64,000 bases of DNA from contig CBDBIB010000001.1 of the NCBI GenBank assembly GCA_965205945.1, positions 448,001 through 512,000 of the forward strand. The letters run 5' to 3'. The position numbers and the translations under genes were made by a program. The notes beneath the pieces were generated by a model that was given only the letters and a program-made list of their open reading frames with translations, had not been told where the DNA came from and made no database searches. Of the stretch, positions 1 to 64,000 are shown piece by piece (position 1 is the first letter of the stretch; the number at the start of each line of letters is the position of its first letter). This stretch comes from Bdellovibrionales bacterium (GTDB taxonomy: Bacteria > Bdellovibrionota > Bdellovibrionia > Bdellovibrionales > UBA1609).

Positions 1-2
1 TT

Positions 3-746
3 AACTCAACAACTCTAGCCTTTAATTTTGCAAAATCCATGGGCAAAGAACTTAGAGCTGTTGGAATCAATTTTAACTTTTCTCCTTGCACAGATACTTT
101 ACTAAATAACAAGAATAACGTTATTGGTGACAGGGCTTTTTCCAACAATCATCATATTGTTGGAAAGCTAGCTTCTTGTATAATTCGTGGCTTTAAAAAA
201 GAAAATATTCTTACCTGCATTAAACATTTTCCAGGACACGGATACTCCGCTCTTGATAGCCATAATGAGTTACCTATTGATGACCGCAGGCTAGAAGACA
301 TTCATGAAATTAACGCTTTTAAAAAAACTCTTAAAACTAAACCTGAATTTATCATGCCTGCACACATTATATTCCCAAAAATTGATCCCTATTTTCCAGT
401 TACTCTTTCTAAAACATGGATAAAAAATGTTTTAATTGATCAATTTAATTGCAGGTCATTTCTAATTTCAGATGATTTAGATATGGGGGCTCTTAATAAT
501 TATGACTTTGATATGATGGTTAAGCGCATTTATAACTTAGGATTTCATCAACTTTTATTCTGTCACAGTCATGAAAAAGCCCAAAAAGCTTTGGAGTTAC
601 TAAACCAATCTTGTGAACTTGATAAAATTAGACTCAACCAAATTCTAGATTTAAAAGATAATACTCATCTTCTTGGACCTGATATTCTCAATGATGATAT
701 AATAGGGCACAAAGAACATAAAAAAATTGCTGATCAATTTAAATAA
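3..746 (+). CDS. nagZ: Beta-N-acetylhexosaminidase (GH3), 5'-truncated by the window edge
   Basis: KHFPGHG...DSH motif and SDDLDM nucleophile region; frame is open from position 3 to the ATG at 39. Confidence 0.9.
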   Translation, partial: NSTTLAFNFAKSMGKELRAVGINFNFSPCTDTLLNNKNNVIGDRAFSNNHHIVGKLASCIIRGFKKENILTCIKHFPGHGYSALDSHNELPIDDRRLEDIHEINAFKKTLKTKPEFIMPAHIIFPKIDPYFPVTLSKTWIKNVLIDQFNCRSFLISDDLDMGALNNYDFDMMVKRIYNLGFHQLLFCHSHEKAQKALELLNQSCELDKIRLNQILDLKDNTHLLGPDILNDDIIGHKEHKKIADQFK

Positions 747-781
747 TTATTCTATTTTTAAAACACTCATAGGAGCTCATT

Positions 782-1609
782 ATGCTTAAAAAAATTATTA
801 CCCTATCTATAATATGTACTTTTTCATTTACGGTATTTGCTGAAAAAAATATTTTCACTGATGAAGAGTTTAAACAAAATGAGTTTGATCTTATAAGCAA
901 GGACTTAGTTGCAGCCTTTGCTCATACTATAAACTCTGGAGGTTCATCTTTAGGAAAAATTTGGGGCCTTGAAGCCGGTATTGTTGCAGGTATTTTATCC
1001 TCTAAGAATTTAGAAAATGTTGCTAAAAACATTTCTGGCATAAAACAAGACAACTTTTCATACATACCTTACGCTGGTTTTATTGCAGGCGTTACACTTC
1101 CTTTTGGAATAGGTTATGAGTTAAATATAATTCCTACTCTAGGTCTAGATTTCGAAAACGACTCCTTTTTTAATACCAGCACTGCTTTAAGATGGTCCGT
1201 AACTGACCTTATTCCAATAGTAGGAACATTCTCACCGTTAAAAATTGCTCTAAAAGCTGCTTTTGGGAAAACAGCAGTTAAGTATACCTTTAATATTAAT
1301 ACAGACTCTGAAGAAAAAACTGATTTTAAACTTAATAATACTGAGCTTGGTATTGTTGCAGGATTTAATTTATTTTTAATTGAACCTTATCTTGGCTTAA
1401 GTCATGTCAAATCAAAAACTAGATTACACGCATCAACCAATATTAAAATTCCAGGTATCATTACAGAACAGACTTTAAAATCAGATTTATCAGGAACCAG
1501 AACAATTATTGGTCTTTTATTTAAACTACCCATATTTAGAATTGGTCTAGAATGGTCTAATTTACAAGATTCTAATAGATACACAGCAAAGCTGTCTTTA
1601 AAAATTTAA
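782..1609 (+). CDS. Exported hypothetical protein, probably an outer-membrane beta-barrel
   Basis: Signal peptide ending FTVFA; Gly/aromatic-rich alternating strands; C-terminal YTAKLSLKI; SD AGGAG upstream. Confidence 0.6.
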   Translation: MLKKIITLSIICTFSFTVFAEKNIFTDEEFKQNEFDLISKDLVAAFAHTINSGGSSLGKIWGLEAGIVAGILSSKNLENVAKNISGIKQDNFSYIPYAGFIAGVTLPFGIGYELNIIPTLGLDFENDSFFNTSTALRWSVTDLIPIVGTFSPLKIALKAAFGKTAVKYTFNINTDSEEKTDFKLNNTELGIVAGFNLFLIEPYLGLSHVKSKTRLHASTNIKIPGIITEQTLKSDLSGTRTIIGLLFKLPIFRIGLEWSNLQDSNRYTAKLSLKI

Positions 1610-1650
1610 AAACCCTCTCATAACCCATCTAGTTTTTTATAAAAATAGTT

Positions 1651-2675
1651 AACCCGAATTCGAACTTTTTAAATCTGCTGTAACATTCTATTCTCATGGG
1701 TTTGAATACGAATTGATAGCTTAAAAGGGCGCAGAAATATGCTGTTAGTGCTGACAAAACATTTATCACAAAGTTTAAACTTTGATGTCAAGAGTGTTCA
1801 ATGTGAAACTCTTCTTTTAAAATTCCAAAAACAGTCTCAACAATATATCTTTTCCTCAGTAACAGTTTGTCAAATAGTGGAACAAACCTATTTTTCATAT
1901 TTGATTTTAAATTCGTAATCAACTAAACACCTTTAGCCATAAGTTTTTTAAAGAACTTCTGGAAGATGTCCCCCTTATCACCAAAAAATTTTCCTAAAAA
2001 AAAACCATGAGCAAGATCTTCTAGAGGTTTTTTATCATGTACATTTCCTGGAGTTATTGTGAAGTTTAAAAGCCCCCCTTTGTGAGAAATAATGATGTGA
2101 ACTTTAAACCCAAAGAACTAAGCCATTGTTAACCTTCCTTTCTTTGCAAGCCTTTTAAAGGTTTCGTGTCGGTTGATTCTTTTGTTATTGCAAACAACTA
2201 AAGGGCTTAAATCAACTATGGAAATTTTAGTGCAAAGATTTGATTGCATCAACGAGTGTAGAAAAATAAAAAGATGTGGAGCCAAAGATTTTTTAAGTTC
2301 TACAAACCTGTTGTAAGATAAGCGTTTTGGGAAATCTGCTTTTAAAAAGCTTTAAGTATAGCCCTGTGTAGAAAGCCTTAAAATTCCTGAACCCAGAAAA
2401 TTAAAATAATAGACATATGGTGATCACTTCTGATTCTGATAACGCCGGGGGAAAACCTTCCTTCTTCTTACTGGATATAAGCTTGCGTTGCTCTTTATGA
2501 AATCCTAAAATAAAATCGCCAACAAGAGTAAAAACTTCTATAAGTTGATTCTCTTTAATCATTCCCAGCTTCTTTTTTGCAGATTAGTTAAAAACAAAAA
2601 ATAAATCTTACAAAAGACTGGGGTGATCTTTTATTTATTCAGGGCTTAGATCCTGAATAAGTCCAAATTCGGGTT
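1651..2675 (-). mobile_element. IS982-family element with a pseudogenised transposase
   Basis: Terminal IRs aacccgaattcgaactt (1651-1667) and aagtccaaattcgggtt (2659-2675), 15/17 match; minus strand from ATG 2562 reads MIKENQLIEVFTLVGDF...LSESEVITICLLF*; later fragments FFGFKVH and FGDKG; several stops and frameshifts. Confidence 0.9.
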
Positions 2676-2939
2676 AGATAAGATTTCATAGGTTTAAGAG
2701 TATCCACGCATGGACTTTTCTAGCCTCAAGTAAGCCTCTTTTTTCCTCTTTAGTTGTGGTTTGATTGTAAGCAGCTAAGTTCTTAAAATGAATTCTTTTA
2801 CGTTTTAAAAGCTTAAGGGCCCTGACAAAGCCTCTAACTCCACTTTTCTTTTAAAAAAAACCTTTTTGTCTTATCAACACTTGAATAATTTATACTTGTA
2901 AGTTTAATTAAATATTTAACTTTCAAAAAGGTAATTATA

Positions 2940-4010
2940 ATGTTTATTAAACGTACTTTTTTTATATTTTGTTTTTGTGCCATCAATTCTCAACCTTTAA
3001 GAGCTCAAGTCAGTTCTTTTTCTCAAGCAAGCTCACCTAGATCCAACCCCAATATTAGCGTTAATGTATTAATGTTAGGACGCACTGGAAATAGTGGAGA
3101 AAGCGCCTTATCTAAAAACCCGAATGGACTTCAACTTCAAGAAGTTGAGACAAGGTTTACCTCAAACATTGACAGTTACTTTATGGGTAATGTCGTGCTT
3201 GCTATTGAAAAAGAAAATGAGGAGTTTAAAGTTGAACCCGAGGAAGTTTTTATTCAAACACTTTTCCTACCTTCTTTTACAATTAAGGCTGGAAAATTCT
3301 ATGCCCTTTTAGGACGCCACAATCATCTTCACACTCACTCGTTTCCATTTATTAATAAACCCCTCACAAATGAAATTTTATTAGGAGAGGAAGGTTTAAA
3401 TGAAGAAGGGGTAGCTATATCTTACTTGGTTCCAACCTCTTGGTATTTTGAAATAGTTGCACAGGGTTTTTCAGCAACCAACGAAATTCTTTTTAATAGC
3501 ACGAGTAAAAACGATATTACAGGCATTTTATTTATAAAAAACCTTTGGGATTTAAGTGATGCTTCAACATTTGAATTTAATCTTGCCTATGCAAATGGAA
3601 AAAACTCATTTAATGGAACAACTTACCTTTATAACGCCTCTGCAACTTATAAGTGGCGCCCTATTCAAAAATCTATAAACCATAGCTTTTCTTGGACCAT
3701 TGAGTTTTTACAATCTCACAGAGAAAATGCTACAAAGGATAAAAAAATTGGTGGTATTAGTTCCTGGGCACAATGGCAACTTACAAGACGTTGGTGGCTG
3801 CAAGGACGAGGCGAGTACCTTGGACTGCCAAAACCGGATGCTGGCACAATAACAAAATATTCAGCCCTTGTAGGGCTTGCCCTAACTGAATACTCAGCTT
3901 TAAGACTTCAATACGATAAGATTAACCAAAATTCTCATAGCAAAAACGAGCACCATATTTCCTTACAGTTAAATGTTAGCCTTGGCGCACATCCAGCGCA
4001 TAACTACTAA
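2940..4010 (+). CDS. Putative outer-membrane beta-barrel linked to metal uptake
   Basis: Signal peptide; His-rich GRHNHLHTH; C-terminal LGAHPAHNY; directly upstream of a metal SBP and permease. Confidence 0.7.
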   Translation: MFIKRTFFIFCFCAINSQPLRAQVSSFSQASSPRSNPNISVNVLMLGRTGNSGESALSKNPNGLQLQEVETRFTSNIDSYFMGNVVLAIEKENEEFKVEPEEVFIQTLFLPSFTIKAGKFYALLGRHNHLHTHSFPFINKPLTNEILLGEEGLNEEGVAISYLVPTSWYFEIVAQGFSATNEILFNSTSKNDITGILFIKNLWDLSDASTFEFNLAYANGKNSFNGTTYLYNASATYKWRPIQKSINHSFSWTIEFLQSHRENATKDKKIGGISSWAQWQLTRRWWLQGRGEYLGLPKPDAGTITKYSALVGLALTEYSALRLQYDKINQNSHSKNEHHISLQLNVSLGAHPAHNY

Positions 4011-4020
4011 GAAAGTAAGT

Positions 4021-4929
4021 ATGAAAAAAATCCTTATTTTTTTACTAATATCATCACTCACCCCAGTGACAGCCTTTGCTAAATTAAATGTGCTCACTAC
4101 CACTACCACCTTAAAATCCATTGCAAAAAGTATTGGTGGCAAATATGTCAAAGTTAATTCAATTACAAAAGGGACACAAGATCCTCATTTTGTGGAAGCA
4201 AAACCTTCATATATGGTAAAAGCTAGACAAGCTGATTTAATAATTGCTGTTGGTCTAGACTTAGAGATTGGGTGGCTACCAAATATTATCCGAGGCTCAC
4301 GAAATCCTAAAATTATGGATGGAGGCCCCGGCTATTTTCAAGCCAGTCGTTTCATTACCCCTATTCAAGTACAAAAAGGTCGAGTTGACCGCTCTAAAGG
4401 TGATATTCATGCACTTGGAAACCCCCACTTCATACTTGACCCCCTTCGCACCATAAAAATTGCTAAAGCCCTTTCTAAAAAATTCTCTAAACTAGATCCC
4501 AATAACGAAATTTACTATAATCAAAATGCAAAAACTTTTGAAAAAAAAATCAATCAAAAGCTTTTAAAATGGCATAAAAGAATTAAACAAAAAGGAATAA
4601 AAAAAGTTGTCACTTATCACAAAACACTTAGTTATTTTCTTCACCGCTTTGGCTTAAAACTGTCAGGAGAAATTGAAACTAAGCCCGGAGTGCCACCAAC
4701 TATAAAATATATTCTTTCTCTTATGGAAACTATTAAAAAAGAAAAAGTCTCCTGTATCTTAGTTGAAAGCTTTTTTGAAACAAACACTGCTCAAAGAATA
4801 AAAAAAAATGTCCCTCTTCAAATTAAAGTCATACCAACTGAAGTCAATGCAACAAAAAAAGCCACAAACTATGAGGCTTTGATTGAAACCATAGTAGCCT
4901 CAATTGAAAGTTGTACAACAAAAAAATAA
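4021..4929 (+). CDS. Metal ABC transporter substrate-binding protein (ZnuA/TroA-like)
   Basis: Signal peptide from ATG 4021; QDPHF, GNPHF and VTYH metal-binding motifs. Confidence 0.9.
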   Translation: MKKILIFLLISSLTPVTAFAKLNVLTTTTTLKSIAKSIGGKYVKVNSITKGTQDPHFVEAKPSYMVKARQADLIIAVGLDLEIGWLPNIIRGSRNPKIMDGGPGYFQASRFITPIQVQKGRVDRSKGDIHALGNPHFILDPLRTIKIAKALSKKFSKLDPNNEIYYNQNAKTFEKKINQKLLKWHKRIKQKGIKKVVTYHKTLSYFLHRFGLKLSGEIETKPGVPPTIKYILSLMETIKKEKVSCILVESFFETNTAQRIKKNVPLQIKVIPTEVNATKKATNYEALIETIVASIESCTTKK

Positions 4930-4943
4930 ACCCTGGATAGTTT

Positions 4944-5744
4944 ATGAACGATGTCATTTTATTCCTAGCCCCTCCCTTTATGATGTGCCTCATCTTAATA
5001 GGTATTCACTGTTATCTAGGACTTCACGTCCTTGCACGGGGTGTGATTTTTGTTGATCTTGCCTTAGCTCAAGTTGCTGCTTTAGGAAGCCTATTTGCTT
5101 TTTTATTTAATTTTGAACACTCTGATACAGCCACATATTTTATTTCATTAACAGGAACCATCATCGCCGCACTGTTTCTTTCTCTTGCCAACCTTTATCG
5201 AAATAAATTTTCTCAAGAAGCTATAATAGGAATTCTGTATGCTTGCTCCACAGCTTCTATTATTTTAATTGCTGATAAGATGAGTCATGGAACTGAACAC
5301 ATAAAATATGCTCTAGTCGGTCAACTTCTTTGGGTAACTTGGAGCGATGTTTTAAAAGTTACCGCCATTTATAGTATCGTTTCTACTATCCACTATATTT
5401 TAAGAAAGCCCCTCATAGACAATTCATTTGGAAAAAACTCTCATTGGAAATGGGATTTTATTTTTTATGCTCTTTTTGGTGTAGTTATTACAAGTTCAGT
5501 TCATGTGGCCGGAGTGTTATTGGTGTTTTCATTTCTCATTGTCCCTGCTGTTTTAAGTTCAATCTTTTATAAAAGACTCTTTCCTAGACTTTTATTAGGT
5601 TGGGGCGTGGGCTTTGTTTTAAGCGTTTTAGGAATGTCGCTTTCTTATTGGCTAGATCTTCCAGCAGGTGCTTTAATTGTAGTTGTGTTTACCTTAGTTC
5701 CTATTTTCGTAGTTCTAGGCATGAAAACTATTAAAGCACCTTAA
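4944..5744 (+). CDS. Metal ABC transporter permease (ZnuB/ABC-3 family)
   Basis: Multiple TM helices; FVDLALAQVAALG; GVLLVFSFLIVPA. Confidence 0.88.
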   Translation: MNDVILFLAPPFMMCLILIGIHCYLGLHVLARGVIFVDLALAQVAALGSLFAFLFNFEHSDTATYFISLTGTIIAALFLSLANLYRNKFSQEAIIGILYACSTASIILIADKMSHGTEHIKYALVGQLLWVTWSDVLKVTAIYSIVSTIHYILRKPLIDNSFGKNSHWKWDFIFYALFGVVITSSVHVAGVLLVFSFLIVPAVLSSIFYKRLFPRLLLGWGVGFVLSVLGMSLSYWLDLPAGALIVVVFTLVPIFVVLGMKTIKAP

Positions 5745-5866
5745 AAAAACTTTATAGTGAATCTTTTGTCAGTATTAACTGGGTATTGCCTGCGCGCTTT
5801 TAAACCGGTAATACGTGTCATGAAAATAGAATGTTAAACTAGATTTAAAAAGTCCAAATTCGGGTT
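5745..5866 (+). mobile_element. 3' fragment and right IR of a second IS982-family copy
   Basis: Homologous to the reverse complement of about 1651-1780; reads KNFIVNLLSVLTGYCLRAFKP; ends aagtccaaattcgggtt. Confidence 0.8.
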
Positions 5867-5964
5867 AACTAAACTCTTAGACTCAACTGACTTAGAAAAA
5901 TTAACTCTTACCTTAAGGTTTCTTTTCTCTTCATCTTTTAACTAGAGTTTAAAAATTTAGATTT

Positions 5965-6891
5965 TTAGATAATTTTTAATTCATCAGGCCAGGGAACTTT
6001 AAAAGTAAGGAGTTGTCTTGTTAAAGGATGTTTAAAGTTAAGTTCTTTAGCAACTAAGGCAAGACGTTTTAACTTCTTAGCTTTAGATTTTAAGATAGGA
6101 TCTTGTAGATCATTTATTTTTTTTTTCGAGCTATAAATAGGATCGTTTAAAATAGGATGACCTTTTTCTGACAAGTGAACACGTATTTGATGTGTACGAC
6201 CAGTTTCTAAGGAAAGTTCTACTAGACTAAGACTACCCTGCTTTAAAACTTTATAATGTGTAATCGCAATTTTTCCGACCTTTTGACTTAAAAACTTCTT
6301 TCTATCTCTAGGGTTTCGTGAAAGATTTGTCCTTAATGTTCCTTTTTGAATTTTTAATTTACCAAAAATAAGAGCCCAATAAATTCGACAAGCCTCTTTA
6401 TTTTTAAATTGTTCACTTAAAGACTCAAAAGCAATTTTAGTTTTAGCTAGAACTAAAAGACCACTAGTATCCTTATCAAGTCTATGCACAACTCCAGGAC
6501 GAATAGAGTCATTCTTTAAAAGTTTATCAAAGAGCGCGTTTACAAGAGTTCCATCAAGATTTCCTGCCCCAGGATGAGTAACAAGACCAATAGGTTTATT
6601 AACAACAATTAGATCATTATCTTCAAAAATTATTTCAACAAAAATTTCCTGTTGAAATGCCATAATTTTTTTTTTTAACAACGTTGTCATTGTTATTTCA
6701 ATTGAATCATTTAAGTTTAATAATAAAGAGGCTTTAACTTTATTTTTATTTACGGTAATTGCTTCAGATTTTATCATTTTTTGAATTTGTATTCGACTAA
6801 AATCAGGATATAAACGACTAATAAAAAGATCAAGTCTTTGAATAGTATTTTTAGATTCAACAATATAGGTTTTTTTATTTTCTAAATTCAT
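5965..6891 (-). CDS. rluD: RluA-family 23S rRNA pseudouridine synthase with S4 domain
   Basis: RLDxFI S4 start; VVNKP; GVVHRLDKDTSG; TGRTHQIRVH. Confidence 0.9.
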   Translation of the reverse strand: MNLENKKTYIVESKNTIQRLDLFISRLYPDFSRIQIQKMIKSEAITVNKNKVKASLLLNLNDSIEITMTTLLKKKIMAFQQEIFVEIIFEDNDLIVVNKPIGLVTHPGAGNLDGTLVNALFDKLLKNDSIRPGVVHRLDKDTSGLLVLAKTKIAFESLSEQFKNKEACRIYWALIFGKLKIQKGTLRTNLSRNPRDRKKFLSQKVGKIAITHYKVLKQGSLSLVELSLETGRTHQIRVHLSEKGHPILNDPIYSSKKKINDLQDPILKSKAKKLKRLALVAKELNFKHPLTRQLLTFKVPWPDELKII

Positions 6892-7501
6892 CTAAAGATT
6901 TCAGATATTCTTTTGTAAAAGCAATAGGGTTTATTCCTAAAAGTTGACAAATTTGTATGACAAAACCACGAACAAAAACCCTTGAGGGTAGATTCTCAAA
7001 ATCTTCCTCCTCTACGGCCAAAATACTTGTTTTTGATATTTTTGAAAAAGAAGAAATTTCATCAAGAGAAATATTTTTATATTTCCTAATTTTTTGTAAA
7101 AAAGATCCTGAACAATCATTAAGAAATTTTATTTGATCTTCAGTAAAAGTATCTTTATTAAAATCTTTAATTAAAAAACCGTCTTGTGCAGAAGCTGCTT
7201 TAGTATGATTTGATTGATTTATGTGAAGAGATAAATCTGGATTAGCGGGATTTAAAGTTTTTGATTGAATATTTTTTGTATCATGCCCTCGCCTTAGGTC
7301 CTGATTTTTAAGTGTTGTATAAGCACTCTCTATTAATTTATGAAGATCCTTGGCCTCTTCTTGACTAAACATACTGTAAAGAGCGGCGCTAGTAGGACTA
7401 TAAGTTTCCTTAGCTTCCATATACGCACGTTCAATTTCTTGAAGAGTGGCATCTTCAGAAATTTGAAGAATTTCATAAAAATTTTGTTTATTAGTAATCA
7501 T
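6875..7501 (-). CDS. J-domain-like plus RodZ-type HTH protein
   Basis: NFYEILQI...A..QEI.RAY J-like N-terminus without HPD; C-terminal GSFLQKIRK...LPSRVFVRGF HTH. Confidence 0.75.
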   Translation of the reverse strand: MITNKQNFYEILQISEDATLQEIERAYMEAKETYSPTSAALYSMFSQEEAKDLHKLIESAYTTLKNQDLRRGHDTKNIQSKTLNPANPDLSLHINQSNHTKAASAQDGFLIKDFNKDTFTEDQIKFLNDCSGSFLQKIRKYKNISLDEISSFSKISKTSILAVEEEDFENLPSRVFVRGFVIQICQLLGINPIAFTKEYLKSLDEFRK

Positions 7502-8469
7502 GCTGCAATATCAATATAACCCACATTAATCTTATTTTCAATTTTCGAAAATAAAGTTCTAAATTCTCTTAAAACCTCTGAATCTGGAGATTCTAAGAAA
7601 AGAGGCTTCATAGCTCGAACAGATTGCCATACATAGTTATCAAAATCTAGGTGTCCAAGAAAGTCTACTTCTTGGCCAAAGTACTGCCTTGAAATATTTG
7701 AAAATGATCTGCCAACCTTTTGATCTCTTAGCACACGACACTGGTTAATTATTATTTGTGGTTTATAAGTTAAAATTTCTTGAACAATGAGATTTCCAGT
7801 TTGTGGAAATTTTACTGTTAAATATCTTAGCAAATCTGAGGGAGTTTTAATGCCTAAATCTACCTTATTATTTAATATTGAATTAATAGTGTTCTTAAAT
7901 CCATGCTGTTTAGCTACACTTTTAAGGTTACTATAGAAAACTTCTTTAAGAAAATCATATGTATTCTCAATACTAATAGGCTCAGGGGTGCTTACAGTTA
8001 ATTGCACATCCGAACATGAAAAGGCTTGGATTGTTTTAGTGTCTGCCCCTGTACCAAGGTCATATACAATTCGATCAAAACCAAGTTTCCTAGCTTCTAA
8101 AAACAGCTGGTTTAAACTTTTAGCATCGATTTTATGAGCTCCATAAAAATCAGCGGCTCCTCGAATTATACTAAGATTTGTAAACTCTGTAGGAACAACG
8201 GCTTTTCTTAGGTGAGATACTTTTCCAAATAAATAGTCCTTTGCTGAAACACCGCTTCCAGCCACACACAAGTAAGTATGAGCGTTGGCACCCTTAAAAT
8301 CTAAGTCGATAATAAGAGTTTTTAAGCCTCCTTTGGCTAAATAAAGGGCTAAATTGCTAGTAATGAATGATTTTCCGACCCCACCCTTACCACCACCAAG
8401 AGCATAAACTACGGTTTTATTAAACCCACCATTTTTCTTAAATCTATTACTACAATTTTGCTTTATCAT
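7498..8469 (-). CDS. MinD/FlhG (ParA-family) ATPase
   Basis: Deviant Walker A GGKGGVGKS; IDLD; DLGTG; TPEPISIEN. Confidence 0.85.
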   Translation of the reverse strand: MIKQNCSNRFKKNGGFNKTVVYALGGGKGGVGKSFITSNLALYLAKGGLKTLIIDLDFKGANAHTYLCVAGSGVSAKDYLFGKVSHLRKAVVPTEFTNLSIIRGAADFYGAHKIDAKSLNQLFLEARKLGFDRIVYDLGTGADTKTIQAFSCSDVQLTVSTPEPISIENTYDFLKEVFYSNLKSVAKQHGFKNTINSILNNKVDLGIKTPSDLLRYLTVKFPQTGNLIVQEILTYKPQIIINQCRVLRDQKVGRSFSNISRQYFGQEVDFLGHLDFDNYVWQSVRAMKPLFLESPDSEVLREFRTLFSKIENKINVGYIDIAA

Positions 8470-9151
8470 ATCTGATTTTCTCTTCGGCTTCAGATTTTCT
8501 TAAATAGAGAGGATAAAAGTCTAAATATGTACAAGCCTTAAGGTATGCACAGATGTTAGTCTTGTTTGTAAATGATGAAGCTATGTTTTCAACAGTTAGA
8601 TTTACTTTTTGAACTGATGAATCTAAATAATCAAAACTAGAGTATTTATTTCTAAGCTCATTAAGCTTTTCATGTGCTCCATTAAAATTTATTTCCTCAT
8701 ACCAAGTCATATTTATAAGCGTAAACTTAGAGGTAAAACTTTTATTTCCTACAGAAGGGATAATAACATGAAACTGAGTAAGATCATTTTTTTTAGAAAG
8801 GATGTTTTGAGCAATCGGTGAGAAACTGCTACATAACGTGATAGGAATTTTTCCTGCAGCAAAAGAAAGTGATTTTATAAATGCAGCCCCAACTCTAAGA
8901 CCGGTAAAACTTCCAGGACCTTGGACAAAAAATATATGAGAAAGGTTTTTAATTTCAAATTGAGAAGTAAGTTTTAAAAATTTTAAAAAAAGCACATTAC
9001 TATGATAAACCTTTTTATTCCATACCTGTTGATTTAAAATTTTACCAGAAGGGCAAAGTACTGCAAGGGCTCCATTTAAACTAGAAGTGTCTAAAAGCAG
9101 TCCCCAATGTTTAGTATCACCATCCTGAAAAAATAATTTGTGAGAAGTCAT
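8450..9151 (-). CDS. tsaB: tRNA t6A biosynthesis protein TsaB (start uncertain)
   Basis: LLDTS; GPGSFTGLRVG; C-terminal PLYLRKSEAE. Confidence 0.85.
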   Translation of the reverse strand: MTSHKLFFQDGDTKHWGLLLDTSSLNGALAVLCPSGKILNQQVWNKKVYHSNVLFLKFLKLTSQFEIKNLSHIFFVQGPGSFTGLRVGAAFIKSLSFAAGKIPITLCSSFSPIAQNILSKKNDLTQFHVIIPSVGNKSFTSKFTLINMTWYEEINFNGAHEKLNELRNKYSSFDYLDSSVQKVNLTVENIASSFTNKTNICAYLKACTYLDFYPLYLRKSEAEEKIRYDKAKL

Positions 9152-10766
9152 TAAATATAGTATATACGATCAGTAACAGAATTAAAACAACACCAATTTG
9201 CTGACCAATCATTTTTACCCTCATACTTACAGGATTTCCGGTAACAACTTCAATAAAATAGAAAAATAAATGCCCTCCATCTAGTACAGGAATAGGTAAA
9301 AGGTTTAAAAGAAAAAGATTTATAGAGATTATGGCCATTATTTTAATAAAATAAGTCCATCCAATATTTAAAGAGTCTTTTGCAATTTTACCAATGGAGA
9401 TTACACCACTTAAAGTTTTATGTGAAATCTCTCCTGTTAAAAGCTTCTTAAAACCTAAAAAAGTTGTTTTAACCCAATGTATAGATTCTGTTACTGCATA
9501 TTTAAAAAGATCTTTTATAGAAGTAAAACTTCTTATAACAGTGACTGGTGGAAGATATTCTAGTCCAGATAAAATGCCAATAGTTGGGCGATACTTAACT
9601 TGTCCAGTAGATGTAAGAAGTTGTGTTTGCACAGGGGTTACAGAAATATTTTTTTCTCCATCTGTATTAGCAATAAGCAGGGTAACACTTTCGCCTTTAG
9701 CAGTTGATTTAATTGCAGCTACAAGATCTTCCCATTTTACAAGCTTAACACCACTGATTTTAAGAACCTGATCTCCTGCTTTTAAACCTGCTTTTTCAGC
9801 AGGAGACCCTCTTTGAACCTGATCAACCATAAGTTCAGAATTTACAAAGCCTAAATTTGCAAAGTTCCACGCAAGTCCATTTGAAGGAATTTTTTTTTGT
9901 ATAACTTGTCCAGAAGCTTTTTTAATTGAGATTTTTAAATCTTGAGTTGTAGAAGTACCTAATATAGCTTTTTTAAGTTCATAAAAACTTTTAATTTTTA
10001 TAGAATTAATCCCTATAATTCTTTCAATTGAAGAAAATCCATTATCATTATTTAATAAATTTGATTTATAATCGATTCCAACTCGAGAAGATCTTCTTAA
10101 TAAGTTAAGACCTTGAATATGACCAACCTTCTTTAAATCAGAAATAGGACTCGTGTTGTCTTTAATAATTATAGGGGCAAGAATAGATTCTAGTTTACCG
10201 TTTAATCGTAAAACTTTAAGACGTGCATTAGACCCATCTTTAAGATATCCAAGCTCTTTAGTAAAATCTGTAAAATATTTTACAGGTGTTTCATTCACAG
10301 ATTGAATAATATCACCATACCTTAAACCTGCTTGATATGCAGGAGTTGCAGGATTAATATCTCCTAAAGAAACAGCAACTTCAGGTGAACCCAACATTCC
10401 AAGCATTAAAAATAAAACAAAAGCAAAAATTAAATTCATGATTGGTCCAGCTGAAACAATAGCTATTTTTTTAAATACATTTTGATGATTAAAACTTTTG
10501 CTTTGGTCATTTATGGGAATATTGTCTTTGTTACCATCGCCATACATTTTTATATAGCCACCAAGAGGGATTAAACTTAAGCAATATACAGTTTCTCCGT
10601 TTTTCCAAGAAAAAAGTTTTGGTCCAAAACCAATACTAAAAATTTCAACACGAACTCCACATATACGGGCTACAATAAAATGCCCCCATTCATGAATAAA
10701 AATAAGAGCGCCTAAAAGTAGAAAAAACGGCCCAATATAGGCTAGTTTAGATATTATAAAATCCAT
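9117..10766 (-). CDS. rseP: RIP metalloprotease RseP with multiple PDZ domains
   Basis: HEWGH; FSIGFGP; NLLPIPVLDGGH. Confidence 0.95.
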   Translation of the reverse strand: MDFIISKLAYIGPFFLLLGALIFIHEWGHFIVARICGVRVEIFSIGFGPKLFSWKNGETVYCLSLIPLGGYIKMYGDGNKDNIPINDQSKSFNHQNVFKKIAIVSAGPIMNLIFAFVLFLMLGMLGSPEVAVSLGDINPATPAYQAGLRYGDIIQSVNETPVKYFTDFTKELGYLKDGSNARLKVLRLNGKLESILAPIIIKDNTSPISDLKKVGHIQGLNLLRRSSRVGIDYKSNLLNNDNGFSSIERIIGINSIKIKSFYELKKAILGTSTTQDLKISIKKASGQVIQKKIPSNGLAWNFANLGFVNSELMVDQVQRGSPAEKAGLKAGDQVLKISGVKLVKWEDLVAAIKSTAKGESVTLLIANTDGEKNISVTPVQTQLLTSTGQVKYRPTIGILSGLEYLPPVTVIRSFTSIKDLFKYAVTESIHWVKTTFLGFKKLLTGEISHKTLSGVISIGKIAKDSLNIGWTYFIKIMAIISINLFLLNLLPIPVLDGGHLFFYFIEVVTGNPVSMRVKMIGQQIGVVLILLLIVYTIFNDFSQIIFSGW

Positions 10767-10767
10767 A

Positions 10768-11595
10768 CTAGAATTGTAGAAGAAGATAACTTAAAATACT
10801 AGCAAAAAGCAGCCCATCTAAACGATCAAAAAAGCCGCCATGCCCAGGAAGAAAATTTCCAGAGTCTTTTATTTTACTAGTACGTTTAATAACAGATTCA
10901 GTAAGATCTCCTGTTAATGCGGCAAGTAGTATTAGTGAACTCAATAAAATTTTTAATAACAAGGAGTCAAATCTTTGTAAAAAAGAAAACTCCCTAAATT
11001 CTTGATCTAAGACTAAAGTTATAGGAATGCATGTTAAACCTGCTAAAAGAGCACCTTCAATAGTTTTTGAGGGAGAAGATAGCGGATAAAGTTTTACTAA
11101 GAAAAGTTTACCACCAAACAATTTGCCCCAAAAATATGAAAATGTATCAAATAATGCAACTATAAAAAATAAAAAATACACAGATTCAAACCGTGGTGAC
11201 ATTACTAAATGTGTAAGAAGAAACGTTGGAGCAATTAAAGAGTAGAATAAAAATATATAAAGCTTACTGTGATTAGAATAAAAGGACTCCTCATGTGTTG
11301 AGATTTTTCGATGAGCCCACATCCAAACGATAATTTCAACTAAACAAAATAAAAGAAGGTTGTTTAAATTCGGGTATAAATAAAAACTAATAAAATGTAT
11401 TAAATGAAAAGGTAGTAAAAAGAGAAAATCTCTTTTTTTCTTAAATACGAGCGTGCCACATTCAGTAGCTATAATCATAAAAACAAAAATACAAAGCACA
11501 TAAAGCCCATCAGCTTTAAAAAACATATGTATTATAAACAAAATTAATCCACTAATTAGTGCAGATAAAGTTCTTTTTATTAATGAAAAATTCAT
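10768..11595 (-). CDS. cdsA: Phosphatidate cytidylyltransferase
   Basis: SPSKTIEG; KDSGNFLPGHGGFFDRLD; gene order. Confidence 0.93.
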   Translation of the reverse strand: MNFSLIKRTLSALISGLILFIIHMFFKADGLYVLCIFVFMIIATECGTLVFKKKRDFLFLLPFHLIHFISFYLYPNLNNLLLFCLVEIIVWMWAHRKISTHEESFYSNHSKLYIFLFYSLIAPTFLLTHLVMSPRFESVYFLFFIVALFDTFSYFWGKLFGGKLFLVKLYPLSSPSKTIEGALLAGLTCIPITLVLDQEFREFSFLQRFDSLLLKILLSSLILLAALTGDLTESVIKRTSKIKDSGNFLPGHGGFFDRLDGLLFASILSYLLLQF

Positions 11596-12312
11596 TTAAA
11601 GTTGAGCTCCTAATTTAGAAAATTCAACCGCTGTTCCAAAACGTCGATTTCTTTTCTGGTACTCTTGTAGTGCCAATTCTAAATCTTGTGGTCTAAAATC
11701 TGGCCAAAGTGTTTTTGTAAAATAAAGCTCCGCATAAGCAGATTGCCAAAGCATAAAATTAGAAAGCCTTTGCTCTCCACTAGTTCTGATAATGTAATCA
11801 GGTTCAGGTATGCCATCAGCAAATAAAATTTTACAAAGACTAACTTCAGTTATAGGCACAAAACTATTTTTAATGTGTACATTAATTGCTGAAATCAACT
11901 CTTGTCGACCTCCATAATTTAAAGCTAATACAAGATTTAAACCTGTGTTTGTAGAGGTTTTTTGAACAATGTTTAAAATATTTTTTTTAAGCTTTAAAGG
12001 AAGAGGGTTTAAATCACCAATAACTCTTAAACAAACATTATTAGAAATTAAATAGCCTTGTTTTTTTTTAATATGACGATCAAGAAGTTTGAATAAAAAA
12101 TTAACTTCTTCTTTTGAGCGAGACCAGTTTTCAGTACTAAAAGCATATAAGGTTAAAAATTTAATAGAGGTCTTATGAGCACAATATTCAACAATTTGTT
12201 GTGCAGTTTTAGATCCTTTAATATGCCCTAAAAACCTATGTTTATTTCTAGAAATGGCCCAACGCCCATTTCCATCCATTATAAACGCAACATGTTTTGG
12301 AGTTGTAGTCAT
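11596..12312 (-). CDS. uppS: Undecaprenyl diphosphate synthase
   Basis: IMDGNGRWA; FSTENW; RTSGEQRLSNFMLWQ. Confidence 0.96.
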   Translation of the reverse strand: MTTTPKHVAFIMDGNGRWAISRNKHRFLGHIKGSKTAQQIVEYCAHKTSIKFLTLYAFSTENWSRSKEEVNFLFKLLDRHIKKKQGYLISNNVCLRVIGDLNPLPLKLKKNILNIVQKTSTNTGLNLVLALNYGGRQELISAINVHIKNSFVPITEVSLCKILFADGIPEPDYIIRTSGEQRLSNFMLWQSAYAELYFTKTLWPDFRPQDLELALQEYQKRNRRFGTAVEFSKLGAQL

Positions 12313-12321
12313 TATTATAGT

Positions 12322-12879
12322 TTAAATTGTAAGAAGTTCTTTTTCTTTATCATTAGAAATTTCATCAACTTTTTTAATAAAGGTATTTGTTAAAGTTTGA
12401 ATTTCAGCTAAGTAAATTTTTTCTTCATCTTCTCCAATTTCTTTGCTTTTTTGTGAGGCTTTGATAAATTCATTTGCATCACGCCTAGCCATTCTTACGG
12501 ATATACGAGTATCTTCTACAATTTTTTTAATAGATTTAATCATATCTTTTCTACGTTCTTCAGTAAGGTCTGGAACTTTTAATCGAATTACTTTTCCATC
12601 GCTTTGAGGGGCCATGCCAAGATTTGATTTAATTAAAGCAGCTTCAATATCTTTAATAACAGAACTCTCCCATGGCGAAATCAAAAATGATTTAGCATCA
12701 GGACAACTAACAGAAGCTACTTGGTTTAAAGGGTTTAAAGACCCGTAGTAGCTAACCCTTACAGAATCAAGCATACTTACATTGGCTCTACCAGTACGGA
12801 TTTTTTTTAAATCTTGAATAAGAGAGTCCACAGCTTTTTTCATAAATACTGTTGTAGATTGTTTAAGTTCATCAAGCAT
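12322..12879 (-). CDS. frr: Ribosome recycling factor
   Basis: IRTGRA; PDLTEERRK; gene order. Confidence 0.97.
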   Translation of the reverse strand: MLDELKQSTTVFMKKAVDSLIQDLKKIRTGRANVSMLDSVRVSYYGSLNPLNQVASVSCPDAKSFLISPWESSVIKDIEAALIKSNLGMAPQSDGKVIRLKVPDLTEERRKDMIKSIKKIVEDTRISVRMARRDANEFIKASQKSKEIGEDEEKIYLAEIQTLTNTFIKKVDEISNDKEKELLTI

Positions 12880-12918
12880 AAATAAGCTCCTCCATTAGTT
12901 TTTAAAAATTTAATTTAT

Positions 12919-13641
12919 CTATTGAATGCGTGTGCCAACTTTATCTCCTAAAAGTACACGTTTAATATTTCCCCTAACGCCTAAATTAAAAGTTACAATT
13001 GGAAGCTTATTATCCATAGATAAGCTTACAGCTGTGGAGTCCATCACGCCAAGTTGCTTTTGAAGAACGTCACGATAGGTAATGTCATCAAACATTATAG
13101 CGTCATCATAAAGTTCAGGATCTTTATCATAAACACCATCTACTTTAGTGGCTTTTAATATAACCTCAGCATTAATCTCCATACCTCTAAGGCTTGCGGC
13201 TGTATCAGTTGTAAAATATGGATTTCCTGTGCCAGCTCCAAAAATCACAACACGTCCTTTTTCAAGGTGCCTAACAGCTTTACGTCTTATGTAAGGTTCT
13301 GCAATTTGTTCCATTTTAATAGCTGTTTGAACTCTAGTTTTAATAGAGATTTTTTCTAAAGAGTCTTGAAGCGCTAAGGCGTTAATGCAAGTTGCAAGCA
13401 TTCCCATATAATCAGAGGATGATCTATCCATTCCTTTAGCTGATGCTGCAACACCTCTAAAAATATTTCCCCCACCAATAACAATGCCAATTTCAACGCC
13501 TAAATCATAAGCTCCTTTTACATCTGCAGCAATATTAGCTATAGTTTCAGTATTAATCCCATAACCATCATCACCAGCAAGGGCCTCACCACTTAACTTT
13601 AACAATATACGCTTAAACTTAATTTTCTGATTAATGCCCAT
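12919..13641 (-). CDS. pyrH: UMP kinase
   Basis: [27 protein letters not shown]. Confidence 0.97.
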
Positions 13642-13656
13642 GAATCCTCTATTTTT

Positions 13657-14304
13657 CTAACCTGTCATTTGAGCAACTTCTTTAGCAAAGTTGTCAACTT
13701 TTTTCTCAATACCCTCACCTAATTCAAAGCGAACAAACCTACGAATAACAATGTTCTCACCAATCTTAACAATTATATTTCTAAGGTGTTCTTGTATAGT
13801 CATATCTGGATTTTTAACAAAAGGTTGGTCAAGAAGACAGATACTTGTAGCCCACTTCTTAATTTGACCTTCTAAAATCTTATCTAAAAACTCAGGCCTT
13901 TTGCCCTCTTCAATAGCTTTAGCTTTTAAAATAGCCTTTTCTTTATCTTTAGCTTCTTTAGTAATCTGAACAGTAGATATGAATTCAGGAGCCATTGCAG
14001 CAATGTGCATTGAGATGTCGCTTACAAAGGCTTGAAAGTCTTCATTTTTTGCAACAAAGTCAGTTTCACAATTTACCTCTAAAAGAACACCAATACGTCC
14101 TTTGCCATGAATGTAGGAGCTAATACAACCTTCAGCTGCAATTCTACCAGCTTTTTTTGCAGCTGTGCTTAAACCCTTTTGCCTTAACCAATCAATAGCT
14201 TTATCTTTTACTCCATCAGCTTTTACAAGAGCTTTTTTACAGTCAAGCATCCCTGCCCCAGTTAATTCTCTAATTTTCTTAATATCACTTGTGGTAAAAT
14301 TCAT
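13657..14304 (-). CDS. tsf: Elongation factor Ts (short type)
   Basis: TGAGMLDCKKAL; EVNCETDFVA. Confidence 0.97.
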   Translation of the reverse strand: MNFTTSDIKKIRELTGAGMLDCKKALVKADGVKDKAIDWLRQKGLSTAAKKAGRIAAEGCISSYIHGKGRIGVLLEVNCETDFVAKNEDFQAFVSDISMHIAAMAPEFISTVQITKEAKDKEKAILKAKAIEEGKRPEFLDKILEGQIKKWATSICLLDQPFVKNPDMTIQEHLRNIIVKIGENIVIRRFVRFELGEGIEKKVDNFAKEVAQMTG

Positions 14305-14316
14305 TTTTAACCTCTC

Positions 14317-15216
14317 TTATTCATCAGTTTCATCATCAAGTTTATCTTCTAATTTTTCTTCTACTTCTTGTTCAATTTCAACAATTTCAGCTGTTCCAGC
14401 TGCAACAAGTTTTCTTTTTGTAATTTTAATTACAGCAGGTCCTGTGGTGTTTGTTTTCTCTTCTTGCGGAGCCTCTGCAACTAAAGGGGTTTGCTCAGCT
14501 TTTTTTATTAACTCCTCTTTTAAACTTATTTCCCATTTCTTAGCACCTTCTTGATAAGCTTTGCTTACAAGATCACAAAAAAGTTTAATTGATCTAATAG
14601 CATCATCATTACCCGGAATTGGATAATCAATTGCTTCAGGATCACAATTTGTATCAGCAATACCTATCACTTTAATCCCAAGCCTTTGTGCTTCTTTAAC
14701 AGCAATATGTTCTTTAACGGCATCTACAACAAACATAATTGCAGGAGCTTCTTTCATATCACGAATACCCTCTAGGCATTCAGTAAGACGACTATACTGC
14801 TTATCAATTTGAGAGCGTTCTTTCTTTGAAAAAAGTTGAAATTCTCCACTCTTTCTCATTTTTTCAATTTTTCTCATTCTTTCAATTGAATTTTTAATTG
14901 TAGTAAAATTTGTAAGCATTCCTCCTAACCATCTTTTTGTAACAAAAAACTGGCCACATGCAGGAGCGGCTTCTTTAATGGCATCTACAGCCTGTTTTTT
15001 AGTTCCTACAAAAATTAAACGCCCACCTTTAGCCGCAGTGTCTTTAATGAAATTTAAAGCTATTTTAGCAAGCTCCATAGACTGTTGAAGATCCACTATA
15101 TGAATTCCCCCTCTTGCACAAAAAATATAGGGTTTCATTTTTGGGTTTCCACGCTGTGTTTGGTGCCCAAAATGTACACCAGCGTCTAATAATTCCTTTA
15201 CAGTAACCTGTATCAT
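14317..15216 (-). CDS. rpsB: 30S ribosomal protein S2
   Basis: AGVHFGH; RWLGGMLTN; PGNDDAIRSI; start at ATG 15216 with SD AGGAG. Confidence 0.97.
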   Translation of the reverse strand: MIQVTVKELLDAGVHFGHQTQRGNPKMKPYIFCARGGIHIVDLQQSMELAKIALNFIKDTAAKGGRLIFVGTKKQAVDAIKEAAPACGQFFVTKRWLGGMLTNFTTIKNSIERMRKIEKMRKSGEFQLFSKKERSQIDKQYSRLTECLEGIRDMKEAPAIMFVVDAVKEHIAVKEAQRLGIKVIGIADTNCDPEAIDYPIPGNDDAIRSIKLFCDLVSKAYQEGAKKWEISLKEELIKKAEQTPLVAEAPQEEKTNTTGPAVIKITKRKLVAAGTAEIVEIEQEVEEKLEDKLDDETDE

Positions 15217-15282
15217 AAATATTCTCCTAGTTTGTCCTCCCATCTACAAATTGCTCACTAGTTAGGCAGATGGTGCGTATGG
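15217..15282 (-). promoter_or_regulatory. Putative rpsB leader (S2 autoregulatory RNA structure)
   Basis: Minus strand CAUACGCA-CCAUCUGC...GUAGAUGG-GAGG-ACAAAC: 8-bp stem (15266-15273 with 15240-15247) followed by GGAGG, upstream of the real SD. Confidence 0.6.
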
Positions 15283-15572
15283 CCCAAGCAACATACATGG
15301 GCTTGATGCATTTGCTATCACACTAAATAGGACAAAGGCAAAAGAAAACAAACAAGACTTAGATTTATTTAATAAGACTTTAAAATAAAGGTTAAAAACA
15401 AGCTGCGCCAACCACAATAAGTCATTCCTAAAGAAAATACTCTCTGCCTCTTTGTTTAAAGAAAAGTTTAATTCCAATTTAAAGGGTTCTCTTAGAAAAT
15501 TAAAATTATAAATAGGCAACATTATTACAATATCAGTTTTGTTTTTAAAAAAAATAAGGTTAAATAGGTTGT

Positions 15573-16055
15573 ATGACTAAAGCTAAACTTTTAACCCTTT
15601 CATTAATAACAATTTCATTTACTCTACTCTTATTAAGTTTAGTTCTTATTTTAAACCCGAAAACTCGTCTTTCTTTAAACAACCTTATTCAAAACAAGAA
15701 TCGAAAAATCATTGCCACATTACAAACAAATCTATCCATACCTAATAAGAATTTTAAAATTCTTAAGATAAAGCACAATTCAGACTTATGGATTGAAATT
15801 TATGATCTTTCTTCATCTGAAAATCGGGTTGCCGAATTTCAGCTCTTAAAAAAAACTAACGCCCAAATGCTTGTAAAGAAAAAAGCTTCTAGTCTATTCG
15901 CTTCAGATTTAGATGGTGATAAAATTTTAGAAATTCTAGCACCTTCTTTTAATTCCAAGCTCCACCCTAAAATACACGCCTTTCGCTACAACCCTGTAAC
16001 AAACAGCTTTTCTAAAATTTCGGACCAAGATCTTTTACAAAATCTTAATCTCTAA
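15573..16055 (+). CDS. Hypothetical membrane-anchored protein with a DxDGD loop
   Basis: N-terminal TM helix; SDLDGDKILEILAP. Confidence 0.65.
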   Translation: MTKAKLLTLSLITISFTLLLLSLVLILNPKTRLSLNNLIQNKNRKIIATLQTNLSIPNKNFKILKIKHNSDLWIEIYDLSSSENRVAEFQLLKKTNAQMLVKKKASSLFASDLDGDKILEILAPSFNSKLHPKIHAFRYNPVTNSFSKISDQDLLQNLNL

Positions 16056-16106
16056 AGCTTTTAGCTTTGATCTTATAAAACTTGACTTATAAACAATATT
16101 CTTATT

Positions 16107-16793
16107 ATGTATCAGTTTATGATTCATTTTATAGCAATAATACTATTTAACCTAAGTTTATTATGTGCCTGTAACAATCAGCAAACACAGCGCCTTTCTA
16201 AACATAACTTTTATCAAGAAAAAAATGATATTGCAGCTTTTGCGCTTACACAAAATGAAACTAAAATTTTAAAACCCACTATTTTTTTAGATGAAGATCT
16301 TTTTTCCGTTCTTGAATTTAAAAGCACGATCACTTTAACCGACACTAAGGAAAATAAAATCACCTTATCTCTTATTGGAAAAAATGTTTCTAACTCTACT
16401 ATTAATGTATCTATTAAAGAGGTTGCCGGCCTAACTCCACAATCTAAAATAATTAAACCTGCGTCTTTTAGACTGCCTATTACAAATGAAAAAGGTTTTC
16501 TTCTTACTTTTGATGTGATTATTGAGTTTAATAGCTCTAAGGAAAGCTTTTTATCCGTATATACTAAACAAGTTCCCCCCATAGAAAATGACTCTGAACT
16601 TGACCCTAAAACACCTCCTCAAGTGTTTACTTCATTTTATTCATCTAGTGATGATGAAATAGCTCTTTATGAGTTTAAAAAACCTGAAAAAGGAGTCCCT
16701 TTAACTTATTTTTTACACCACCAAAATACAGCTCAAAGCTTAAATATTCTTAGAATTTCAACAAGGCTAACTCTAAAAAAAATACTACAATGA
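16107..16793 (+). CDS. Hypothetical lipoprotein
   Basis: Hydrophobic N-terminus ending LLCAC; 228-aa ORF. Confidence 0.55.
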   Translation: MYQFMIHFIAIILFNLSLLCACNNQQTQRLSKHNFYQEKNDIAAFALTQNETKILKPTIFLDEDLFSVLEFKSTITLTDTKENKITLSLIGKNVSNSTINVSIKEVAGLTPQSKIIKPASFRLPITNEKGFLLTFDVIIEFNSSKESFLSVYTKQVPPIENDSELDPKTPPQVFTSFYSSSDDEIALYEFKKPEKGVPLTYFLHHQNTAQSLNILRISTRLTLKKILQ

Positions 16794-17029
16794 CACTAAA
16801 TTAAACCTTTATAAAAGTTTTAGTTTAAAAATATATCAAATAATAATTTTTTAAGACAATTACAATAATTATTGCGCAAACAACTCAGGCTTGACCTTAC
16901 AAAGTGTTGATTTATGCAGAGCAAAACCCTTAAAAACATCTTCTCTTAAGAAATTTTAAGATAACACCTCTTTAAAGTTTAATCTTCATCTACAATGACA
17001 TTAAAGCTTCTTTGTTGTAGTTTTTTTCT

Positions 17030-19036
17030 ATGTCTTTTAAACGTCACAAAGAAATTATTAAAACCATTAAACACCATGATGAGTTATATTATAAAGATTC
17101 AGCCCCTGAAATCACAGATTATGAATATGATAAGCTCTTTACTGAACTTAAAAATATTGAAGACTTAAACCCTTCTTTAATAACAGATGATTCCCCCACT
17201 CAAAGAGTAAGTGATGCTCCAGTTGATTTTTTTTTAAAGAAAAAACATCAACTTCCCATGTTGTCTTTACAAAACACATACAATTTAAAAGACATTCAAG
17301 ATTTTGATTTACGCTGCAAAAAAGTTTTAGCTTCTAAAGATGAAATTGAATATTGTTGTGAGCCTAAATTTGACGGACTTGCTGTTGAATTAATTTATAA
17401 GAATGGCTCTTTAACCTCAGCCCTTACAAGAGGCGATGGAAAAATTGGTGAAGATGTTTTATCAAATGTTAAAACTATTAAATCCATCCCTTTAAAACTA
17501 AATACAAAAACTCCTCCTAAAATTTTTGAAGTCAGAGGTGAGGTAATGATTTTAAAAAATGATTTTAAAACTTTAAATATCCAACAAAAAGATAGTGGCC
17601 TGCCAGTTTTTGCAAACCCTAGAAACGCTGCTGCCGGCTCCATTAGACAACTTGATTCAAAAATAGCAGCAAATCGCCCATTAAAATTTTATGGACACTC
17701 TCCAGGCAAAGTATCTAAAAAAAATTTTAAAACACAATTTGAATTTCTTAAGCTCTTAAAAAATTATAAGCTCCCCACAGCTTTAGACTATAATGTATAT
17801 AAAATCTGTAAAACTCTAAGCAAGGTCACTCTCCATTATAAAAAAATGGAAAAAAACAAAAAAAATCTCCCTTTTAATATAGATGGAATGGTTATAAAGG
17901 TGAATAACCTAAGTCTTCAGGATGAACTTGGTTTTATTGCAAGAAGTCCTCGCTGGGCTACGGCTGCTAAATTTAAGCCTGATCAAAAACTTACAGTCAT
18001 CTTAGATATTGAGTATCAAATTGGTCGAACTGGTATAATCACTCCCGTAGCTATTCTTGATCCTATATCTGTAGGAGGTGTTACAATTTCTAATGCTACA
18101 CTTCATAATTTTTCAGAACTTAAAAGAAAAGATATTCGAATTGGAGACACTGTGCTCATTCATAGAGCTGGAGAGGTCATCCCTGAAATTATTCATGTTA
18201 AACTTTCTAAGCGCTTAAAAACCTTTAAAAAAATTATTCCCCCTATAAATTGCCCGAGTTGTTTTAAAAAATTACAGCATGAAAATAATAAGATTGCCCT
18301 GCGGTGCACAAATATAAAATGCCCAGGTTTAAATCTAAAACGACTTAAACATTTTGTTTCAAGGTCAGCCTTAAATATAGATACGCTTGGAGATCGGATT
18401 ATTGAAAGATTTTTTAAACTTAATATGATTTTAAACTTTTCAGACATTTATTCTTTAAATAAACACAGTGTCCTTAAGCTTCCTCGTTTTGGAGAAAAAT
18501 CTATAGCAAATCTTTTTTCTTCAATTGAAAAAAGTAAATCAGAATCTCTTGAAAAGTTTATTTTTGCCTTTGGAATTAAACATGTTGGTAAAAAAACCGC
18601 GGAAATTTTAGCTGCTCACTTTCAAAACCTTGAAAAATTCTTAACCGCTACACCCAAAGAGCTTAAAGCTCTTCATAATATTGGTGAAAAAGTCGCCCTA
18701 AGTGTGGCCTCTGAGCTTAGTGATCCAAATTTTGTTAAAGAAATTAAAACACTATTAAAACTTGGTATTAATCCTCTTTCTGAATTCTCCAATCTTAAAC
18801 AAAAAAAAACTCCCCTTAGTGGTAAAAAAATTGTTATTACTGGAACTTTTAAAATACCACGTCCAGAGATTATTAAATTTCTTAAATCTTATGGAATAAA
18901 CGTAAGCAGCTCTGTAAGTAAAAGCACAGATTATCTCTTAGTTGGAGCAGCGGCTGGCTCAAAAGTAAAAAAAGCTCAACAGCTTGGTATAAAAATACTT
19001 TCCTGGATTGATTTAAATAAATTAATTAATTTTTAG
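17030..19036 (+). CDS. ligA: NAD-dependent DNA ligase
   Basis: EPKFDG; EVRGEV; NPRNAAAGS; Cys4 zinc finger; BRCT. Confidence 0.97.
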   Translation: MSFKRHKEIIKTIKHHDELYYKDSAPEITDYEYDKLFTELKNIEDLNPSLITDDSPTQRVSDAPVDFFLKKKHQLPMLSLQNTYNLKDIQDFDLRCKKVLASKDEIEYCCEPKFDGLAVELIYKNGSLTSALTRGDGKIGEDVLSNVKTIKSIPLKLNTKTPPKIFEVRGEVMILKNDFKTLNIQQKDSGLPVFANPRNAAAGSIRQLDSKIAANRPLKFYGHSPGKVSKKNFKTQFEFLKLLKNYKLPTALDYNVYKICKTLSKVTLHYKKMEKNKKNLPFNIDGMVIKVNNLSLQDELGFIARSPRWATAAKFKPDQKLTVILDIEYQIGRTGIITPVAILDPISVGGVTISNATLHNFSELKRKDIRIGDTVLIHRAGEVIPEIIHVKLSKRLKTFKKIIPPINCPSCFKKLQHENNKIALRCTNIKCPGLNLKRLKHFVSRSALNIDTLGDRIIERFFKLNMILNFSDIYSLNKHSVLKLPRFGEKSIANLFSSIEKSKSESLEKFIFAFGIKHVGKKTAEILAAHFQNLEKFLTATPKELKALHNIGEKVALSVASELSDPNFVKEIKTLLKLGINPLSEFSNLKQKKTPLSGKKIVITGTFKIPRPEIIKFLKSYGINVSSSVSKSTDYLLVGAAAGSKVKKAQQLGIKILSWIDLNKLINF

Positions 19037-19043
19037 ACTAAAT

Positions 19044-19241
19044 TTAAATATGATCTACAACAATATCTCTAGCCATCACTGTTTTTCTTCCATCAACTTT
19101 AGCCGATTCAAGTCCACGCTGACATAGTCTTTCAACAGCCTTACTTAAAGCCTCCACTGTCTCACTTGAAGTGTTACAGCCACCTTGTTCTTTAATAAAT
19201 TTTTTAACTTTGCTGGTTACCACCAATATCTCTGCAGCCAT
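19044..19241 (-). CDS. Bacterial histone-fold protein (Bd0055/HBb-like)
   Basis: 65 aa; LVVTSKVKKFIKE...ESAKVDGRKTVMARDI carries the histone RKTV..RD motif; strong SD GAGGAGG. Confidence 0.92.
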   Translation of the reverse strand: MAAEILVVTSKVKKFIKEQGGCNTSSETVEALSKAVERLCQRGLESAKVDGRKTVMARDIVVDHI

Positions 19242-19351
19242 ATGGCCCTCCTCATTTACTTTATAAGAATAACTAGAAAGTGTTAAAGTGAAAATAAAAC
19301 CATTCGCGTCGCGTTATTTTATATTTTCTGACTCTTTATCAAGCTTTTTTA

Positions 19352-20794
19352 TTAATTTTTGCCTGAATAATAATCTAACTCTTCTTTATTTTTCCATTCT
19401 TTTAAACTCGCAACTCTATCCTTGCCTAAAGGGCTTATCTTAATATAGGCATATCTGGTTAAAATTTTTCTACACTCAATATCTTTAAAAACAGGCGACC
19501 AACTGCCTGGATTTAAAAATTCAACAGAACCTCTTAGTTCATGTTTTACTATATGTGTGTGTCCAAATACAACTCTACTCGTATTAGTCACAATACTTAT
19601 CCACCTTAACCTTTGCTCACCAGGGTCTCTAAATACATTTTCTTTATTTTTAACAGTACTTGAATAAAATATAAAAAACGGTGCTAAAAGCAAAATAGGT
19701 ATAAGTGCCCAATAAATCTGAATGTCAACTAACTGATCCACCATTAAAAAAAATTGAAAAATAAATAAAATTCCAATTAAAAATATAACAGCTTTATCTA
19801 TCCATAAAACCTGCATAATTTTCCATGGCGAACTCACCGCTGAAGGAACTGCAAGAGCAGCAAGTTCTCTAACCATTCGAGGCGTTGCTCTAGATTTTTC
19901 CGCAATCTGCTCAACCCTCTCCTCATAAAAAAATGGATCCACAATAGGCTCTCTAAGTCTATAAAGAACTGACCTGTAACTAATCACCACTGAACTATAA
20001 AACCATGTCCAAATAATTAAAGGTTGTTTTCTAATAAGAAACTTAATAAAAAAATGCAGGTATTGCTTTAAAGTTAATCTGTAGTTTTCTTCGCTATAGG
20101 GATTAACAAAGCCCATAACATTCACCATATATCTAGTTACCATATTTCCAAAAGGAATTCTTATTCTAAAATCATTGCCCACCTTAATCATTGGAAACAC
20201 TGGCGTTTGACAAACACAGTAGGGATCATACTGATTGCCATGTTCTATATGTGTGTCCTTATGACTTATGTAAAACCATTCACAAAATCGAATAAGGTCC
20301 TTACCACCTTGAATATTTGTGATTGCTTTTCTAACTCGCCTTTGAACGTTAGAGTAGTGAAGCTCTAAATCATGGTTTCCAATAATAAAAACAAGCCTAT
20401 TTCCGCCTTCAACAAATCTTGTTAAAGCCTTAACAAAAATAGGATGTGTTTTTAAGATCCTATCAATTTTAAAAACTGATTTTTCTTTCTGTGAAAACAT
20501 CGTCCTATTTCTCTCAAAACTACTTATTTTAAATGATGGCCTTTCAGGCACAGCTGTAACACAATCAAAATCAAAAATGTCACCATTTAATACAAGTTCA
20601 ACTGGGGTTTTTGTAGTTTTAACCTGTTGCTCTAACCAATCAGAAAAAATTTCATCAAAAAAAAACTCTTTTGTTTTATACTTCTTCCATAAAGGTGCCC
20701 TAGGATCTACTTGATGACCTTCAGTCAAGTGTAGATCACTTATAACAAGGGTTGTATATCCTTTTTCAGGAAAAACTTTGACCTTTTTAGACAT
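19352..20794 (-). CDS. Calcineurin-like metallophosphoesterase with two C-terminal TM helices
   Basis: SDLH, NGDIFD, GNHD, EHG and FGHTH motifs. Confidence 0.85.
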   Translation of the reverse strand: MSKKVKVFPEKGYTTLVISDLHLTEGHQVDPRAPLWKKYKTKEFFFDEIFSDWLEQQVKTTKTPVELVLNGDIFDFDCVTAVPERPSFKISSFERNRTMFSQKEKSVFKIDRILKTHPIFVKALTRFVEGGNRLVFIIGNHDLELHYSNVQRRVRKAITNIQGGKDLIRFCEWFYISHKDTHIEHGNQYDPYCVCQTPVFPMIKVGNDFRIRIPFGNMVTRYMVNVMGFVNPYSEENYRLTLKQYLHFFIKFLIRKQPLIIWTWFYSSVVISYRSVLYRLREPIVDPFFYEERVEQIAEKSRATPRMVRELAALAVPSAVSSPWKIMQVLWIDKAVIFLIGILFIFQFFLMVDQLVDIQIYWALIPILLLAPFFIFYSSTVKNKENVFRDPGEQRLRWISIVTNTSRVVFGHTHIVKHELRGSVEFLNPGSWSPVFKDIECRKILTRYAYIKISPLGKDRVASLKEWKNKEELDYYSGKN

Positions 20795-20860
20795 ATCTTT
20801 TTATATAAGATTCTTATAAAAATAAGTAGTAAATTAAATTCTATGATCCAAAGGGGACTA

Positions 20861-21094
20861 ATGAATAATGAACCTAGAACAAACTATATTTATATAGACA
20901 CTAGACTTATATATAGAGAAAAAGACGTTTTAGCTCCGGGTTTTAACCACCACATCATCTCTTCCATAATGGTAAAGGCTACTTATATACTAAATTTTAT
21001 TAAAACAAGAGCTCAAAGATTTATGGCTTTTATTAAAAAACTCTTTAATCTAGATTTAAGCCCTGATCTTTTAAAATACTTATTAAAAGTCTAG
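20861..21094 (+). CDS. Small hypothetical protein
   Basis: ATG 20861 preceded by AAGGGGA; fills the gap before the acyltransferase; no motif recognised. Confidence 0.45.
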   Translation: MNNEPRTNYIYIDTRLIYREKDVLAPGFNHHIISSIMVKATYILNFIKTRAQRFMAFIKKLFNLDLSPDLLKYLLKV

Positions 21095-21113
21095 GACTAA
21101 AGGTTTAAGCTCC

Positions 21114-21890
21114 ATGAGTTTTTTTCGCATACTTTATAAAAGCCTTATCTCTTCTTTTTTTATCATTTTATTTTTTATTCTAACTCTAATTATAAATATA
21201 GTTTTATACCCTTTTTATTTTATTAAAAAAAAGTTCTTAATAAAACTTAGCGTCTGGCACTCAAAAATTTTATTAAAAATCTTTGGATTTAGCCTAATAA
21301 TGAAAGGAACACCTCCTCTTAACAACGGAACATTGATTATTGGCAACCATATGTCTTATCTAGACATTCTTATTTATCTAAGCTTTTTTGAGTGCCTCTT
21401 TGTCACTTCTGTAGAAACAAAAGAAAAACCTTTTCTTGGATCAATAACAAGTCTAGCAGGTTGTTTATTTGTTGAACGTAGAAACCCAAGAAATCTTTTA
21501 AATGAGCTAAAAATAATTAAAAAGCATTTTGATCACAATCTTTCTATTTGCATTTTCCCAGAAGGAACAAGCTCTAATGGTGAGAAAATACTACCCTTTA
21601 AAAAAAGTCTATTCCAACTTCCTATTAAAACAAAATGTCCAATACAACCTATTGTTCTTAAATACACTCTCATCAATGATAAACCCTTTGGTCTTCACAA
21701 TTGTGACCTAGTTTGTTGGTATGGAAAACACCAGCCCTTTTTAAAACATCTTTTCACTCTTTTTTCTTTAAAAAAAATAACTGCTCAAATTGAAATTTTA
21801 ACTCAAATTGATTCAAAGATTTTTCGTGACCGCAAGGAAGCTTCTAACAATTGCTACCAAATTCTGTCTGACGAATATTTAAAAAAATAG
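21114..21890 (+). CDS. Lysophospholipid acyltransferase (PlsC/OlsA-like)
   Basis: NHMSYLD; FVER; FPEGT. Confidence 0.88.
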   Translation: MSFFRILYKSLISSFFIILFFILTLIINIVLYPFYFIKKKFLIKLSVWHSKILLKIFGFSLIMKGTPPLNNGTLIIGNHMSYLDILIYLSFFECLFVTSVETKEKPFLGSITSLAGCLFVERRNPRNLLNELKIIKKHFDHNLSICIFPEGTSSNGEKILPFKKSLFQLPIKTKCPIQPIVLKYTLINDKPFGLHNCDLVCWYGKHQPFLKHLFTLFSLKKITAQIEILTQIDSKIFRDRKEASNNCYQILSDEYLKK

Positions 21891-21947
21891 ATCTTTTTAG
21901 ACCTTTTGCTAGGAGCTTCTCTTTTAAAAAAGAATATAATTATCTTT

Positions 21948-22580
21948 ATGTTTAGATATTTTTTTTTAATAATTTTTATAGTATTTCCCTCTTGTAATAA
22001 CAATGAATCCTTATCTAATGTCGAATTTAAAATAAATCCTGCATCACCTACTGTTTTCACCGCAGATACCATTGAAACTAAAAAAACAATAATTGATGGT
22101 GTAAGAACTATAGAAACTTTCGATATACCCGGCCCATGGATGAGTATTGGATTTGATATTATAAACAAAAGCAAAATTGCAGTAACAATAATAGCTGTCA
22201 CTTTCTACATCAGCCTTCCTAACGAAGAAATAAAAACACAATCCATCACTAATTATAACGCCAATGGTGAAGCCCTTAGCTTCTTTGCTATCCTTCGCCC
22301 TGAAAATGACGTTAACTGTGACGGAATAGTAAGTAACAGCGAAGCAAAATTAATAAACCCTGTGCTTGATAAAGATTGTTTTATGGATGAAACAAACCCT
22401 TCTTTTAATGGTCTTCGATTTAAATTATATGATTTATTAAGTAATGCTGAGGATAAAAGTGCCTATTTAGGAGCAAGTTACCCTGTCAAAGCTCACTTTG
22501 AGGGTTGGACTGGAACATTTGAAAAACCTGAAAAGAATTTTTTTAAAGAAATTTTCTTTATAGGCAAAAGCTCTTTCTAA
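21948..22580 (+). CDS. Hypothetical lipoprotein
   Basis: MFRYFFLIIFIVFPSC lipobox-like start at ATG 21948; DVNCDGIVSNSE loop. Confidence 0.6.
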   Translation: MFRYFFLIIFIVFPSCNNNESLSNVEFKINPASPTVFTADTIETKKTIIDGVRTIETFDIPGPWMSIGFDIINKSKIAVTIIAVTFYISLPNEEIKTQSITNYNANGEALSFFAILRPENDVNCDGIVSNSEAKLINPVLDKDCFMDETNPSFNGLRFKLYDLLSNAEDKSAYLGASYPVKAHFEGWTGTFEKPEKNFFKEIFFIGKSSF

Positions 22581-22650
22581 AATAAATCCTAATCTTAAAG
22601 CCCTTCTCCTTAAACAGATTCTAATTAAATAGTTTTTATTCATTAATAAT

Positions 22651-22674
22651 TAACCCAAATTCGAACTTGGGTTA
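22651..22674. repeat. Palindromic IS982 terminal-repeat scar
   Basis: TAACCCAA-ATTCGAAC-TTGGGTTA; left part nearly identical to the IR at 1650-1667. Confidence 0.65.
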
Positions 22675-22679
22675 TAGAG

Positions 22680-23598
22680 CCTTAAATTATTTTGTATAAG
22701 ATCTTTACTAGTGAGAATGATTGCTTAAACTTTTTAAAAGAGATCCGTTGGAGTAAAGGCTTTCACTGCCAGGCCTGTGGTTATGATGATTTTTGGAAAA
22801 TCATCATCAGGCCTTCGCCGCTGCCAATCTTATAGATTCAAAAACTGAGTAAAAAAAAACTATTTTTCAATCAAGCAGGCTTCCCTTAAAAACTTGGTTC
22901 TATGCAATTTGGTGGTTCACTTCACAAAAAACTAGCATCAGTGCTTTGAATCTTTAAAAGAATATTGGTCTAGGTAGTTATCGTAGTGCATGGCTACTTC
23001 TTCATAAAATTCGAACTGCTATGGTTCGTAAAAATCAAAGCCTTCTGCAAGGAGAGGTTGAAATTGATGAAGCTTTTGTTAAAGGCGCCCGCTCTAGAAA
23101 GCGCGGCAAAGGCGCTAAAGGAAAGGAACTCGTTGTAATTGCTAGGGAATGTTTTAGTAAAAAACGTACTGGTAGAATTTAAATGCAAAGAATTCTAGAT
23201 GCTTTAGCGACAACTTTAGAACTCTTTATTCTGGATAATATTGCTCAAGGATCGACAATACACACAGACGGCTGGCCAAGTTACAACGCCATTTCAAGCT
23301 TAGGATATAAGCACTCACCTCGATCTTCAAATTCAGTAGACCCGGATGAACTTCTTCCAAGAATTAATGTTGTAACTACTCTTCTAAAAAGATGGCTGCT
23401 GAAAACACTTCATGGAAATCTAAACCCTAAACATATGGATAACTATTTTGAAGAGTTTATTTTCAGATTTAACAGAAGAACTTTAAAGTCTTAAGGTCTT
23501 TTATTCCAGCGAGTTCTTAAAAACTCAATTCTTGTTCAGCCAGCTCCATATCAGGAAATTATTGCTAGAAAACAATAGGGCCAGTCAAGTGCATACCC
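22680..23598 (+). mobile_element. IS1595-family element with a pseudogenised transposase
   Basis: IFTSENDCLNFLKEIRWSKGFHCQACG zinc ribbon; GEVEIDEAFV; TIHTDGWPSY; YFEEFIFRFNRR; internal stops (e.g. 23180-23182); probable right end gtcaagtgcataccc; left end not found. Confidence 0.9.
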
Positions 23599-23608
23599 AG
23601 GTAATTTA

Positions 23609-24310
23609 TTATTTAAGTGACCAAATCCCCATAGCAACAGATACAGAAATATTAAAGCTTGCAGTTGAATCAGTTTGAGGAATATAAACCTTAAAATCTG
23701 AAGCTTTAATCAGTGCTGGCTTAATACCTTTTTCTTCAGCTCCAGCAATAAGAATTGTTTTCCTAGATTTTGGGGCATCTCTAATATCTTGCATTTCTTC
23801 ATCCACTACCAAAGAATAAGACCAAAAACCTTTTGCTTTAAAGCCTTTTAATTCATTTTTAATATTTTGGACTCGCATTATTGGAATATGTTCAGCTCCT
23901 CCACACGCCACCTTACAAGCTGTCGGATTCAAAGGAGCCGAGTCTTTTACTGACATTAAAATCCCATCAACCCCCATAAGCCAAGCCGTTCTTAAAATAG
24001 CACCCAAATTCTGAGTGTCCTCCACAGAATCCAAAACTAGAATAAAGCACTCTTTCCCATCTTCATTTGGCCACTTTGGGTTTTCTGTAACTTTACAAGC
24101 AATTCCTTGAGTATTTTTTGAAAGCTTATTAAAAAAACTTTCTTTTTTAGGGGTTAAACTTAGGCCCACTCTTTTTGCCAAAGTCTTAACTTCATCACTC
24201 CATTTTTTAGAATCAAAAGTCTCCCCAGTATAAAGTGCAGACACTGCATGAGGTCGTACTTTTAACGCCTCCATAACTGAATGCCTACCAACTACTATGC
24301 GGTTTGCCAT
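23609..24310 (-). CDS. TrmH/SpoU-family RNA methyltransferase (RlmB-like)
   Basis: GRHSVMEAL; DSVEDTQNLGAILRTA; GAEEKG; SFNISVS. Confidence 0.85.
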   Translation of the reverse strand: MANRIVVGRHSVMEALKVRPHAVSALYTGETFDSKKWSDEVKTLAKRVGLSLTPKKESFFNKLSKNTQGIACKVTENPKWPNEDGKECFILVLDSVEDTQNLGAILRTAWLMGVDGILMSVKDSAPLNPTACKVACGGAEHIPIMRVQNIKNELKGFKAKGFWSYSLVVDEEMQDIRDAPKSRKTILIAGAEEKGIKPALIKASDFKVYIPQTDSTASFNISVSVAMGIWSLK

Positions 24311-25002
24311 GCTAACTTTAACTTATTAACAGTTTTATTAAAATTTCTAGTTCTTATTAGCGACCTGCCCATAACCAAATAAGTTGCACCATCAGCCCAA
24401 GCCCTTTCAGGTGTTGAAACTCTTTTTTGATCCTCTTTATCCTCATTGATAAAACGAATACCTGGTGTCACAAAAATACCCTTTGGGTATTTTCTCTTAA
24501 CGGTTAAGACTTCTTTTGGCGAACACACCAGACCTAACAAACCTGACTCAAAAGTTAGATTAGACAAATCTTTAACAATCCTATCAGGCTTCATATGTTT
24601 AAAAAGAGGCAATGTATTTTCTTCCTGATCAAAACTTGTAAGCAACGTCACCACTAAAATTTTAAACGGTCTTATTTGATTCAATTCTTTTTCAAGTTTT
24701 GCAAGGCCTCTTAAACATTCTAAACCATTTAAAGCATGAACTGTACAAAAAGAAGCCTCACTCTTAAACACAGCTCTTACAGAATTTAAAACCGTTGAAG
24801 GAATATCAAAAAATTTATAATCAATAAATATTTTACCTTTTTTTGAAAACCATCTCCACTCACTTTGCGTAAGTTGAAAACCTAAACGAGGCCCTATTTT
24901 AAAACCTAAAATATACGAAGACCATTTCTCAACTAAAGAAAAAGCCTCCTTTTTAGTGTCCACATCAAGGGCAAGAAAAACATCAGCTTTAGATTCTGTC
25001 AT
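24295..25002 (-). CDS. pyrF: Orotidine-5'-phosphate decarboxylase
   Basis: LALD; DYKFFDIPST; VTPGIR; DQKR; VMGR. Confidence 0.93.
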   Translation of the reverse strand: MTESKADVFLALDVDTKKEAFSLVEKWSSYILGFKIGPRLGFQLTQSEWRWFSKKGKIFIDYKFFDIPSTVLNSVRAVFKSEASFCTVHALNGLECLRGLAKLEKELNQIRPFKILVVTLLTSFDQEENTLPLFKHMKPDRIVKDLSNLTFESGLLGLVCSPKEVLTVKRKYPKGIFVTPGIRFINEDKEDQKRVSTPERAWADGATYLVMGRSLIRTRNFNKTVNKLKLAWQTA

Positions 25003-26710
25003 AACATTCCTTAATTTTTAAAACTGCACTGTCTAACGGGCAATGATACTTTTCACCCTTAGATCTTACAAAAATATCTACCTTACCCAAGTTAAACCCC
25101 TTAAACCCTATAGTAAGCCGCACAGGAAAACCTAAAAGATCTGCATCTTTAAATTTAACACCTGGACGCTCCTTTCTATTATCAACAAATACACTAAGAC
25201 CTATAGCCTTAAGCTCATCAACAGTTTTTAAAAAGTAGGATTTAATCTCATCATTTAAATCCAATAAACAAATATGAACATCAAAAGGAGAAAGAGATTT
25301 AGGCCAGACAATACCATTTTCATCATGAGACTGTTCGATTGCAGCCTGTAAGGTTCTTGAAACTCCTAAACCATAACAACCCATTTTAAAAAACTGTGCT
25401 CTACCCTTAGCATCTAAGAACTGCGCTTGCATAGACTTACTATACTTAGTTCCAAGATAAAAAATATGCCCCACCTCAATACCTCTTACGGATTTAAGGC
25501 TTCCCTTCCCATCAGGAGAAGGGTCACCATTTTGAGCCAAAGTTAAATCAAAAATTTCTTTAACCTTAAAGTCCCTTCCAGGACTTACACCTTTTAAATG
25601 AAAATCATCCTTATTCGCACCCACCACCATGTTTTTATAATCTTTTAAAAATTGATCCATATAAATATTGATCTTCACACCAACAGGTCCACAACTTCCT
25701 GGATTTGCACCAACTAAATCTAAAACCTCAACATCAGTAAGCATTCTTGGTTCTGTAAAAAAGCCTAAGTGATTTTTTATTTTAATTGGATTTACTTTAT
25801 CTAAGCCTTTTAAAAGCACTATAAATACAACAACCTTTCCATTTGGGTATTCCCCTTGGAAAAACATAGTTTTAACAAGTTCTTCTTCTGGTAAGTTTAA
25901 AAATTCTGATAAATCCGTAATAGTCTTTAAATTAGGGGTTGAAATCTCCTCTAAAACCTTTTCAACAGTCACTGAATTCGGTGTATTTAATTCAAATACC
26001 CTGGGACAAATTTCAATATTTGCAGCGTAGTCTGAACCATCACTCATCAACAGTTCGTCCTCACCTACGCCTGCTAAAACTTGAAACTCCTCTGTTAAAG
26101 AGCCTCCTATAGCACCAGCATCAGCCCTTACAATTCTATATTTTAAACCTAATTGGTTAAAAATTCTAATATAAGCATCTTTAAAAAGATGGTAGCTTTT
26201 ATGTGCAGCTTCTTCATCTATATCAAAACTATAAGCATCCTTCATTAAAAACTCACGACTACGCATCAAACCAAATCTTGGTCTAATTTCATCTCGATAC
26301 TTATTCTGAATTTGGTAGTATATAATAGGAAGTTCTTTATAGCTTGTAATGTCATTCTTAACGTAATCTGTGATCACCTCTTCGTGAGTAGGTCCAAGAC
26401 AAAACTCATTGTTGTTCTTATTCCTAAAAGTTTGCACATCCGGATATCCCCAGCGCCCAGATTCTTCCCAAAGTTTTTTAGGCTGCACCATTGGCATTAA
26501 AAGTTCCGCCATACCAGCTAAATCAAGTTCTTTTCTAATGATTTTTTCAAGCTTTCTAAGTGCTCTTAAAAATAATGGACTATAAGTATAAATTCCTGAA
26601 CTTAATTTTTTAATCAATCCAGATCTCAATAACAGTTTATGACTTGGAATCTCTGCATCCGAAGGATCTTCTTTATATGTTTTAATTCCAAGGTTTGTCC
26701 AATTTACCAT
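24989..26710 (-). CDS. proS: Proline--tRNA ligase with editing domain
   Basis: LGPTHEE; RDEIRPRFGLMRSREFLMKDAYSF; GIEVGHIF; MGCYG. Confidence 0.97.
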   Translation of the reverse strand: MVNWTNLGIKTYKEDPSDAEIPSHKLLLRSGLIKKLSSGIYTYSPLFLRALRKLEKIIRKELDLAGMAELLMPMVQPKKLWEESGRWGYPDVQTFRNKNNNEFCLGPTHEEVITDYVKNDITSYKELPIIYYQIQNKYRDEIRPRFGLMRSREFLMKDAYSFDIDEEAAHKSYHLFKDAYIRIFNQLGLKYRIVRADAGAIGGSLTEEFQVLAGVGEDELLMSDGSDYAANIEICPRVFELNTPNSVTVEKVLEEISTPNLKTITDLSEFLNLPEEELVKTMFFQGEYPNGKVVVFIVLLKGLDKVNPIKIKNHLGFFTEPRMLTDVEVLDLVGANPGSCGPVGVKINIYMDQFLKDYKNMVVGANKDDFHLKGVSPGRDFKVKEIFDLTLAQNGDPSPDGKGSLKSVRGIEVGHIFYLGTKYSKSMQAQFLDAKGRAQFFKMGCYGLGVSRTLQAAIEQSHDENGIVWPKSLSPFDVHICLLDLNDEIKSYFLKTVDELKAIGLSVFVDNRKERPGVKFKDADLLGFPVRLTIGFKGFNLGKVDIFVRSKGEKYHCPLDSAVLKIKECYDRI

Positions 26711-26921
26711 CTTCTTCCTCTTTTTTTACTGATATCTAGTAAAGCATAACATAAATAAGCACCCTATAATTACCCCTCTTTTTATAAAATGACTAAATAT
26801 ATTTGCTAGATTTTATTTAATATTTTAACGCCTAATTGATTCTAAGTCTATCCTGACTCTTTTTAAGTTATATTTAAATCTCTTTATAAAAACTTAAAAC
26901 TAGTTTTTAATAATGCTTTTT

Positions 26922-28250
26922 CTACCTTTGTGTGTCTACTTCTATGCCGTAAGCTTTTATTTTTCTATGAAGATAACTTCTCTCCAAACCAATTGCCTCT
27001 GATGTTTTAGATATATTACCACCATTTTCTGCTATCTTAGTAAGTAAGTAATTTTTTTCAAACTCCGCCCTAGCCTCTCGAAAATTCCCATAACCATTAA
27101 AACCCTGAATTCCAGAAGGACTGATTCCTGCATATTTGACATCATAAATATCAAATTTTTCACTAATTGAAAGAATATGTACTCTTTCCACAAAGTTTTT
27201 TAACTCTAGAATATTACCTTCCCAATCATGAGTTTTAAGGAGTTTTAAAGCGTCCTCATAAAACACTCTAGTCTTCACTCCTGATTTACGGCAATACTCT
27301 TGAGAAAAGTACTCTACAAGTATTGGAATATCTTCTTTACGCTCTCTAAGAGGCTTCACCTTTAAAGACAATGTAGATAGTCGACCATAAAGATCTTCTC
27401 TAAACTTGCCCTCTTTAACCAATTTATTTAAATCTATAGTTGTTGATGTTACAATTCGCACATTATATAAACGATTGACTTCTTTTTTTCGCAAAATATC
27501 TGATAGCTTTTCTTGAGCTTCTTGATCCAATTTCTCTATATTTTTAATAAATAAAGTTCCGTTCTGAGCGGCCTGGAAAAATCCAATATTTTTATCTTTA
27601 GCCCCTAAAAGCTCTATAGAATGAAGCCCTTCTGGCAACGAACTACAATTTACTGTTACAAAAGGAAAACCTGCTCGTTTACTCACATAGTGAATATTTT
27701 TAGCAATAAGACTTTTACCCACACCCTCCTCACCTTGTAATAAATATGTTGATTGGGTAGCTCCAAATCTCATCACTAAGGATTTAATCTGCTGTATATG
27801 AATGCTTTCTCCAGCAATTACAAAACTTTCTCTAAGTTGATTTAAAAGACTTATCTTTTCATTTTCTTGCATAGAATACGACACAATATTTTTAATTGAT
27901 ATAAGAACCTTTTCCATGGAAATTGGTTTCTCCACAAAGTCCCATGCTCCAAGCTTTACAGCCTTTACCGCAGTATCAATTGTTCCATGCCCTGACATCA
28001 CCACAACTTTAGGGGTTTTTGTTAAAGATTTCATTTCTTCTAACACGCCCAGGCCATCAAAATCACCAGGCATCCATACATCTAAAAGCATCACCTTTGG
28101 TTTAAACTGGCGAAGAGCTTTTAATGCTGAAACTCCATCATGAGCAGTCCTCACTTCACACCCCTCATCTTGAAGAGACGCTGCTAATATTTCACAAATT
28201 GTAACCTCATCATCGACAATTAGTATTTTTTGATTTTTTAAATCTACCAT
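26922..28250 (-). CDS. NtrX-like response regulator (REC-AAA-Fis HTH)
   Basis: IVDDE, LLDVWMP and EKP receiver; GEEGVGKS; W.GNILELKNFVER; GLERSYLHRKIK. Confidence 0.88.
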   Translation of the reverse strand: MVDLKNQKILIVDDEVTICEILAASLQDEGCEVRTAHDGVSALKALRQFKPKVMLLDVWMPGDFDGLGVLEEMKSLTKTPKVVVMSGHGTIDTAVKAVKLGAWDFVEKPISMEKVLISIKNIVSYSMQENEKISLLNQLRESFVIAGESIHIQQIKSLVMRFGATQSTYLLQGEEGVGKSLIAKNIHYVSKRAGFPFVTVNCSSLPEGLHSIELLGAKDKNIGFFQAAQNGTLFIKNIEKLDQEAQEKLSDILRKKEVNRLYNVRIVTSTTIDLNKLVKEGKFREDLYGRLSTLSLKVKPLRERKEDIPILVEYFSQEYCRKSGVKTRVFYEDALKLLKTHDWEGNILELKNFVERVHILSISEKFDIYDVKYAGISPSGIQGFNGYGNFREARAEFEKNYLLTKIAENGGNISKTSEAIGLERSYLHRKIKAYGIEVDTQR

Positions 28251-28312
28251 CTTATTTCCTCACACACTTTTTAAAACTCAATTCTAACTGTTTACTTTAA
28301 TTAACCCTGTAA

Positions 28313-30460
28313 CTACCTTTGCGCTGATATTTCTATTAAAAATACTGAGGAATTTATTTTTCCTTTTACAATGGATATCCGTCCACCATGATCCTCAATT
28401 ATTTTACGTGCAATTGGCAACCCTAAGCCACTACCATTTTTTTTTGTTGTATAACTGGCTTTAAAAACATTAGACCATTTCTCCACTGAAACTCCTGGGC
28501 CTGAATCATAAAATTTAACAACTACAACCTGACCAGAGGAAGAATACGAAGCATCAATATAAATCACTTTATTATCTACCTGCTTCATCGCCTCTAAGGA
28601 GTTTTCAATTAAATTAATAAATACCCTTTTCATTTGATCTCGGTCTAAAATAACTCGATCCATTTTAGAAACACCTACATCAAAAACAATATCTAAATGA
28701 GAAGACTTATACACAGAAACCAATTCTAATATAAACTCTGAAAAATCTACACTAATAGGATTAAGTTTTGGAAATCTTGCAAACTGATTAAATTCATTCA
28801 CTAAACCCTTTATAAGATCCACATGGGAAATAATAGTCTTAGTACACTCTTTAAAAACTGGGTCAATAATTTTATCACCAAACTTCTTCTGTAATCGCTC
28901 TGCTGCAAGCTTTACTGGCGTGAGTGGATTTTTAATTTCATGAGCAACCCTTGTAGCAACCTCTTTCCATGCTTTAACTCTTTGATTTTCTCTAAGAAGC
29001 CCTACTTTTTCTAAAGTAATAATGTAACCAATCTGCCCCCCATCTAAGCCATGAAGGGTTGAGATACTCACTTGAAGAGGCAGCACAGAGTCTTTTGTTA
29101 AAAAAATATCTACCTCATGAACCTGAACATCATCTTCAACTCCTGAGTATGATATTACAAGATCATAAATTTCTTTTGGAAAAACTTTACTGAGTCCTTT
29201 GCCCTGAACTCCTTTTCTTGTAACAGGAAACAGCCTCTGCGTTCTTTTATTAATCAATGTGACCTTGTAATTATTGTCACAGGAAATCACACCTGAACTA
29301 ATTTGTGACAAAAGTGTATTCATATATATAGAATGTTGATTAAGATCATTAATCGATTTGTTTAGATTACCTCTAGTGGTTTTTAACTGCTCTATCATTA
29401 AGTTAAAATTGTCCACAAGCTCATTTATTTCATCCATGCCTGTTTTAAATTTAATGGGGTTAAAATCTCCTCTAGAAATTCTTTTAGTGGCATACCCTAA
29501 AGCAAAAAGAGATTTTAAAAGAGATTGGGCTAAGTATAGACTAAACCAACCACCAAAGGCTAAAATTACTAAAGTCATTGTTACCAGAATAAACAAATAC
29601 ATTGTTTTTAAGGGAATTTTAAACTCTTTTGTTGACTGAAAGTCTGTACGAGCTACAGCAATGGCCTCCATGGTATCAATCAATGTAAACGGTAGGATTT
29701 TAGAAACCACTAATATAAGTTCTTGCTCCACATCTACAGTTATTGAACTTAACCATTCTCCTTGCTCAGTTTTTCTAGATATACTTTTAATTTTATTTAC
29801 TTTTATTAACTTTCTAACTTTTTCCCATGAAAGAGACGGCAGGTAAAAGCCTTGTTTTTCTTTATATATCTCTTCTATGCGAATCTTACTTTTAGGAAGA
29901 TAAACCTCTAAGGCATCCACTCCATAAATATTCATTTTATTTGATAAAAATTTTGCAATATCCTTATTTTTTTTTAAATCAAGATCCCTGGCAATACCTT
30001 TTGCTATATAAAAAGAACCATTTCTCATTTCAGAAATATATTGATCTGCTAAATTAGAAGATTTTTTAATAGTTTCTTCTGTTCTATTTGCAAACCATCG
30101 ATCAAAACTATTATTGATATAAAAAACAGAAACCACAAACATCAAACATGTAGGAATAAACGCAAAACTGATAAAAGCTAGAAATAATCTTGTTTTTAGT
30201 GTTTTTCCAATCATTCGAGGTTTTGAATCTGCATAAATTTTAACAAGATTTTTCCCTAAAAAGAAAATAATAGCTAAAAAAACCAAAACATTAAGATTAA
30301 TAAGACCAAAGAAAAACAATGCATAAGAGATCGGCAGGTCTCCACTTACATTATAAAACCTAAAAAGTATCCAATTTAAAACAATAAAAAAAAGGCTTAG
30401 TGGGATTAACGCCCATATTTCAAGCCTTCTTTGTTTAACTTCTGCATCAAAATCTCTCAT
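28313..30460 (-). CDS. NtrY-like sensor histidine kinase (TM-HAMP-PAS-HK)
   Basis: SFDRWF; AWKEVATRVAHEIKNPLTP; DSGPG; GSGLGL. Confidence 0.9.
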   Translation of the reverse strand: MRDFDAEVKQRRLEIWALIPLSLFFIVLNWILFRFYNVSGDLPISYALFFFGLINLNVLVFLAIIFFLGKNLVKIYADSKPRMIGKTLKTRLFLAFISFAFIPTCLMFVVSVFYINNSFDRWFANRTEETIKKSSNLADQYISEMRNGSFYIAKGIARDLDLKKNKDIAKFLSNKMNIYGVDALEVYLPKSKIRIEEIYKEKQGFYLPSLSWEKVRKLIKVNKIKSISRKTEQGEWLSSITVDVEQELILVVSKILPFTLIDTMEAIAVARTDFQSTKEFKIPLKTMYLFILVTMTLVILAFGGWFSLYLAQSLLKSLFALGYATKRISRGDFNPIKFKTGMDEINELVDNFNLMIEQLKTTRGNLNKSINDLNQHSIYMNTLLSQISSGVISCDNNYKVTLINKRTQRLFPVTRKGVQGKGLSKVFPKEIYDLVISYSGVEDDVQVHEVDIFLTKDSVLPLQVSISTLHGLDGGQIGYIITLEKVGLLRENQRVKAWKEVATRVAHEIKNPLTPVKLAAERLQKKFGDKIIDPVFKECTKTIISHVDLIKGLVNEFNQFARFPKLNPISVDFSEFILELVSVYKSSHLDIVFDVGVSKMDRVILDRDQMKRVFINLIENSLEAMKQVDNKVIYIDASYSSSGQVVVVKFYDSGPGVSVEKWSNVFKASYTTKKNGSGLGLPIARKIIEDHGGRISIVKGKINSSVFLIEISAQR

Positions 30461-30464
30461 TTTT

Positions 30465-30884
30465 TTATTTTAATGCTTCTAAGGTGTCTAAAAGTCCTAA
30501 AGCAACCTCACTACCTTTGTTTCCCTTTTTACCCCAAATGCGGTCAAAAAGTTGCTTATGCGTACTCACCGTTAAAACTCCAAACTGAACAGGCTTTAAT
30601 GTCTCTAGTCCAACTTGTAAGCAGCCCCTTGCCGCTCCAGCACAAACATAGTCATAATGATTAGTTTCTCCACGAATAACAACTCCATAGCAAAGAACTC
30701 CATTAACTTTGTGATTTAAAATTAAATTCTTAGCCACTATAGGAAGTTCAAGGGCTCCAGGAACAGATTTTAGAATTATATCTTTTTTAAATACACCTTT
30801 GTCTAAAAGAACTTTAATAGCCCCATCTCTTAGTGCTCGTGTATATCTAGAATTAAATTCTGCTGTAACTATACCAATTTTCAT
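30465..30884 (-). CDS. ribH: 6,7-dimethyl-8-ribityllumazine synthase
   Basis: VPGALELP; GVVIRGETNHYDYV; GNKG. Confidence 0.95.
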   Translation of the reverse strand: MKIGIVTAEFNSRYTRALRDGAIKVLLDKGVFKKDIILKSVPGALELPIVAKNLILNHKVNGVLCYGVVIRGETNHYDYVCAGAARGCLQVGLETLKPVQFGVLTVSTHKQLFDRIWGKKGNKGSEVALGLLDTLEALK

Positions 30885-30886
30885 GT

Positions 30887-31960
30887 TTATTTATCTCTAC
30901 TTAAAAACTGCTTAAAAGAAATGATCCCTTTAACTTTAACTCCAAAAGCTGTTAGACCTGCTAACTTTTTTTCAGAGTTTGTAACTAAAATTAAATTTTC
31001 AGCTCCAAGTTTTTTAAGAATTTGAGCACCAATACCAAATTCTTTAAAATCTCTTTTCACTTCAGAATTAACAAAAAAAACCACATTCCTTAAAACTAAT
31101 AAAACACCCTTTCCTTTTTCTTTAGAAAATTTTAAAAAATTATTAAGAGCACTTTTATTCTCTCCTCTTAATAAATCCTTAGGGCCTCTATCTAAATGAA
31201 CTCTAACAGGAACCTTATCTAATGGGCTCCACTCACCAACAACTATTGCATAATGTATCTGGTTATTTACTAAGTCCTTAAAGTAATGAACTTTTAAGCC
31301 CTTAATCTCATCAAACTCAAATTCTTCTGAATAAAGTTCTTCAATATAACTTTCATTATTAAGCCTATATTCTGTTAAAGCTTGAATTGATCCAATTTTT
31401 AAACTGTGTTTTTTAGCAAATTTAACAAGTTCTTGGTAGCGAGCCATAGTTCCATCATCATTCATCACTTCACATATCACAGCACTTTGTTTAAGCCCTG
31501 CAAGTTTCATCAAATCAACACTTCCTTCAGTATGTCCTGATCTTTGTAAAACTCCACCTAGTTTTGCTTTAATGGGAAAAATATGCCCTGGAGTAATAAT
31601 AGACTGTGGAGTTGCAGCTGGATCTGAAGCCACTCGTATTGTAAGAGCTCTATCTGATGCAGAAATCCCTGTTGAAATTCCCTCTCTTGCTTCAATACTT
31701 ACTGTGAATGCTGTTTTATTTGGTGAATAGTTTTGGTTTTCACCCACCATTAATGAAAGTCCAAGCCTATCACTTTGTTCTGGAGACATAGCTAGACAAA
31801 CTAAGCCTCTAGCTTCTTTAATCATAAAGTTAATATGTTGTGCTGTTGCGTACTCACCGGCTAAAACAAGATCACCCTCGTTTTCACGATCTTCATCATC
31901 AATTAATAAAACCATTTTCCCAGTTTTAAGGTCTTTTACTAATTCTTCTACAGTATGCAA
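30887..31960 (-). CDS. ribB: DHBP synthase with a degenerate GTP cyclohydrolase II domain
   Basis: DDEDRENEGD; TAFTVSI; GHTEG; C-terminal VRVH lacks the Zn cysteines. Confidence 0.9.
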   Translation of the reverse strand: MHTVEELVKDLKTGKMVLLIDDEDRENEGDLVLAGEYATAQHINFMIKEARGLVCLAMSPEQSDRLGLSLMVGENQNYSPNKTAFTVSIEAREGISTGISASDRALTIRVASDPAATPQSIITPGHIFPIKAKLGGVLQRSGHTEGSVDLMKLAGLKQSAVICEVMNDDGTMARYQELVKFAKKHSLKIGSIQALTEYRLNNESYIEELYSEEFEFDEIKGLKVHYFKDLVNNQIHYAIVVGEWSPLDKVPVRVHLDRGPKDLLRGENKSALNNFLKFSKEKGKGVLLVLRNVVFFVNSEVKRDFKEFGIGAQILKKLGAENLILVTNSEKKLAGLTAFGVKVKGIISFKQFLSRDK

Positions 31961-31961
31961 T

Positions 31962-32570
31962 TTAAGAACTCCTCATATTAGAAGCGTGAATAACACCTTT
32001 TGCATAAAAGTCATACTCAATATTTACCTTATCCTCTAACAAAAGCTGAGAAAGGTTTGTTTTCTTTAAAGTTTCTGGAACTATGCAGACTGAAAATCCT
32101 TTTAAAAAAACATCATTTATGGTAAGGCTCACACCATTAATTGCTATACAACCCTTAGGCCAAATAAATTCTGGTTTAGTCTCCTTAAAAATTGACATTA
32201 CAGTGCACCCATTTTTAATGGCCTTAATGGCCCTAACCTGACAAACTTCATCTATGTGCCCGGTGACTAAATGACCATGAAAACGCTCACCCATCATCAA
32301 AGGGCGCTCTAAATTTAATACATCCCCACTTTTAATATTTAAAAACGTTGTTGCTTTTAAAGTTTCAAGACCTAAATCATAGGTTAGCTGACTTAAATCT
32401 TTAGGGGATTCATCTTTTATAGTAAGGCAAACACCGTTATGAGCAATAGAGTGACCTTTCTTTAAATCCTTAAAGACACTAGGTTTTTCAACAGTAATTT
32501 CAACATTTCCTGACGGCTCATGGTTAACTTTTAAAACCTTTGCCATTGCCTCCGCTAAGCCTGTAAACAT
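31962..32570 (-). CDS. ribE: Riboflavin synthase
   Basis: MFTG; NGVCLT; NLER; GHLVTGHID; NGVSLT. Confidence 0.93.
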   Translation of the reverse strand: MFTGLAEAMAKVLKVNHEPSGNVEITVEKPSVFKDLKKGHSIAHNGVCLTIKDESPKDLSQLTYDLGLETLKATTFLNIKSGDVLNLERPLMMGERFHGHLVTGHIDEVCQVRAIKAIKNGCTVMSIFKETKPEFIWPKGCIAINGVSLTINDVFLKGFSVCIVPETLKKTNLSQLLLEDKVNIEYDFYAKGVIHASNMRSS

Positions 32571-32996
32571 TTTTACCTATTTAGAAAAAAGTGACTTTTA
32601 TACGTAGAATCAAATCTGTTACTTTAATACTCGTACTTACACCAACAACCAGCGTACACATTAAAAATATAAATGTGAAAATATATTCGTACCCTAAAAA
32701 CATAAGCCTCTACCTCTTTATATTTTTCACCCTAGCTAAGCCTGAGCCTAAGAACAAGGCAGAATAATATTCTCATATAGCTTTTTGCGGCGCGTCTTTT
32801 TTAAATGTAAAAGTACCTGCACTTACTCCTAAAAAATATTGATAATATGTAGGTTTAAAACTTTGAACAAAATTTAAGGGTTTAGAATAACAAAATAAAC
32901 TTGGTTCAAAAAAAATTTAAATCTTGCAAATAAGATCCCCCTTAAATAAGTAAAAAATCTTAAAAAGAGTTTTAACAATAAATACCTTTATATAGT

Positions 32997-34388
32997 TTAA
33001 AATAAATTATGATCTACAGCTTTAGAATGGTCAGCCATATAGGACTCTTCTTTATAAAAATAAGCTGGAATCATAAATAAAACTCCTACAACCAGAATTA
33101 AAATAGCAAAAAACCAGTAATATAAAGCACCTTCAAGCAATAAGGTTCCATCATCATTTTGAATAAATGAGTTCACAGCTGATGTAAATAGGTTTCCCAT
33201 TGAAACGGACAATAAAAAAACTGCCATAATAAAAGATTTCATACTATTTGGAGCTTGAGTGTAGGAAAATTCCAGTGCTGTAATTGAAATCAAAACTTCA
33301 GCTGCCGTGATAATTACATAGGCTGCAAACTGCCACATAATTGATGGTGTTAAACCGGATTGAATCATCTTTTCTGTGTAAGCAACTAAAGCAAACGATA
33401 AACCTGTTATAAAAAACCCTGCTCCAATTTTTCTAAGTGGTGTGACTTTTGTAAATTTTGCAGCAAACGGATAAATTCCAAAACTAAAAATAGGAATAAA
33501 AAGCATTACCAATATAGGATTAATAGTTTGAATCTGAGACGGTAAAAGCTCAAAAGATGCAAACCCTAGGTTTACAAATTTATCCATTTTATCTGCCTGC
33601 AATACCCATGAAGATCCTGTTTGATCATATAAAGACCAGAAAAATGCAATAAAAACATAAATAATACCAAGCCCACCTAAGGTTTTTAAACCTTTAGGGC
33701 TAAACATGTCTTTTTTATATGTTTGCCAACCTGCAGGAGGCATGGATACAAACTCATGTCTACCTTGATAAAAAACAAATGTTGCAATAAACATCAAAAT
33801 ACCTGGCAGCCCAAAAGCCACAGAAGGCCCATACCACTCAAGCATTTTAGGAATGATTGCAGTTGCAAACATAGAGCCAAAATTAATTGAAAAATAAAAA
33901 AGACTAAACACCTTATCTAATAACGTTTTTTGACTCGCCTTAAACTGATCCCCCACATGGGCCGACACACAAGGTTTAATTCCCCCTGAACCTACAGCAA
34001 TAAGACCTAAACCTAAAGCAAGCCACGTTTTAGGCTCAAGAATTGTTGCCATCATATGAATGTCCATAAAAGCTAAGCTTAAATGACCTAAGCAATACAC
34101 CACCGAAAGCAAAAGTATCGTTTTATACTTACCCCAAAAAATATCAGAAATTAAAGCACCTATTAGTGGAAAAAAGTAAACAGCAGATGCAAAATTATGA
34201 TACCAAACCAAAGATTGTGCTTGATTTAAAAAAGCCTCATCCCCTGTTGAATTTAAAAGATACTTTGTCATAAAAATAACAAGTATCCCCCTCATGCCAT
34301 AATAACTAAATCTTTCAGCCGCCTCATTTCCGATAATATAAAAAATTGCCTTAGGCATTTTTTGTACACTCACATTAGACACCGGCAC
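32997..34388 (-). CDS. POT/PTR2 proton-dependent oligopeptide transporter
   Basis: EAAERFSYYGMR; GSGGIKPCVSAHVGDQF; FYFSINFG. Confidence 0.93.
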   Translation of the reverse strand: MPVSNVSVQKMPKAIFYIIGNEAAERFSYYGMRGILVIFMTKYLLNSTGDEAFLNQAQSLVWYHNFASAVYFFPLIGALISDIFWGKYKTILLLSVVYCLGHLSLAFMDIHMMATILEPKTWLALGLGLIAVGSGGIKPCVSAHVGDQFKASQKTLLDKVFSLFYFSINFGSMFATAIIPKMLEWYGPSVAFGLPGILMFIATFVFYQGRHEFVSMPPAGWQTYKKDMFSPKGLKTLGGLGIIYVFIAFFWSLYDQTGSSWVLQADKMDKFVNLGFASFELLPSQIQTINPILVMLFIPIFSFGIYPFAAKFTKVTPLRKIGAGFFITGLSFALVAYTEKMIQSGLTPSIMWQFAAYVIITAAEVLISITALEFSYTQAPNSMKSFIMAVFLLSVSMGNLFTSAVNSFIQNDDGTLLLEGALYYWFFAILILVVGVLFMIPAYFYKEESYMADHSKAVDHNLF

Positions 34389-34488
34389 TCCCTTTAAAAA
34401 TGATTAGCAATTAAATCTAGCTCAGTGCATCTGCTAAATCAAAGTAAACTAGAGTATACAAAAAATTATATTAATTAAAGGAATTTAT

Positions 34489-35114
34489 ATGCCATTTTTA
34501 TCAAAAAAAAACAGTCTTAATAAGAAAATTATGTTGCTCGGTTCAGGTGAACTTGTCTAAGAGTTTATTATTGCAGCCAAACACATGGGCCTTAAAACTG
34601 TTGCCGTCGACAATTATAAAGGGGCTCCTGCCATGCAAGTTTCTGATGATTTTAAAGTCATCTCAATGCTAAACAGTGAGGCACTTAAAAGGATTGTAAA
34701 AAAACACAAACCCAACATCATTGTTCCTGAAATTAAGGCTCTTAAAACTTTTTAAAGTTATATGATTTTAAAGAAAAAGGCATCCAAGTCGTTCCAACAA
34801 CATTTGCAGCTAATATTACAATGGATAGGAAAAAAATTCGAGATCTTGCATCTAAAGATTTAAAAATAAAAACGGCCAAATACTTATACACTTTAACTAA
34901 AAAAGAACTCATTAATGCTGTTAAAGAAATTGGCACTCCTTGTGTTGTTAAACCTCTTATGTCTAGTATTGAAATTCGTATTTTTGCAAAACCTTGCACT
35001 AAAAAGAATAGACGAATGGGAGTGATTCTAGCTGTTGATAATAACATTAAAGCTGCAGTTAGAAAAGCTAAATTAGCTTCTAAAAAAAAATCTACTAGAA
35101 AAGATTACCCTTAA
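34489..35114 (+). pseudogene. purT: Formate-dependent GAR transformylase pseudogene
   Basis: KIMLLGSGEL*, VAVDNYKGAPAMQV, IVPEI; stop at 34558-34560; frameshift near 34745; [10 protein letters not shown] joined directly to C-terminal IRIFAKP..RRMGV. Confidence 0.9.
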
Positions 35115-35183
35115 GATTTTTAATCCGCAGCTTTAGGCCTGCATGCACAATAACTTTATTTTAAATATTATACCAAAAAAAAC

Positions 35184-36266
35184 TTAATCTAATTCAATCC
35201 ACTCCTCAGGATTTGGCATTTCAGGCACTGGATCTTTAGAGTCTTTTGAACCTTTTAAATAATAAATATAAACTCGTGCTCCCTCTTGAATATCAATTCC
35301 ATTTGATTCAAAAACTCTTGCCACTGAAATATCAACACTTGGAGTAGTTTCAATAATCACTTTTGCAATAGCATTTACCTCATCTTGAAGATTGACCTGT
35401 TTATCTAAACTTGAAACACATGGCTCTGCATCCCAAATATACTTCATATTAGAAACATAAAGAGTGTCTCCCTTTTTAAGACCATGCCTTAAACCTGCGT
35501 TTATCATTATATGTGAATCATTGTCTTTGTATACCCTCGCAGACCAAGGCTCCAACTCCTCAAGCCTTTTACCAACATCAACCAGTGCAGATCTTAATGT
35601 TTTTCTAATGACATCTACAACAGGCTCTCTAAAAACAGCTCTTGGATTAAGCACAATACTTCCTAAATTCAAACCCAAACCCACTCCAAAATCAGTTTTA
35701 ACTCCACTTTTATTTGTGCTCACTAAGGCTGTGCCACTTAAGGGTTGAAATGAGTGCATATCTAAGCTCATTTTCATTTTACTTAAATTAAAATCTACAC
35801 CTGTAACAACATCATCTAAAACTCCACCAGGATTAAAACCTACTCCTAAACCAAACTCATTTCCTAATTCAAAACCTGTAACATTTCCCATTAATACCGC
35901 CTCTGGAAGATCTTTTGTACAAGAACCCACTGTTGTATTAATAGACAAGGCTTGAAAACTCATTCCACTTTGTTTTGCCTGTATACGCTCTTGAAAACTT
36001 AAGCTTTGAATATTTAATCTATCTACTGAAACAAAATACTCACTATTTTGAAGCTCTGTTAAATATTGACCATTTATAACCTCTTGAATATCTATATTAA
36101 TATTGTTTTGGAGTTGAACACTTGCAGATCTAATTCCCATTGAGGTGACGCTTTTTTTTAAAATACGCCCTCTTCTTTTTGCCTCTATTGAATCACACCC
36201 TTTATTGCCCATAAAAAATAAAAGGCTAAATACCAACAATAGTATTTTTCCAATCCTCTTAATCAT
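35184..36266 (-). CDS. Exported lipoprotein with CsgG-like and FlgT-C-terminal-like regions
   Basis: Signal peptide ending NKGC; LMGNVTGFE; PWSARV...IMINAG..HGLKKGD. Confidence 0.6.
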   Translation of the reverse strand: MIKRIGKILLLVFSLLFFMGNKGCDSIEAKRRGRILKKSVTSMGIRSASVQLQNNINIDIQEVINGQYLTELQNSEYFVSVDRLNIQSLSFQERIQAKQSGMSFQALSINTTVGSCTKDLPEAVLMGNVTGFELGNEFGLGVGFNPGGVLDDVVTGVDFNLSKMKMSLDMHSFQPLSGTALVSTNKSGVKTDFGVGLGLNLGSIVLNPRAVFREPVVDVIRKTLRSALVDVGKRLEELEPWSARVYKDNDSHIMINAGLRHGLKKGDTLYVSNMKYIWDAEPCVSSLDKQVNLQDEVNAIAKVIIETTPSVDISVARVFESNGIDIQEGARVYIYYLKGSKDSKDPVPEMPNPEEWIELD

Positions 36267-36298
36267 ATAAACTCCTTTTATCCAGTTTCATTATAAGG

Positions 36299-36325
36299 AC
36301 ATCGGACAATGATCTTAAGTCCTTA
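36299..36325 (-). promoter_or_regulatory. Putative sigma28 (FliA) promoter
   Basis: TAAG-N15-TCCGATGT versus consensus TAAA-N15-GCCGATAA, about 30 nt upstream of the ATG at 36266. Confidence 0.6.
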
Positions 36326-36675
36326 GGTCTAGTCCAGGAATACTTATATATTTAAAGAATCTATCTAAGATTTAAACGATTTTAAAAAGAAAGACGGGCT
36401 ATTATACATACAAGCTTAATCTAGATCAGGAATTTAAAATCCTTATGCACCCTACTAAAACATTTTTATTTAAAAATAACTACGGACAGTTAAAATTAAC
36501 GCTGATGATAGGTAAAAATACCTAAGAATTTTAAAGTGAAAATAAGGTCAATCTCTTTAATACCGTTTAAAAAGCTGAATCAATTTTTCACAGCAGCAAG
36601 CATCAAATTGAATTTAAACTTTTATAAGTAAGCACTTCTATACTCAAGCTTTATTTAAAATCCGTACTTTCTTAC

Positions 36676-38709
36676 TTAATCCCTAAAAACCGTAATACCA
36701 TGAACTTTCCAACCATCTTCATGCACAGAAGTATCTGAGGCAATTCTAAATCTTAATTTAAAAGATTCAGCTCCAGCAATGGCGTCTGAGATATCAATAA
36801 TTGAAGAAGCTATACCCTCAGTCCAGCCGCTGTATTTAGCAACTTGGATCCAAGTTGTTTCATCTGTAGAAACCTCTACATACCCGTAATCATACTTATT
36901 TTCTAGCTCATATTCATTTTGTAATTTTAAAAAAATCTTATCTCCAAAAGCGACTATAGGCTCCGCTATTGTTAATGAAAAATCTGCATTTTTATCATAA
37001 TTTTTACCTGGAGAATCTGAGAACACAGTTGATCCATTTTCTAATGTCTCTAGCCCCCAAGTTCCCGTAACTATAATTCCGCTTAAAGAGTCAGTACTGT
37101 ATTCATGTAAAACTTCAACTCGAAGAGTTGCAAACTCAATAGACTCAGAAATTTCACTAATGTTTCCAAGATCATCTAATGCTTTTACAGCAACATAGCC
37201 TGTCGAGTTAATACCTAAATCATCTAATATGACTGTTGCTATACCACGTTGAATCGACACATCACTTAAAACTGTTGTTGCTAAAGCCCAATTCTCATCA
37301 GTAATTGGTTTATCTAAAATTCTTATTTCATACTCACTAGCTTTACCCTTAAAACCATCATCCCCGCTTACGTTAAAACCAATTTGAATTGAATCCACTT
37401 GATTTTGAACAACTTCTAATCCATTAACTTTTGCTGGAGCTATTTTATCATCTTGAAGAGATAATAAAGCGTTTGCTCTTTTACCAGAAACTAATTTAGA
37501 AGATAAACTGCTTAGAGCATCGCCTGTATAAATAATTCTCTTTCTAATTCTATCCATAGATTCGTTAGGGTATCTAGCTTTAATAAAAGCTGCTAAGCCT
37601 GCTATATGAGGAGCGGCCATAGAGGTTCCACTCATCATCTGATACCCACCACCTGGTTTAGTGGAATAAACATCTACTCCTGGCGCTGCAATATGCACCT
37701 TCTTTTTGCCATAGTTTGAAAAAATTGCTAGTTCATCTAATGAATTTACTGCTGCAACAGAAATAATATTTTCTAAGTCATGATTTGCTGGAAAAAATGA
37801 GCTTCTATCATTATTTTTTGAAGAGTTTCCAGCTGCAGCAATAAATAAAATTTGATAATCTCTTGCTTCCATGATTGCTGCTTTAATTGTTTCTGAAGGC
37901 CCCCCCCCTCCCCATGAATTATTTGTAATATCAACGCCAATTTTTGTTGAATACTCAATGGCTTCAACAAGTGCTTCTGTTGTTGTTCTGCCTGTATCAC
38001 TAAAAACTTTAAGCCCCACTAATGAAACTTCCCAGTTCACTCCAACAACACCTACACCGTTATTCCCAGTAGCCCCAATAGAACCTGCACAATGAGTTCC
38101 ATGTCCGTCGTTATCCATAGGATCATTATCATCATTTATAAAATCCCAACCCCTATGATCATCAATATATCCATTTTCATCATCATCAATACCATTAGTA
38201 GCTTTTTCATTGCCCTCAGAGTCTAAACCTGTTTCACCAGGATTAGCCCAGTAGTTATCCTTTAAATCAGGATGATTATAATCAACACCTGAATCAATAA
38301 TGCCTACTAAAACTCTTCTTGAGCCTATATTTGTTTCCCAAGCCTCTGGCATAGACATACTTTCCATCCCATATAATTTAAAATATTCAGGATCGTTTGG
38401 AGCAGCTAATAGTTTATATATTGCGTTCTTCTCTACATACTCAACATTAGAGTCTTGCCTTAAATCTTTCATTACTTTTTTAAGATCAACTACACTTGAA
38501 AATTTTAAAAGTTTTGCTCCACTGGCTCTGAATTCTTTTTTTTCTTGAGCACTGTATTTCATTATTGTTGTTTTAAAACTTGAATTATGAAATTTAACAA
38601 TCAACTCATGAGGGACAAAGTCTTGAGTTTCTTGATTTTTTTCCTCTGCGGAATTAACATTAGTCATATTTATAAAAAACATTAAAATAAAAAATAACCC
38701 TCTAAACAT
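36676..38709 (-). CDS. Secreted S8 subtilisin-like serine protease with C-terminal beta domains
   Basis: Signal peptide and propeptide; triad IIDSG, HGTHCAG, SGTSMAAP; AAAGN; C-terminal YDYGYVEVS..W..FRIASD. Confidence 0.93.
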   Translation of the reverse strand: MFRGLFFILMFFINMTNVNSAEEKNQETQDFVPHELIVKFHNSSFKTTIMKYSAQEKKEFRASGAKLLKFSSVVDLKKVMKDLRQDSNVEYVEKNAIYKLLAAPNDPEYFKLYGMESMSMPEAWETNIGSRRVLVGIIDSGVDYNHPDLKDNYWANPGETGLDSEGNEKATNGIDDDENGYIDDHRGWDFINDDNDPMDNDGHGTHCAGSIGATGNNGVGVVGVNWEVSLVGLKVFSDTGRTTTEALVEAIEYSTKIGVDITNNSWGGGGPSETIKAAIMEARDYQILFIAAAGNSSKNNDRSSFFPANHDLENIISVAAVNSLDELAIFSNYGKKKVHIAAPGVDVYSTKPGGGYQMMSGTSMAAPHIAGLAAFIKARYPNESMDRIRKRIIYTGDALSSLSSKLVSGKRANALLSLQDDKIAPAKVNGLEVVQNQVDSIQIGFNVSGDDGFKGKASEYEIRILDKPITDENWALATTVLSDVSIQRGIATVILDDLGINSTGYVAVKALDDLGNISEISESIEFATLRVEVLHEYSTDSLSGIIVTGTWGLETLENGSTVFSDSPGKNYDKNADFSLTIAEPIVAFGDKIFLKLQNEYELENKYDYGYVEVSTDETTWIQVAKYSGWTEGIASSIIDISDAIAGAESFKLRFRIASDTSVHEDGWKVHGITVFRD

Positions 38710-38827
38710 AAATCCCCCACAATTTTCTTTTAATAAAAAGATTATCGCATTATAAATACATAGATTAAAAATCTTTTCTTAATGAAACTAGCCCTATGTC
38801 TCTAAAAAAAAATTTTAAATAAAACTA

Positions 38828-39122
38828 GGGCATGTCCTCAATTAGTTTCAAGGTGTTAATCTGCGTTTCTAAGGGGGCACAGATGCTAAAAAGATAAGAG
38901 TTAAAAGATTATCAGTGAAAACAAATCAAGAACTTACCTCCTGGAAGATCAACAACAGTGAGTGTTACAGCTAAAAACAATCGCAACTTTGTTAATGAAG
39001 TTTTGTGGATTTTAAGATCTGGAGCTTCATGGAGATTTCTGCCAAAACAATACGGTCCATAGAAAAATACTTACAATCATTTTTCTAAATGGAAGGAATC
39101 AGGTATTTGGTCGAGTATATTT
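38828..39122 (+). mobile_element. IS5-family remnant (left end plus N-terminal transposase)
   Basis: Begins TA|GGGCATGTCCTCAATT; from ATG 38883 MLKR*ELKDYQ*...NNRNFVNEVLWILRSGASWRFLPKQYGP*KNTYNHFSKWKESGIW. Confidence 0.85.
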
Positions 39123-39485
39123 AACCCGAAATAAGAGCTTTAGGGAATATGCTTTTAAAAAACTTTGAGCATAGCCTATGTAGATGACCTTGAAATTTCT
39201 GAACCCAGAAAATTAGAATAATAGACATATGGTGATCACTTCTTATTCTAATAACGCAGGGGGGAAACCTTTCTTCTTCTTGCTGCATATAAGCTTACGC
39301 TGCTCTTTATAAAGCCCTAAAGCAAAGTCGCCAACAAGAACAAAAACTTCTATAATTTGATTCTCTTTAATCATTCCCAGCTCCTTTTGCAGATTAGTTA
39401 AAAACAAAAAATAAATCTTACAAAAGACTGAAGTGATCTTTTATTTATTCAGGACTTAGGTCCTTAATAAATCCGAATTCGGTTT
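39123..39485 (-). mobile_element. Internally deleted IS982-family copy
   Basis: About 39131-39485 aligns with about 2318-2675 including the IR; begins with aacccgaa, resembling the opposite IR. Confidence 0.85.
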
Positions 39486-40092
39486 AGCTATTGTGATTTA
39501 GAAACTAAGCGAGAACGAAGAAAAAACAAAATCACAAAAAATAAAAGACTTAAGAATCTTTTGCAACGGACTATATACAAGTAACAGATAAAGTTTAAGG
39601 CTTTAAGCTAAAACTTTATGAAAAATACGTAACATGAATATTTAATATAAAAAATCTATAACCGACCTAAGCACCTTGTTTAAACCAAAACCAATGCTAA
39701 ATAGAAGAAAAAACTCTTTATGTTTATAAACAAAAAAAGACATTTCATAAAAATTTTCTAATGCAATAAAATAAGTTTTATTCTTTTAAATAAAATGTTT
39801 TAAAGAGACTCCATTTTCTTAGAAAAAAGATTTTTAAAAACCCTGTGTCTTTTATAAGAAGATCCAACTTAAAACCCTTATTAAGTGATGTAAATATTTT
39901 TAAAAATATGAAGAAAAATTTTATGAAACTGTTGTATAAGTAAAATTATTTTTTAAATACGAATAAAATTAAAATTCAATCAATACGACTCTTTACCTAT
40001 AGCAGAGCAAAATTTACTTCCCAAAAAAAGAATAACTAAAGGATATGCTGAAAAATAAATTTTAAATATTTTTTTACTTGATTAATAATAAT

Positions 40093-41136
40093 CTATTTTA
40101 CCATATTCATTATCACCTTAAATTCTGGACTCTTAAAAGTTTGCAACTCTAAATCCTCTCCTTTAAAAATAAAATAGGCTGCAAGCTTGTTATTAAGAGC
40201 ATATTCTTTTGCTTTTTTAAACCCTAAAGACATTAAAGCTGTAGCTAACGCATCAGCTTTCATACACTCTTTATTTAATACACTAACAGAGATAAGGCTG
40301 TTTTCAACCGGCTCACCTGTTTTAACATTTAGAATATGAGAGTAGCTCTTCTTACCAGAAAGAAAAAAATTTCGATAGTTTCCCGAGGTAGCAATACTCA
40401 TATTTTCTAAAGGAAAACTCATTTCAAGAATTCTTAAATCAGAGTTTGGTTTTTCTATGGCCACTTTCCAAATTCTTTTATTTTTTTTACCTGATGCTTT
40501 AAGTTCTCCACCAATTTCAACTAAATAGTTTTTATATCCTTCTTTAATTAGTAACTCTGATAAAATATCTACTCCAAAACCTTTAGCTAAAGATGAAAGA
40601 TCAACATAAACTTCATCTAAATCTTTTTTTACAAAATATTCTCCTCGATTTTTTATTAAACTAAGCCTTTGATATCCAACAACTGCTAATGCTTTTTGAA
40701 TTTCTTTTTTTTGAGGAATTTTTTTATACCCGCCAGGGCCAAAACCCCAAAGATTAACTAATGGCCCTAGTGTAGGATCATATGATCCATCTGTATTCTT
40801 CGCTAAATCCAAAGAGTAAGTTAATACTTTTTTAAACCATGGACTGATTTTAACATGTTCATTTTTTAAAGAATCATTAACTTTAGAAATTTCAGAAGTT
40901 AGAATATAAGTAGACATTTGTTTATTTATTTTTTTTAACGATTTTTCAATTTTAATTTTTAAGGCCGGAGTGTTCACCCTAGTAGACGCAATTTTTATTG
41001 TATAAGTAGTTCCCATTGTTTGACCACTTATTAAAAAAACTTTTCTCCTATAAAGGCACGAAGAAAAACTTACTAAAAAACTAATAAAGAGGACTAAAAA
41101 AAATACTCTTTTTACTTTCTTATCCACCAAAATCAT
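40093..41136 (-). CDS. apbE: FAD:protein FMN transferase
   Basis: [44 protein letters not shown]. Confidence 0.93.
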
Positions 41137-42343
41137 CTAGCATAATATCTTCAGCTTCAACACCGAGATTTAATAACATCTTTGTAACACATTTATTCAT
41201 CATAGGAGGTCCACATAAGTAGTATTCACAATCTTCTGGATTCGAGTGATCTTTTAAATACTCTTTAAACAATACGTTATGAATAAATCCTTTATAACCA
41301 TCCCAGTTATCCTCAGGAAGAGCATTTGATAAAGCACAATACCATTTAAAATTAGGGTTTTCTTTTTGAATATCGTTAAAATCTTGAATATAAAACATTT
41401 CTCTTTTTGAGCGAGCACCGTACCAAAAACTCACCTTTCTACGAGTGTGAATTCTTCTAAATTGATCAAAAATATGAGACCGCATTGGAGCCATACCTGC
41501 ACCTCCACCAACAAAGATCATTTCTTTTTTAGTATCTCTTGCAAAAAATTCACCAAAAGGCCCTGAGATTACACACTCATCTCCTGGCTTTAAATCAAAA
41601 ATATATGAAGACATTAAACCTGTAGGAAGATCATCTCTATCTGGAGGGGGAAATGCAATACGCACGTTAAGCATAATAATCCCTTTTTCTTCAGGATAAT
41701 TTGCCATAGAATAAGCTCTCACTGTTTCTTTAGAACAAAAAGATTTTAATTTCCAAAAATTAAATTTATCCCAATCCTCTCTGTACTCTTCTTCAATATT
41801 AAAATTCTTATAGTCAATGTCTAAACCTGCCGGACGTTCAATCTGAATAAAACCACCAGCTTTAAAGGGCACGGATTCTCCTTGAGGAAGTTCTAATACA
41901 AGTTCTTTAATAAATGTTGCAACATTATGATTAGATCTAACCTTACAAGTCCATTTTTTTACACCAAAAACTTCTTCTTCAACATAAATTTTCATATCTT
42001 GTTTAACTGTTACCTGGCAAGCAAGCCTACAGCCTTTCTTTGCTTCACGTTTTGTTATATGAGAAACTTCTGTTTGAAGAATTTCACCACCACCTTCATG
42101 AATATCTACTTTACACTGAGCACAAGTACCACCACCACCACATGCTGAAGAAACAAAAAGCTTATTATCAGCTAAAATATTTAAAAGTTTTCCACCTGCA
42201 AGAACAACAATATTTTTTTTACCGTTTACATTAATTGTAATATTTCCAGAAGAAACCAACCTTGATTTAGCAAACAAAATCACAATGACTAATAACAAAA
42301 CCACCGTGGTAAACATTGTAACACCTAATATTATTAAAAACAT
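41120..42343 (-). CDS. nqrF: Na+-NQR subunit F
   Basis: [35 protein letters not shown]. Confidence 0.97.
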
Positions 42344-42361
42344 ACTCTACCTTCTTTGATC

Positions 42362-42973
42362 TTATAGCTGAATACCTGAGAAAGCTAAAAACCCTAATGA
42401 CATTAAACCCACTGTAATAAAAATAATTCCAAGTCCTCTTAACCCTTTTGGAATGTCTGCATACTTTAATTTTTCATTAATACCGGCAAGAGCTGCAATT
42501 GCCAAAGCCCAACCAAACCCTGAACCTAAACCAAAAACAACAGATTCTACAAAAGTGTAATCTCTTTCAACCATAAATAAAGATCCACCTAAGATTGCGC
42601 AATTCACTGTTATAAGAGGCAAAAAGATTCCTAAAGCATTATACAGTGCAGGAACATACTTATCTAAAACCATTTCTAAAATCTGTACACTTGCTGCAAT
42701 TACTCCAATATAGCAAATTAAACCTAAAAAACTTAGATCCACACCCTTAATGCCCATCCATAAAAGAGCATCCTCTTTTAATAAATAATTAAATAAAAGA
42801 TTGTTTATAGGAATTGTAATTACTTGAACAACAATAACAGCTACACCCAGACCGATTGCTGTTTTTACTTTTTTAGAAACTGCTAAAAAAGTACACATTC
42901 CTAAAAAAAACGCCAATGCTAAATTTTCAATAAAAACAGCTTTAATAAATAAACTTAAGTAGTGTTCTAACAT
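42362..42973 (-). CDS. nqrE: Na+-NQR subunit E
   Basis: [24 protein letters not shown]. Confidence 0.97.
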
Positions 42974-42982
42974 AACTGCCTC

Positions 42983-43600
42983 TTACGCCTCTACCTGGTC
43001 GGTTTTCCACTGCCTAAGGACCCAGATAAATAAACCTATTAAAAAAAATGCACTTGGTGCAAGTAAAGCTACGCCATTTGGTTCATACCAACCACCTTCA
43101 CTTATAGGTTTTAATACTGTAAGGCCCATAATCTTTCCTGTACCAAAGATCTCTCTAAAAAAGGCTACAAAGATTAATACAATGCTGTAGCCCAAACCAT
43201 TTCCAATACCATCAAAAAAAGAAATAATAGGAGGATTTTTCATAGCAAAACCTTCAGCTCTCCCCATTACAATACAGTTTGTAATAATCAAACCGATAAA
43301 CACTGCCATTTCTTTTGCTACATCATAGACAAAAGCTTTTAGAATCTGATCTGTCACAATAACTAGTGAGGCAATCACTGTCATTTGAACAATAATTCTA
43401 ATACTTAAAGGAATATAGTTTCTAATCAAACTTACAAAAAAATTTGAAAACCCTGTAACTAATATTACAGCTACACACATAACAAGTGCTTTCTCCATTT
43501 TAGTTGTCACAGCAAGAGCTGAGCATATTCCTAAAATTTGTAACGCAATTGGGTTGTTGTTAAATAATGGATCAAATAAAGATTTCTTAATTTTATTCAT
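42983..43600 (-). CDS. nqrD: Na+-NQR subunit D
   Basis: [32 protein letters not shown]. Confidence 0.97.
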
Positions 43601-44405
43601 TACTACTCCCCCCCGCTGCTGATTTTAACATAGCTCGTCTTTGTAACTCTAAGTATGGACCAAAGCCCTCTTTGCCAAACCAATACTTTAAAAGACCTGT
43701 AACACCATTACTTGTAATAGTGGCTCCTGAAAGACCATCAATTTTATAAGCAAATTTTGGATCTGCACTGTCCACTAAACCTTTAACTACTTTTAAGCTT
43801 ACATTAAAATTTTCATCATAAAGTCTTTTTCCTACCCACTTTGCCTTCCAATTTGGATTATCAATTTCAGCACCTAGGCCTGGAGTTTCTCCATGACTAT
43901 AAAACCCAATGCCCTTAACAGTATCAAAATCCACATCTAAAGCTAAAAACCCATACATTGTAGACCATAAACCTTTTCCATGAACGGGAAGAATAAGCAT
44001 TTTTATAACATCATCGGCCATATATTTATAAACAAATGCATATTTAGAAGCCCTCTTAATCCGAGCAGTGTCTTTATTTGAATCAATAAGTTTACCCATA
44101 TCATGAGTCTTACTTGCTTTTTTTTGATCAAAAGTCTTTGGGTCTATATCCACGGCTTTTTCACCCGTTTTAAGATTTATAACTTCAGCTGTAATTGAGG
44201 AGTAAGCAGCTTTAATCTCATCTTTTAAAGCTTTTGAATTTTTTAAAAGCCCTGAGGCTAACAAAAGATTTTTCTTAATATCCAGCGCTTTATTAATATC
44301 TTGCCTATCCTTAAGTAAAGCAACAGATATGGATACAAGTAACGAGCATACAACACATAAAACTACTGCAACAACTAACGTTTTTAAAACACTATCCTTT
44401 TGCAT
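43593..44405 (-). CDS. nqrC: Na+-NQR subunit C
   Basis: [24 protein letters not shown] site. Confidence 0.96.
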
Positions 44406-45600
44406 ACTTTAACTTTCGTCTTTTAATATTTGAATTCACAACAAAGTAATCAATCAATGGTGCAAATACGTTACCAAATAAAATTGCTAACATTACACCT
44501 TCTGGAAATGCAGGATTTATAACTCTTACTAAAATAACCATAAAGCCAATAAGAACACCATAAAAAAACTGACCTTTAAAAGTCATGGCAGAACTAACAG
44601 GGTCTGTGGCCATAAAAACTGTGCCAAATGCAAAACCGCCCACCACAAGATGCCACAAAGGAGACATAGCAAACATTAAATTAGTACTGCTTCCTATATA
44701 GTTAAATAGTGCTGCAAAAGCTACAGTCGACACCACCATTGAAAAGATTATTCTCCATGAACCAATTCCTGTAAAAATTAAAAGACCTGCACCTAACAAA
44801 CAAGCTAGGGTTGATGTTTCCCCCATTGATCCTGGAATTAAACCTATAAAAGCATCCATCCAAGAATAAGTTATTGAGGCCATCCCGTCTAAAGCTACTT
44901 GGCCTAAGATTGTAGCCCCTGTAAAACCATCTACTGGAGTCCACACCATATTTCCAGAAATTTGAGCCGGATATGCAAAGAATAAAAAAGCTCTTCCAGT
45001 TAACGCTGGGTTTAAGAAGTTCTTCCCTGTTCCACCAAAAATTTCCTTAGCAATGACAACACCAAAGGTGATACCTACAGCAACCTGCCACAAAGGAATT
45101 GAGGCAGGTAAAGTTAAAGGAAAAAGCAAACCTGTTACTAAAAACCCCTCATTAATCTCATGCCCTCTAATAGAGGCAAAGACGCCTTCCCATAAACCAC
45201 CCACTAAATTGGTCACTAAAAATATGGGTATAAAAAATAAAGCCCCTAAAGCAAAGCAAGATAAAAAATTTGATGAATCTAGAACAAAACCCAGAGCATG
45301 AAAGATTTCGCCCCTCACTCCTGCAACTTGATTAAGCCCCATTGATGTTACAGCTAATTGAGCCTGATAACCTGTATTATACATCGCCATGATAATACAA
45401 GGCATAAGAGCTATTGCTACAGTTACCATTGTTCTTTTAAGATCCATGCCATCTCTTACATGAACTCTTCCTGTGGTAGTTTCACCTGGAGTATACAAAA
45501 ACGTATCAATAGCCTCATATAAAGGATAAAAAATCTTTAACTTTCCATCACCTACAAAGTGTTTATGTTGAGAGTCTAAAAAATTACGTAATACTTTCAT
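44392..45600 (-). CDS. nqrB: Na+-NQR subunit B
   Basis: [38 protein letters not shown]. Confidence 0.96.
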
Positions 45601-45606
45601 TTTTAA

Positions 45607-46950
45607 TTATCCCTCTACCTCTATTATATTTAAATTCTTTCTAAGCATAAGTCCAAAATCTACTTTCCCAGGAGATGCAAATGTAAGAAGAGCCATGTCT
45701 TCTTCTGTAAGTTCTAAGCAGCCTAAATCCTGTGCTTGATTCGTATCATTTGATGCTAAGGCTCTTAAAAGCTGAGTTGGTAAAATATCAAGTGGCATAA
45801 CTTTTTCAAATGCGCCCGTTGGAACCATAGCTCTAACGGAGCCATGAGTAGACGAGCCTAGATTAAAAACTTTTCCTGGAATAAATTTTGATAAAAATGT
45901 ATTTCTAATTGAAAACTTATTAAAACCTGGTGAATGCCAACCTAAAAATTCTCTTTTATCGTCTTCTTTAATTAAGGTAATTTGATTAGAATAAGCCCCT
46001 AAGTAATCAAAAGCACCTTCTGCTTTGTGACCATTAAACACCGAACCTGAAATTGCTCTTAAAGCTCTACCCTCTTTAGCTTCTCCACTTATAAGTTCTG
46101 ATATTTGAGCCCCTTTTCTAACTTTTAAATACCTTGGATTAGAAGCCAAAGGACCACCGATTGTAATCATCTTATCAGTTAAAAGACTACCTGTAAGAAT
46201 AAGTCTACCTACAGCTATGACATCTTGATAACCTATGTGCCAAACAAGTCTAGTTGGGTTTACAGGATTAATAAAATGAATATGAGTTCCTGGGTTTCCA
46301 GCTGGATGAGGCCCGGAAAACTCAGCAATATCTGTACCATACCCTTTAAGATTTGAACCAACAGATTTACAAAAATAAGTTTTATTTTTTGAAAGCTTAG
46401 ATAAAGCCTGAATACCAGCTTTAAATTCATCTTGGAATTGACCAACTACAAATTCTGGTTTTGGAGCTAATGGGTTTGTATCTATTACTGTAATAAAAAG
46501 TGATTCAGGCTTAGCTGCCACATCTGCTACTTTACCAAAGGGCCTTTGAATTAAACCTTTCCACTCACCGGATTCAATTAATAACTTTGTGATCTCTTCA
46601 CTTGTATAGTCTTTTACAGGTTTAGAAATATAAGTTTTAAAAGACACAGCTTCTTCTTGTTTTGAGAGTTGAATTTCTACTGATTGAAACAAGCGCCTAT
46701 CACCACGATTTATAGCCGTAACTTTACCTGCAGCTGGAGATGTAAAAACCAATCCAATATTTTTTTTACATGAAAAAAGAGGCTCGCCGATTCTAACATC
46801 ATCTCCTACCTGAACTTGCATAGTAGGCTTCATACCAATAAAATCAGAACCTATAATTGCAATTTTTTTAAATTCTTTACTTAAATCTAAGCTTTCTTGA
46901 GGTTCACCTGATATAGGCAGTTTTAAACCTTTTTTAATGCAAAATTTCAT
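45607..46950 (-). CDS. nqrA: Na+-NQR subunit A
   Basis: IKKGLKLPISG; GPHPAGN; MPLDILPTQL; LGCLEL.EED. Confidence 0.96.
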   Translation of the reverse strand: MKFCIKKGLKLPISGEPQESLDLSKEFKKIAIIGSDFIGMKPTMQVQVGDDVRIGEPLFSCKKNIGLVFTSPAAGKVTAINRGDRRLFQSVEIQLSKQEEAVSFKTYISKPVKDYTSEEITKLLIESGEWKGLIQRPFGKVADVAAKPESLFITVIDTNPLAPKPEFVVGQFQDEFKAGIQALSKLSKNKTYFCKSVGSNLKGYGTDIAEFSGPHPAGNPGTHIHFINPVNPTRLVWHIGYQDVIAVGRLILTGSLLTDKMITIGGPLASNPRYLKVRKGAQISELISGEAKEGRALRAISGSVFNGHKAEGAFDYLGAYSNQITLIKEDDKREFLGWHSPGFNKFSIRNTFLSKFIPGKVFNLGSSTHGSVRAMVPTGAFEKVMPLDILPTQLLRALASNDTNQAQDLGCLELTEEDMALLTFASPGKVDFGLMLRKNLNIIEVEG

Positions 46951-47327
46951 TAGCCTGCTTCCTAAGAGTTTTAACTAGTTATAAAAAAAATTAGTGGAAT
47001 CAAGGAATATAATCAATAAGAATTCATTTTAGAACCTTATATTGTATTTTTATTGTGCACTTTATTTGCTCACCGTAGTATCTGAGTTTTCTAATAATCC
47101 TAGTTTGAACTTTTTTAAAGGATTTAAGTTTTTAGGATAGGATTTTTTGTAAGAAAGTTTTATCTTAAGCACACAAGGCGTTAGAGTCTAAAAAAACTTT
47201 ATAGCGAATCTACTCTTGGGCACTTATAACATATTGTTTGCACCCCTTAAAACCTTTAATTCCTATTAAAACCTATAATAGCCGCTTGCTACAAGAATTT
47301 TAAAAAGTTTTAAATTCAAGTTAAAAC

Positions 47328-47361
47328 AAAAAATAAACCCTTTTTTAAACAAGAGGGTTTA
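47328..47361 (-). terminator. Putative intrinsic terminator downstream of the AAA+/CUB gene
   Basis: Minus strand UAAACCCUCUU-loop-AAAAGGGUUUA followed by a U run. Confidence 0.55.
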
Positions 47362-47407
47362 CTTTAAAATTAAACTTTAAAAATATATTTAAGTAAGACT
47401 GTTTTTA

Positions 47408-49654
47408 TTATTTTAAATAAGCCCTAAAAGGAACTTTATCTCTGGGCCCTATTCTTCTTAAAAACTTATTATCATCAGTTAAAAACCCATGCCCATTATT
47501 ATTTCTAATGTCTGCTTCAAACTCTAAAGAAACTTCATCAACATTAATTGTAAACATTAAATTGTCCCCTGGGTTTTTAGTAAAATTAATCTCAGCTTGA
47601 TGATTATTCAAATTACCATACTCTAATTGAAATTCTGCAATTCCACCAATAATAATGTTTTCCATAAGCCTTTCAATGGGACGAGAGCCATAAAGTGGAC
47701 TTTGTCCATTTATAGCTATAAATTCTAAACTCTGAGCATCCATTGTTAGTGTCCAGCCAAAACGTTTTTTTACTTTACCTGCTTTTTTTAAATAAAGGGT
47801 ATTAGACATTTGTCTGTATTGATCTAAAGTAAATGGCCTAGAAATCACCACATCATTAAATCTATTTAAAAAGCTAAGTCTAAAAGTCTGTTGCAGCGCT
47901 TCATTTGCAAGTCTTTCTAGCTCTGGATGATTAGGGTTTTCAAGGATCACTTCATGGCCTGCGTTTGTTGTCATAAATATAAATGCTCCACGGGCAGAAA
48001 GGGGTCTTTGAAATTTATCATAGAACAATCCATCATCCATTAAAAAAAACAACTGATCTAAAATTGAAGGATTTGCTTTATCTATTTCTTCAAAAAGATA
48101 AATTGCAAAAGGATAAAGGGTTAAACTTCTTGCCATGGTTTCTACAAACCGTTCAAAACTTGCATCTGTTTGATACCCTGTCATGTCAAACGTTACAATT
48201 CTCATGTCTAAAGCACTTGCTGTTGATTTTGCCAAATGTGATTTTCCAGTTCCTGTAGGGCCTGCAAGAAGTAAATTTGCAACTGGTTTTTTAGTAGTTC
48301 TTCCTACAACATAACCAATTTTTGCCTCTCTTACCACAGCCTGACGACCTTGATCAGCACCAATGACATCTTCACTCAAATATTGCTCTAAATTTTTAAT
48401 TCTCTTAAATTTTTTATCTACAATCCACTCTGGAACTTGAATGAATGAAAAGACAGCATCTCTAACATTTTCAAAGCTCACCCTGTAAGGCTCAACTCTC
48501 TCTCCCTTAACCTGAGTGATTACAAACCCCTCAAACTGAGTCAAACTGTTACTGTTAAAAACCAACCTTAAGCTATTTGTTTTAAACATTTCAGATTCAA
48601 AGGCACCAAGCTCACCGGAATATCTTGCAAGTTCAACACCACTAACAGCATCATAGACTCTTAAAGTATCCAATACTCTTTCCGTATGAAAAGAATCAAA
48701 AACTATAGCTAGGCTGACCACTTCAGGCCTATTTATTATAAACTCTAAATTTGAATTTGGTTCATACTCATGAGGAGTCTCTACAGCTGACTCAAGAACA
48801 ATATCTGTACGAGTGGTTACGGTCTTAACTTTTCTAAGAAGAGATTTTAAAACATTCATTGTTCTTTCTGGTTCATTAATATTGGGCTGATAATGTTGTA
48901 AAGTATTAATTAAATATTTTCTATTGCTCTTTGACAATAAAACGTTAGGGTAAAGAACCTTTAAATAGGTTTTAACCATTTTTCTAACGTCATCTTCTAT
49001 AAGAGCCTCTAAGTTAATTTTTTCAGCAAAAGAGTTTACAACATAAGAATGCTCACTATTTCGAATACGCTCATATTCATACTTATTAACAAAGGCTACA
49101 GTCTTCATTCTACCTGCTAGTATATTGGCTGAATACTCTGTCTCTATTCCCGATGCATCGTTTGAATGAGAACCTATTCCAATTAAAGACCATAAACTTC
49201 TAAAATACAAAATAGCATCTTTCCCATCAACTGGGTTTAAAATACTCTCTAACCAATACTCATCAACTTCACCAACATACTTATGCCCAGCTTCAATCTT
49301 ATTAATATCCACTTCAATATGCCAATCTTTAACGCAACCTTTAGGCTTTTGCATTTGTGCAAGTCTTGCAAAAACATACCTATAAGCATCACTAGCTTCA
49401 CCTACTAATAAGACCGATCTATTCTGATCATCACTACAAAAAACATCAATCATTCTACTTACAACATCATCATAGATATTTAACTCCCCCATAACTTTAA
49501 TATAATTAGTCCAGGACTTATGTACTGGATACTGATTCGATCCAGGCCCAACTATATAACCAGACTTTAAAAGTTTTTTTAAATCTGGCTCTTCTTGCGC
49601 CACGGCAGAAAATACAAATATAGAACAAAGCAATACTTCCACTATTAATTTCAT
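47408..49654 (-). CDS. Exported ClpA/ClpB-like AAA+ protein with an inserted CUB domain
   Basis: Signal peptide ending SAVA; degenerate D1 retaining AGHKYVGE; CUB-like aa ~290-383; D2 GPTGTGKS, FEEIDKA, MTTN, FLNRF, YGSRPIER; SD AAGGGGG. Confidence 0.85.
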   Translation of the reverse strand: MKLIVEVLLCSIFVFSAVAQEEPDLKKLLKSGYIVGPGSNQYPVHKSWTNYIKVMGELNIYDDVVSRMIDVFCSDDQNRSVLLVGEASDAYRYVFARLAQMQKPKGCVKDWHIEVDINKIEAGHKYVGEVDEYWLESILNPVDGKDAILYFRSLWSLIGIGSHSNDASGIETEYSANILAGRMKTVAFVNKYEYERIRNSEHSYVVNSFAEKINLEALIEDDVRKMVKTYLKVLYPNVLLSKSNRKYLINTLQHYQPNINEPERTMNVLKSLLRKVKTVTTRTDIVLESAVETPHEYEPNSNLEFIINRPEVVSLAIVFDSFHTERVLDTLRVYDAVSGVELARYSGELGAFESEMFKTNSLRLVFNSNSLTQFEGFVITQVKGERVEPYRVSFENVRDAVFSFIQVPEWIVDKKFKRIKNLEQYLSEDVIGADQGRQAVVREAKIGYVVGRTTKKPVANLLLAGPTGTGKSHLAKSTASALDMRIVTFDMTGYQTDASFERFVETMARSLTLYPFAIYLFEEIDKANPSILDQLFFLMDDGLFYDKFQRPLSARGAFIFMTTNAGHEVILENPNHPELERLANEALQQTFRLSFLNRFNDVVISRPFTLDQYRQMSNTLYLKKAGKVKKRFGWTLTMDAQSLEFIAINGQSPLYGSRPIERLMENIIIGGIAEFQLEYGNLNNHQAEINFTKNPGDNLMFTINVDEVSLEFEADIRNNNGHGFLTDDNKFLRRIGPRDKVPFRAYLK

Positions 49655-50036
49655 CTACGCCCCCTTTTATTTATGAAATAGTTTATACTAAATGCTATCC
49701 CAAACTAATAGCCAAGTAAAGCCTGCAAACCATCATTATTTTAATTAGCTCTAAAAAGGTTAACTTAATTAGCTATCAACGGTATTCTTATATTATAAAG
49801 CTTTTTCTACGCAGTTTTAATAACCATTTTTTATAAAGAGCTATATTTTAAAGAAATCTATAACTTAACAATACATTATCTCTTCATCTAAAGGTTTCAT
49901 TATTTCTACATGTTTATTGATAAGTTTAATGAAATTTTCTCTAAGTACCCTTAGCAGTTTTTAACTTCTAACTTTGGATTTTAAAAATCTTAAGACTATA
50001 GTTTAAACAAAATAATTTACAGACTCTAAAAACAGT

Positions 50037-53000
50037 TTAACCATATCCACCAGCAGTTGGTGTTTTAATAGTTACAGCTTCACCCGCTTTTAATTTTGCG
50101 TGCGCACACCCAGGTAGCACTTCAATCTTACCGTTAAGCCTACGTATAAAAGCCCGGCCTACTTCACCAAAACCGCCTCCATATAATCCTTCTGGTGGGC
50201 GTTGACGGTGAGATGATAATATTGTCATTTCCATACTTTCTAAAAAACGAATGGTTCTCTCTGTTCCATCACCTGCAGACCACTTTCCTGACCCACCGGA
50301 GCCCTTTCTAATAAAGAAATTCTCTAATAAAACAGGGTACTTAAATTCTAATATTTCTGGATCAGTCATACTAGAATTAGTCATATGAACCTGGACTGCG
50401 TCCGTCCCATTAAACCCCTTCCCTGCAGGTGAGCCAGAGCAAATCGTTTCATAATATTGATAAACCTCATTTCCAAAGGTGAAGTTATTCATAGTTCCTT
50501 GTGAGTTTGCCATAGCCCCGAGGGCACCAAACAGTGTATTTGTAATATGTTGTGATGTTTCAACATTACCTGCCACAACAGCCGCTGGATAACTTGGTTT
50601 TAACATACAGCCCTGAGGTATAATAATGTTAATAGGGCGCAAACACCCTGCATTAATGGGAATACTTCCTTCTACCATCATACGGAATGCATATAAAACT
50701 GCTGCACGTGTTACAGGTTCAGGTGCGTTAAAATTATTCTTTTGCTCCTTAGTTGTACCTGTGAAATCTACAATCGCAGTGCGATTTTCCTTATTTACTA
50801 AAATCTGAACTTTAATAATAGCCCCTTGATCTGTTTTATATGAATAACAACTGTTATGCAGCACGCTGATAACACGACGTACACTTTCTTCAGCGTTATC
50901 TTGAACATACTCCATATAAGATTGAACAACACATAAACCAAATTGATCTATCATTTTGTGCAACTCTCCAATGCCCATTTTATTTGCTGCAACTTGTGCT
51001 TTTAAATCCGCAATGTTTTGCATAGGATTTCGGCATGGGAATGGATGATCTGTTAACAATTTATAAAGCGCATTTTCTTGAAAAACACCTTTACTCACTA
51101 TTCGAAAGTTATCGATTAAAATACCTTCTTCATCTACCGTTGTTGCTAAAGGGGTCATTGACCCTGGAGTTGTTCCTCCTACATCTGCATGGTGCCCACG
51201 TGAAGCTGTATAAAAAAGTATTTCTTTTTTTGTATCATTAAAAACAGGAGTAACAACGGTAATATCCGGCAAATGCGTTCCACCATTATAAGGTGCATTT
51301 AATGCAAAAACATCCCCTGGATAAATGTCACCTTTATTAAGGTTTAAGATGACTTCAACGGATCGGTCCATTGATCCTAAATGAATGGGCATATGCGGAG
51401 CATTGGCTACTAGTGAACCATTAGCAGTAAAAACGGCACAAGAAAAATCTAAACGCTCTTTGATGTTTATAGAATGTGCCGTTTTTTGCAAAACAACACC
51501 CATTTGTTCAGCAATAGACATAAATAAATTATTAAATACTTCTAAAAGAATAGGATCGGCTTTCGTCCCCATAGCGTATTTAGTTTTCTTAGCTTTAATA
51601 CGCTCTAACACAATATCATTTTGTTTAGTCACCGTAGCTTGCCAGCCTGGTTCAATGACAATTGTTTGATGCGGCTCCACAATCAATGCTGGCCCGTTAA
51701 TCTTTAAACCAGATTTAAATGCTTTACGTGTCTTATAAATATTTGCTTTATGCCACTCACCATTAGTGTAAATCAACGTAGTCTCATCGCTATTTAGTTT
51801 ATCCTTAGCATCTAATAGATTCATTGTTTGAATTCCAGCACTGCCTCCAAAACTTTCAATGTGAACAGATTCAACAAAGATTTTTTTATTTTCAAAGGCA
51901 AATCCAAATCGTTTTTTGTGAAGTTTGATAAAATCAGATCTCATTTGGTTAATTCTAGATATACTTATAGATAACGTTGTATCTGCCCCATCATAGCGTA
52001 AGTCTAACCATTTAACAGTTTGTATATCCATAACTCCTTGCTTAATTAAATCTTTCTCATTCTCATCTTTAAAGGCGTCTAGAATAGATTCAATATCAAC
52101 TAAAAGTGCTTGATTTAAAAGTTTAGCAACGGATGCAAAGCGTGATGCGCGGATATCTGCAAGACCCATTCCATAAGCAGATAAAACTCCAGAGTAAGAG
52201 TGTATATAAATAGTTTTTATGGCTAGCTTATCTGCAACTAAGCAAGCGTGTTGACCACCGGCACCACCAAAACATGTTAATGTATAATCAGACACATCGT
52301 AACCACGTTGAACAGATATTTTTTTAATTGCATTGGCCATATTTTCAACGGCAATACTTAAAAAACCTTCAGCCACATGATAGATATTTTTTTCATTACC
52401 GATTTTTTTTACCAATTCTTTAAATTTTTCTTTAACAATATGAGCATCCAAATATTGATCTTGGTTGGGGCCAAAAATCTTTGGAAAATTTTCCGGCTTT
52501 AATTTACCCAGCATAACATTGGCATCTGTAAGTGTTAGAGGACCTCCACGAAGATAACTTGCAGGACCCGGATTTGCACCTGCACTGTCTGGGCCTACTG
52601 AAAACTTTGACCCATCGTAATGTAGAATAGACCCCCCGCCTGCAGCAACCGTATGAATATTCATCATAGGCGCACGTACGCGAACACCTGCAACTTCAGT
52701 TTCAAAAGATCGCTCAAATACTCCACTATAATGAGAAACATCTGTAGATGTGCCCCCCATATCAAAGGCAATAATTTTATTAAACCCTGCTAATTTGCTA
52801 GTTTTTACTGCCCCCACAACACCGCCAGCAGGACCAGACAAAATAGCGTCTTTACCTTTAAAACGATCTGCAGATGTTAACCCCCCGTTTGACATCATGA
52901 ACATAAGTTTTGTTCCAGCACGCTCTAGTCCATCAAGCTCATGAGCAACCTGTGCTACATAACGCGATAAAATAGGAGTAAGATAAGCATCCACAACTGT

Positions 53001-53630
53001 CGTATCACCACGCCCAACAAACTTCATTAAAGGAGAGACTTTATGACTAACAGATATTTGTGTGAAACCGATTTCTACGGCAATTTTTTCTGCTAACAAT
53101 TCGTGATCTGGATAGGCATAAGCATGCATAAAAACAATTGCAATAGATCTATGACCTGCTTGATATAATCCTAATAATGCAGTTTCAACTTCACTTATGT
53201 CTAAAGGTTTTTCAATGGTTCCTTCTGCGCGCATGCGCTCATTTATTTCAATAACATTAGAATATAGTTGTTCTAGTTTTTTTATTTCTTTTGCAAATAT
53301 CTCTTTACGAGCCTGATAACCAATTAAAAGTGCATCACGAAAACCTTGAGTTATTAACAAGGCTGTTTTTTCACCTTTACGCTCTAACAGTGCATTAGTG
53401 GCAACAGTTGTACCCATTTTTATGGAGGCAATTTTTGACGCAGGAATAAGCTTGTTTTTTGCAATACCCATAAGATCTCGAATACCCTGGAGTACTGCGT
53501 CGTTATAGGCCTCCTGATTTTCAGATAAAAGCTTATGGATAAGAATATTACCTTTAGGCGTCTTTGCCACAATATCGGTAAAAGTGCCGCCCCGATCGAT
53601 CCAAAAGTCCCAATTCTTCATTTTTATCAC
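50037..53630 (-). CDS. Fused hydantoinase A/B (ATP-dependent 5-oxoprolinase); start may be ATG 53621
   Basis: [53 protein letters not shown]. Confidence 0.93.
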
Positions 53631-54060
53631 CCTTTTTAATATAACTGTTAAAAATGAACAGCTTTAACAAAAAAGATCAATATCATTATTTAAGTATAAA
53701 TTACAGTTTAGAAAAAAATCTAGCAAAGATATCAAAAAAACTTTAGATGAAAGCTTAACATTTAAATTTAATGAATTTAATTTTTAAAAACACACATTCT
53801 AAGAAAAATTTGTGAAGATAAGAAAGTTTAAGATAAAAAAACTTAACGTGCCCATACCGAAAAAGCCCTTTAGTAATTACACCATCAATTCCCCTTAATA
53901 ATAACACTTATACAGTAAAATCTAAATCCCTAAAAATTCTATGAATAAGCCACCTACTTTAAAGGTATTATAAAAAGGCTAAATTTTTATAATAAATTTG
54001 AATAAATTTCAATTCTACCTTAGCTTGCTTTTAAGGCTTAGCAAGTGTTTAATACTCCTC

Positions 54061-54993
54061 ATGAATAATACACTTTGGTTTGATCAGTTTTACCTAGAAA
54101 ATTTTGCTTTTGTTGCGACTTTTTTAATTTGCTTAGGCCTTCCTCTTTTTATTTTTAGAAATTCAAAAACTCATATCCAAATTTCATGGGTCAGTGTTAA
54201 AAGCTGGCTATACATCTTACCTGTACTGTTTTTTTTCATAGGGCTCCCTCAACCAGGCCCCTTTATTTTTATGGTACTTGTAAGTATCTACTCTTCAAAA
54301 CGTTTTTTTCAAATGACAGGAATCTACCACAAAAGACTTTTTGTCTACGCCTGCTACATTGCTATTTTAACAAGTGGATTTTGTATTTATAATCATTATG
54401 ATATAGGGTTTTTCTGCTCCATCTTTGGACTTCTTTTAAGCTTAACAATTATTCCTATAGTAACAAACAAAACACAAAATATGATTCAATATATTAGCTT
54501 AACTTTTATTTGCTTTTGTCTTTTAGGGTGGAATCTTCTTTTCGCCTCTCGTATTTTTGAAATAGAAAAGGGCCTATATATTTTATTTTATCTTTACGTC
54601 CTAGCTGAATTTTCAGGGAACACGTCAAATGGTATAAACTTAATAATACCTAGTTCTTCTATTGCCTCAAACGTCACTCCTAAAGCAAAATGGATGGGCT
54701 TAATATTTTCTTTTATTTTAACGCTTTTTCTTGCTTGGGTTTTTAGAAGACTTCTTTTTGACACATCAGAAATCTACTGGATCAGTGCTGGAATGATTTC
54801 ATTTTTTGGAGCTCACTTTGGTGAATGGACTATCTCAAGCTTTAGAAAAGACCTAGGCTTAAAAGATCACGGGGTCTTTATCATTGGTCGAGGCGATTTA
54901 TTAAGCCGCTCTAATCGAATAATTTATGTTTATCCATTATTCACAATATTCTTATGGCTAAATAAAGATATCTCATTTTTTAGAGCCCTTTAG
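54061..54993 (+). CDS. Divergent phosphatidate cytidylyltransferase-family membrane protein
   Basis: Multiple TM helices; RKDLGLKDHGVFIIGRGDLLSR resembles the CTP_transf_1 motif; precedes an acyltransferase. Confidence 0.7.
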   Translation: MNNTLWFDQFYLENFAFVATFLICLGLPLFIFRNSKTHIQISWVSVKSWLYILPVLFFFIGLPQPGPFIFMVLVSIYSSKRFFQMTGIYHKRLFVYACYIAILTSGFCIYNHYDIGFFCSIFGLLLSLTIIPIVTNKTQNMIQYISLTFICFCLLGWNLLFASRIFEIEKGLYILFYLYVLAEFSGNTSNGINLIIPSSSIASNVTPKAKWMGLIFSFILTLFLAWVFRRLLFDTSEIYWISAGMISFFGAHFGEWTISSFRKDLGLKDHGVFIIGRGDLLSRSNRIIYVYPLFTIFLWLNKDISFFRAL

Positions 54994-55002
54994 GTTATAA
55001 AC

Positions 55003-55749
55003 ATGAAAAATTGGAACTATGAAAATGAACAATGGCAAAAACTGCCTACCTATTTAAAACACCTTCCCCTTTTTACAAGGCATTTTGATTTAACATCTTA
55101 CCTTATAAGCTTTATCTGGAACTTTTTATTAAAAACTCTGGGCTTTAAGCTCTATATTCAACTTAAAATCATTGGTGATTTTCATAAGATTTATAAAAAA
55201 CACCCTAAATTACTTTTAATTTCAAACCACTCCTCTCACTTAGATGCCGTATCCATTACTGCATCTATACCATTTAAATATTGGAAAGATCTTTTTATTT
55301 CAGCAGCAAAAGACTATTGGTTTAGAAGCACAATTTTCACCTTTTTCTCACAACATTGTTTAGGCGCTATTCCCATAAACAGAAAAGAAAACAAATCCGA
55401 AGCCATCAACCTTTGCCTTAATTTATTAAATAATCTAGACCGTATTTGGCTCATTCTTTTCCCTGAAGGAACACGATCTCCAGATGGGTACCTTCATAAC
55501 TTTAAAAAAGGTGTTAGCCTATTTTCTCAAGAAACAAACACTCCTGTACTTTTCTTATACATTCAAGGAAACGCTGATCTTTGGCCTAAAGATCGCCTGC
55601 TCCCTAAACCTGGAAAATTAACTTTACATGTTGGTCCAGTTTTCCCCCCCTCCCCCATTAAAGAGATTCAAAAAGCTTATGAAAATTGGTTATTAACAAT
55701 TGATTCTTCAGTTATTTCAAATAGAAAAAAAGATGACGAAAGAATTTAA
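55003..55749 (+). CDS. Lysophospholipid acyltransferase (PlsC family)
   Basis: NHSSHLD; AAKDYWF; FPEGTRS. Confidence 0.9.
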   Translation: MKNWNYENEQWQKLPTYLKHLPLFTRHFDLTSYLISFIWNFLLKTLGFKLYIQLKIIGDFHKIYKKHPKLLLISNHSSHLDAVSITASIPFKYWKDLFISAAKDYWFRSTIFTFFSQHCLGAIPINRKENKSEAINLCLNLLNNLDRIWLILFPEGTRSPDGYLHNFKKGVSLFSQETNTPVLFLYIQGNADLWPKDRLLPKPGKLTLHVGPVFPPSPIKEIQKAYENWLLTIDSSVISNRKKDDERI

Positions 55750-57451
55750 TATACAAATATCAACTCAAAATGGTACAGGAAGTACAACTGCAAATAAAAT
55801 CTTAGTCCGATCTCTTGTTGCTCAAGGTTTTTTAGTGACTTCTAAAAACTTGTTTCCCTCAAACATCTCAGGACTTCCAACAACATTTAAAATACGGATC
55901 TCTAATTATCATCAAACAAGTATAAATAATCAGACTGACCTATACATTGGTTTTAACAAAAAAACTTTAGAAAAAGATTTAACTCAACTTTTACCTAATA
56001 CCTTTTGTCTTTTAAATGCTGATTTTAAGTTTAAAACCTTCTTAAAAAATCAAATTCAAATTGACTGTAGAAAGACTGTTCGAAATCTTCATAATTCTGC
56101 TTCTGCTAAAAAACTACTGTATAATATGCTCTATGTTGGGAGCACTCTTCACATTATTGGCGGCAACCTTGACTCTGCAAAAAATGTAACAAAAGATTTC
56201 CTTAAAAATATTCCAAAAGATTTAATACAGGCTAATGTAAATGCCCTTGAAGCTGGATTTAATTTAATCAAGAAACCCTTTTTTAAATTAGATAAAAAGA
56301 CTCCTAAAGCTACATATCTTTTTAAAGGAAACTCTTGCTCCGCTCTTGGCTTCTTAGATGGAGGAGCTACGGTTGCCACATGGTATCCTATAACACCCTC
56401 ATCTTCTGTCATTGAGGATTTTAAAAACCTCATAGCTCTTTATAAAAAAGAGCACATATCTATTCTACAGTGTGAAGATGAGATTGCCTCTGCTGTCACT
56501 GCTCTTGGAGCTGGATGGAGTGGGGCTAGATCTTTTACTACAACTTCGGGTCCAGGTTTAAGCCTTATGCAAGAAGCCCTTGGATTAGCATACTTTACAG
56601 AAAGTCCTTTTGTACTTTTAGATGTTCAAAGAGCCGGTCCTTCAACAGGGCTTCCCACAAGAACCGCACAGGGCGATTTGATTCTCGCTCACTTTAGTTC
56701 TCATGGAGATGGCACCCACCCTATTTTTTTACCTGGTACACCACAAGAGTGCTACGATGATGCTTTTGATAGCTTAAATTTAGCTCAATCATTACAAACT
56801 CCAATTCTTATACTCTCTGATCTTGATTTAGGAATGAATGAATGGTCTTCAAAACCTATTCAACAAAAAAAAGCCCCCTTAGATAAAGGCTCTATTCAGA
56901 TTAAAGCTGTTAATAATTTTAAACGCTATTCGAATTTAAAACTTTCTCCAACCAGAAGTATTCCACGAATTAGCGACTCTAAACTTGCATATTTTACACG
57001 AGGGACTGGACATACCGAGGATGGCTCTTACTCTGAAAACCCTATTGTTTATGAAAAAAAACTTACTCGCCTAAAAAATAAGGTAGCTAATTCTTATAAA
57101 TCCCACCATTTTCCAAAAAGTCTTATTCAAGAAAATAAGACTAAAGTTTCTGTTGTTACCTGGGGAAGTACCGGACAAATACATGGGGAGTTAAAAGACC
57201 TGCTTCCTTTTAAATTTTCATACATGCGCATTAGAGCTCTGCCTTTAGGACCAGATGAATTTAAATTTCTTAGTAACCATAAAATTAACTTTATTATTGA
57301 ACAAAACCGAGATGGTCAATTAAACAAAATCATCAAGGCTTTTTCTAAAAATATGAGCCCCTGTATTACTAAATCAATTTGTCAATTTGACGGACAACCA
57401 ATTAATACAAAAAAAATAGCTTTAAAAATTTTAGAGGCCACACATGAATAA
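55733..57451 (+). CDS. 2-oxoacid:ferredoxin oxidoreductase alpha subunit
   Basis: NGTGS; FPSNI; WYPITPSS; EDEIAS; TTTSGPG; QRAGPSTGLPT. Confidence 0.92.
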   Translation: MTKEFNIQISTQNGTGSTTANKILVRSLVAQGFLVTSKNLFPSNISGLPTTFKIRISNYHQTSINNQTDLYIGFNKKTLEKDLTQLLPNTFCLLNADFKFKTFLKNQIQIDCRKTVRNLHNSASAKKLLYNMLYVGSTLHIIGGNLDSAKNVTKDFLKNIPKDLIQANVNALEAGFNLIKKPFFKLDKKTPKATYLFKGNSCSALGFLDGGATVATWYPITPSSSVIEDFKNLIALYKKEHISILQCEDEIASAVTALGAGWSGARSFTTTSGPGLSLMQEALGLAYFTESPFVLLDVQRAGPSTGLPTRTAQGDLILAHFSSHGDGTHPIFLPGTPQECYDDAFDSLNLAQSLQTPILILSDLDLGMNEWSSKPIQQKKAPLDKGSIQIKAVNNFKRYSNLKLSPTRSIPRISDSKLAYFTRGTGHTEDGSYSENPIVYEKKLTRLKNKVANSYKSHHFPKSLIQENKTKVSVVTWGSTGQIHGELKDLLPFKFSYMRIRALPLGPDEFKFLSNHKINFIIEQNRDGQLNKIIKAFSKNMSPCITKSICQFDGQPINTKKIALKILEATHE

Positions 57452-58421
57452 AATTAATTTAAACAAAGAATCATATAAAGCAAGCCCTTCAACTTTATGT
57501 AAGGGCTGTGGCCATGACTCTATCACTTTAAACCTTATTAATGCTTTATATGAGCTTTGTATAGATCCTGCTCAAGTGATTAAACTTTCAGGCATTGGGT
57601 GCTCATCTAAAATTCCAAACTATTTTCTTAAGTCAAGCTTTGGTTTTAACTCTTTACACGGGCGAATGGCTGCTCTTGCAACAGGTGTTAACTTAAGTCA
57701 ACCTAAGGCAAAGCTTATTGGGATTTCTGGTGATGGAGACACTGCTTCTATTGGGCTTGGAGGGTTTTTACATTTAATACGTAAAAATGTTCCCATTGTT
57801 TACATCGTTGCTAACAACGGTGTTTATGGGCTTACAAAGGGGCAGTTTTCAGCAACAAGCCATAAAAATGATATTTCAAAATTAAATCTTGAGCAGAATT
57901 TACCTGAATTAGATATCCTTCTTCAAGCCTTATCTACAGGTTGCAGTTTTGTTGCAAGGTCTTTTTCTGGTGAAAATAAACAGTTAAAAAATATTTTAAA
58001 ACTTGCTCTAAACCATAATGGCACTGCCGTAATTGATGTTATCTCCCCTTGCATAGTTTACGGAAATCACAAAGATTTTTCTAAAAGCTACACTTATACT
58101 CAAGAAACTAATCACCCTCTTCATGAAATTGATATTATTAATGATGATATTCTAATCTTAAAAGACTCTTTAAAGTATAAACTTATTCCTTTAAAAGAAC
58201 AAAATCACGATACCTCTTCTTTACCTCAAGCCTTAAAGCTTATTTTAAAAGAAAAAACCGATAATATCCTTCACACAGGTTTAATTTATATAGATAAATC
58301 AAAGCCCAATCTTAATCAAGCTTATGGGTTTTCAAACAAAGACAAATTCTGTTTAAAAGAAGAAGATTTAAGGCTTTCAAAAGAAAATTTTAATACTTTT
58401 AACAATGGAGCACTTATTTGA
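57444..58421 (+). CDS. 2-oxoacid:ferredoxin oxidoreductase beta subunit
   Basis: LCKGCGH; SGIGCS; GDGD; NNGVYGLTKGQ; SPC. Confidence 0.92.
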   Translation: MNKINLNKESYKASPSTLCKGCGHDSITLNLINALYELCIDPAQVIKLSGIGCSSKIPNYFLKSSFGFNSLHGRMAALATGVNLSQPKAKLIGISGDGDTASIGLGGFLHLIRKNVPIVYIVANNGVYGLTKGQFSATSHKNDISKLNLEQNLPELDILLQALSTGCSFVARSFSGENKQLKNILKLALNHNGTAVIDVISPCIVYGNHKDFSKSYTYTQETNHPLHEIDIINDDILILKDSLKYKLIPLKEQNHDTSSLPQALKLILKEKTDNILHTGLIYIDKSKPNLNQAYGFSNKDKFCLKEEDLRLSKENFNTFNNGALI

Positions 58422-59335
58422 AACAATATCACAATTTAAACATTCAAGACATTATATTAAATATCGGCCCCTATAAAGTTCATAGCCTTAGCACTACTAG
58501 TTTTGGTTTAGATGGTGGGGCTATGTTTGGAACTGTTCCTAAGGTTTTGTGGAGTAAAACCAATCCCTCAGATGATCAAAATAGAATCCTAATGGATTGT
58601 CGATGTTTACTATTAGAATCAACAGATTATAAAATTTTAATAGATACAGGTCTTGGTGGAGATTTTATTGAAAAATACGGATCTTCGTTAGGTCTAAAAT
58701 TTTCTAAAATGTACTCCATCTTAGAAAATAACAAATCTGGAATTGAAAAAGCCTTAAGTAAAATAAACATTAAAACTTCTCAAATCACCCATGTTATTCT
58801 AACCCACCTTCACTTTGATCATGCTGGAGGAGCTACTAAATCAATAAACAAAAAACTTGTTCCCACCTTTAAGAATGCTGAATATTTCATACAAAAAGAC
58901 AATTTAAAAACTGCCCTTTCACCCAATTTAAGAGAAAAAGCCAGCTATTATAAGTGTAATTTTGAAGTGCTTATAAAAAACAAAGTCCTTACAATCCTTA
59001 ACGGAAATGAAGAAATCCTTCCTAACATTTCCTTTTCAATTTCTAATGGACACACTAAAGGACAACAAAATGTTTGGGTTGAAGATGATAAAAACTCTCT
59101 TCTTTACTGTGCTGACTTAATACCTACAGCAACTCATGTAAGGCTCCCATGGATTATGGGCTATGATTTAAATCCTCTTATGATTATTAAAGAAAAAAAA
59201 AGAGAGCTTAAAAAAGCCCTTAAAAAAGAAAGCTTTTTATTTTTTGAACATGATCCTTATTGCTCTACTGCAAAAATAAAAACTTCGGAAAATGGCTTGG
59301 ATTTTAGGCTTAAAGAAATTTTTAAATTGTCATAA
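58418..59335 (+). CDS. MBL-fold metallo-hydrolase (YtnP-like)
   Basis: LDGGAMFG.VP; THLHFDHAGG; GHT; MGYD; FEHD. Confidence 0.9.
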   Translation: MKQYHNLNIQDIILNIGPYKVHSLSTTSFGLDGGAMFGTVPKVLWSKTNPSDDQNRILMDCRCLLLESTDYKILIDTGLGGDFIEKYGSSLGLKFSKMYSILENNKSGIEKALSKINIKTSQITHVILTHLHFDHAGGATKSINKKLVPTFKNAEYFIQKDNLKTALSPNLREKASYYKCNFEVLIKNKVLTILNGNEEILPNISFSISNGHTKGQQNVWVEDDKNSLLYCADLIPTATHVRLPWIMGYDLNPLMIIKEKKRELKKALKKESFLFFEHDPYCSTAKIKTSENGLDFRLKEIFKLS

Positions 59336-59354
59336 AACGATTTTAAGTTAGAAT
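59327..59354 (+). promoter_or_regulatory. Putative sigma70 promoter giving a leaderless nhaA transcript
   Basis: TTGTCA-N16-TAGAAT, 7 nt before ATG 59362; no SD. Confidence 0.5.
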
Positions 59355-59361
59355 CCTCATC

Positions 59362-60684
59362 ATGGTTAAAAAAATATTAAATCCAATAGAAAAATTTATG
59401 CATTTAGAAGCCTCAAGCGGAATAATGCTTATTATTGCAACTCTTATGGCTTTAATTATGGTCAACACAGGGATGCAGACTCTATATTATAATATTCTTC
59501 ACTTTCCAATCAATTTAGATATTGGTAGTTTAGTTTTGCATGGCTCTGTTCACCATTGGGTAAACGATGCGCTCATGGTGATCTTCTTTTTTATAGTTGG
59601 ATTAGAGATTAAACGTGAAATGGTTAGTGGAGAGCTTTCTTCTCCCCAAAAAGCTGCACTTCCAATATTTGCTGCTTTTGGCGGGATGGTTGTTCCTGCT
59701 TTATTTTATGTACTACTTAATATGTCTGAAGAACAGGGCACCGCTCTTAATGGCTGGGGAATTCCAATGGCCACTGACATTGCTTTTGCTGTTGGTGTTG
59801 TTGCGCTGTTAGGAAAAAGAGTGCCCTTTTCTTTAAAAATCTTCTTATTAGCATTAGCAATTGTTGATGACCTAGGTGCTGTTTTTGTCATTGCCGCCTT
59901 TTACACTGAACAAATTTCAGCTCCTGCTTTAGGTATAGCAGGCCTTGGGTGCTTAGCTATTCTACTATTTAGATATATTGGTGTAAGGTCAATTTTTGTA
60001 TATATTCTTTTAGGCCTTATTATTTGGCTCGGGTTTTTCACAAGCGGTATTCACGCAACCATTGCTGGTGTTATTATTGGCTTTTTAACCCCTTCAAAAC
60101 CACTTTTTACTAGTGATGAGTTAGGTAAGAAAATCAACACGTTATCCCAAAAAACTTTAAGTACACTTAATCATTTTAAAAATAACATGGAGGCAACATA
60201 TCTAAAGGAAAAGGATAGAAAGAAAATTTTTGAACTTAGAAATATCGCTTTTGAAGGCCTTTCTCCAATAGATAGAATTATTGATATAATGCACCCATGG
60301 GTAAGTTTTTTTATTATGCCCGCTTTTGCCTTTTGTAATGCTGGTGTTGTCATCTCTTCTAAAGCTGCAGAAAGTTTTTTTTCATCTCCAATCTCTTTAG
60401 GCATTTTCTTAGGGCTTGTTGTTGGAAAACCCGTTGGAATTCTTATATTCTCAGCCTTATCAGTTGTTTTTAAACTTGCAGCTCTTCCAAAAAATGTAAC
60501 CTGGACTCATATCATAGGGTTAGGCTTTTTAGGCGGTATTGGATTTACAATGTCGTTATTTGTTACAAGTCTTGCCATCTCTGATCCACTATCAAGTGAC
60601 CTTGCTAAAATGGGAATCCTAACAGCTTCACTAGCAGCTTCTTTTTTTGGAGCAGGAACTCTTATTCTTGCAAGTAAAAAATAA
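59362..60684 (+). CDS. nhaA: Na+/H+ antiporter
   Basis: GLEIKRE; GWGIPMATDIAFA; LAIVDD; GIGFTMSLF. Confidence 0.96.
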   Translation: MVKKILNPIEKFMHLEASSGIMLIIATLMALIMVNTGMQTLYYNILHFPINLDIGSLVLHGSVHHWVNDALMVIFFFIVGLEIKREMVSGELSSPQKAALPIFAAFGGMVVPALFYVLLNMSEEQGTALNGWGIPMATDIAFAVGVVALLGKRVPFSLKIFLLALAIVDDLGAVFVIAAFYTEQISAPALGIAGLGCLAILLFRYIGVRSIFVYILLGLIIWLGFFTSGIHATIAGVIIGFLTPSKPLFTSDELGKKINTLSQKTLSTLNHFKNNMEATYLKEKDRKKIFELRNIAFEGLSPIDRIIDIMHPWVSFFIMPAFAFCNAGVVISSKAAESFFSSPISLGIFLGLVVGKPVGILIFSALSVVFKLAALPKNVTWTHIIGLGFLGGIGFTMSLFVTSLAISDPLSSDLAKMGILTASLAASFFGAGTLILASKK

Positions 60685-60756
60685 AAAATTTTAAACAGCT
60701 AATCTTATAAAAAAACCTAAAATTAAAATAAAAAGCTGTCTTGTTCGCTCTTTACT

Positions 60757-62322
60757 TTAAAAACTTTTTTTAGAATTAGTTAAATGTTTTAAGTTTCCTG
60801 CCTCACGCTTTGCTCCACCATATTGCTTAAAACCTCTACCACCATTTTCAAAGGCTTTTTTAAAACAAGATTTCTTTTTAAAACCAGTCTGAGTACGTGA
60901 AAAGCTTGATCTTTTTTCATCACTAGAATTAGTGTTTGATTTTGATCTTTTAGAATAATTTCTTTTTAAACCAGTTTCACTAAATTCACTATGTTTTGAT
61001 TTAGCCCAACGCATACTTGGCCCAGCAGAAGAGCCCCTTTTTTTTCGTCTATCCGGCAACCCATTGTCATCTCTTCTACTACTCTTATGATCCCATTCTC
61101 TACGTCCTACAGCGGTTGAAGCCTTAGTGCGTCGATATTTTTTAAGGCTGTTATTTCTTCCTCCACCTTGACTCCTACTTTTAAAACGTCGTTCTTCACC
61201 GCCACTACTGCTAGTTAAAATATTCTTTAACTCAACACCTTGAATTTTATATCTTTTAGCCAATCTAATCCAAGCACTATGATCTTGACGAGCAACAAAG
61301 CTAAGAGCTTCACCTTCAGCCCCATTACGTGCAGTTCTTCCGATTCTATGAATATAATCTTCTTCTATTATTGGAAGATCATAATTAATAACGTGCCCAA
61401 CTAAAGGAACATCAATGCCACGAGATGCAACATCTGTTGCGCATAAAACTCTAGTTTTCTCAGTTCTAAAATTTTGAATAGAGCGGTTTCTTTTTCCCTG
61501 AGATAAATCTCCATGGATAATACCTACCTTAAAACCAAACTCTTGTAAGTAATCTGCAACTTCATCTGTTCTAAACTTTGTTCTAAAAAATACAATTATA
61601 GAACCCTTTCTTTTATTAAGTTCATCAACTAATTTATCATTTTTCTCTTTATTGTTAACTTGAAGAATTGATTGTTTAATCTTTTCAACTGGCAATGAAA
61701 CTCTTCCAACATCCATTTTAACTGGATCTTGAAGATAAACTTTAGCAAGATTTTTAACTTTAATTGGAAGTGTTGCTGTAAATAAAGAAGTCTGTCTGTT
61801 TTTAGGAAGATACTCTAAAATCTCATCAAGCTGAGGTTGAAAACCCATATCAAGCATTCTATCACCTTCATCTAAAACTAAGATCTTTGTTTTATCTAAT
61901 TTAATTGATCTACGCCTTAAATGATCATTAAGTCTACCAGGTGTTGCTACAAGAATACGTGGTTTATTTTTAAGAGCTCTAAATTGTCTCATCATATCTG
62001 TACCACCAACTAAAGTAGTCACTCTAATATTATCACAGTAACGTGTTAACTCCATCATGACGCCTGCAATTTGTTTTGCAAGTTCTCTTGTTGGTGCAAG
62101 AATTAAAGCATTTCTATTTTTTTCCTCTAAAAGCCTTTGAACTAGTGGAATACCGAAAGCACCTGTTTTACCAGATCCTGTTTCAGCACAAGCCATAATG
62201 TCTTTGCCCTCTAAAGATTGCTCTATTACAGCATTTTGAACCTTTGTGGGCTCTTTAAATTCAAGTTTAACCAACGCCTTTTTAATAGGCTCTGCCAAAG
62301 ACATATCCTGAAACTGCACCAT
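60757..62322 (-). CDS. DEAD-box RNA helicase (DEGD variant) with a basic C-terminal tail
   Basis: AETGSGKT; PTRELA; TPGR; DEGD; TAT; HRIGRTAR. Confidence 0.95.
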   Translation of the reverse strand: MVQFQDMSLAEPIKKALVKLEFKEPTKVQNAVIEQSLEGKDIMACAETGSGKTGAFGIPLVQRLLEEKNRNALILAPTRELAKQIAGVMMELTRYCDNIRVTTLVGGTDMMRQFRALKNKPRILVATPGRLNDHLRRRSIKLDKTKILVLDEGDRMLDMGFQPQLDEILEYLPKNRQTSLFTATLPIKVKNLAKVYLQDPVKMDVGRVSLPVEKIKQSILQVNNKEKNDKLVDELNKRKGSIIVFFRTKFRTDEVADYLQEFGFKVGIIHGDLSQGKRNRSIQNFRTEKTRVLCATDVASRGIDVPLVGHVINYDLPIIEEDYIHRIGRTARNGAEGEALSFVARQDHSAWIRLAKRYKIQGVELKNILTSSSGGEERRFKSRSQGGGRNNSLKKYRRTKASTAVGRREWDHKSSRRDDNGLPDRRKKRGSSAGPSMRWAKSKHSEFSETGLKRNYSKRSKSNTNSSDEKRSSFSRTQTGFKKKSCFKKAFENGGRGFKQYGGAKREAGNLKHLTNSKKSF

Positions 62323-62332
62323 ATTTTATTGT

Positions 62333-62387
62333 CCTCTCTAGATACGCATCATTGCTCTATCTTATCTTAGATTGATATCTAAAGAGG
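62333..62387 (-). promoter_or_regulatory. 5'UTR hairpin occluding the helicase SD
   Basis: CCUCUUUAGAUA pairs with UAUCUAGAGAGG (12 bp, one G-U); the 3' arm contains the SD. Confidence 0.6.
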
Positions 62388-62524
62388 GTTCGGCATAAAC
62401 TTAAGATTATTCGGGTCGATCTCTTAACTTTCAATCTAAGTCTGGTCTTACACTTATTTAAGCAAAGGAGTCAACGCATTATCAAAATTAATAATAAGTA
62501 CATTTCTAAAATTCATTAAAAATC

Positions 62525-63529
62525 CTATTTTTTATTTATAAAAGAGCAAACCAAGTGGTTTCTTGCTTTCTCTGAAATCTCACGCCCTCTTGGCCTTCGA
62601 ATCAAATACCCTTCCTTTAATAAATAAGGCTCATACACATCTTCAATAGTCGATCTATCTTCAGATAATGTTGCTGATAAAGCATCAATGCCAACAGGAC
62701 CTCCGTCATAGTAGTCCTTAATGACTCTAAGAATTCTCCTATCCATTTGATCAAGACCTTCTTTATCAATATCCATTAAACTTAATGCTTTTTGAACAAT
62801 GTTATTATTAACAACAGAAAATTCCCCAACTAACGCATAGTCTCTAACTCTTCTTAAAATCCGATTTGCAATTCTTGGAGTTCCCCTTGAGCACTTAGAT
62901 ATAATTTTAATAGCTTCAGCATTTAAATTTAATTTAATCTTCTTCGCATTATTTTCTACAATTCTTGCAAGCTCTAAAGGCTTATAAAATTGAAAATGTA
63001 AATGAGCAATAAACCTCTCACGCAATGGATTTGATAACAGTCCTGACCGAGTTGTAGCGCCAATTAAAGTAAAAGAGTTAAGATCAATTTGCATAGTGCG
63101 CGCAGAAGGCCCCTCACCTAAAACAATATCAAGTTTATAGTCTTCCATTGCAGAATATAACATCTCTTCTATAGAAATATTAATTCTATGAATCTCGTCA
63201 ATAAACAAAACATCATGAGGTTGAAGGTTTGTTAGCAATGAAGCTAAATCTCCTTTTTTCTCCAATGCAGGCCCAGACACAACATGGAGGTTAGTTCTTA
63301 ACTCTTTTGAAATAATCATCGCCAATGAAGTCTTACCTAAACCCGGAGGTCCAGATAAAAGTGCATGATCCATAGCAGCCTCTCTAATTTTAGCAGAGTT
63401 CACCATAAGTTTAATGTTTTCTACAACTTTTAACTGACCTATGTACTCAGAAAAGTTAAGCGGCCGTAAAAAAACTTCTGCTTTTTTTTCAGACGGCTCT
63501 TTAAAATGATCCATTAAACGTTCTGTCAT
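62525..63529 (-). CDS. ruvB: Holliday junction helicase RuvB
   Basis: GPPGLGKT; FIDEIHR; GATTR; RGTPRIA; EPYL. Confidence 0.97.
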   Translation of the reverse strand: MTERLMDHFKEPSEKKAEVFLRPLNFSEYIGQLKVVENIKLMVNSAKIREAAMDHALLSGPPGLGKTSLAMIISKELRTNLHVVSGPALEKKGDLASLLTNLQPHDVLFIDEIHRINISIEEMLYSAMEDYKLDIVLGEGPSARTMQIDLNSFTLIGATTRSGLLSNPLRERFIAHLHFQFYKPLELARIVENNAKKIKLNLNAEAIKIISKCSRGTPRIANRILRRVRDYALVGEFSVVNNNIVQKALSLMDIDKEGLDQMDRRILRVIKDYYDGGPVGIDALSATLSEDRSTIEDVYEPYLLKEGYLIRRPRGREISEKARNHLVCSFINKK

Positions 63530-63539
63530 ACAAACCTCT

Positions 63540-64000
63540 TTATATTTCTTTTAAAACTAAATGCACTAACTGTTCAACTTTTTTAATTGTATTTTCCTTT
63601 AAAATCCTTTGTGCAAGGGGAATAACTTTTTCTGTTTGAAATCCTAAATTTTCACAAGCCAATACCGTATCATTTAAAATTCTATCAGAATCTACACTCA
63701 TTTTAATTTTTTCAAGTTTTGTTGTAACCAAATCCCCATTACTAAAAACTCTTTCCTTCTTTAAAGTTTTTAGCTTAAAACTTAAAGGAGCTATAGAGTA
63801 CATTTTTATTTTATGTATTTTTTTACTTAAATCTAAAATAATTTGAGATGCAGCCTTAGTTCCGACTCCACTTACAGTAGTTAAAATACTTTTTTGCTCA
63901 GTCTTTACAGCCATAATAATTTGATCCAAACTAACTTTAGAAACAATATTATATGCTGATTTAGGCCCTACACCCTTTACCGTAGTCATCAATTCAAAAA
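63540..64000 (-). CDS. ruvA: Holliday junction protein RuvA, 5'-truncated by the window edge
   Basis: Two HhH motifs GVGPKSA and GVGTKAA; LGF domain III; directly upstream of ruvB. Confidence 0.9.
   Translation of the reverse strand, partial: FELMTTVKGVGPKSAYNIVSKVSLDQIIMAVKTEQKSILTTVSGVGTKAASQIILDLSKKIHKIKMYSIAPLSFKLKTLKKERVFSNGDLVTTKLEKIKMSVDSDRILNDTVLACENLGFQTEKVIPLAQRILKENTIKKVEQLVHLVLKEI

What the first reader, a model, noticed from the sequence alone, without database searches (positions are those of the whole stretch)
19044..19241. Bacterial histone retained in an eroding genome
The 65-aa protein closely resembles, from my recall, the B. bacteriovorus histone Bd0055 (LVVTSKVKK..KE, GRKTVMARDI). 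It has an optimal SD, is convergent with ligA, and is easily missed by annotation. The family is described, but its intact state beside dead IS elements and pseudogenes suggests histone-based chromatin remains essential in this lineage. It also anchors the taxonomy.
Basis: partly seen in the sequence, partly recalled or inferred. Interest (0 to 1): 0.7.

Follow-up and report, generated by a model that had tools for sequence, protein, structure and literature searches.

The report
Ortholog of Bdellovibrio histone HBb

Summary
The 65-aa ORF at 19044-19241(-) is real. It matches the solved B. bacteriovorus histone Bd0055/HBb (PDB 8CMP/8FVX) at E 6e-27 over 63 residues. Its model superposes on DNA-bound HBb at 0.8 A rmsd. 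All 10 published DNA-contact residues, the RD clamp and the RKTV loop are intact.

It is single-copy and sits at the family's usual site, convergent with ligA. It evolves under strong constraint: dN/dS 0.05-0.07, against 0.13-0.20 for ligA. The best 80 related loci all carry Bdellovibrionota titles, so the taxonomic anchor holds.

"Eroding genome" is only partly right. The genome is 1.87 Mb at 32.5% GC, and the window holds three transposase relics. But about 87% of the genome still lies in long ORFs, and three HU/IHF genes remain.

Retention is not special to this genome: 35 of 40 relatives carry the canonical gene. The three smallest carry an RD-clamp-less variant at the same site, and two cannot be assessed.

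The scan already reported HBb orthologs in three other genomes, and the variant in one. Known kind; low interest.

The parts
19044..19241 (-). CDS of the 65-aa HBb/Bd0055-type histone (stop codon included)
   Evidence: ORF listing. phmmer E 6e-27 to PDB 8cmp/8fvx. AF2 model with pLDDT 90.6. Foldseek TM 0.90/0.95, rmsd 0.8 A to 9ezz_A.
19247..19252 (-). Shine-Dalgarno AGGAGG, 5 nt before the ATG
   Evidence: Read directly from the sequence.
19258..19286 (-). Weak sigma-70-like hexamer pair (TTAACA-17-TAAAGT) in the 110-nt spacer upstream of the histone. It is at chance level, so it is only a candidate own promoter.
   Evidence: 2 sites found in the region against 3.3 +/- 1.9 in shuffles.
17030..19036 (+). 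ligA (NAD-dependent DNA ligase), the convergent neighbour and synteny anchor of the histone locus
   Evidence: Pfam domains. ligA lies beside the histone in 94 of 110 related loci. These loci come from two overlapping collections, so some genomes count twice.
19352..20794 (-). 480-aa metallophosphoesterase-domain protein directly upstream on the same strand, the second synteny anchor
   Evidence: Pfam Metallophos, E 1e-5. Adjacent in 60 of 110 related loci.

Best explanation
The gene encodes the single-copy positional ortholog of the Bdellovibrio bacteriovorus histone HBb (Bd0055). HBb is a 'bacterial dimer' histone with a truncated alpha3 helix. By homology, two chains form a histone-fold handshake dimer. 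The dimer binds the DNA phosphate backbone without sequence preference. It does so through the L1-L2 loops (N23, S25, K53, T54, R58 in window numbering) and the start of helix alpha1 (T9, S10, K11, K13, K17). The R52-D59 clamp, helped by D50, holds the L2 loop in place. The protein has no histidine at the tetramerisation position (V49 here), so it should not build nucleosome-like wraps. Instead it should bend DNA as separate dimers and may coat DNA at high density, acting as an abundant nucleoid protein alongside HU/IHF. Shown here: sequence, fold, residue conservation, synteny and purifying selection. Inferred from the HD100 protein: dimerisation, DNA binding, abundance and importance for growth.
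For: Sequence: E 6.2e-27 / 7.3e-27 to 8cmp_A / 8fvx_A over residues 3-65.

Fold: pLDDT 90.6, helices at 9-20 and 26-49 plus one turn at 57-59. The top five Foldseek matches are all HBb chains, with TM up to 0.90/0.95 and rmsd 0.8-1.2 A.

Residues: Hu et al. 2024 (PMC11317129, passages read) list the DNA contacts N22, R57, S9, T53, T8, S24, K10, K12, K52, K16 and the clamp R51-D58 with D49. All are present in the window protein. The 10 contacts and R51/D58 are invariant in 76 of 76 distinct canonical sequences, the window's included.

Copy number: one copy in the 1.87-Mb genome, with no Bd3044-like paralog at E <= 10.

Synteny: the ligA-convergent site is conserved.

Selection: dN/dS is 0.074 against G003 (dS 0.55) and 0.047 against G001 (dS 1.0). 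For ligA over the same pairs it is 0.201 and 0.134.

Background: Hocher et al. 2023 (PMC10627809, Results read) report that Bd0055 is the most abundant protein of the nucleoid fraction, and that 133 + 150 deletion attempts all reverted.
Against: No expression data: no RNA run was listed for this stretch. The upstream promoter-like site is at chance level. Dimerisation and DNA binding of this particular protein were not tested. The selection estimate rests on 65 codons and only 6-7 non-synonymous differences. The upstream metallophosphoesterase gene has a similar dN/dS in one comparison (0.062 against G001). Three HU/IHF genes are present, so the histone need not be the main nucleoid protein. 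The window protein has V at the A48-equivalent position, the only V among the 76 canonical sequences; the effect is unknown.
Confidence: 0.93

Rival explanations
1. Same protein, different binding mode. It mainly coats straight DNA end-on as a dense nucleohistone filament (about one dimer per 2.5 bp), rather than bending DNA as separate dimers.
For: The Bd0055-DNA co-crystal and AUC data of Hocher et al. 2023 (Results read). The N-terminal segment and the L1-L2 residues used in that filament are conserved here.
Against: Hu et al. 2024 (passages read) report bending of about 84 degrees over 36 bp from crystals, TPM and MD, and they question the filament's physiological relevance. The window protein's N-terminus is one residue longer (MAAE instead of MAE).
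Confidence: 0.3
2. It is a histone-fold protein with a narrow or accessory role, for example a local regulator, while HU/IHF organise the nucleoid in this reduced genome.
For: Three HU/IHF-family genes are retained. There are no expression data.
Against: Every backbone-contact residue is invariant across 76 canonical sequences. Those contacts are with the backbone only, not with bases, according to the passages read. The ortholog is the most abundant protein of the nucleoid fraction in HD100. The gene has a strong SD.
Confidence: 0.06
3. It is a chance or decaying ORF.
For: None, beyond its small size and sub-threshold Pfam and NCBIfam scores.
Against: E 6e-27 to a solved protein, dN/dS 0.05-0.07, conserved synteny and a confident fold.
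Confidence: 0.01

Closest known systems
HBb / Bd0055 of Bdellovibrio bacteriovorus HD100 (PDB 8CMP, 8FVX, 8FW7, 9EZZ, 9F0E), a 'bacterial dimer' alpha3-truncated histone
   Same: 72-74% identity in the Foldseek alignments and E 6e-27 by phmmer. Same length class. Same T-S-K start of alpha1, the same alpha1 lysines, RKTV loop, RD clamp with the extra Asp, one-turn alpha3 and no tetramerisation His.
   Different: One extra N-terminal residue (MAAE). GGC instead of GQM before NTS, which is the consensus of the wider family. V instead of A at position 48, and V instead of I at 61. The host genome is about half the size of the other Bdellovibrio-named genomes listed (1.87 against 3.3-3.7 Mb) and lacks the longer Bd3044-type paralog.
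Clamp-less HBb variant of the smallest Bdellovibrionales genomes (G006, G021, G022; 42 clusters in the protein collection)
   Same: Same site, abutting the 3' end of ligA. Same fold: TM 0.72/0.80 to 9f0e_A. Homologous: hhalign probability 96%, and the profile hits 8fvx at E 1.7e-9.
   Different: Only 31-36% identical to the window protein. R51->L, D58->H, R57->N/P/S, S9->K and N22->K/R in all three, and T8->V in two of the three. The window protein is the canonical form, not this variant.
HLp of Leptospira (PDB 9QT0-9QT2) and archaeal HTkC (9F2C), face-to-face alpha3 histones
   Same: Short histone fold: TM 0.76-0.78 normalised to the query, 34-36% identity.
   Different: By their titles and abstracts (search listing) these are tetrameric DNA wrappers. 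Bacterial dimers lack the R48/N52 dimer-dimer residues (Schwab et al. 2024, PMC11390915, passages read).
Archaeal nucleosomal histones HMfA/HMfB
   Same: Histone fold, RKTV loop and RD clamp.
   Different: Weak sequence match (E 0.18) and TM of about 0.57. The window protein has shorter alpha2 and alpha3 helices and no His49, so no hypernucleosome is expected.
HU/IHF family (Bac_DNA_binding)
   Same: A functional analogue: an abundant, non-specific DNA bender. Hu et al. liken HBb to HU/IHF.
   Different: Unrelated fold. Three such genes coexist with the histone in this genome.

Membership tests
HBb/Bd0055 'bacterial dimer' histones | Significant full-length sequence similarity to Bd0055 | tested here: met
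   E 6.2e-27 to 8cmp_A over residues 3-65 of 65.
HBb/Bd0055 'bacterial dimer' histones | Histone fold with alpha3 truncated to about one turn and a short alpha2 | tested here: met
   DSSP on the model gives H9-20, H26-49 and a 3-residue helix at 57-59. It superposes on 9ezz_A at rmsd 0.8 A over 61 columns.
HBb/Bd0055 'bacterial dimer' histones | RKTxxxD motif, the RD clamp (R51-D58, augmented by D49) | tested here: met
   R52, K53, T54, V55, D59 and D50 are present. The feature is as defined.
HBb/Bd0055 'bacterial dimer' histones | T-S-K at the start of alpha1 and the alpha1 lysines (K11, K13, K17 in Schwab numbering) | tested here: met
   T9, S10, K11, K13 and K17 are present and invariant in 76 of 76 canonical sequences.
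HBb/Bd0055 'bacterial dimer' histones | No tetramerisation histidine (Bd0055 A48) | tested here: met
   V49 at that column, and no His in any of the 76 sequences.
HBb/Bd0055 'bacterial dimer' histones | Positional orthology (convergent with ligA) | tested here: met
   ligA is adjacent in 94 of 110 related loci, from overlapping collections, and it abuts the gene here.
HBb/Bd0055 'bacterial dimer' histones | Forms a homodimer | not tested
   Inferred from 72-74% identity to crystallised dimers. The interface residues L32, L39, V12 and I60 are kept, and I35 is V. The one complex job went to the variant.
HBb/Bd0055 'bacterial dimer' histones | Binds DNA and is an abundant nucleoid protein | not testable with these tools
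   No RNA run was listed. This needs EMSA/TPM and proteomics.
Pfam CBFD_NFYB_HMF / NCBIfam archaea_histone (curated models) | Score at or above the curated cut-off | tested here: not met
   20.5 against 21.4 bits and 30.9 against 50 bits. The models under-reach for this bacterial subfamily. This explains missed annotation and does not argue against the fold.
Archaeal/eukaryotic nucleosomal histones | Long alpha3 and His49-type four-helix-bundle tetramerisation | tested here: not met
   One-turn alpha3, V49, and TM of only about 0.57 to HMfA/HMfB.

The most novel reading that the evidence does not exclude
The ligA-adjacent histone locus may be an obligatory chromatin gene of the whole order, one that survives genome reduction but changes form. 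The window's 1.87-Mb genome would keep the canonical HBb as the 'before' state. The 1.2-1.5-Mb relatives would have replaced it in place with a conserved variant that lacks the Arg-Asp clamp, which is otherwise conserved in histones of all three domains. That variant is still predicted to fold and pair like a histone. If so, comparing the two natural forms would make it directly testable whether the RD clamp is needed for a histone fold to bind DNA.
Probability: 0.35. Interest if true: 0.45.

Novelty: already known. Interest (0 to 1): 0.15.

Why it matters
It matters little on its own. The family, its structures, its DNA binding, its spread through Bdellovibrionota and its likely importance for growth are all published: Hocher 2023, Hu 2024 and Schwab 2024, read. 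The practical value is in annotation. The gene scores just under the Pfam and NCBIfam cut-offs, so pipelines will call it hypothetical. It is also a reliable marker of Bdellovibrionales. The comparative point is more useful: canonical in this reduced genome, clamp-less in the still smaller relatives. The scan had already noted that variant in another genome.

Tried and rejected
Expression: the look-up of sequencing runs listed no RNA holder for window 17030-20794. I did not lay reads, because contigs of DNA runs cannot show expression.

Promoter and terminator scan: the sites found are at chance level, and there is no terminator between the convergent stop codons.

Rfam and tRNA scans of the window found nothing.

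Loss of the histone in G007 and G036: both have only a Bd3044-like long hit. In both, ligA runs off a contig end, so absence cannot be judged. I rejected this as evidence of loss.

Single-gene ligA tree, to place the clamp-less genomes relative to the window's genus: 10 of 20 inner branches were unresolved, the rows for the reduced genomes were long, and G000's amino-acid composition deviated. I drew no conclusion from it.

'Histone as sole nucleoid protein after loss of HU': rejected. G000 has 3 HU/IHF-family genes, and each of the 5 relatives checked has 2-3.

Literature search for a reduced-genome Bdellovibrionota histone: the terms 'Bdellovibrionota', 'reduced genome', 'histone' returned no listed paper holding all three terms. 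Supplementary tables of Hocher 2023 and Schwab 2024 were not opened, and they may list this protein or the variant.

One paper reading failed on a too-short search term. I read the sections instead.

Full report
OBSERVATION. The minus strand carries an ATG-started ORF of 65 aa at exactly 19044..19241. AGGAGG lies 5 nt before the ATG (read). The NAD-dependent DNA ligase gene ligA (17030-19036, +) has all its domains. It converges on the ORF, with 7 nt between the two stop codons. Upstream on the same strand lies a 480-aa metallophosphoesterase-domain protein (19352-20794), separated by a 110-nt spacer. A sigma-70-like site in that spacer is no better than chance: 2 sites found against 3.3 +/- 1.9 in shuffles.

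IDENTITY. phmmer against all PDB chains gives E 6.2e-27 (8cmp_A) and 7.3e-27 (8fvx_A) over residues 3-65. Both are the Bdellovibrio bacteriovorus histone Bd0055/HBb. The next hits are far weaker: HTkC 9f2c at 1.9e-5, HLp 9qt0 at 4.8e-3 and HMfA at 0.18. The curated models fall just short. Pfam CBFD_NFYB_HMF gives 20.5 bits against a 21.4 cut-off. NCBIfam archaea_histone gives 30.9 against 50.

An AlphaFold2 model was built on a 79-row alignment. Its mean pLDDT is 90.6, with helices at 9-20 and 26-49 and one turn at 57-59. The five best Foldseek matches in the PDB are all HBb chains. For 9ezz_A the TM-scores are 0.90/0.95 and the rmsd is 0.8 A over 61 columns.

FAMILY FEATURES. I read the Results of Hocher et al. 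2023 (PMC10627809). I also read passages of Hu et al. 2024 (PMC11317129) and Schwab et al. 2024 (PMC11390915). These papers define the bacterial singlet or 'bacterial dimer' histones by six features:
- a short alpha2 helix;
- a one-turn alpha3 helix;
- an S9-K10 motif;
- lysines on alpha1;
- the RKTV loop with the R51-D58 clamp, plus D49;
- no tetramerisation histidine (A48 in Bd0055).

Hu et al. list the DNA-backbone contacts as N22, R57, S9, T53, T8, S24, K10, K12, K52 and K16. Window numbering is Bd0055 numbering plus one. All ten contacts, R52/D59/D50, and the interface residues L32, L39, V12 and I60 are present, and I35 is V. The ten contacts and the clamp are invariant in 76 of 76 distinct canonical sequences, the window's included. 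The A48 position is V here, the only V among the 76. No sequence has His there. The protein should therefore stay a dimer and should not build hypernucleosomes. One search shows that changes at A48, S45 and I61 switch the binding mode.

COPY NUMBER, SYNTENY, TAXONOMY. The window's genome (G000) is 1.87 Mb in 5 contigs, 97% complete, with 32.5% GC. It has one copy of the gene and no second histone-fold hit at E <= 10, so the longer Bd3044-type paralog is absent. A Pfam PF00808 search of the genome finds nothing else credible.

Among 110 related loci, ligA lies next to the histone in 94 and the metallophosphoesterase gene in 60. Thirty of these loci come from relatives and 80 from genome contigs. 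Both collections hold species representatives, so some genomes count twice. Flank lengths also vary.

The best 80 are 72-84% identical. All 80 carry titles within Bdellovibrionota: Bdellovibrio sp., Bdellovibrionales, Bdellovibrionaceae, Pseudobdellovibrionaceae, Bdellovibrionia, Bdellovibrionota, and two 'Oligoflexia bacterium'. The taxonomic anchor holds. Earlier notes of this scan on the same genome also describe Bdellovibrio-type features.

SELECTION. I computed pairwise Nei-Gojobori estimates against genus-level relatives.

| Gene | Partner | dN | dS | dN/dS |
|---|---|---|---|---|
| histone | G003 | 0.041 | 0.55 | 0.074 |
| histone | G001 | 0.048 | 1.01 | 0.047 |
| ligA (partial) | G003 | 0.104 | 0.52 | 0.201 |
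| ligA (partial) | G001 | 0.219 | 1.64 | 0.134 |
| metallophosphoesterase | G001 | 0.118 | 1.89 | 0.062 |

More distant pairs are saturated at dS of 2 or more, or gave no estimate. The histone has the lowest dN of the three genes. The estimate rests on 65 codons and only 6-7 non-synonymous differences.

IS THE GENOME 'ERODING', AND IS RETENTION TELLING? The window holds three transposase relics:
- IS982-type DDE pieces at 1788-2285(-);
- an IS1595 zinc-ribbon ORF at 22692-22835 with a DDE piece at 23183-23494;
- an IS5-type DUF4096 piece at 38958-39062.

Genome-wide there are 7 IS1595 DDE matches. Four cover only part of the profile and three carry in-frame stops. None lies in an open frame longer than 178 aa. 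Yet ORFs of 80 aa or more cover 88% of the window and 87% of the genome. There are 99 ORF-free gaps of 600 bp or more, about 95 kb in all. The genome is small and AT-rich with dead IS copies, but it is not heavily pseudogenised. Three HU/IHF-family genes remain.

Retention of the histone is the rule in the order. All 41 genomes searched, G000 included, have a match at E <= 0.001. Of the 40 relatives, 35 have a canonical copy (best E <= 1.3e-19, at least 57% identity), across genome sizes of 1.6-3.8 Mb. The gene's presence here therefore says nothing specific about this lineage. It agrees with the published view that the gene matters for fitness: no deletion was obtained in 133 + 150 attempts.

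THE FIVE EXCEPTIONS. G007 and G036 show only a Bd3044-like long hit. In both, ligA runs off a contig end, so the histone site is simply not assembled.

G006, G021 and G022 are the smallest genomes of the family, at 1.5, 1.5 and 1.2 Mb. G021 is a single contig. They have no canonical copy. At the same site, abutting the 3' end of ligA, they carry a 62-74-aa protein only 31-36% identical to the window's. In all three, R51 is L, D58 is H, R57 is N/P/S, S9 is K and N22 is K/R. T8 is V in two of the three. K10, K12, K16, S24, K52 and T53 are kept.

The variant forms a tight family:
- 42 clusters of 61-97% identity on contigs up to 2.07 Mb, none with a precomputed Pfam domain;
- 20 invariant columns;
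- 32 of 42 members give a CBFD_NFYB_HMF match at E <= 1, the best at E 4e-5;
- homology to HBb: hhalign probability 96%, and the profile hits 8fvx at E 1.7e-9;
- the same fold: pLDDT 88.9 and TM 0.72/0.80 to 9f0e_A.

A two-copy complex prediction of the variant scored 0.66, against a best control of 0.00. That mark was reached by 20 of 30 proteins solved as pairs of one chain and by 1 of 23 solved as single chains. The runs agree in at least 91% of contacts, and the partner's pLDDT is at least 79. HBb dimers are solved, so this pass may reflect likeness rather than independent evidence.

These genomes keep 2-3 HU/IHF genes. I found the variant before looking it up. The scan had already reported it in another genome (e1-2217848). 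It lies outside the window and is not part of the finding as given.

MECHANISM. Shown here: sequence, fold, residue conservation, position and constraint. Inferred from HBb: a handshake homodimer that binds the DNA backbone non-specifically through L1-L2 and the start of alpha1. It would bend DNA by about 84 degrees per dimer (Hu 2024) and perhaps coat straight DNA at high density (Hocher 2023), serving as an abundant nucleoid protein beside HU/IHF. I cannot separate bending from coating. Expression is unshown, since no RNA run was listed.

VERDICT. The 'eroding genome / essential chromatin' gloss is only partly supported. The gene is an ordinary ortholog of a characterised family. This scan has already reported such orthologs in three other genomes.

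Noticed in passing
L111:3004-3207(+), L112:3072-3260(+), L113:2987-3211(-) (relatives G006, G021, G022): The three smallest same-family genomes (1.2-1.5 Mb) lack canonical HBb. At the same ligA-abutting site they carry a conserved 62-74-aa histone-fold variant in which the RD clamp is replaced (R51->L, D58->H) and R57, S9 and N22 are changed. The variant forms 42 clusters in the protein collection and is predicted to keep the fold and to pair as a dimer. The scan already noted this variant elsewhere (e1-2217848).
   Followed up: yes
window 1788-2285(-), 22692-23494(+), 38958-39062(+) and 39243-39407(-): Fragmented transposase relics of three IS families: IS982-type DDE_Tnp_1_3, IS1595, and IS5-type DUF4096. 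The ORF at 39243-39407 resembles the one at 2401-2562, but neither has a Pfam hit. Genome-wide there are 7 IS1595 DDE matches, 4 partial and 3 with in-frame stops.
   Followed up: partly
G003:C5:141979-142173 and 144366-144560 (same-genus relative): The sister species G003 carries two equally scoring histone copies (both 91% identical to the window's) about 2.4 kb apart on one contig. This looks like a local duplication of the histone gene, and the metallophosphoesterase gene is not adjacent there.
   Followed up: no
G007:C1 end and G036:C6 end (relatives): In both assemblies that seem to lack canonical HBb, ligA is cut by a contig end. The histone locus therefore coincides with an assembly break in two independent genomes. 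The cause is unknown; a repeat or a coverage problem at this site is possible.
   Followed up: partly
window 19352-20794(-): A 480-aa protein with a split calcineurin-like phosphoesterase signature (N-terminal residues 14-187 and 406-435) and a hydrophobic middle. It is conserved next to the histone in 60 of 110 related loci. Its function and any link to the histone are unknown.
   Followed up: no
window 15573-16055(+), 16107-16793(+), 21906-22580(+): Three ORFs of 160-228 aa with signal-peptide-like N-termini and no Pfam match lie on either side of the ligA-histone locus.
   Followed up: no

Follow-up and report, generated by a model that had tools for sequence, protein, structure and literature searches.

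In a 64,000-nucleotide stretch of a Bdellovibrionales contig, referred to here as the window, we found a gene whose product joins a degenerate Clp-type D1 tier, a CUB domain and a D2 tier with a full set of catalytic residues behind a Sec-type leader. It belongs to a small Clp/Hsp100-derived family, so far seen in Bdellovibrionota, and appears to be an exported Clp variant whose architecture is undescribed in the literature that we searched, which covered periplasmic and secreted AAA+ proteins, Bdellovibrio Clp and CUB proteins, prokaryotic torsins and periplasmic Hsp100 proteins. Our preferred reading, to which we give a probability of about one half, is that this is a Sec-exported derivative of Clp/Hsp100 that would form a ring outside the cytoplasm that D2 drives, the D1 channel being its grip and the CUB domains lying on its rim.

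Results

Domain architecture

The positions of the gene, its parts and its flanking signals are collected in Table 1. Residues 62-668 aligned in HMMER to T. thermophilus ClpB (E 1e-35), the best PDB match, and loop identities and numbering follow ClpB as given in PMC6546751. In D1, the Walker A Lys-Thr, the Walker B Asp-Glu and both arginine fingers are replaced, here and across 37 aligned relatives, the finger loss in this protein falling in the stretch Y-V-V-N-S-F (residues 204-209) just before the small subdomain. We conclude that D1 has in all probability lost the ability to bind or split ATP. Its pore loop, in contrast, is kept: the aromatic column holds Tyr in 33 of the relatives, Phe in 3 and Leu in 1, the Val that follows is invariant, and a second D1 loop (G.GSHSND.TGIE) forms a run of invariant columns in the family alignment. 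The ClpB alignment and the columns of the 37 relatives thus agree with the original prediction of a D1 in which Walker A, Walker B and the arginine fingers are destroyed but the pore loop is retained.

Table 1. Features of the ATPase gene, with positions in the window
Feature	Position	Strand	Basis or remark
Whole gene	47408..49654	-	748 codons + stop; ORF list
Shine-Dalgarno sequence AAGGGGG	49660..49666	-	5 nt before ATG; read in sequence
Sec-type signal peptide, residues 1-19	49598..49654	-	Lys n-region, 12-residue hydrophobic core, A-x-A end
N-terminal segment of mature protein, residues 20-60	49475..49597	-	conserved PDL..L..SG.I.GPG motif; 41% mean identity
D1 large subdomain, residues 61-215, predicted pseudo-ATPase, holds C73 and C107	49010..49474	-	ClpB alignment; column counts
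D1 canonical pore loop AGHKYVGE, residues 122-129	49268..49291	-	aligned to ClpB AGAKYRGE
D1 small helical subdomain, residues 216-279	48818..49009	-	ClpB and family alignments, AF2 model
CUB domain, residues 280-388, at ClpB M-domain position	48491..48817	-	Pfam, profile, AF2 and Foldseek
Linker and D2 large subdomain, residues 389-607	47834..48490	-	Pfam AAA_2 1.4e-18; 62% mean identity
Junction V504/E505, site of missing D2 pore loop	48140..48145	-	about 12-residue gap opposite ClpB GAPPGYVGYEE
D2 small subdomain, residues 608-716, sensor-2 G-S-R-P	47507..47833	-	Pfam ClpB_D2-small 22.7 bits vs cut-off 21.9
C-terminal tail, residues 717-748, and stop	47408..47506	-	pLDDT <50; 20% mean identity
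Terminator-like hairpin, then U-run	47330..47365	-	RNA fold -13.2 kcal/mol, z -1.4

The insert between the two tiers is all-beta and takes the place of the M-domain stretch in the ClpB alignment. Pfam CUB (PF00431) scored 20.9 bits over residues 290-380, just below its cut-off of 21.4, and matched 31 of the 37 relatives at E<=0.01 (best E 4.8e-10). A profile of the insert matched the CUB domains of cubilin (1.3e-25), PCPE-1 and neuropilin in the PDB, and nearly all top Foldseek matches of its AF2 model (pLDDT 91.3) were CUB domains, with TM-scores of about 0.6-0.69. The proposal that a CUB domain had replaced the M-domain is therefore upheld by Pfam in the relatives, by profile search and by AF2 with Foldseek. 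The likeness to animal CUB domains (cubilin, PCPE-1, neuropilin, C1r/C1s, MASP) extends to fold, profile similarity and a D.L.I.D motif. Animal CUB domains have conserved disulfides, whereas the domain described here contains no cysteines and is inserted in an ATPase instead of being arrayed in a modular extracellular chain. The family is wider than the CUB-bearing proteins and probably exported as a whole; it also has CUB-less forms, and the CUB domain has been inserted in one branch of it.

The large subdomain of D2 carries Walker A (GPTGTGKS), Walker B (E-E), sensor-1 (TTN) and arginine-finger motifs, and Pfam ClpB_D2-small is matched by 37/37 relatives. The Walker A Lys, the Walker B Glu-Glu, the sensor-1 Asn, the arginine finger R592 and the sensor-2 R658 are each present in 37/37. 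The ATPase site of D2 is complete and, as judged from these residues, live; the Glu-Glu in place of Asp-Glu at Walker B in all 37 was counted against the ATPase reading, and hydrolysis is a prediction. The family alignment shows no length variation at the V504/E505 junction, and reading the sequence and that alignment revealed no IGF/IGL loop between sensor 1 and the arginine finger. An intact D2 from which GAPPGYVG had been deleted and which had no IGF loop, as first proposed, is what we find. The AF2 model of the whole protein (pLDDT 87.2, pTM 0.71) matched two-tier ClpA, ClpC and ClpB chains in Foldseek, with E of about 1e-34.

Leader and cysteines

Read directly and with a hydropathy script, the leader carries a single Lys and ends in A-V-A before Q-E; positive charge lies on the N-terminal side of the hydrophobic core, residues on the other side are acidic or neutral, and small residues occupy -3 and -1. 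An equivalent tripartite leader is present in 33/37 relatives, the remaining four being shortened sequences or having doubtful starts, which bears out the predicted Sec-type signal peptide ending before QE. Sequence identity of the leader across the family is 19%, its character being kept. Among CUB-less forms, 9/11 have a leader, one of which is a lipobox. C73 and C107 occur together in 50/53 sequences and are jointly missing from 3/53, never one alone, and exactly two cysteines occur in the mature part in 41/53; this covariation suggests a C73-C107 disulfide. The leaders of 33/37 relatives, the lipobox in a CUB-less relative and the both-or-neither cysteine pair together argue that the protein is exported by the Sec route. 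The ClpB and ClpA-like paralogues of the same genome keep all canonical motifs; the ClpA-like paralogue, read from its start, is without a leader, and the locus of the ClpB paralogue is truncated at the 5' end, which leaves its start outside the sequence read.

Family and distribution

At least 37 full-length relatives share the plan of the protein at 42-100% identity, beyond which the bit score drops from 636 to 103. The named relatives were found in assemblies of Bdellovibrio, Pseudobdellovibrio, Halobacteriovorax, Bacteriovoracia and Oligoflexales. A tree of the D2 region separates the 51 rows of the family from 16 rows of canonical Clp proteins with SH-aLRT 100. The gene is not a decaying clp copy: the family keeps the architecture, and D1 is as conserved as D2 (mean identity of the large subdomains 58% vs 62%).

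In a sample of 301 genomes of the phylum, with 3 candidates scored per genome, full-length matches were found in 8; the two further genomes sampled from the genus of the window's organism had none. Because the family is so sparse across the phylum, it is not a core function. At a loose threshold of 1e-40 the same search gave 92 matches, of which 84 covered D2 only (1e-41 to 1e-48) and were set aside as canonical Clp genes. PADLOC gave generic AAA+ matches only for the ATPase (DolB 2.4e-10).

Gene context and an upstream partner in relatives

The Shine-Dalgarno sequence, at a distance of 5 nt, speaks for the assigned ATG as start codon and hence for the leader. The gene had been described as standing alone with its own Shine-Dalgarno sequence and terminator. 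Within the window the ribosome-binding site and the intergenic gaps (382 nt upstream, 457 nt downstream) agree with this description, and the terminator is a tentative call because the consensus terminator scan did not report the hairpin. As a general trait the description fails: most relatives have a two-gene operon with the ATPase second, and a gene on its own is particular to the window's lineage. A subtilase gene lies about 9 kb from the ATPase gene within the window, and an Rfam scan of the window gave no match.

Of the 22 related loci that could be assessed, 16 have, directly upstream on the same strand, a gene for an orphan hydrophobic protein of 212 aa, and one has it downstream; in the 10 upstream cases that were measured the gap between the two genes is 3-45 nt. 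When the search started from the partner, the ATPase was the next gene in 10/11 assessable metagenome loci, and in the 301-genome sample seven of the eight ATPase genomes are among the eight that have the partner. Pfam, NCBIfam (E<=10), PADLOC and a PDB profile search returned nothing usable on the identity of this protein, and its best ESM Atlas score (0.85) was below the lead threshold of 0.9. Hydropathy peaks of only 1.4-1.8 (15-residue window) leave the number of its membrane spans unsure, and a complex prediction for the ATPase and partner of locus L001 scored 0.00, which is evidence neither way. A C-terminal tail motif was considered as a docking site for the partner and rejected, as the motif occurs without the partner at L006, and the partner without the motif at L001, L004 and L021. 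In one genome 4 nt separate a partner paralogue from the downstream gene of another protein, which bears a signal and a PPDK_N ATP-binding domain.

The organism of the window has a genome of 1.87 Mb, which is 97% complete, and the partner was not found in it, so that a mechanism based on the partner does not apply unchanged here. The association of partner and ATPase suggests the producer's own envelope as the site of action at least as much as prey.

Discussion

Comparison with known systems

Like ClpB and Hsp104, the protein has two stacked AAA+ tiers, a D2 of AAA_2 and ClpB_D2-small type with full catalytic residues, an accessory domain inserted at the end of D1, and recognisable D1 pore loops. 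It differs from them in having a signal peptide, no Clp_N (no PF02861 match in Pfam) but a family-specific segment of 40 residues at the mature N-terminus, an apparently dead D1, a CUB beta-sandwich in place of the coiled-coil M-domain, and a D2 from which the GYVG loop is deleted. Neither the NCBIfam ClpB model (119.4 bits) nor the top NCBIfam match, ClpA (124.4 bits), reached its cut-off (1232.1 and 993.15, respectively). The best whole-model fold matches are to ClpA and ClpC; unlike these ClpP partners, the protein lacks an IGF/IGL docking loop and a D2 pore loop, and its D1 is predicted to be inactive.

Torsins, according to PMC4999309, are AAA+ proteins of the ER lumen that have a signal sequence, a D2-like domain without the pore-loop motif and a membrane-protein partner, and they have no arginine finger of their own and a Cys in sensor 2. 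The likeness lies in the signal sequence, the D2-like AAA+ domain without a pore loop, the membrane-protein partner and a non-cytosolic site, which in our case is inferred. Torsins are, however, single-tier, whereas the present protein has two tiers and a CUB domain, an invariant arginine finger and a G-S/A-R sensor 2. Pfam Torsin scored 18.1 against a cut-off of 27, with weak matches in 18/37 relatives. Plasmodium HSP101 (PTEX) and human CLPB/Skd3 of the mitochondrial intermembrane space would also resemble it as Clp-type ATPases outside the producer's cytosol, and HSP101 (6e10), which has two tiers and an M-domain, is among the PDB sequence matches of the ATPase. Both, however, are eukaryotic threading motors that keep their pore loops, and neither is known to have a CUB domain.

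Proposed mechanism and alternative explanations

We propose that the protein would form rings outside the cytoplasm, in which D2 would supply nucleotide-driven movement, its arginine finger acting on the neighbouring subunit. The D1 channel, with both of its lining loops kept, could hold a polypeptide or other ligand, and the CUB domains, placed on the rim where ClpB has its regulatory M-domain, may serve in targeting or gating. In most relatives the orphan hydrophobic partner probably works with the ATPase at the membrane; the window's genome would manage without it. The periplasm is, to our knowledge, generally held in textbooks to lack ATP, and this counts against an extracytoplasmic ATPase, which would have to use ATP outside the cell. 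A search of the organism's own genome for an ATP/ADP translocase (PF03219) gave no match, and control genomes likewise had none, so the result is uninformative. An ATP-free periplasm would suit an exported protein that works independently of nucleotide, D2 serving as a scaffold and the D1 channel and CUB domain making it a periplasmic holdase or an adhesin-like binder, and such a role would also be in keeping with a D1 that is already a pseudo-ATPase and with the substitution of Glu for Asp at Walker B throughout the 37 relatives. However, all D2 residues for ATP binding and hydrolysis, together with the arginine finger, are invariant even though the relatives are 42-78% identical. Unless catalysis is under selection, this invariance is difficult to account for, and we consider a nucleotide-independent role improbable.

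The ATP problem would be solved in the cytoplasm of prey, and the protein may be an effector secreted by the predator that finds ATP inside prey or in lysate and there remodels or unfolds prey proteins for digestion. The original proposal also extended to host cells and to a possible role as an ATP sensor. The provenance of the named relatives is consistent with this, as are the secreted peptidase genes that adjoin some loci (a subtilase at L009, a trypsin at L005) and the subtilase gene of the window, although these peptidase neighbours are not conserved; the suggestion that an N-terminal extension of P0137 is trypsin-like received no support from Pfam. A CUB domain has also been recorded on a subtilisin-like protein of B. 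bacteriovorus, according to PMC2605481. Against prey as the target stand the partner, which resembles a membrane protein of the producer and suggests the producer's own envelope, the patchy family with its eight full-length genomes, and the lack of an evident route across the outer membrane; on balance we regard an effector role as possible but doubtful. All bacterial Clp/Hsp100 proteins known to us to have been characterised are cytoplasmic, and the hydrophobic stretch could be an anchor or go unused, leaving a specialised intracellular or cytoplasm-facing Clp chaperone. The order of charges in the leader and the small residues at -3 and -1 would, however, place the bulk of the protein outside, and the both-or-neither cysteine pair, the lipobox variant and the CUB module point the same way, which makes a cytoplasmic location unlikely.

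Biological implications

The bacterial inner membrane is regarded as the limit of energy-dependent protein remodelling, and the periplasmic chaperones known to us work without ATP. In the ER, an ATP importer feeds lumenal chaperones. By analogy, we tentatively suggest that bacteria of this phylum could run an ATP-dependent machine of Hsp100 type outside the cytoplasm, for which the partner might be a membrane anchor or a nucleotide supplier; the paralogue next to the PPDK_N protein is a hint in this direction.

A conserved exported derivative of Clp with an ATPase site under strict selection would imply one of three alternatives: these bacteria have ATP in some compartment outside the cytoplasm, the protein does its work within another cell, or an intact AAA+ site serves in an unfamiliar way. 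The family may also offer a natural experiment in the division of labour between AAA+ tiers, in that the apparently dead tier alone has gripping loops and the tier without loops alone has the motor, and the orphan partner would provide a second experimental handle.

Architecture and conservation of the ATPase family

A word-indexed search recovered 37 full-length relatives (691–780 aa, 42–100% identity), after which scores dropped from 636 to 103 bits and the next matches were ordinary Clp proteins. An exhaustive representative search added further family members. It also brought in CUB-less relatives of 588–708 aa, whose matches skip the insert, and a single 841-aa protein extended at its N-terminus. 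The D2-region tree held 67 rows (truncated P0020 and P0037 omitted), and the 51 family rows were separated from canonical Clp, represented by 16 rows only (P0038–P0053), at SH-aLRT 100. The CUB-less forms were mostly basal, without resolved order, and the ATPase of the window lay within clades of 5 and 8 rows at SH-aLRT 99.

Mean pairwise identity in the family was 0.19 for the signal peptide, 0.58 for the D1 large subdomain, 0.36 for CUB and 0.62 for the D2 large subdomain, indicating that the dead tier (D1) is constrained as much as the live tier (D2). The D2 Walker A Lys, sensor-1 Asn, Arg finger and sensor-2 Arg were each present in 37/37, as were both residues of a Walker B that is Glu-Glu, not Asp-Glu. 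Using the ClpB alignment and the loop definitions in PMC6546751, we assigned the first D1 pore loop, in which 36/37 keep an aromatic residue and the Val behind it is invariant, and the second, a stretch of invariant and near-invariant columns. The full-length relatives and the conservation of D1 on a par with D2 rule out a decaying clp copy. The conservation among homologs that the original prediction had proposed as a check was found, and we regard the architecture as real and conserved.

Pfam matched AAA_2 at residues 456–601 (1.4e-18) and ClpB_D2-small in the ATPase, and placed CUB at residues 290–380 just below its cut-off. NCBIfam scores were far sub-threshold for both ClpA (124 bits vs 993) and ClpB (119 vs 1232). 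Thermus thermophilus ClpB was aligned by HMMER to residues 62–668 (1e-35); in this alignment D1 lacks the Lys-Thr of Walker A, the Asp-Glu of Walker B and the two Arg fingers, residues 276–392 lie opposite the M-domain stretch, and a gap of ~12 residues falls exactly at the ClpB GAPPGYVGYEE loop. The AF2 model built from the family alignment was confident (pLDDT 87.2, pTM 0.71), with residues 280–387 entirely beta, and Foldseek matched it to two-tier ClpA, ClpC and ClpB chains over 660–800 columns (E ~1e-34). The insert modelled alone (pLDDT 91.3) gave top Foldseek matches that were nearly all CUB (enteropeptidase, C1r, PCPE-1, Kremen, neuropilin, MASP), and its sequence profile matched cubilin (1.3e-25), PCPE-1 and neuropilin. 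The destroyed D1, the CUB-like domain at the M-domain position and the deleted D2 loop, all read initially from the sequence, were thus borne out.

Roughly 20 of the 42 members with CUB share a C-terminal tail (Arg, hydrophobic, Tyr/Phe, 0–3 residues, often x-Asp), seen neither in the 11 CUB-less forms nor in the window's ATPase, and its presence did not correlate with that of the partner. The protein of locus L008 (P0008) has a ~55-residue insert inside CUB, rich in Asp, Gly, Glu and Thr.

Probable export

The proposed Sec-type signal peptide held up on sequence reading: 33 of the 37 members carry a leader that opens with basic residues, runs into a hydrophobic core and has small residues at -3/-1, the other four being truncated or of doubtful start. 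A leader was read in 9 of 11 CUB-less relatives and includes an L-I-G-C lipobox in one of them; the two lacking a leader look truncated. A later start codon is ruled out by the conserved segment directly behind the leader and by the Shine-Dalgarno sequence. Cysteines C73 and C107 occur together in 50 of 53 aligned members, are both missing in three and are never found singly, and in 41/53 the mature part contains two cysteines and no more. A structural disulfide formed where conditions are oxidising would be expected to leave this pattern. Export of the ATPase is likely.

Genomic context

The window's genome (1.87 Mb, 5 contigs, rated 97% complete) has one copy of the ATPase gene, whose G+C of ~0.32 matches the rest of the window and therefore gives no island signal. 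The hairpin behind it was absent from the consensus scan output.

Coordinates of the ATPase gene, its surroundings and related loci
Feature	Position	Strand	Description
ATPase gene	window 47408-49654	minus	single open frame, 748 codons
Shine-Dalgarno AAGGGGG	5 nt ahead of ATPase ATG	minus	sequence reading
Upstream neighbour	382 nt off	same as ATPase gene	1197-aa hydantoinase/oxoprolinase-type gene
Downstream neighbour	457 nt off	same as ATPase gene	nqrABCDEF-apbE cluster
Hairpin, then U-run	window 47330-47365	minus	3' of ATPase gene; RNA fold, z only -1.4
Subtilase	window 36679-38709	minus	677 aa, fervidolysin-type prodomain, ~9 kb downstream of ATPase gene
Apparent segmental duplication involving the 301-aa partial ClpB D2-half copy	G000:C3:402314-403036 (L030); G000:C2:108832-109557 (L029)		window's genome
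L044	G165:C5 803-4364	minus	partner paralogue, ~4 nt, then 966-aa protein, same strand
L043	G210:C28 334-4209	minus	partner paralogue (E 3.3e-37), then two tandem 544-aa leucine-rich-repeat proteins

In the same genome, every motif missing from the ATPase is retained by a canonical ClpB, by a ClpA-like gene and by a partial ClpB D2 copy. A hydrophobic leader is absent from the ClpA-like protein, whose start was read; 5' truncation of the ClpB locus leaves that protein's start out of view. A repeat protein with NPDTSNWDTSKVT-type repeats, closely similar to the neighbour of full-length clpB, adjoins the partial copy, and together they look like a segmental duplication. At locus L009 the gene immediately upstream of the family member encodes a subtilase.

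Linkage to a hydrophobic partner

Our scan of genome contigs gave 24 family loci, in assemblies named Bdellovibrio, Pseudobdellovibrio, Bacteriovoracia, Halobacteriovorax and Oligoflexales, with two otherwise labelled by record title: Sulfitobacter (L017) and Limisphaerales (L024). The L017 contig is probably mis-binned, because its gene order is that of the Halobacteriovorax locus L016. In two loci the 5' end of the ATPase gene was cut off; at the 22 assessable ones, a partner gene of ~212 codons lay directly upstream on the same strand in 16 (gap 3–45 nt, measured in 10 loci) and downstream in one, with none in view at five. Viewed from the partner side, the ATPase came next in 10 of 13 metagenome loci, two ended too early to judge and one had an unrelated gene. 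Among 301 genomes sampled from the phylum, with three candidates scored per genome in the ATPase search, the full-length ATPase occurred in 8, the partner in 8 and both in 7. The sole exception is the window's genome, which has the ATPase but gave no partner match anywhere at E<=0.01; the partner is also missing at L008, the only other locus in view from the window protein's 8-row clade.

The partner protein is moderately hydrophobic with a leader-like segment at its start, and its family comprises 50 clusters, none with a name or a Pfam domain. The 966-aa protein beside the paralogue in L044 combines a PPDK_N ATP-binding domain (5.5e-37) with a Sec-type leader, and represents a second, apparently exported kind of ATP-binding protein beside the partner family. 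The leucine-rich-repeat proteins of L043 carry signal-like leaders, and no ATPase of this family was seen in that genome (G210).

Proposed mechanism and relationship to known systems

Both mechanism and energy source are inferred here. The retained trans-acting Arg finger suggests that the ATPase forms an oligomeric ring. ATPase activity confined to D2 and gripping loops confined to D1 suggest that D2 cycles would drive protomer movement, with the ligand held in the D1 channel. A torsin-like, non-threading mode is the alternative; torsins have no pore loops either and require a membrane partner (PMC4999309). Because the CUB domains are located where ClpB M-domains regulate the motor, they could act as a gate on activity or serve to target the ring. 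ATP might come from prey or lysate, from leakage, or by supply through the membrane. One lead is the position of the G165 partner paralogue directly ahead of the leader-bearing PPDK_N protein; however, a general rule is weakened by the G210 paralogue, which precedes leader-bearing leucine-rich-repeat proteins.

We found no description of this architecture in the literature, an absence that is provisional as most subscription journals fell outside coverage. In 2008 a subtilisin-like protein of Bdellovibrio was recorded as carrying a CUB domain, the role of which was then unknown (PMC2605481). Plasmodium HSP101 and mitochondrial CLPB provide precedents for Clp-type ATPases beyond the cytosol. 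The ATPase falls outside the definitions of ClpB, of ClpA/ClpC and of torsin, and acts most like a hybrid of the three; we class it as a variant within the Clp/Hsp100 kind.
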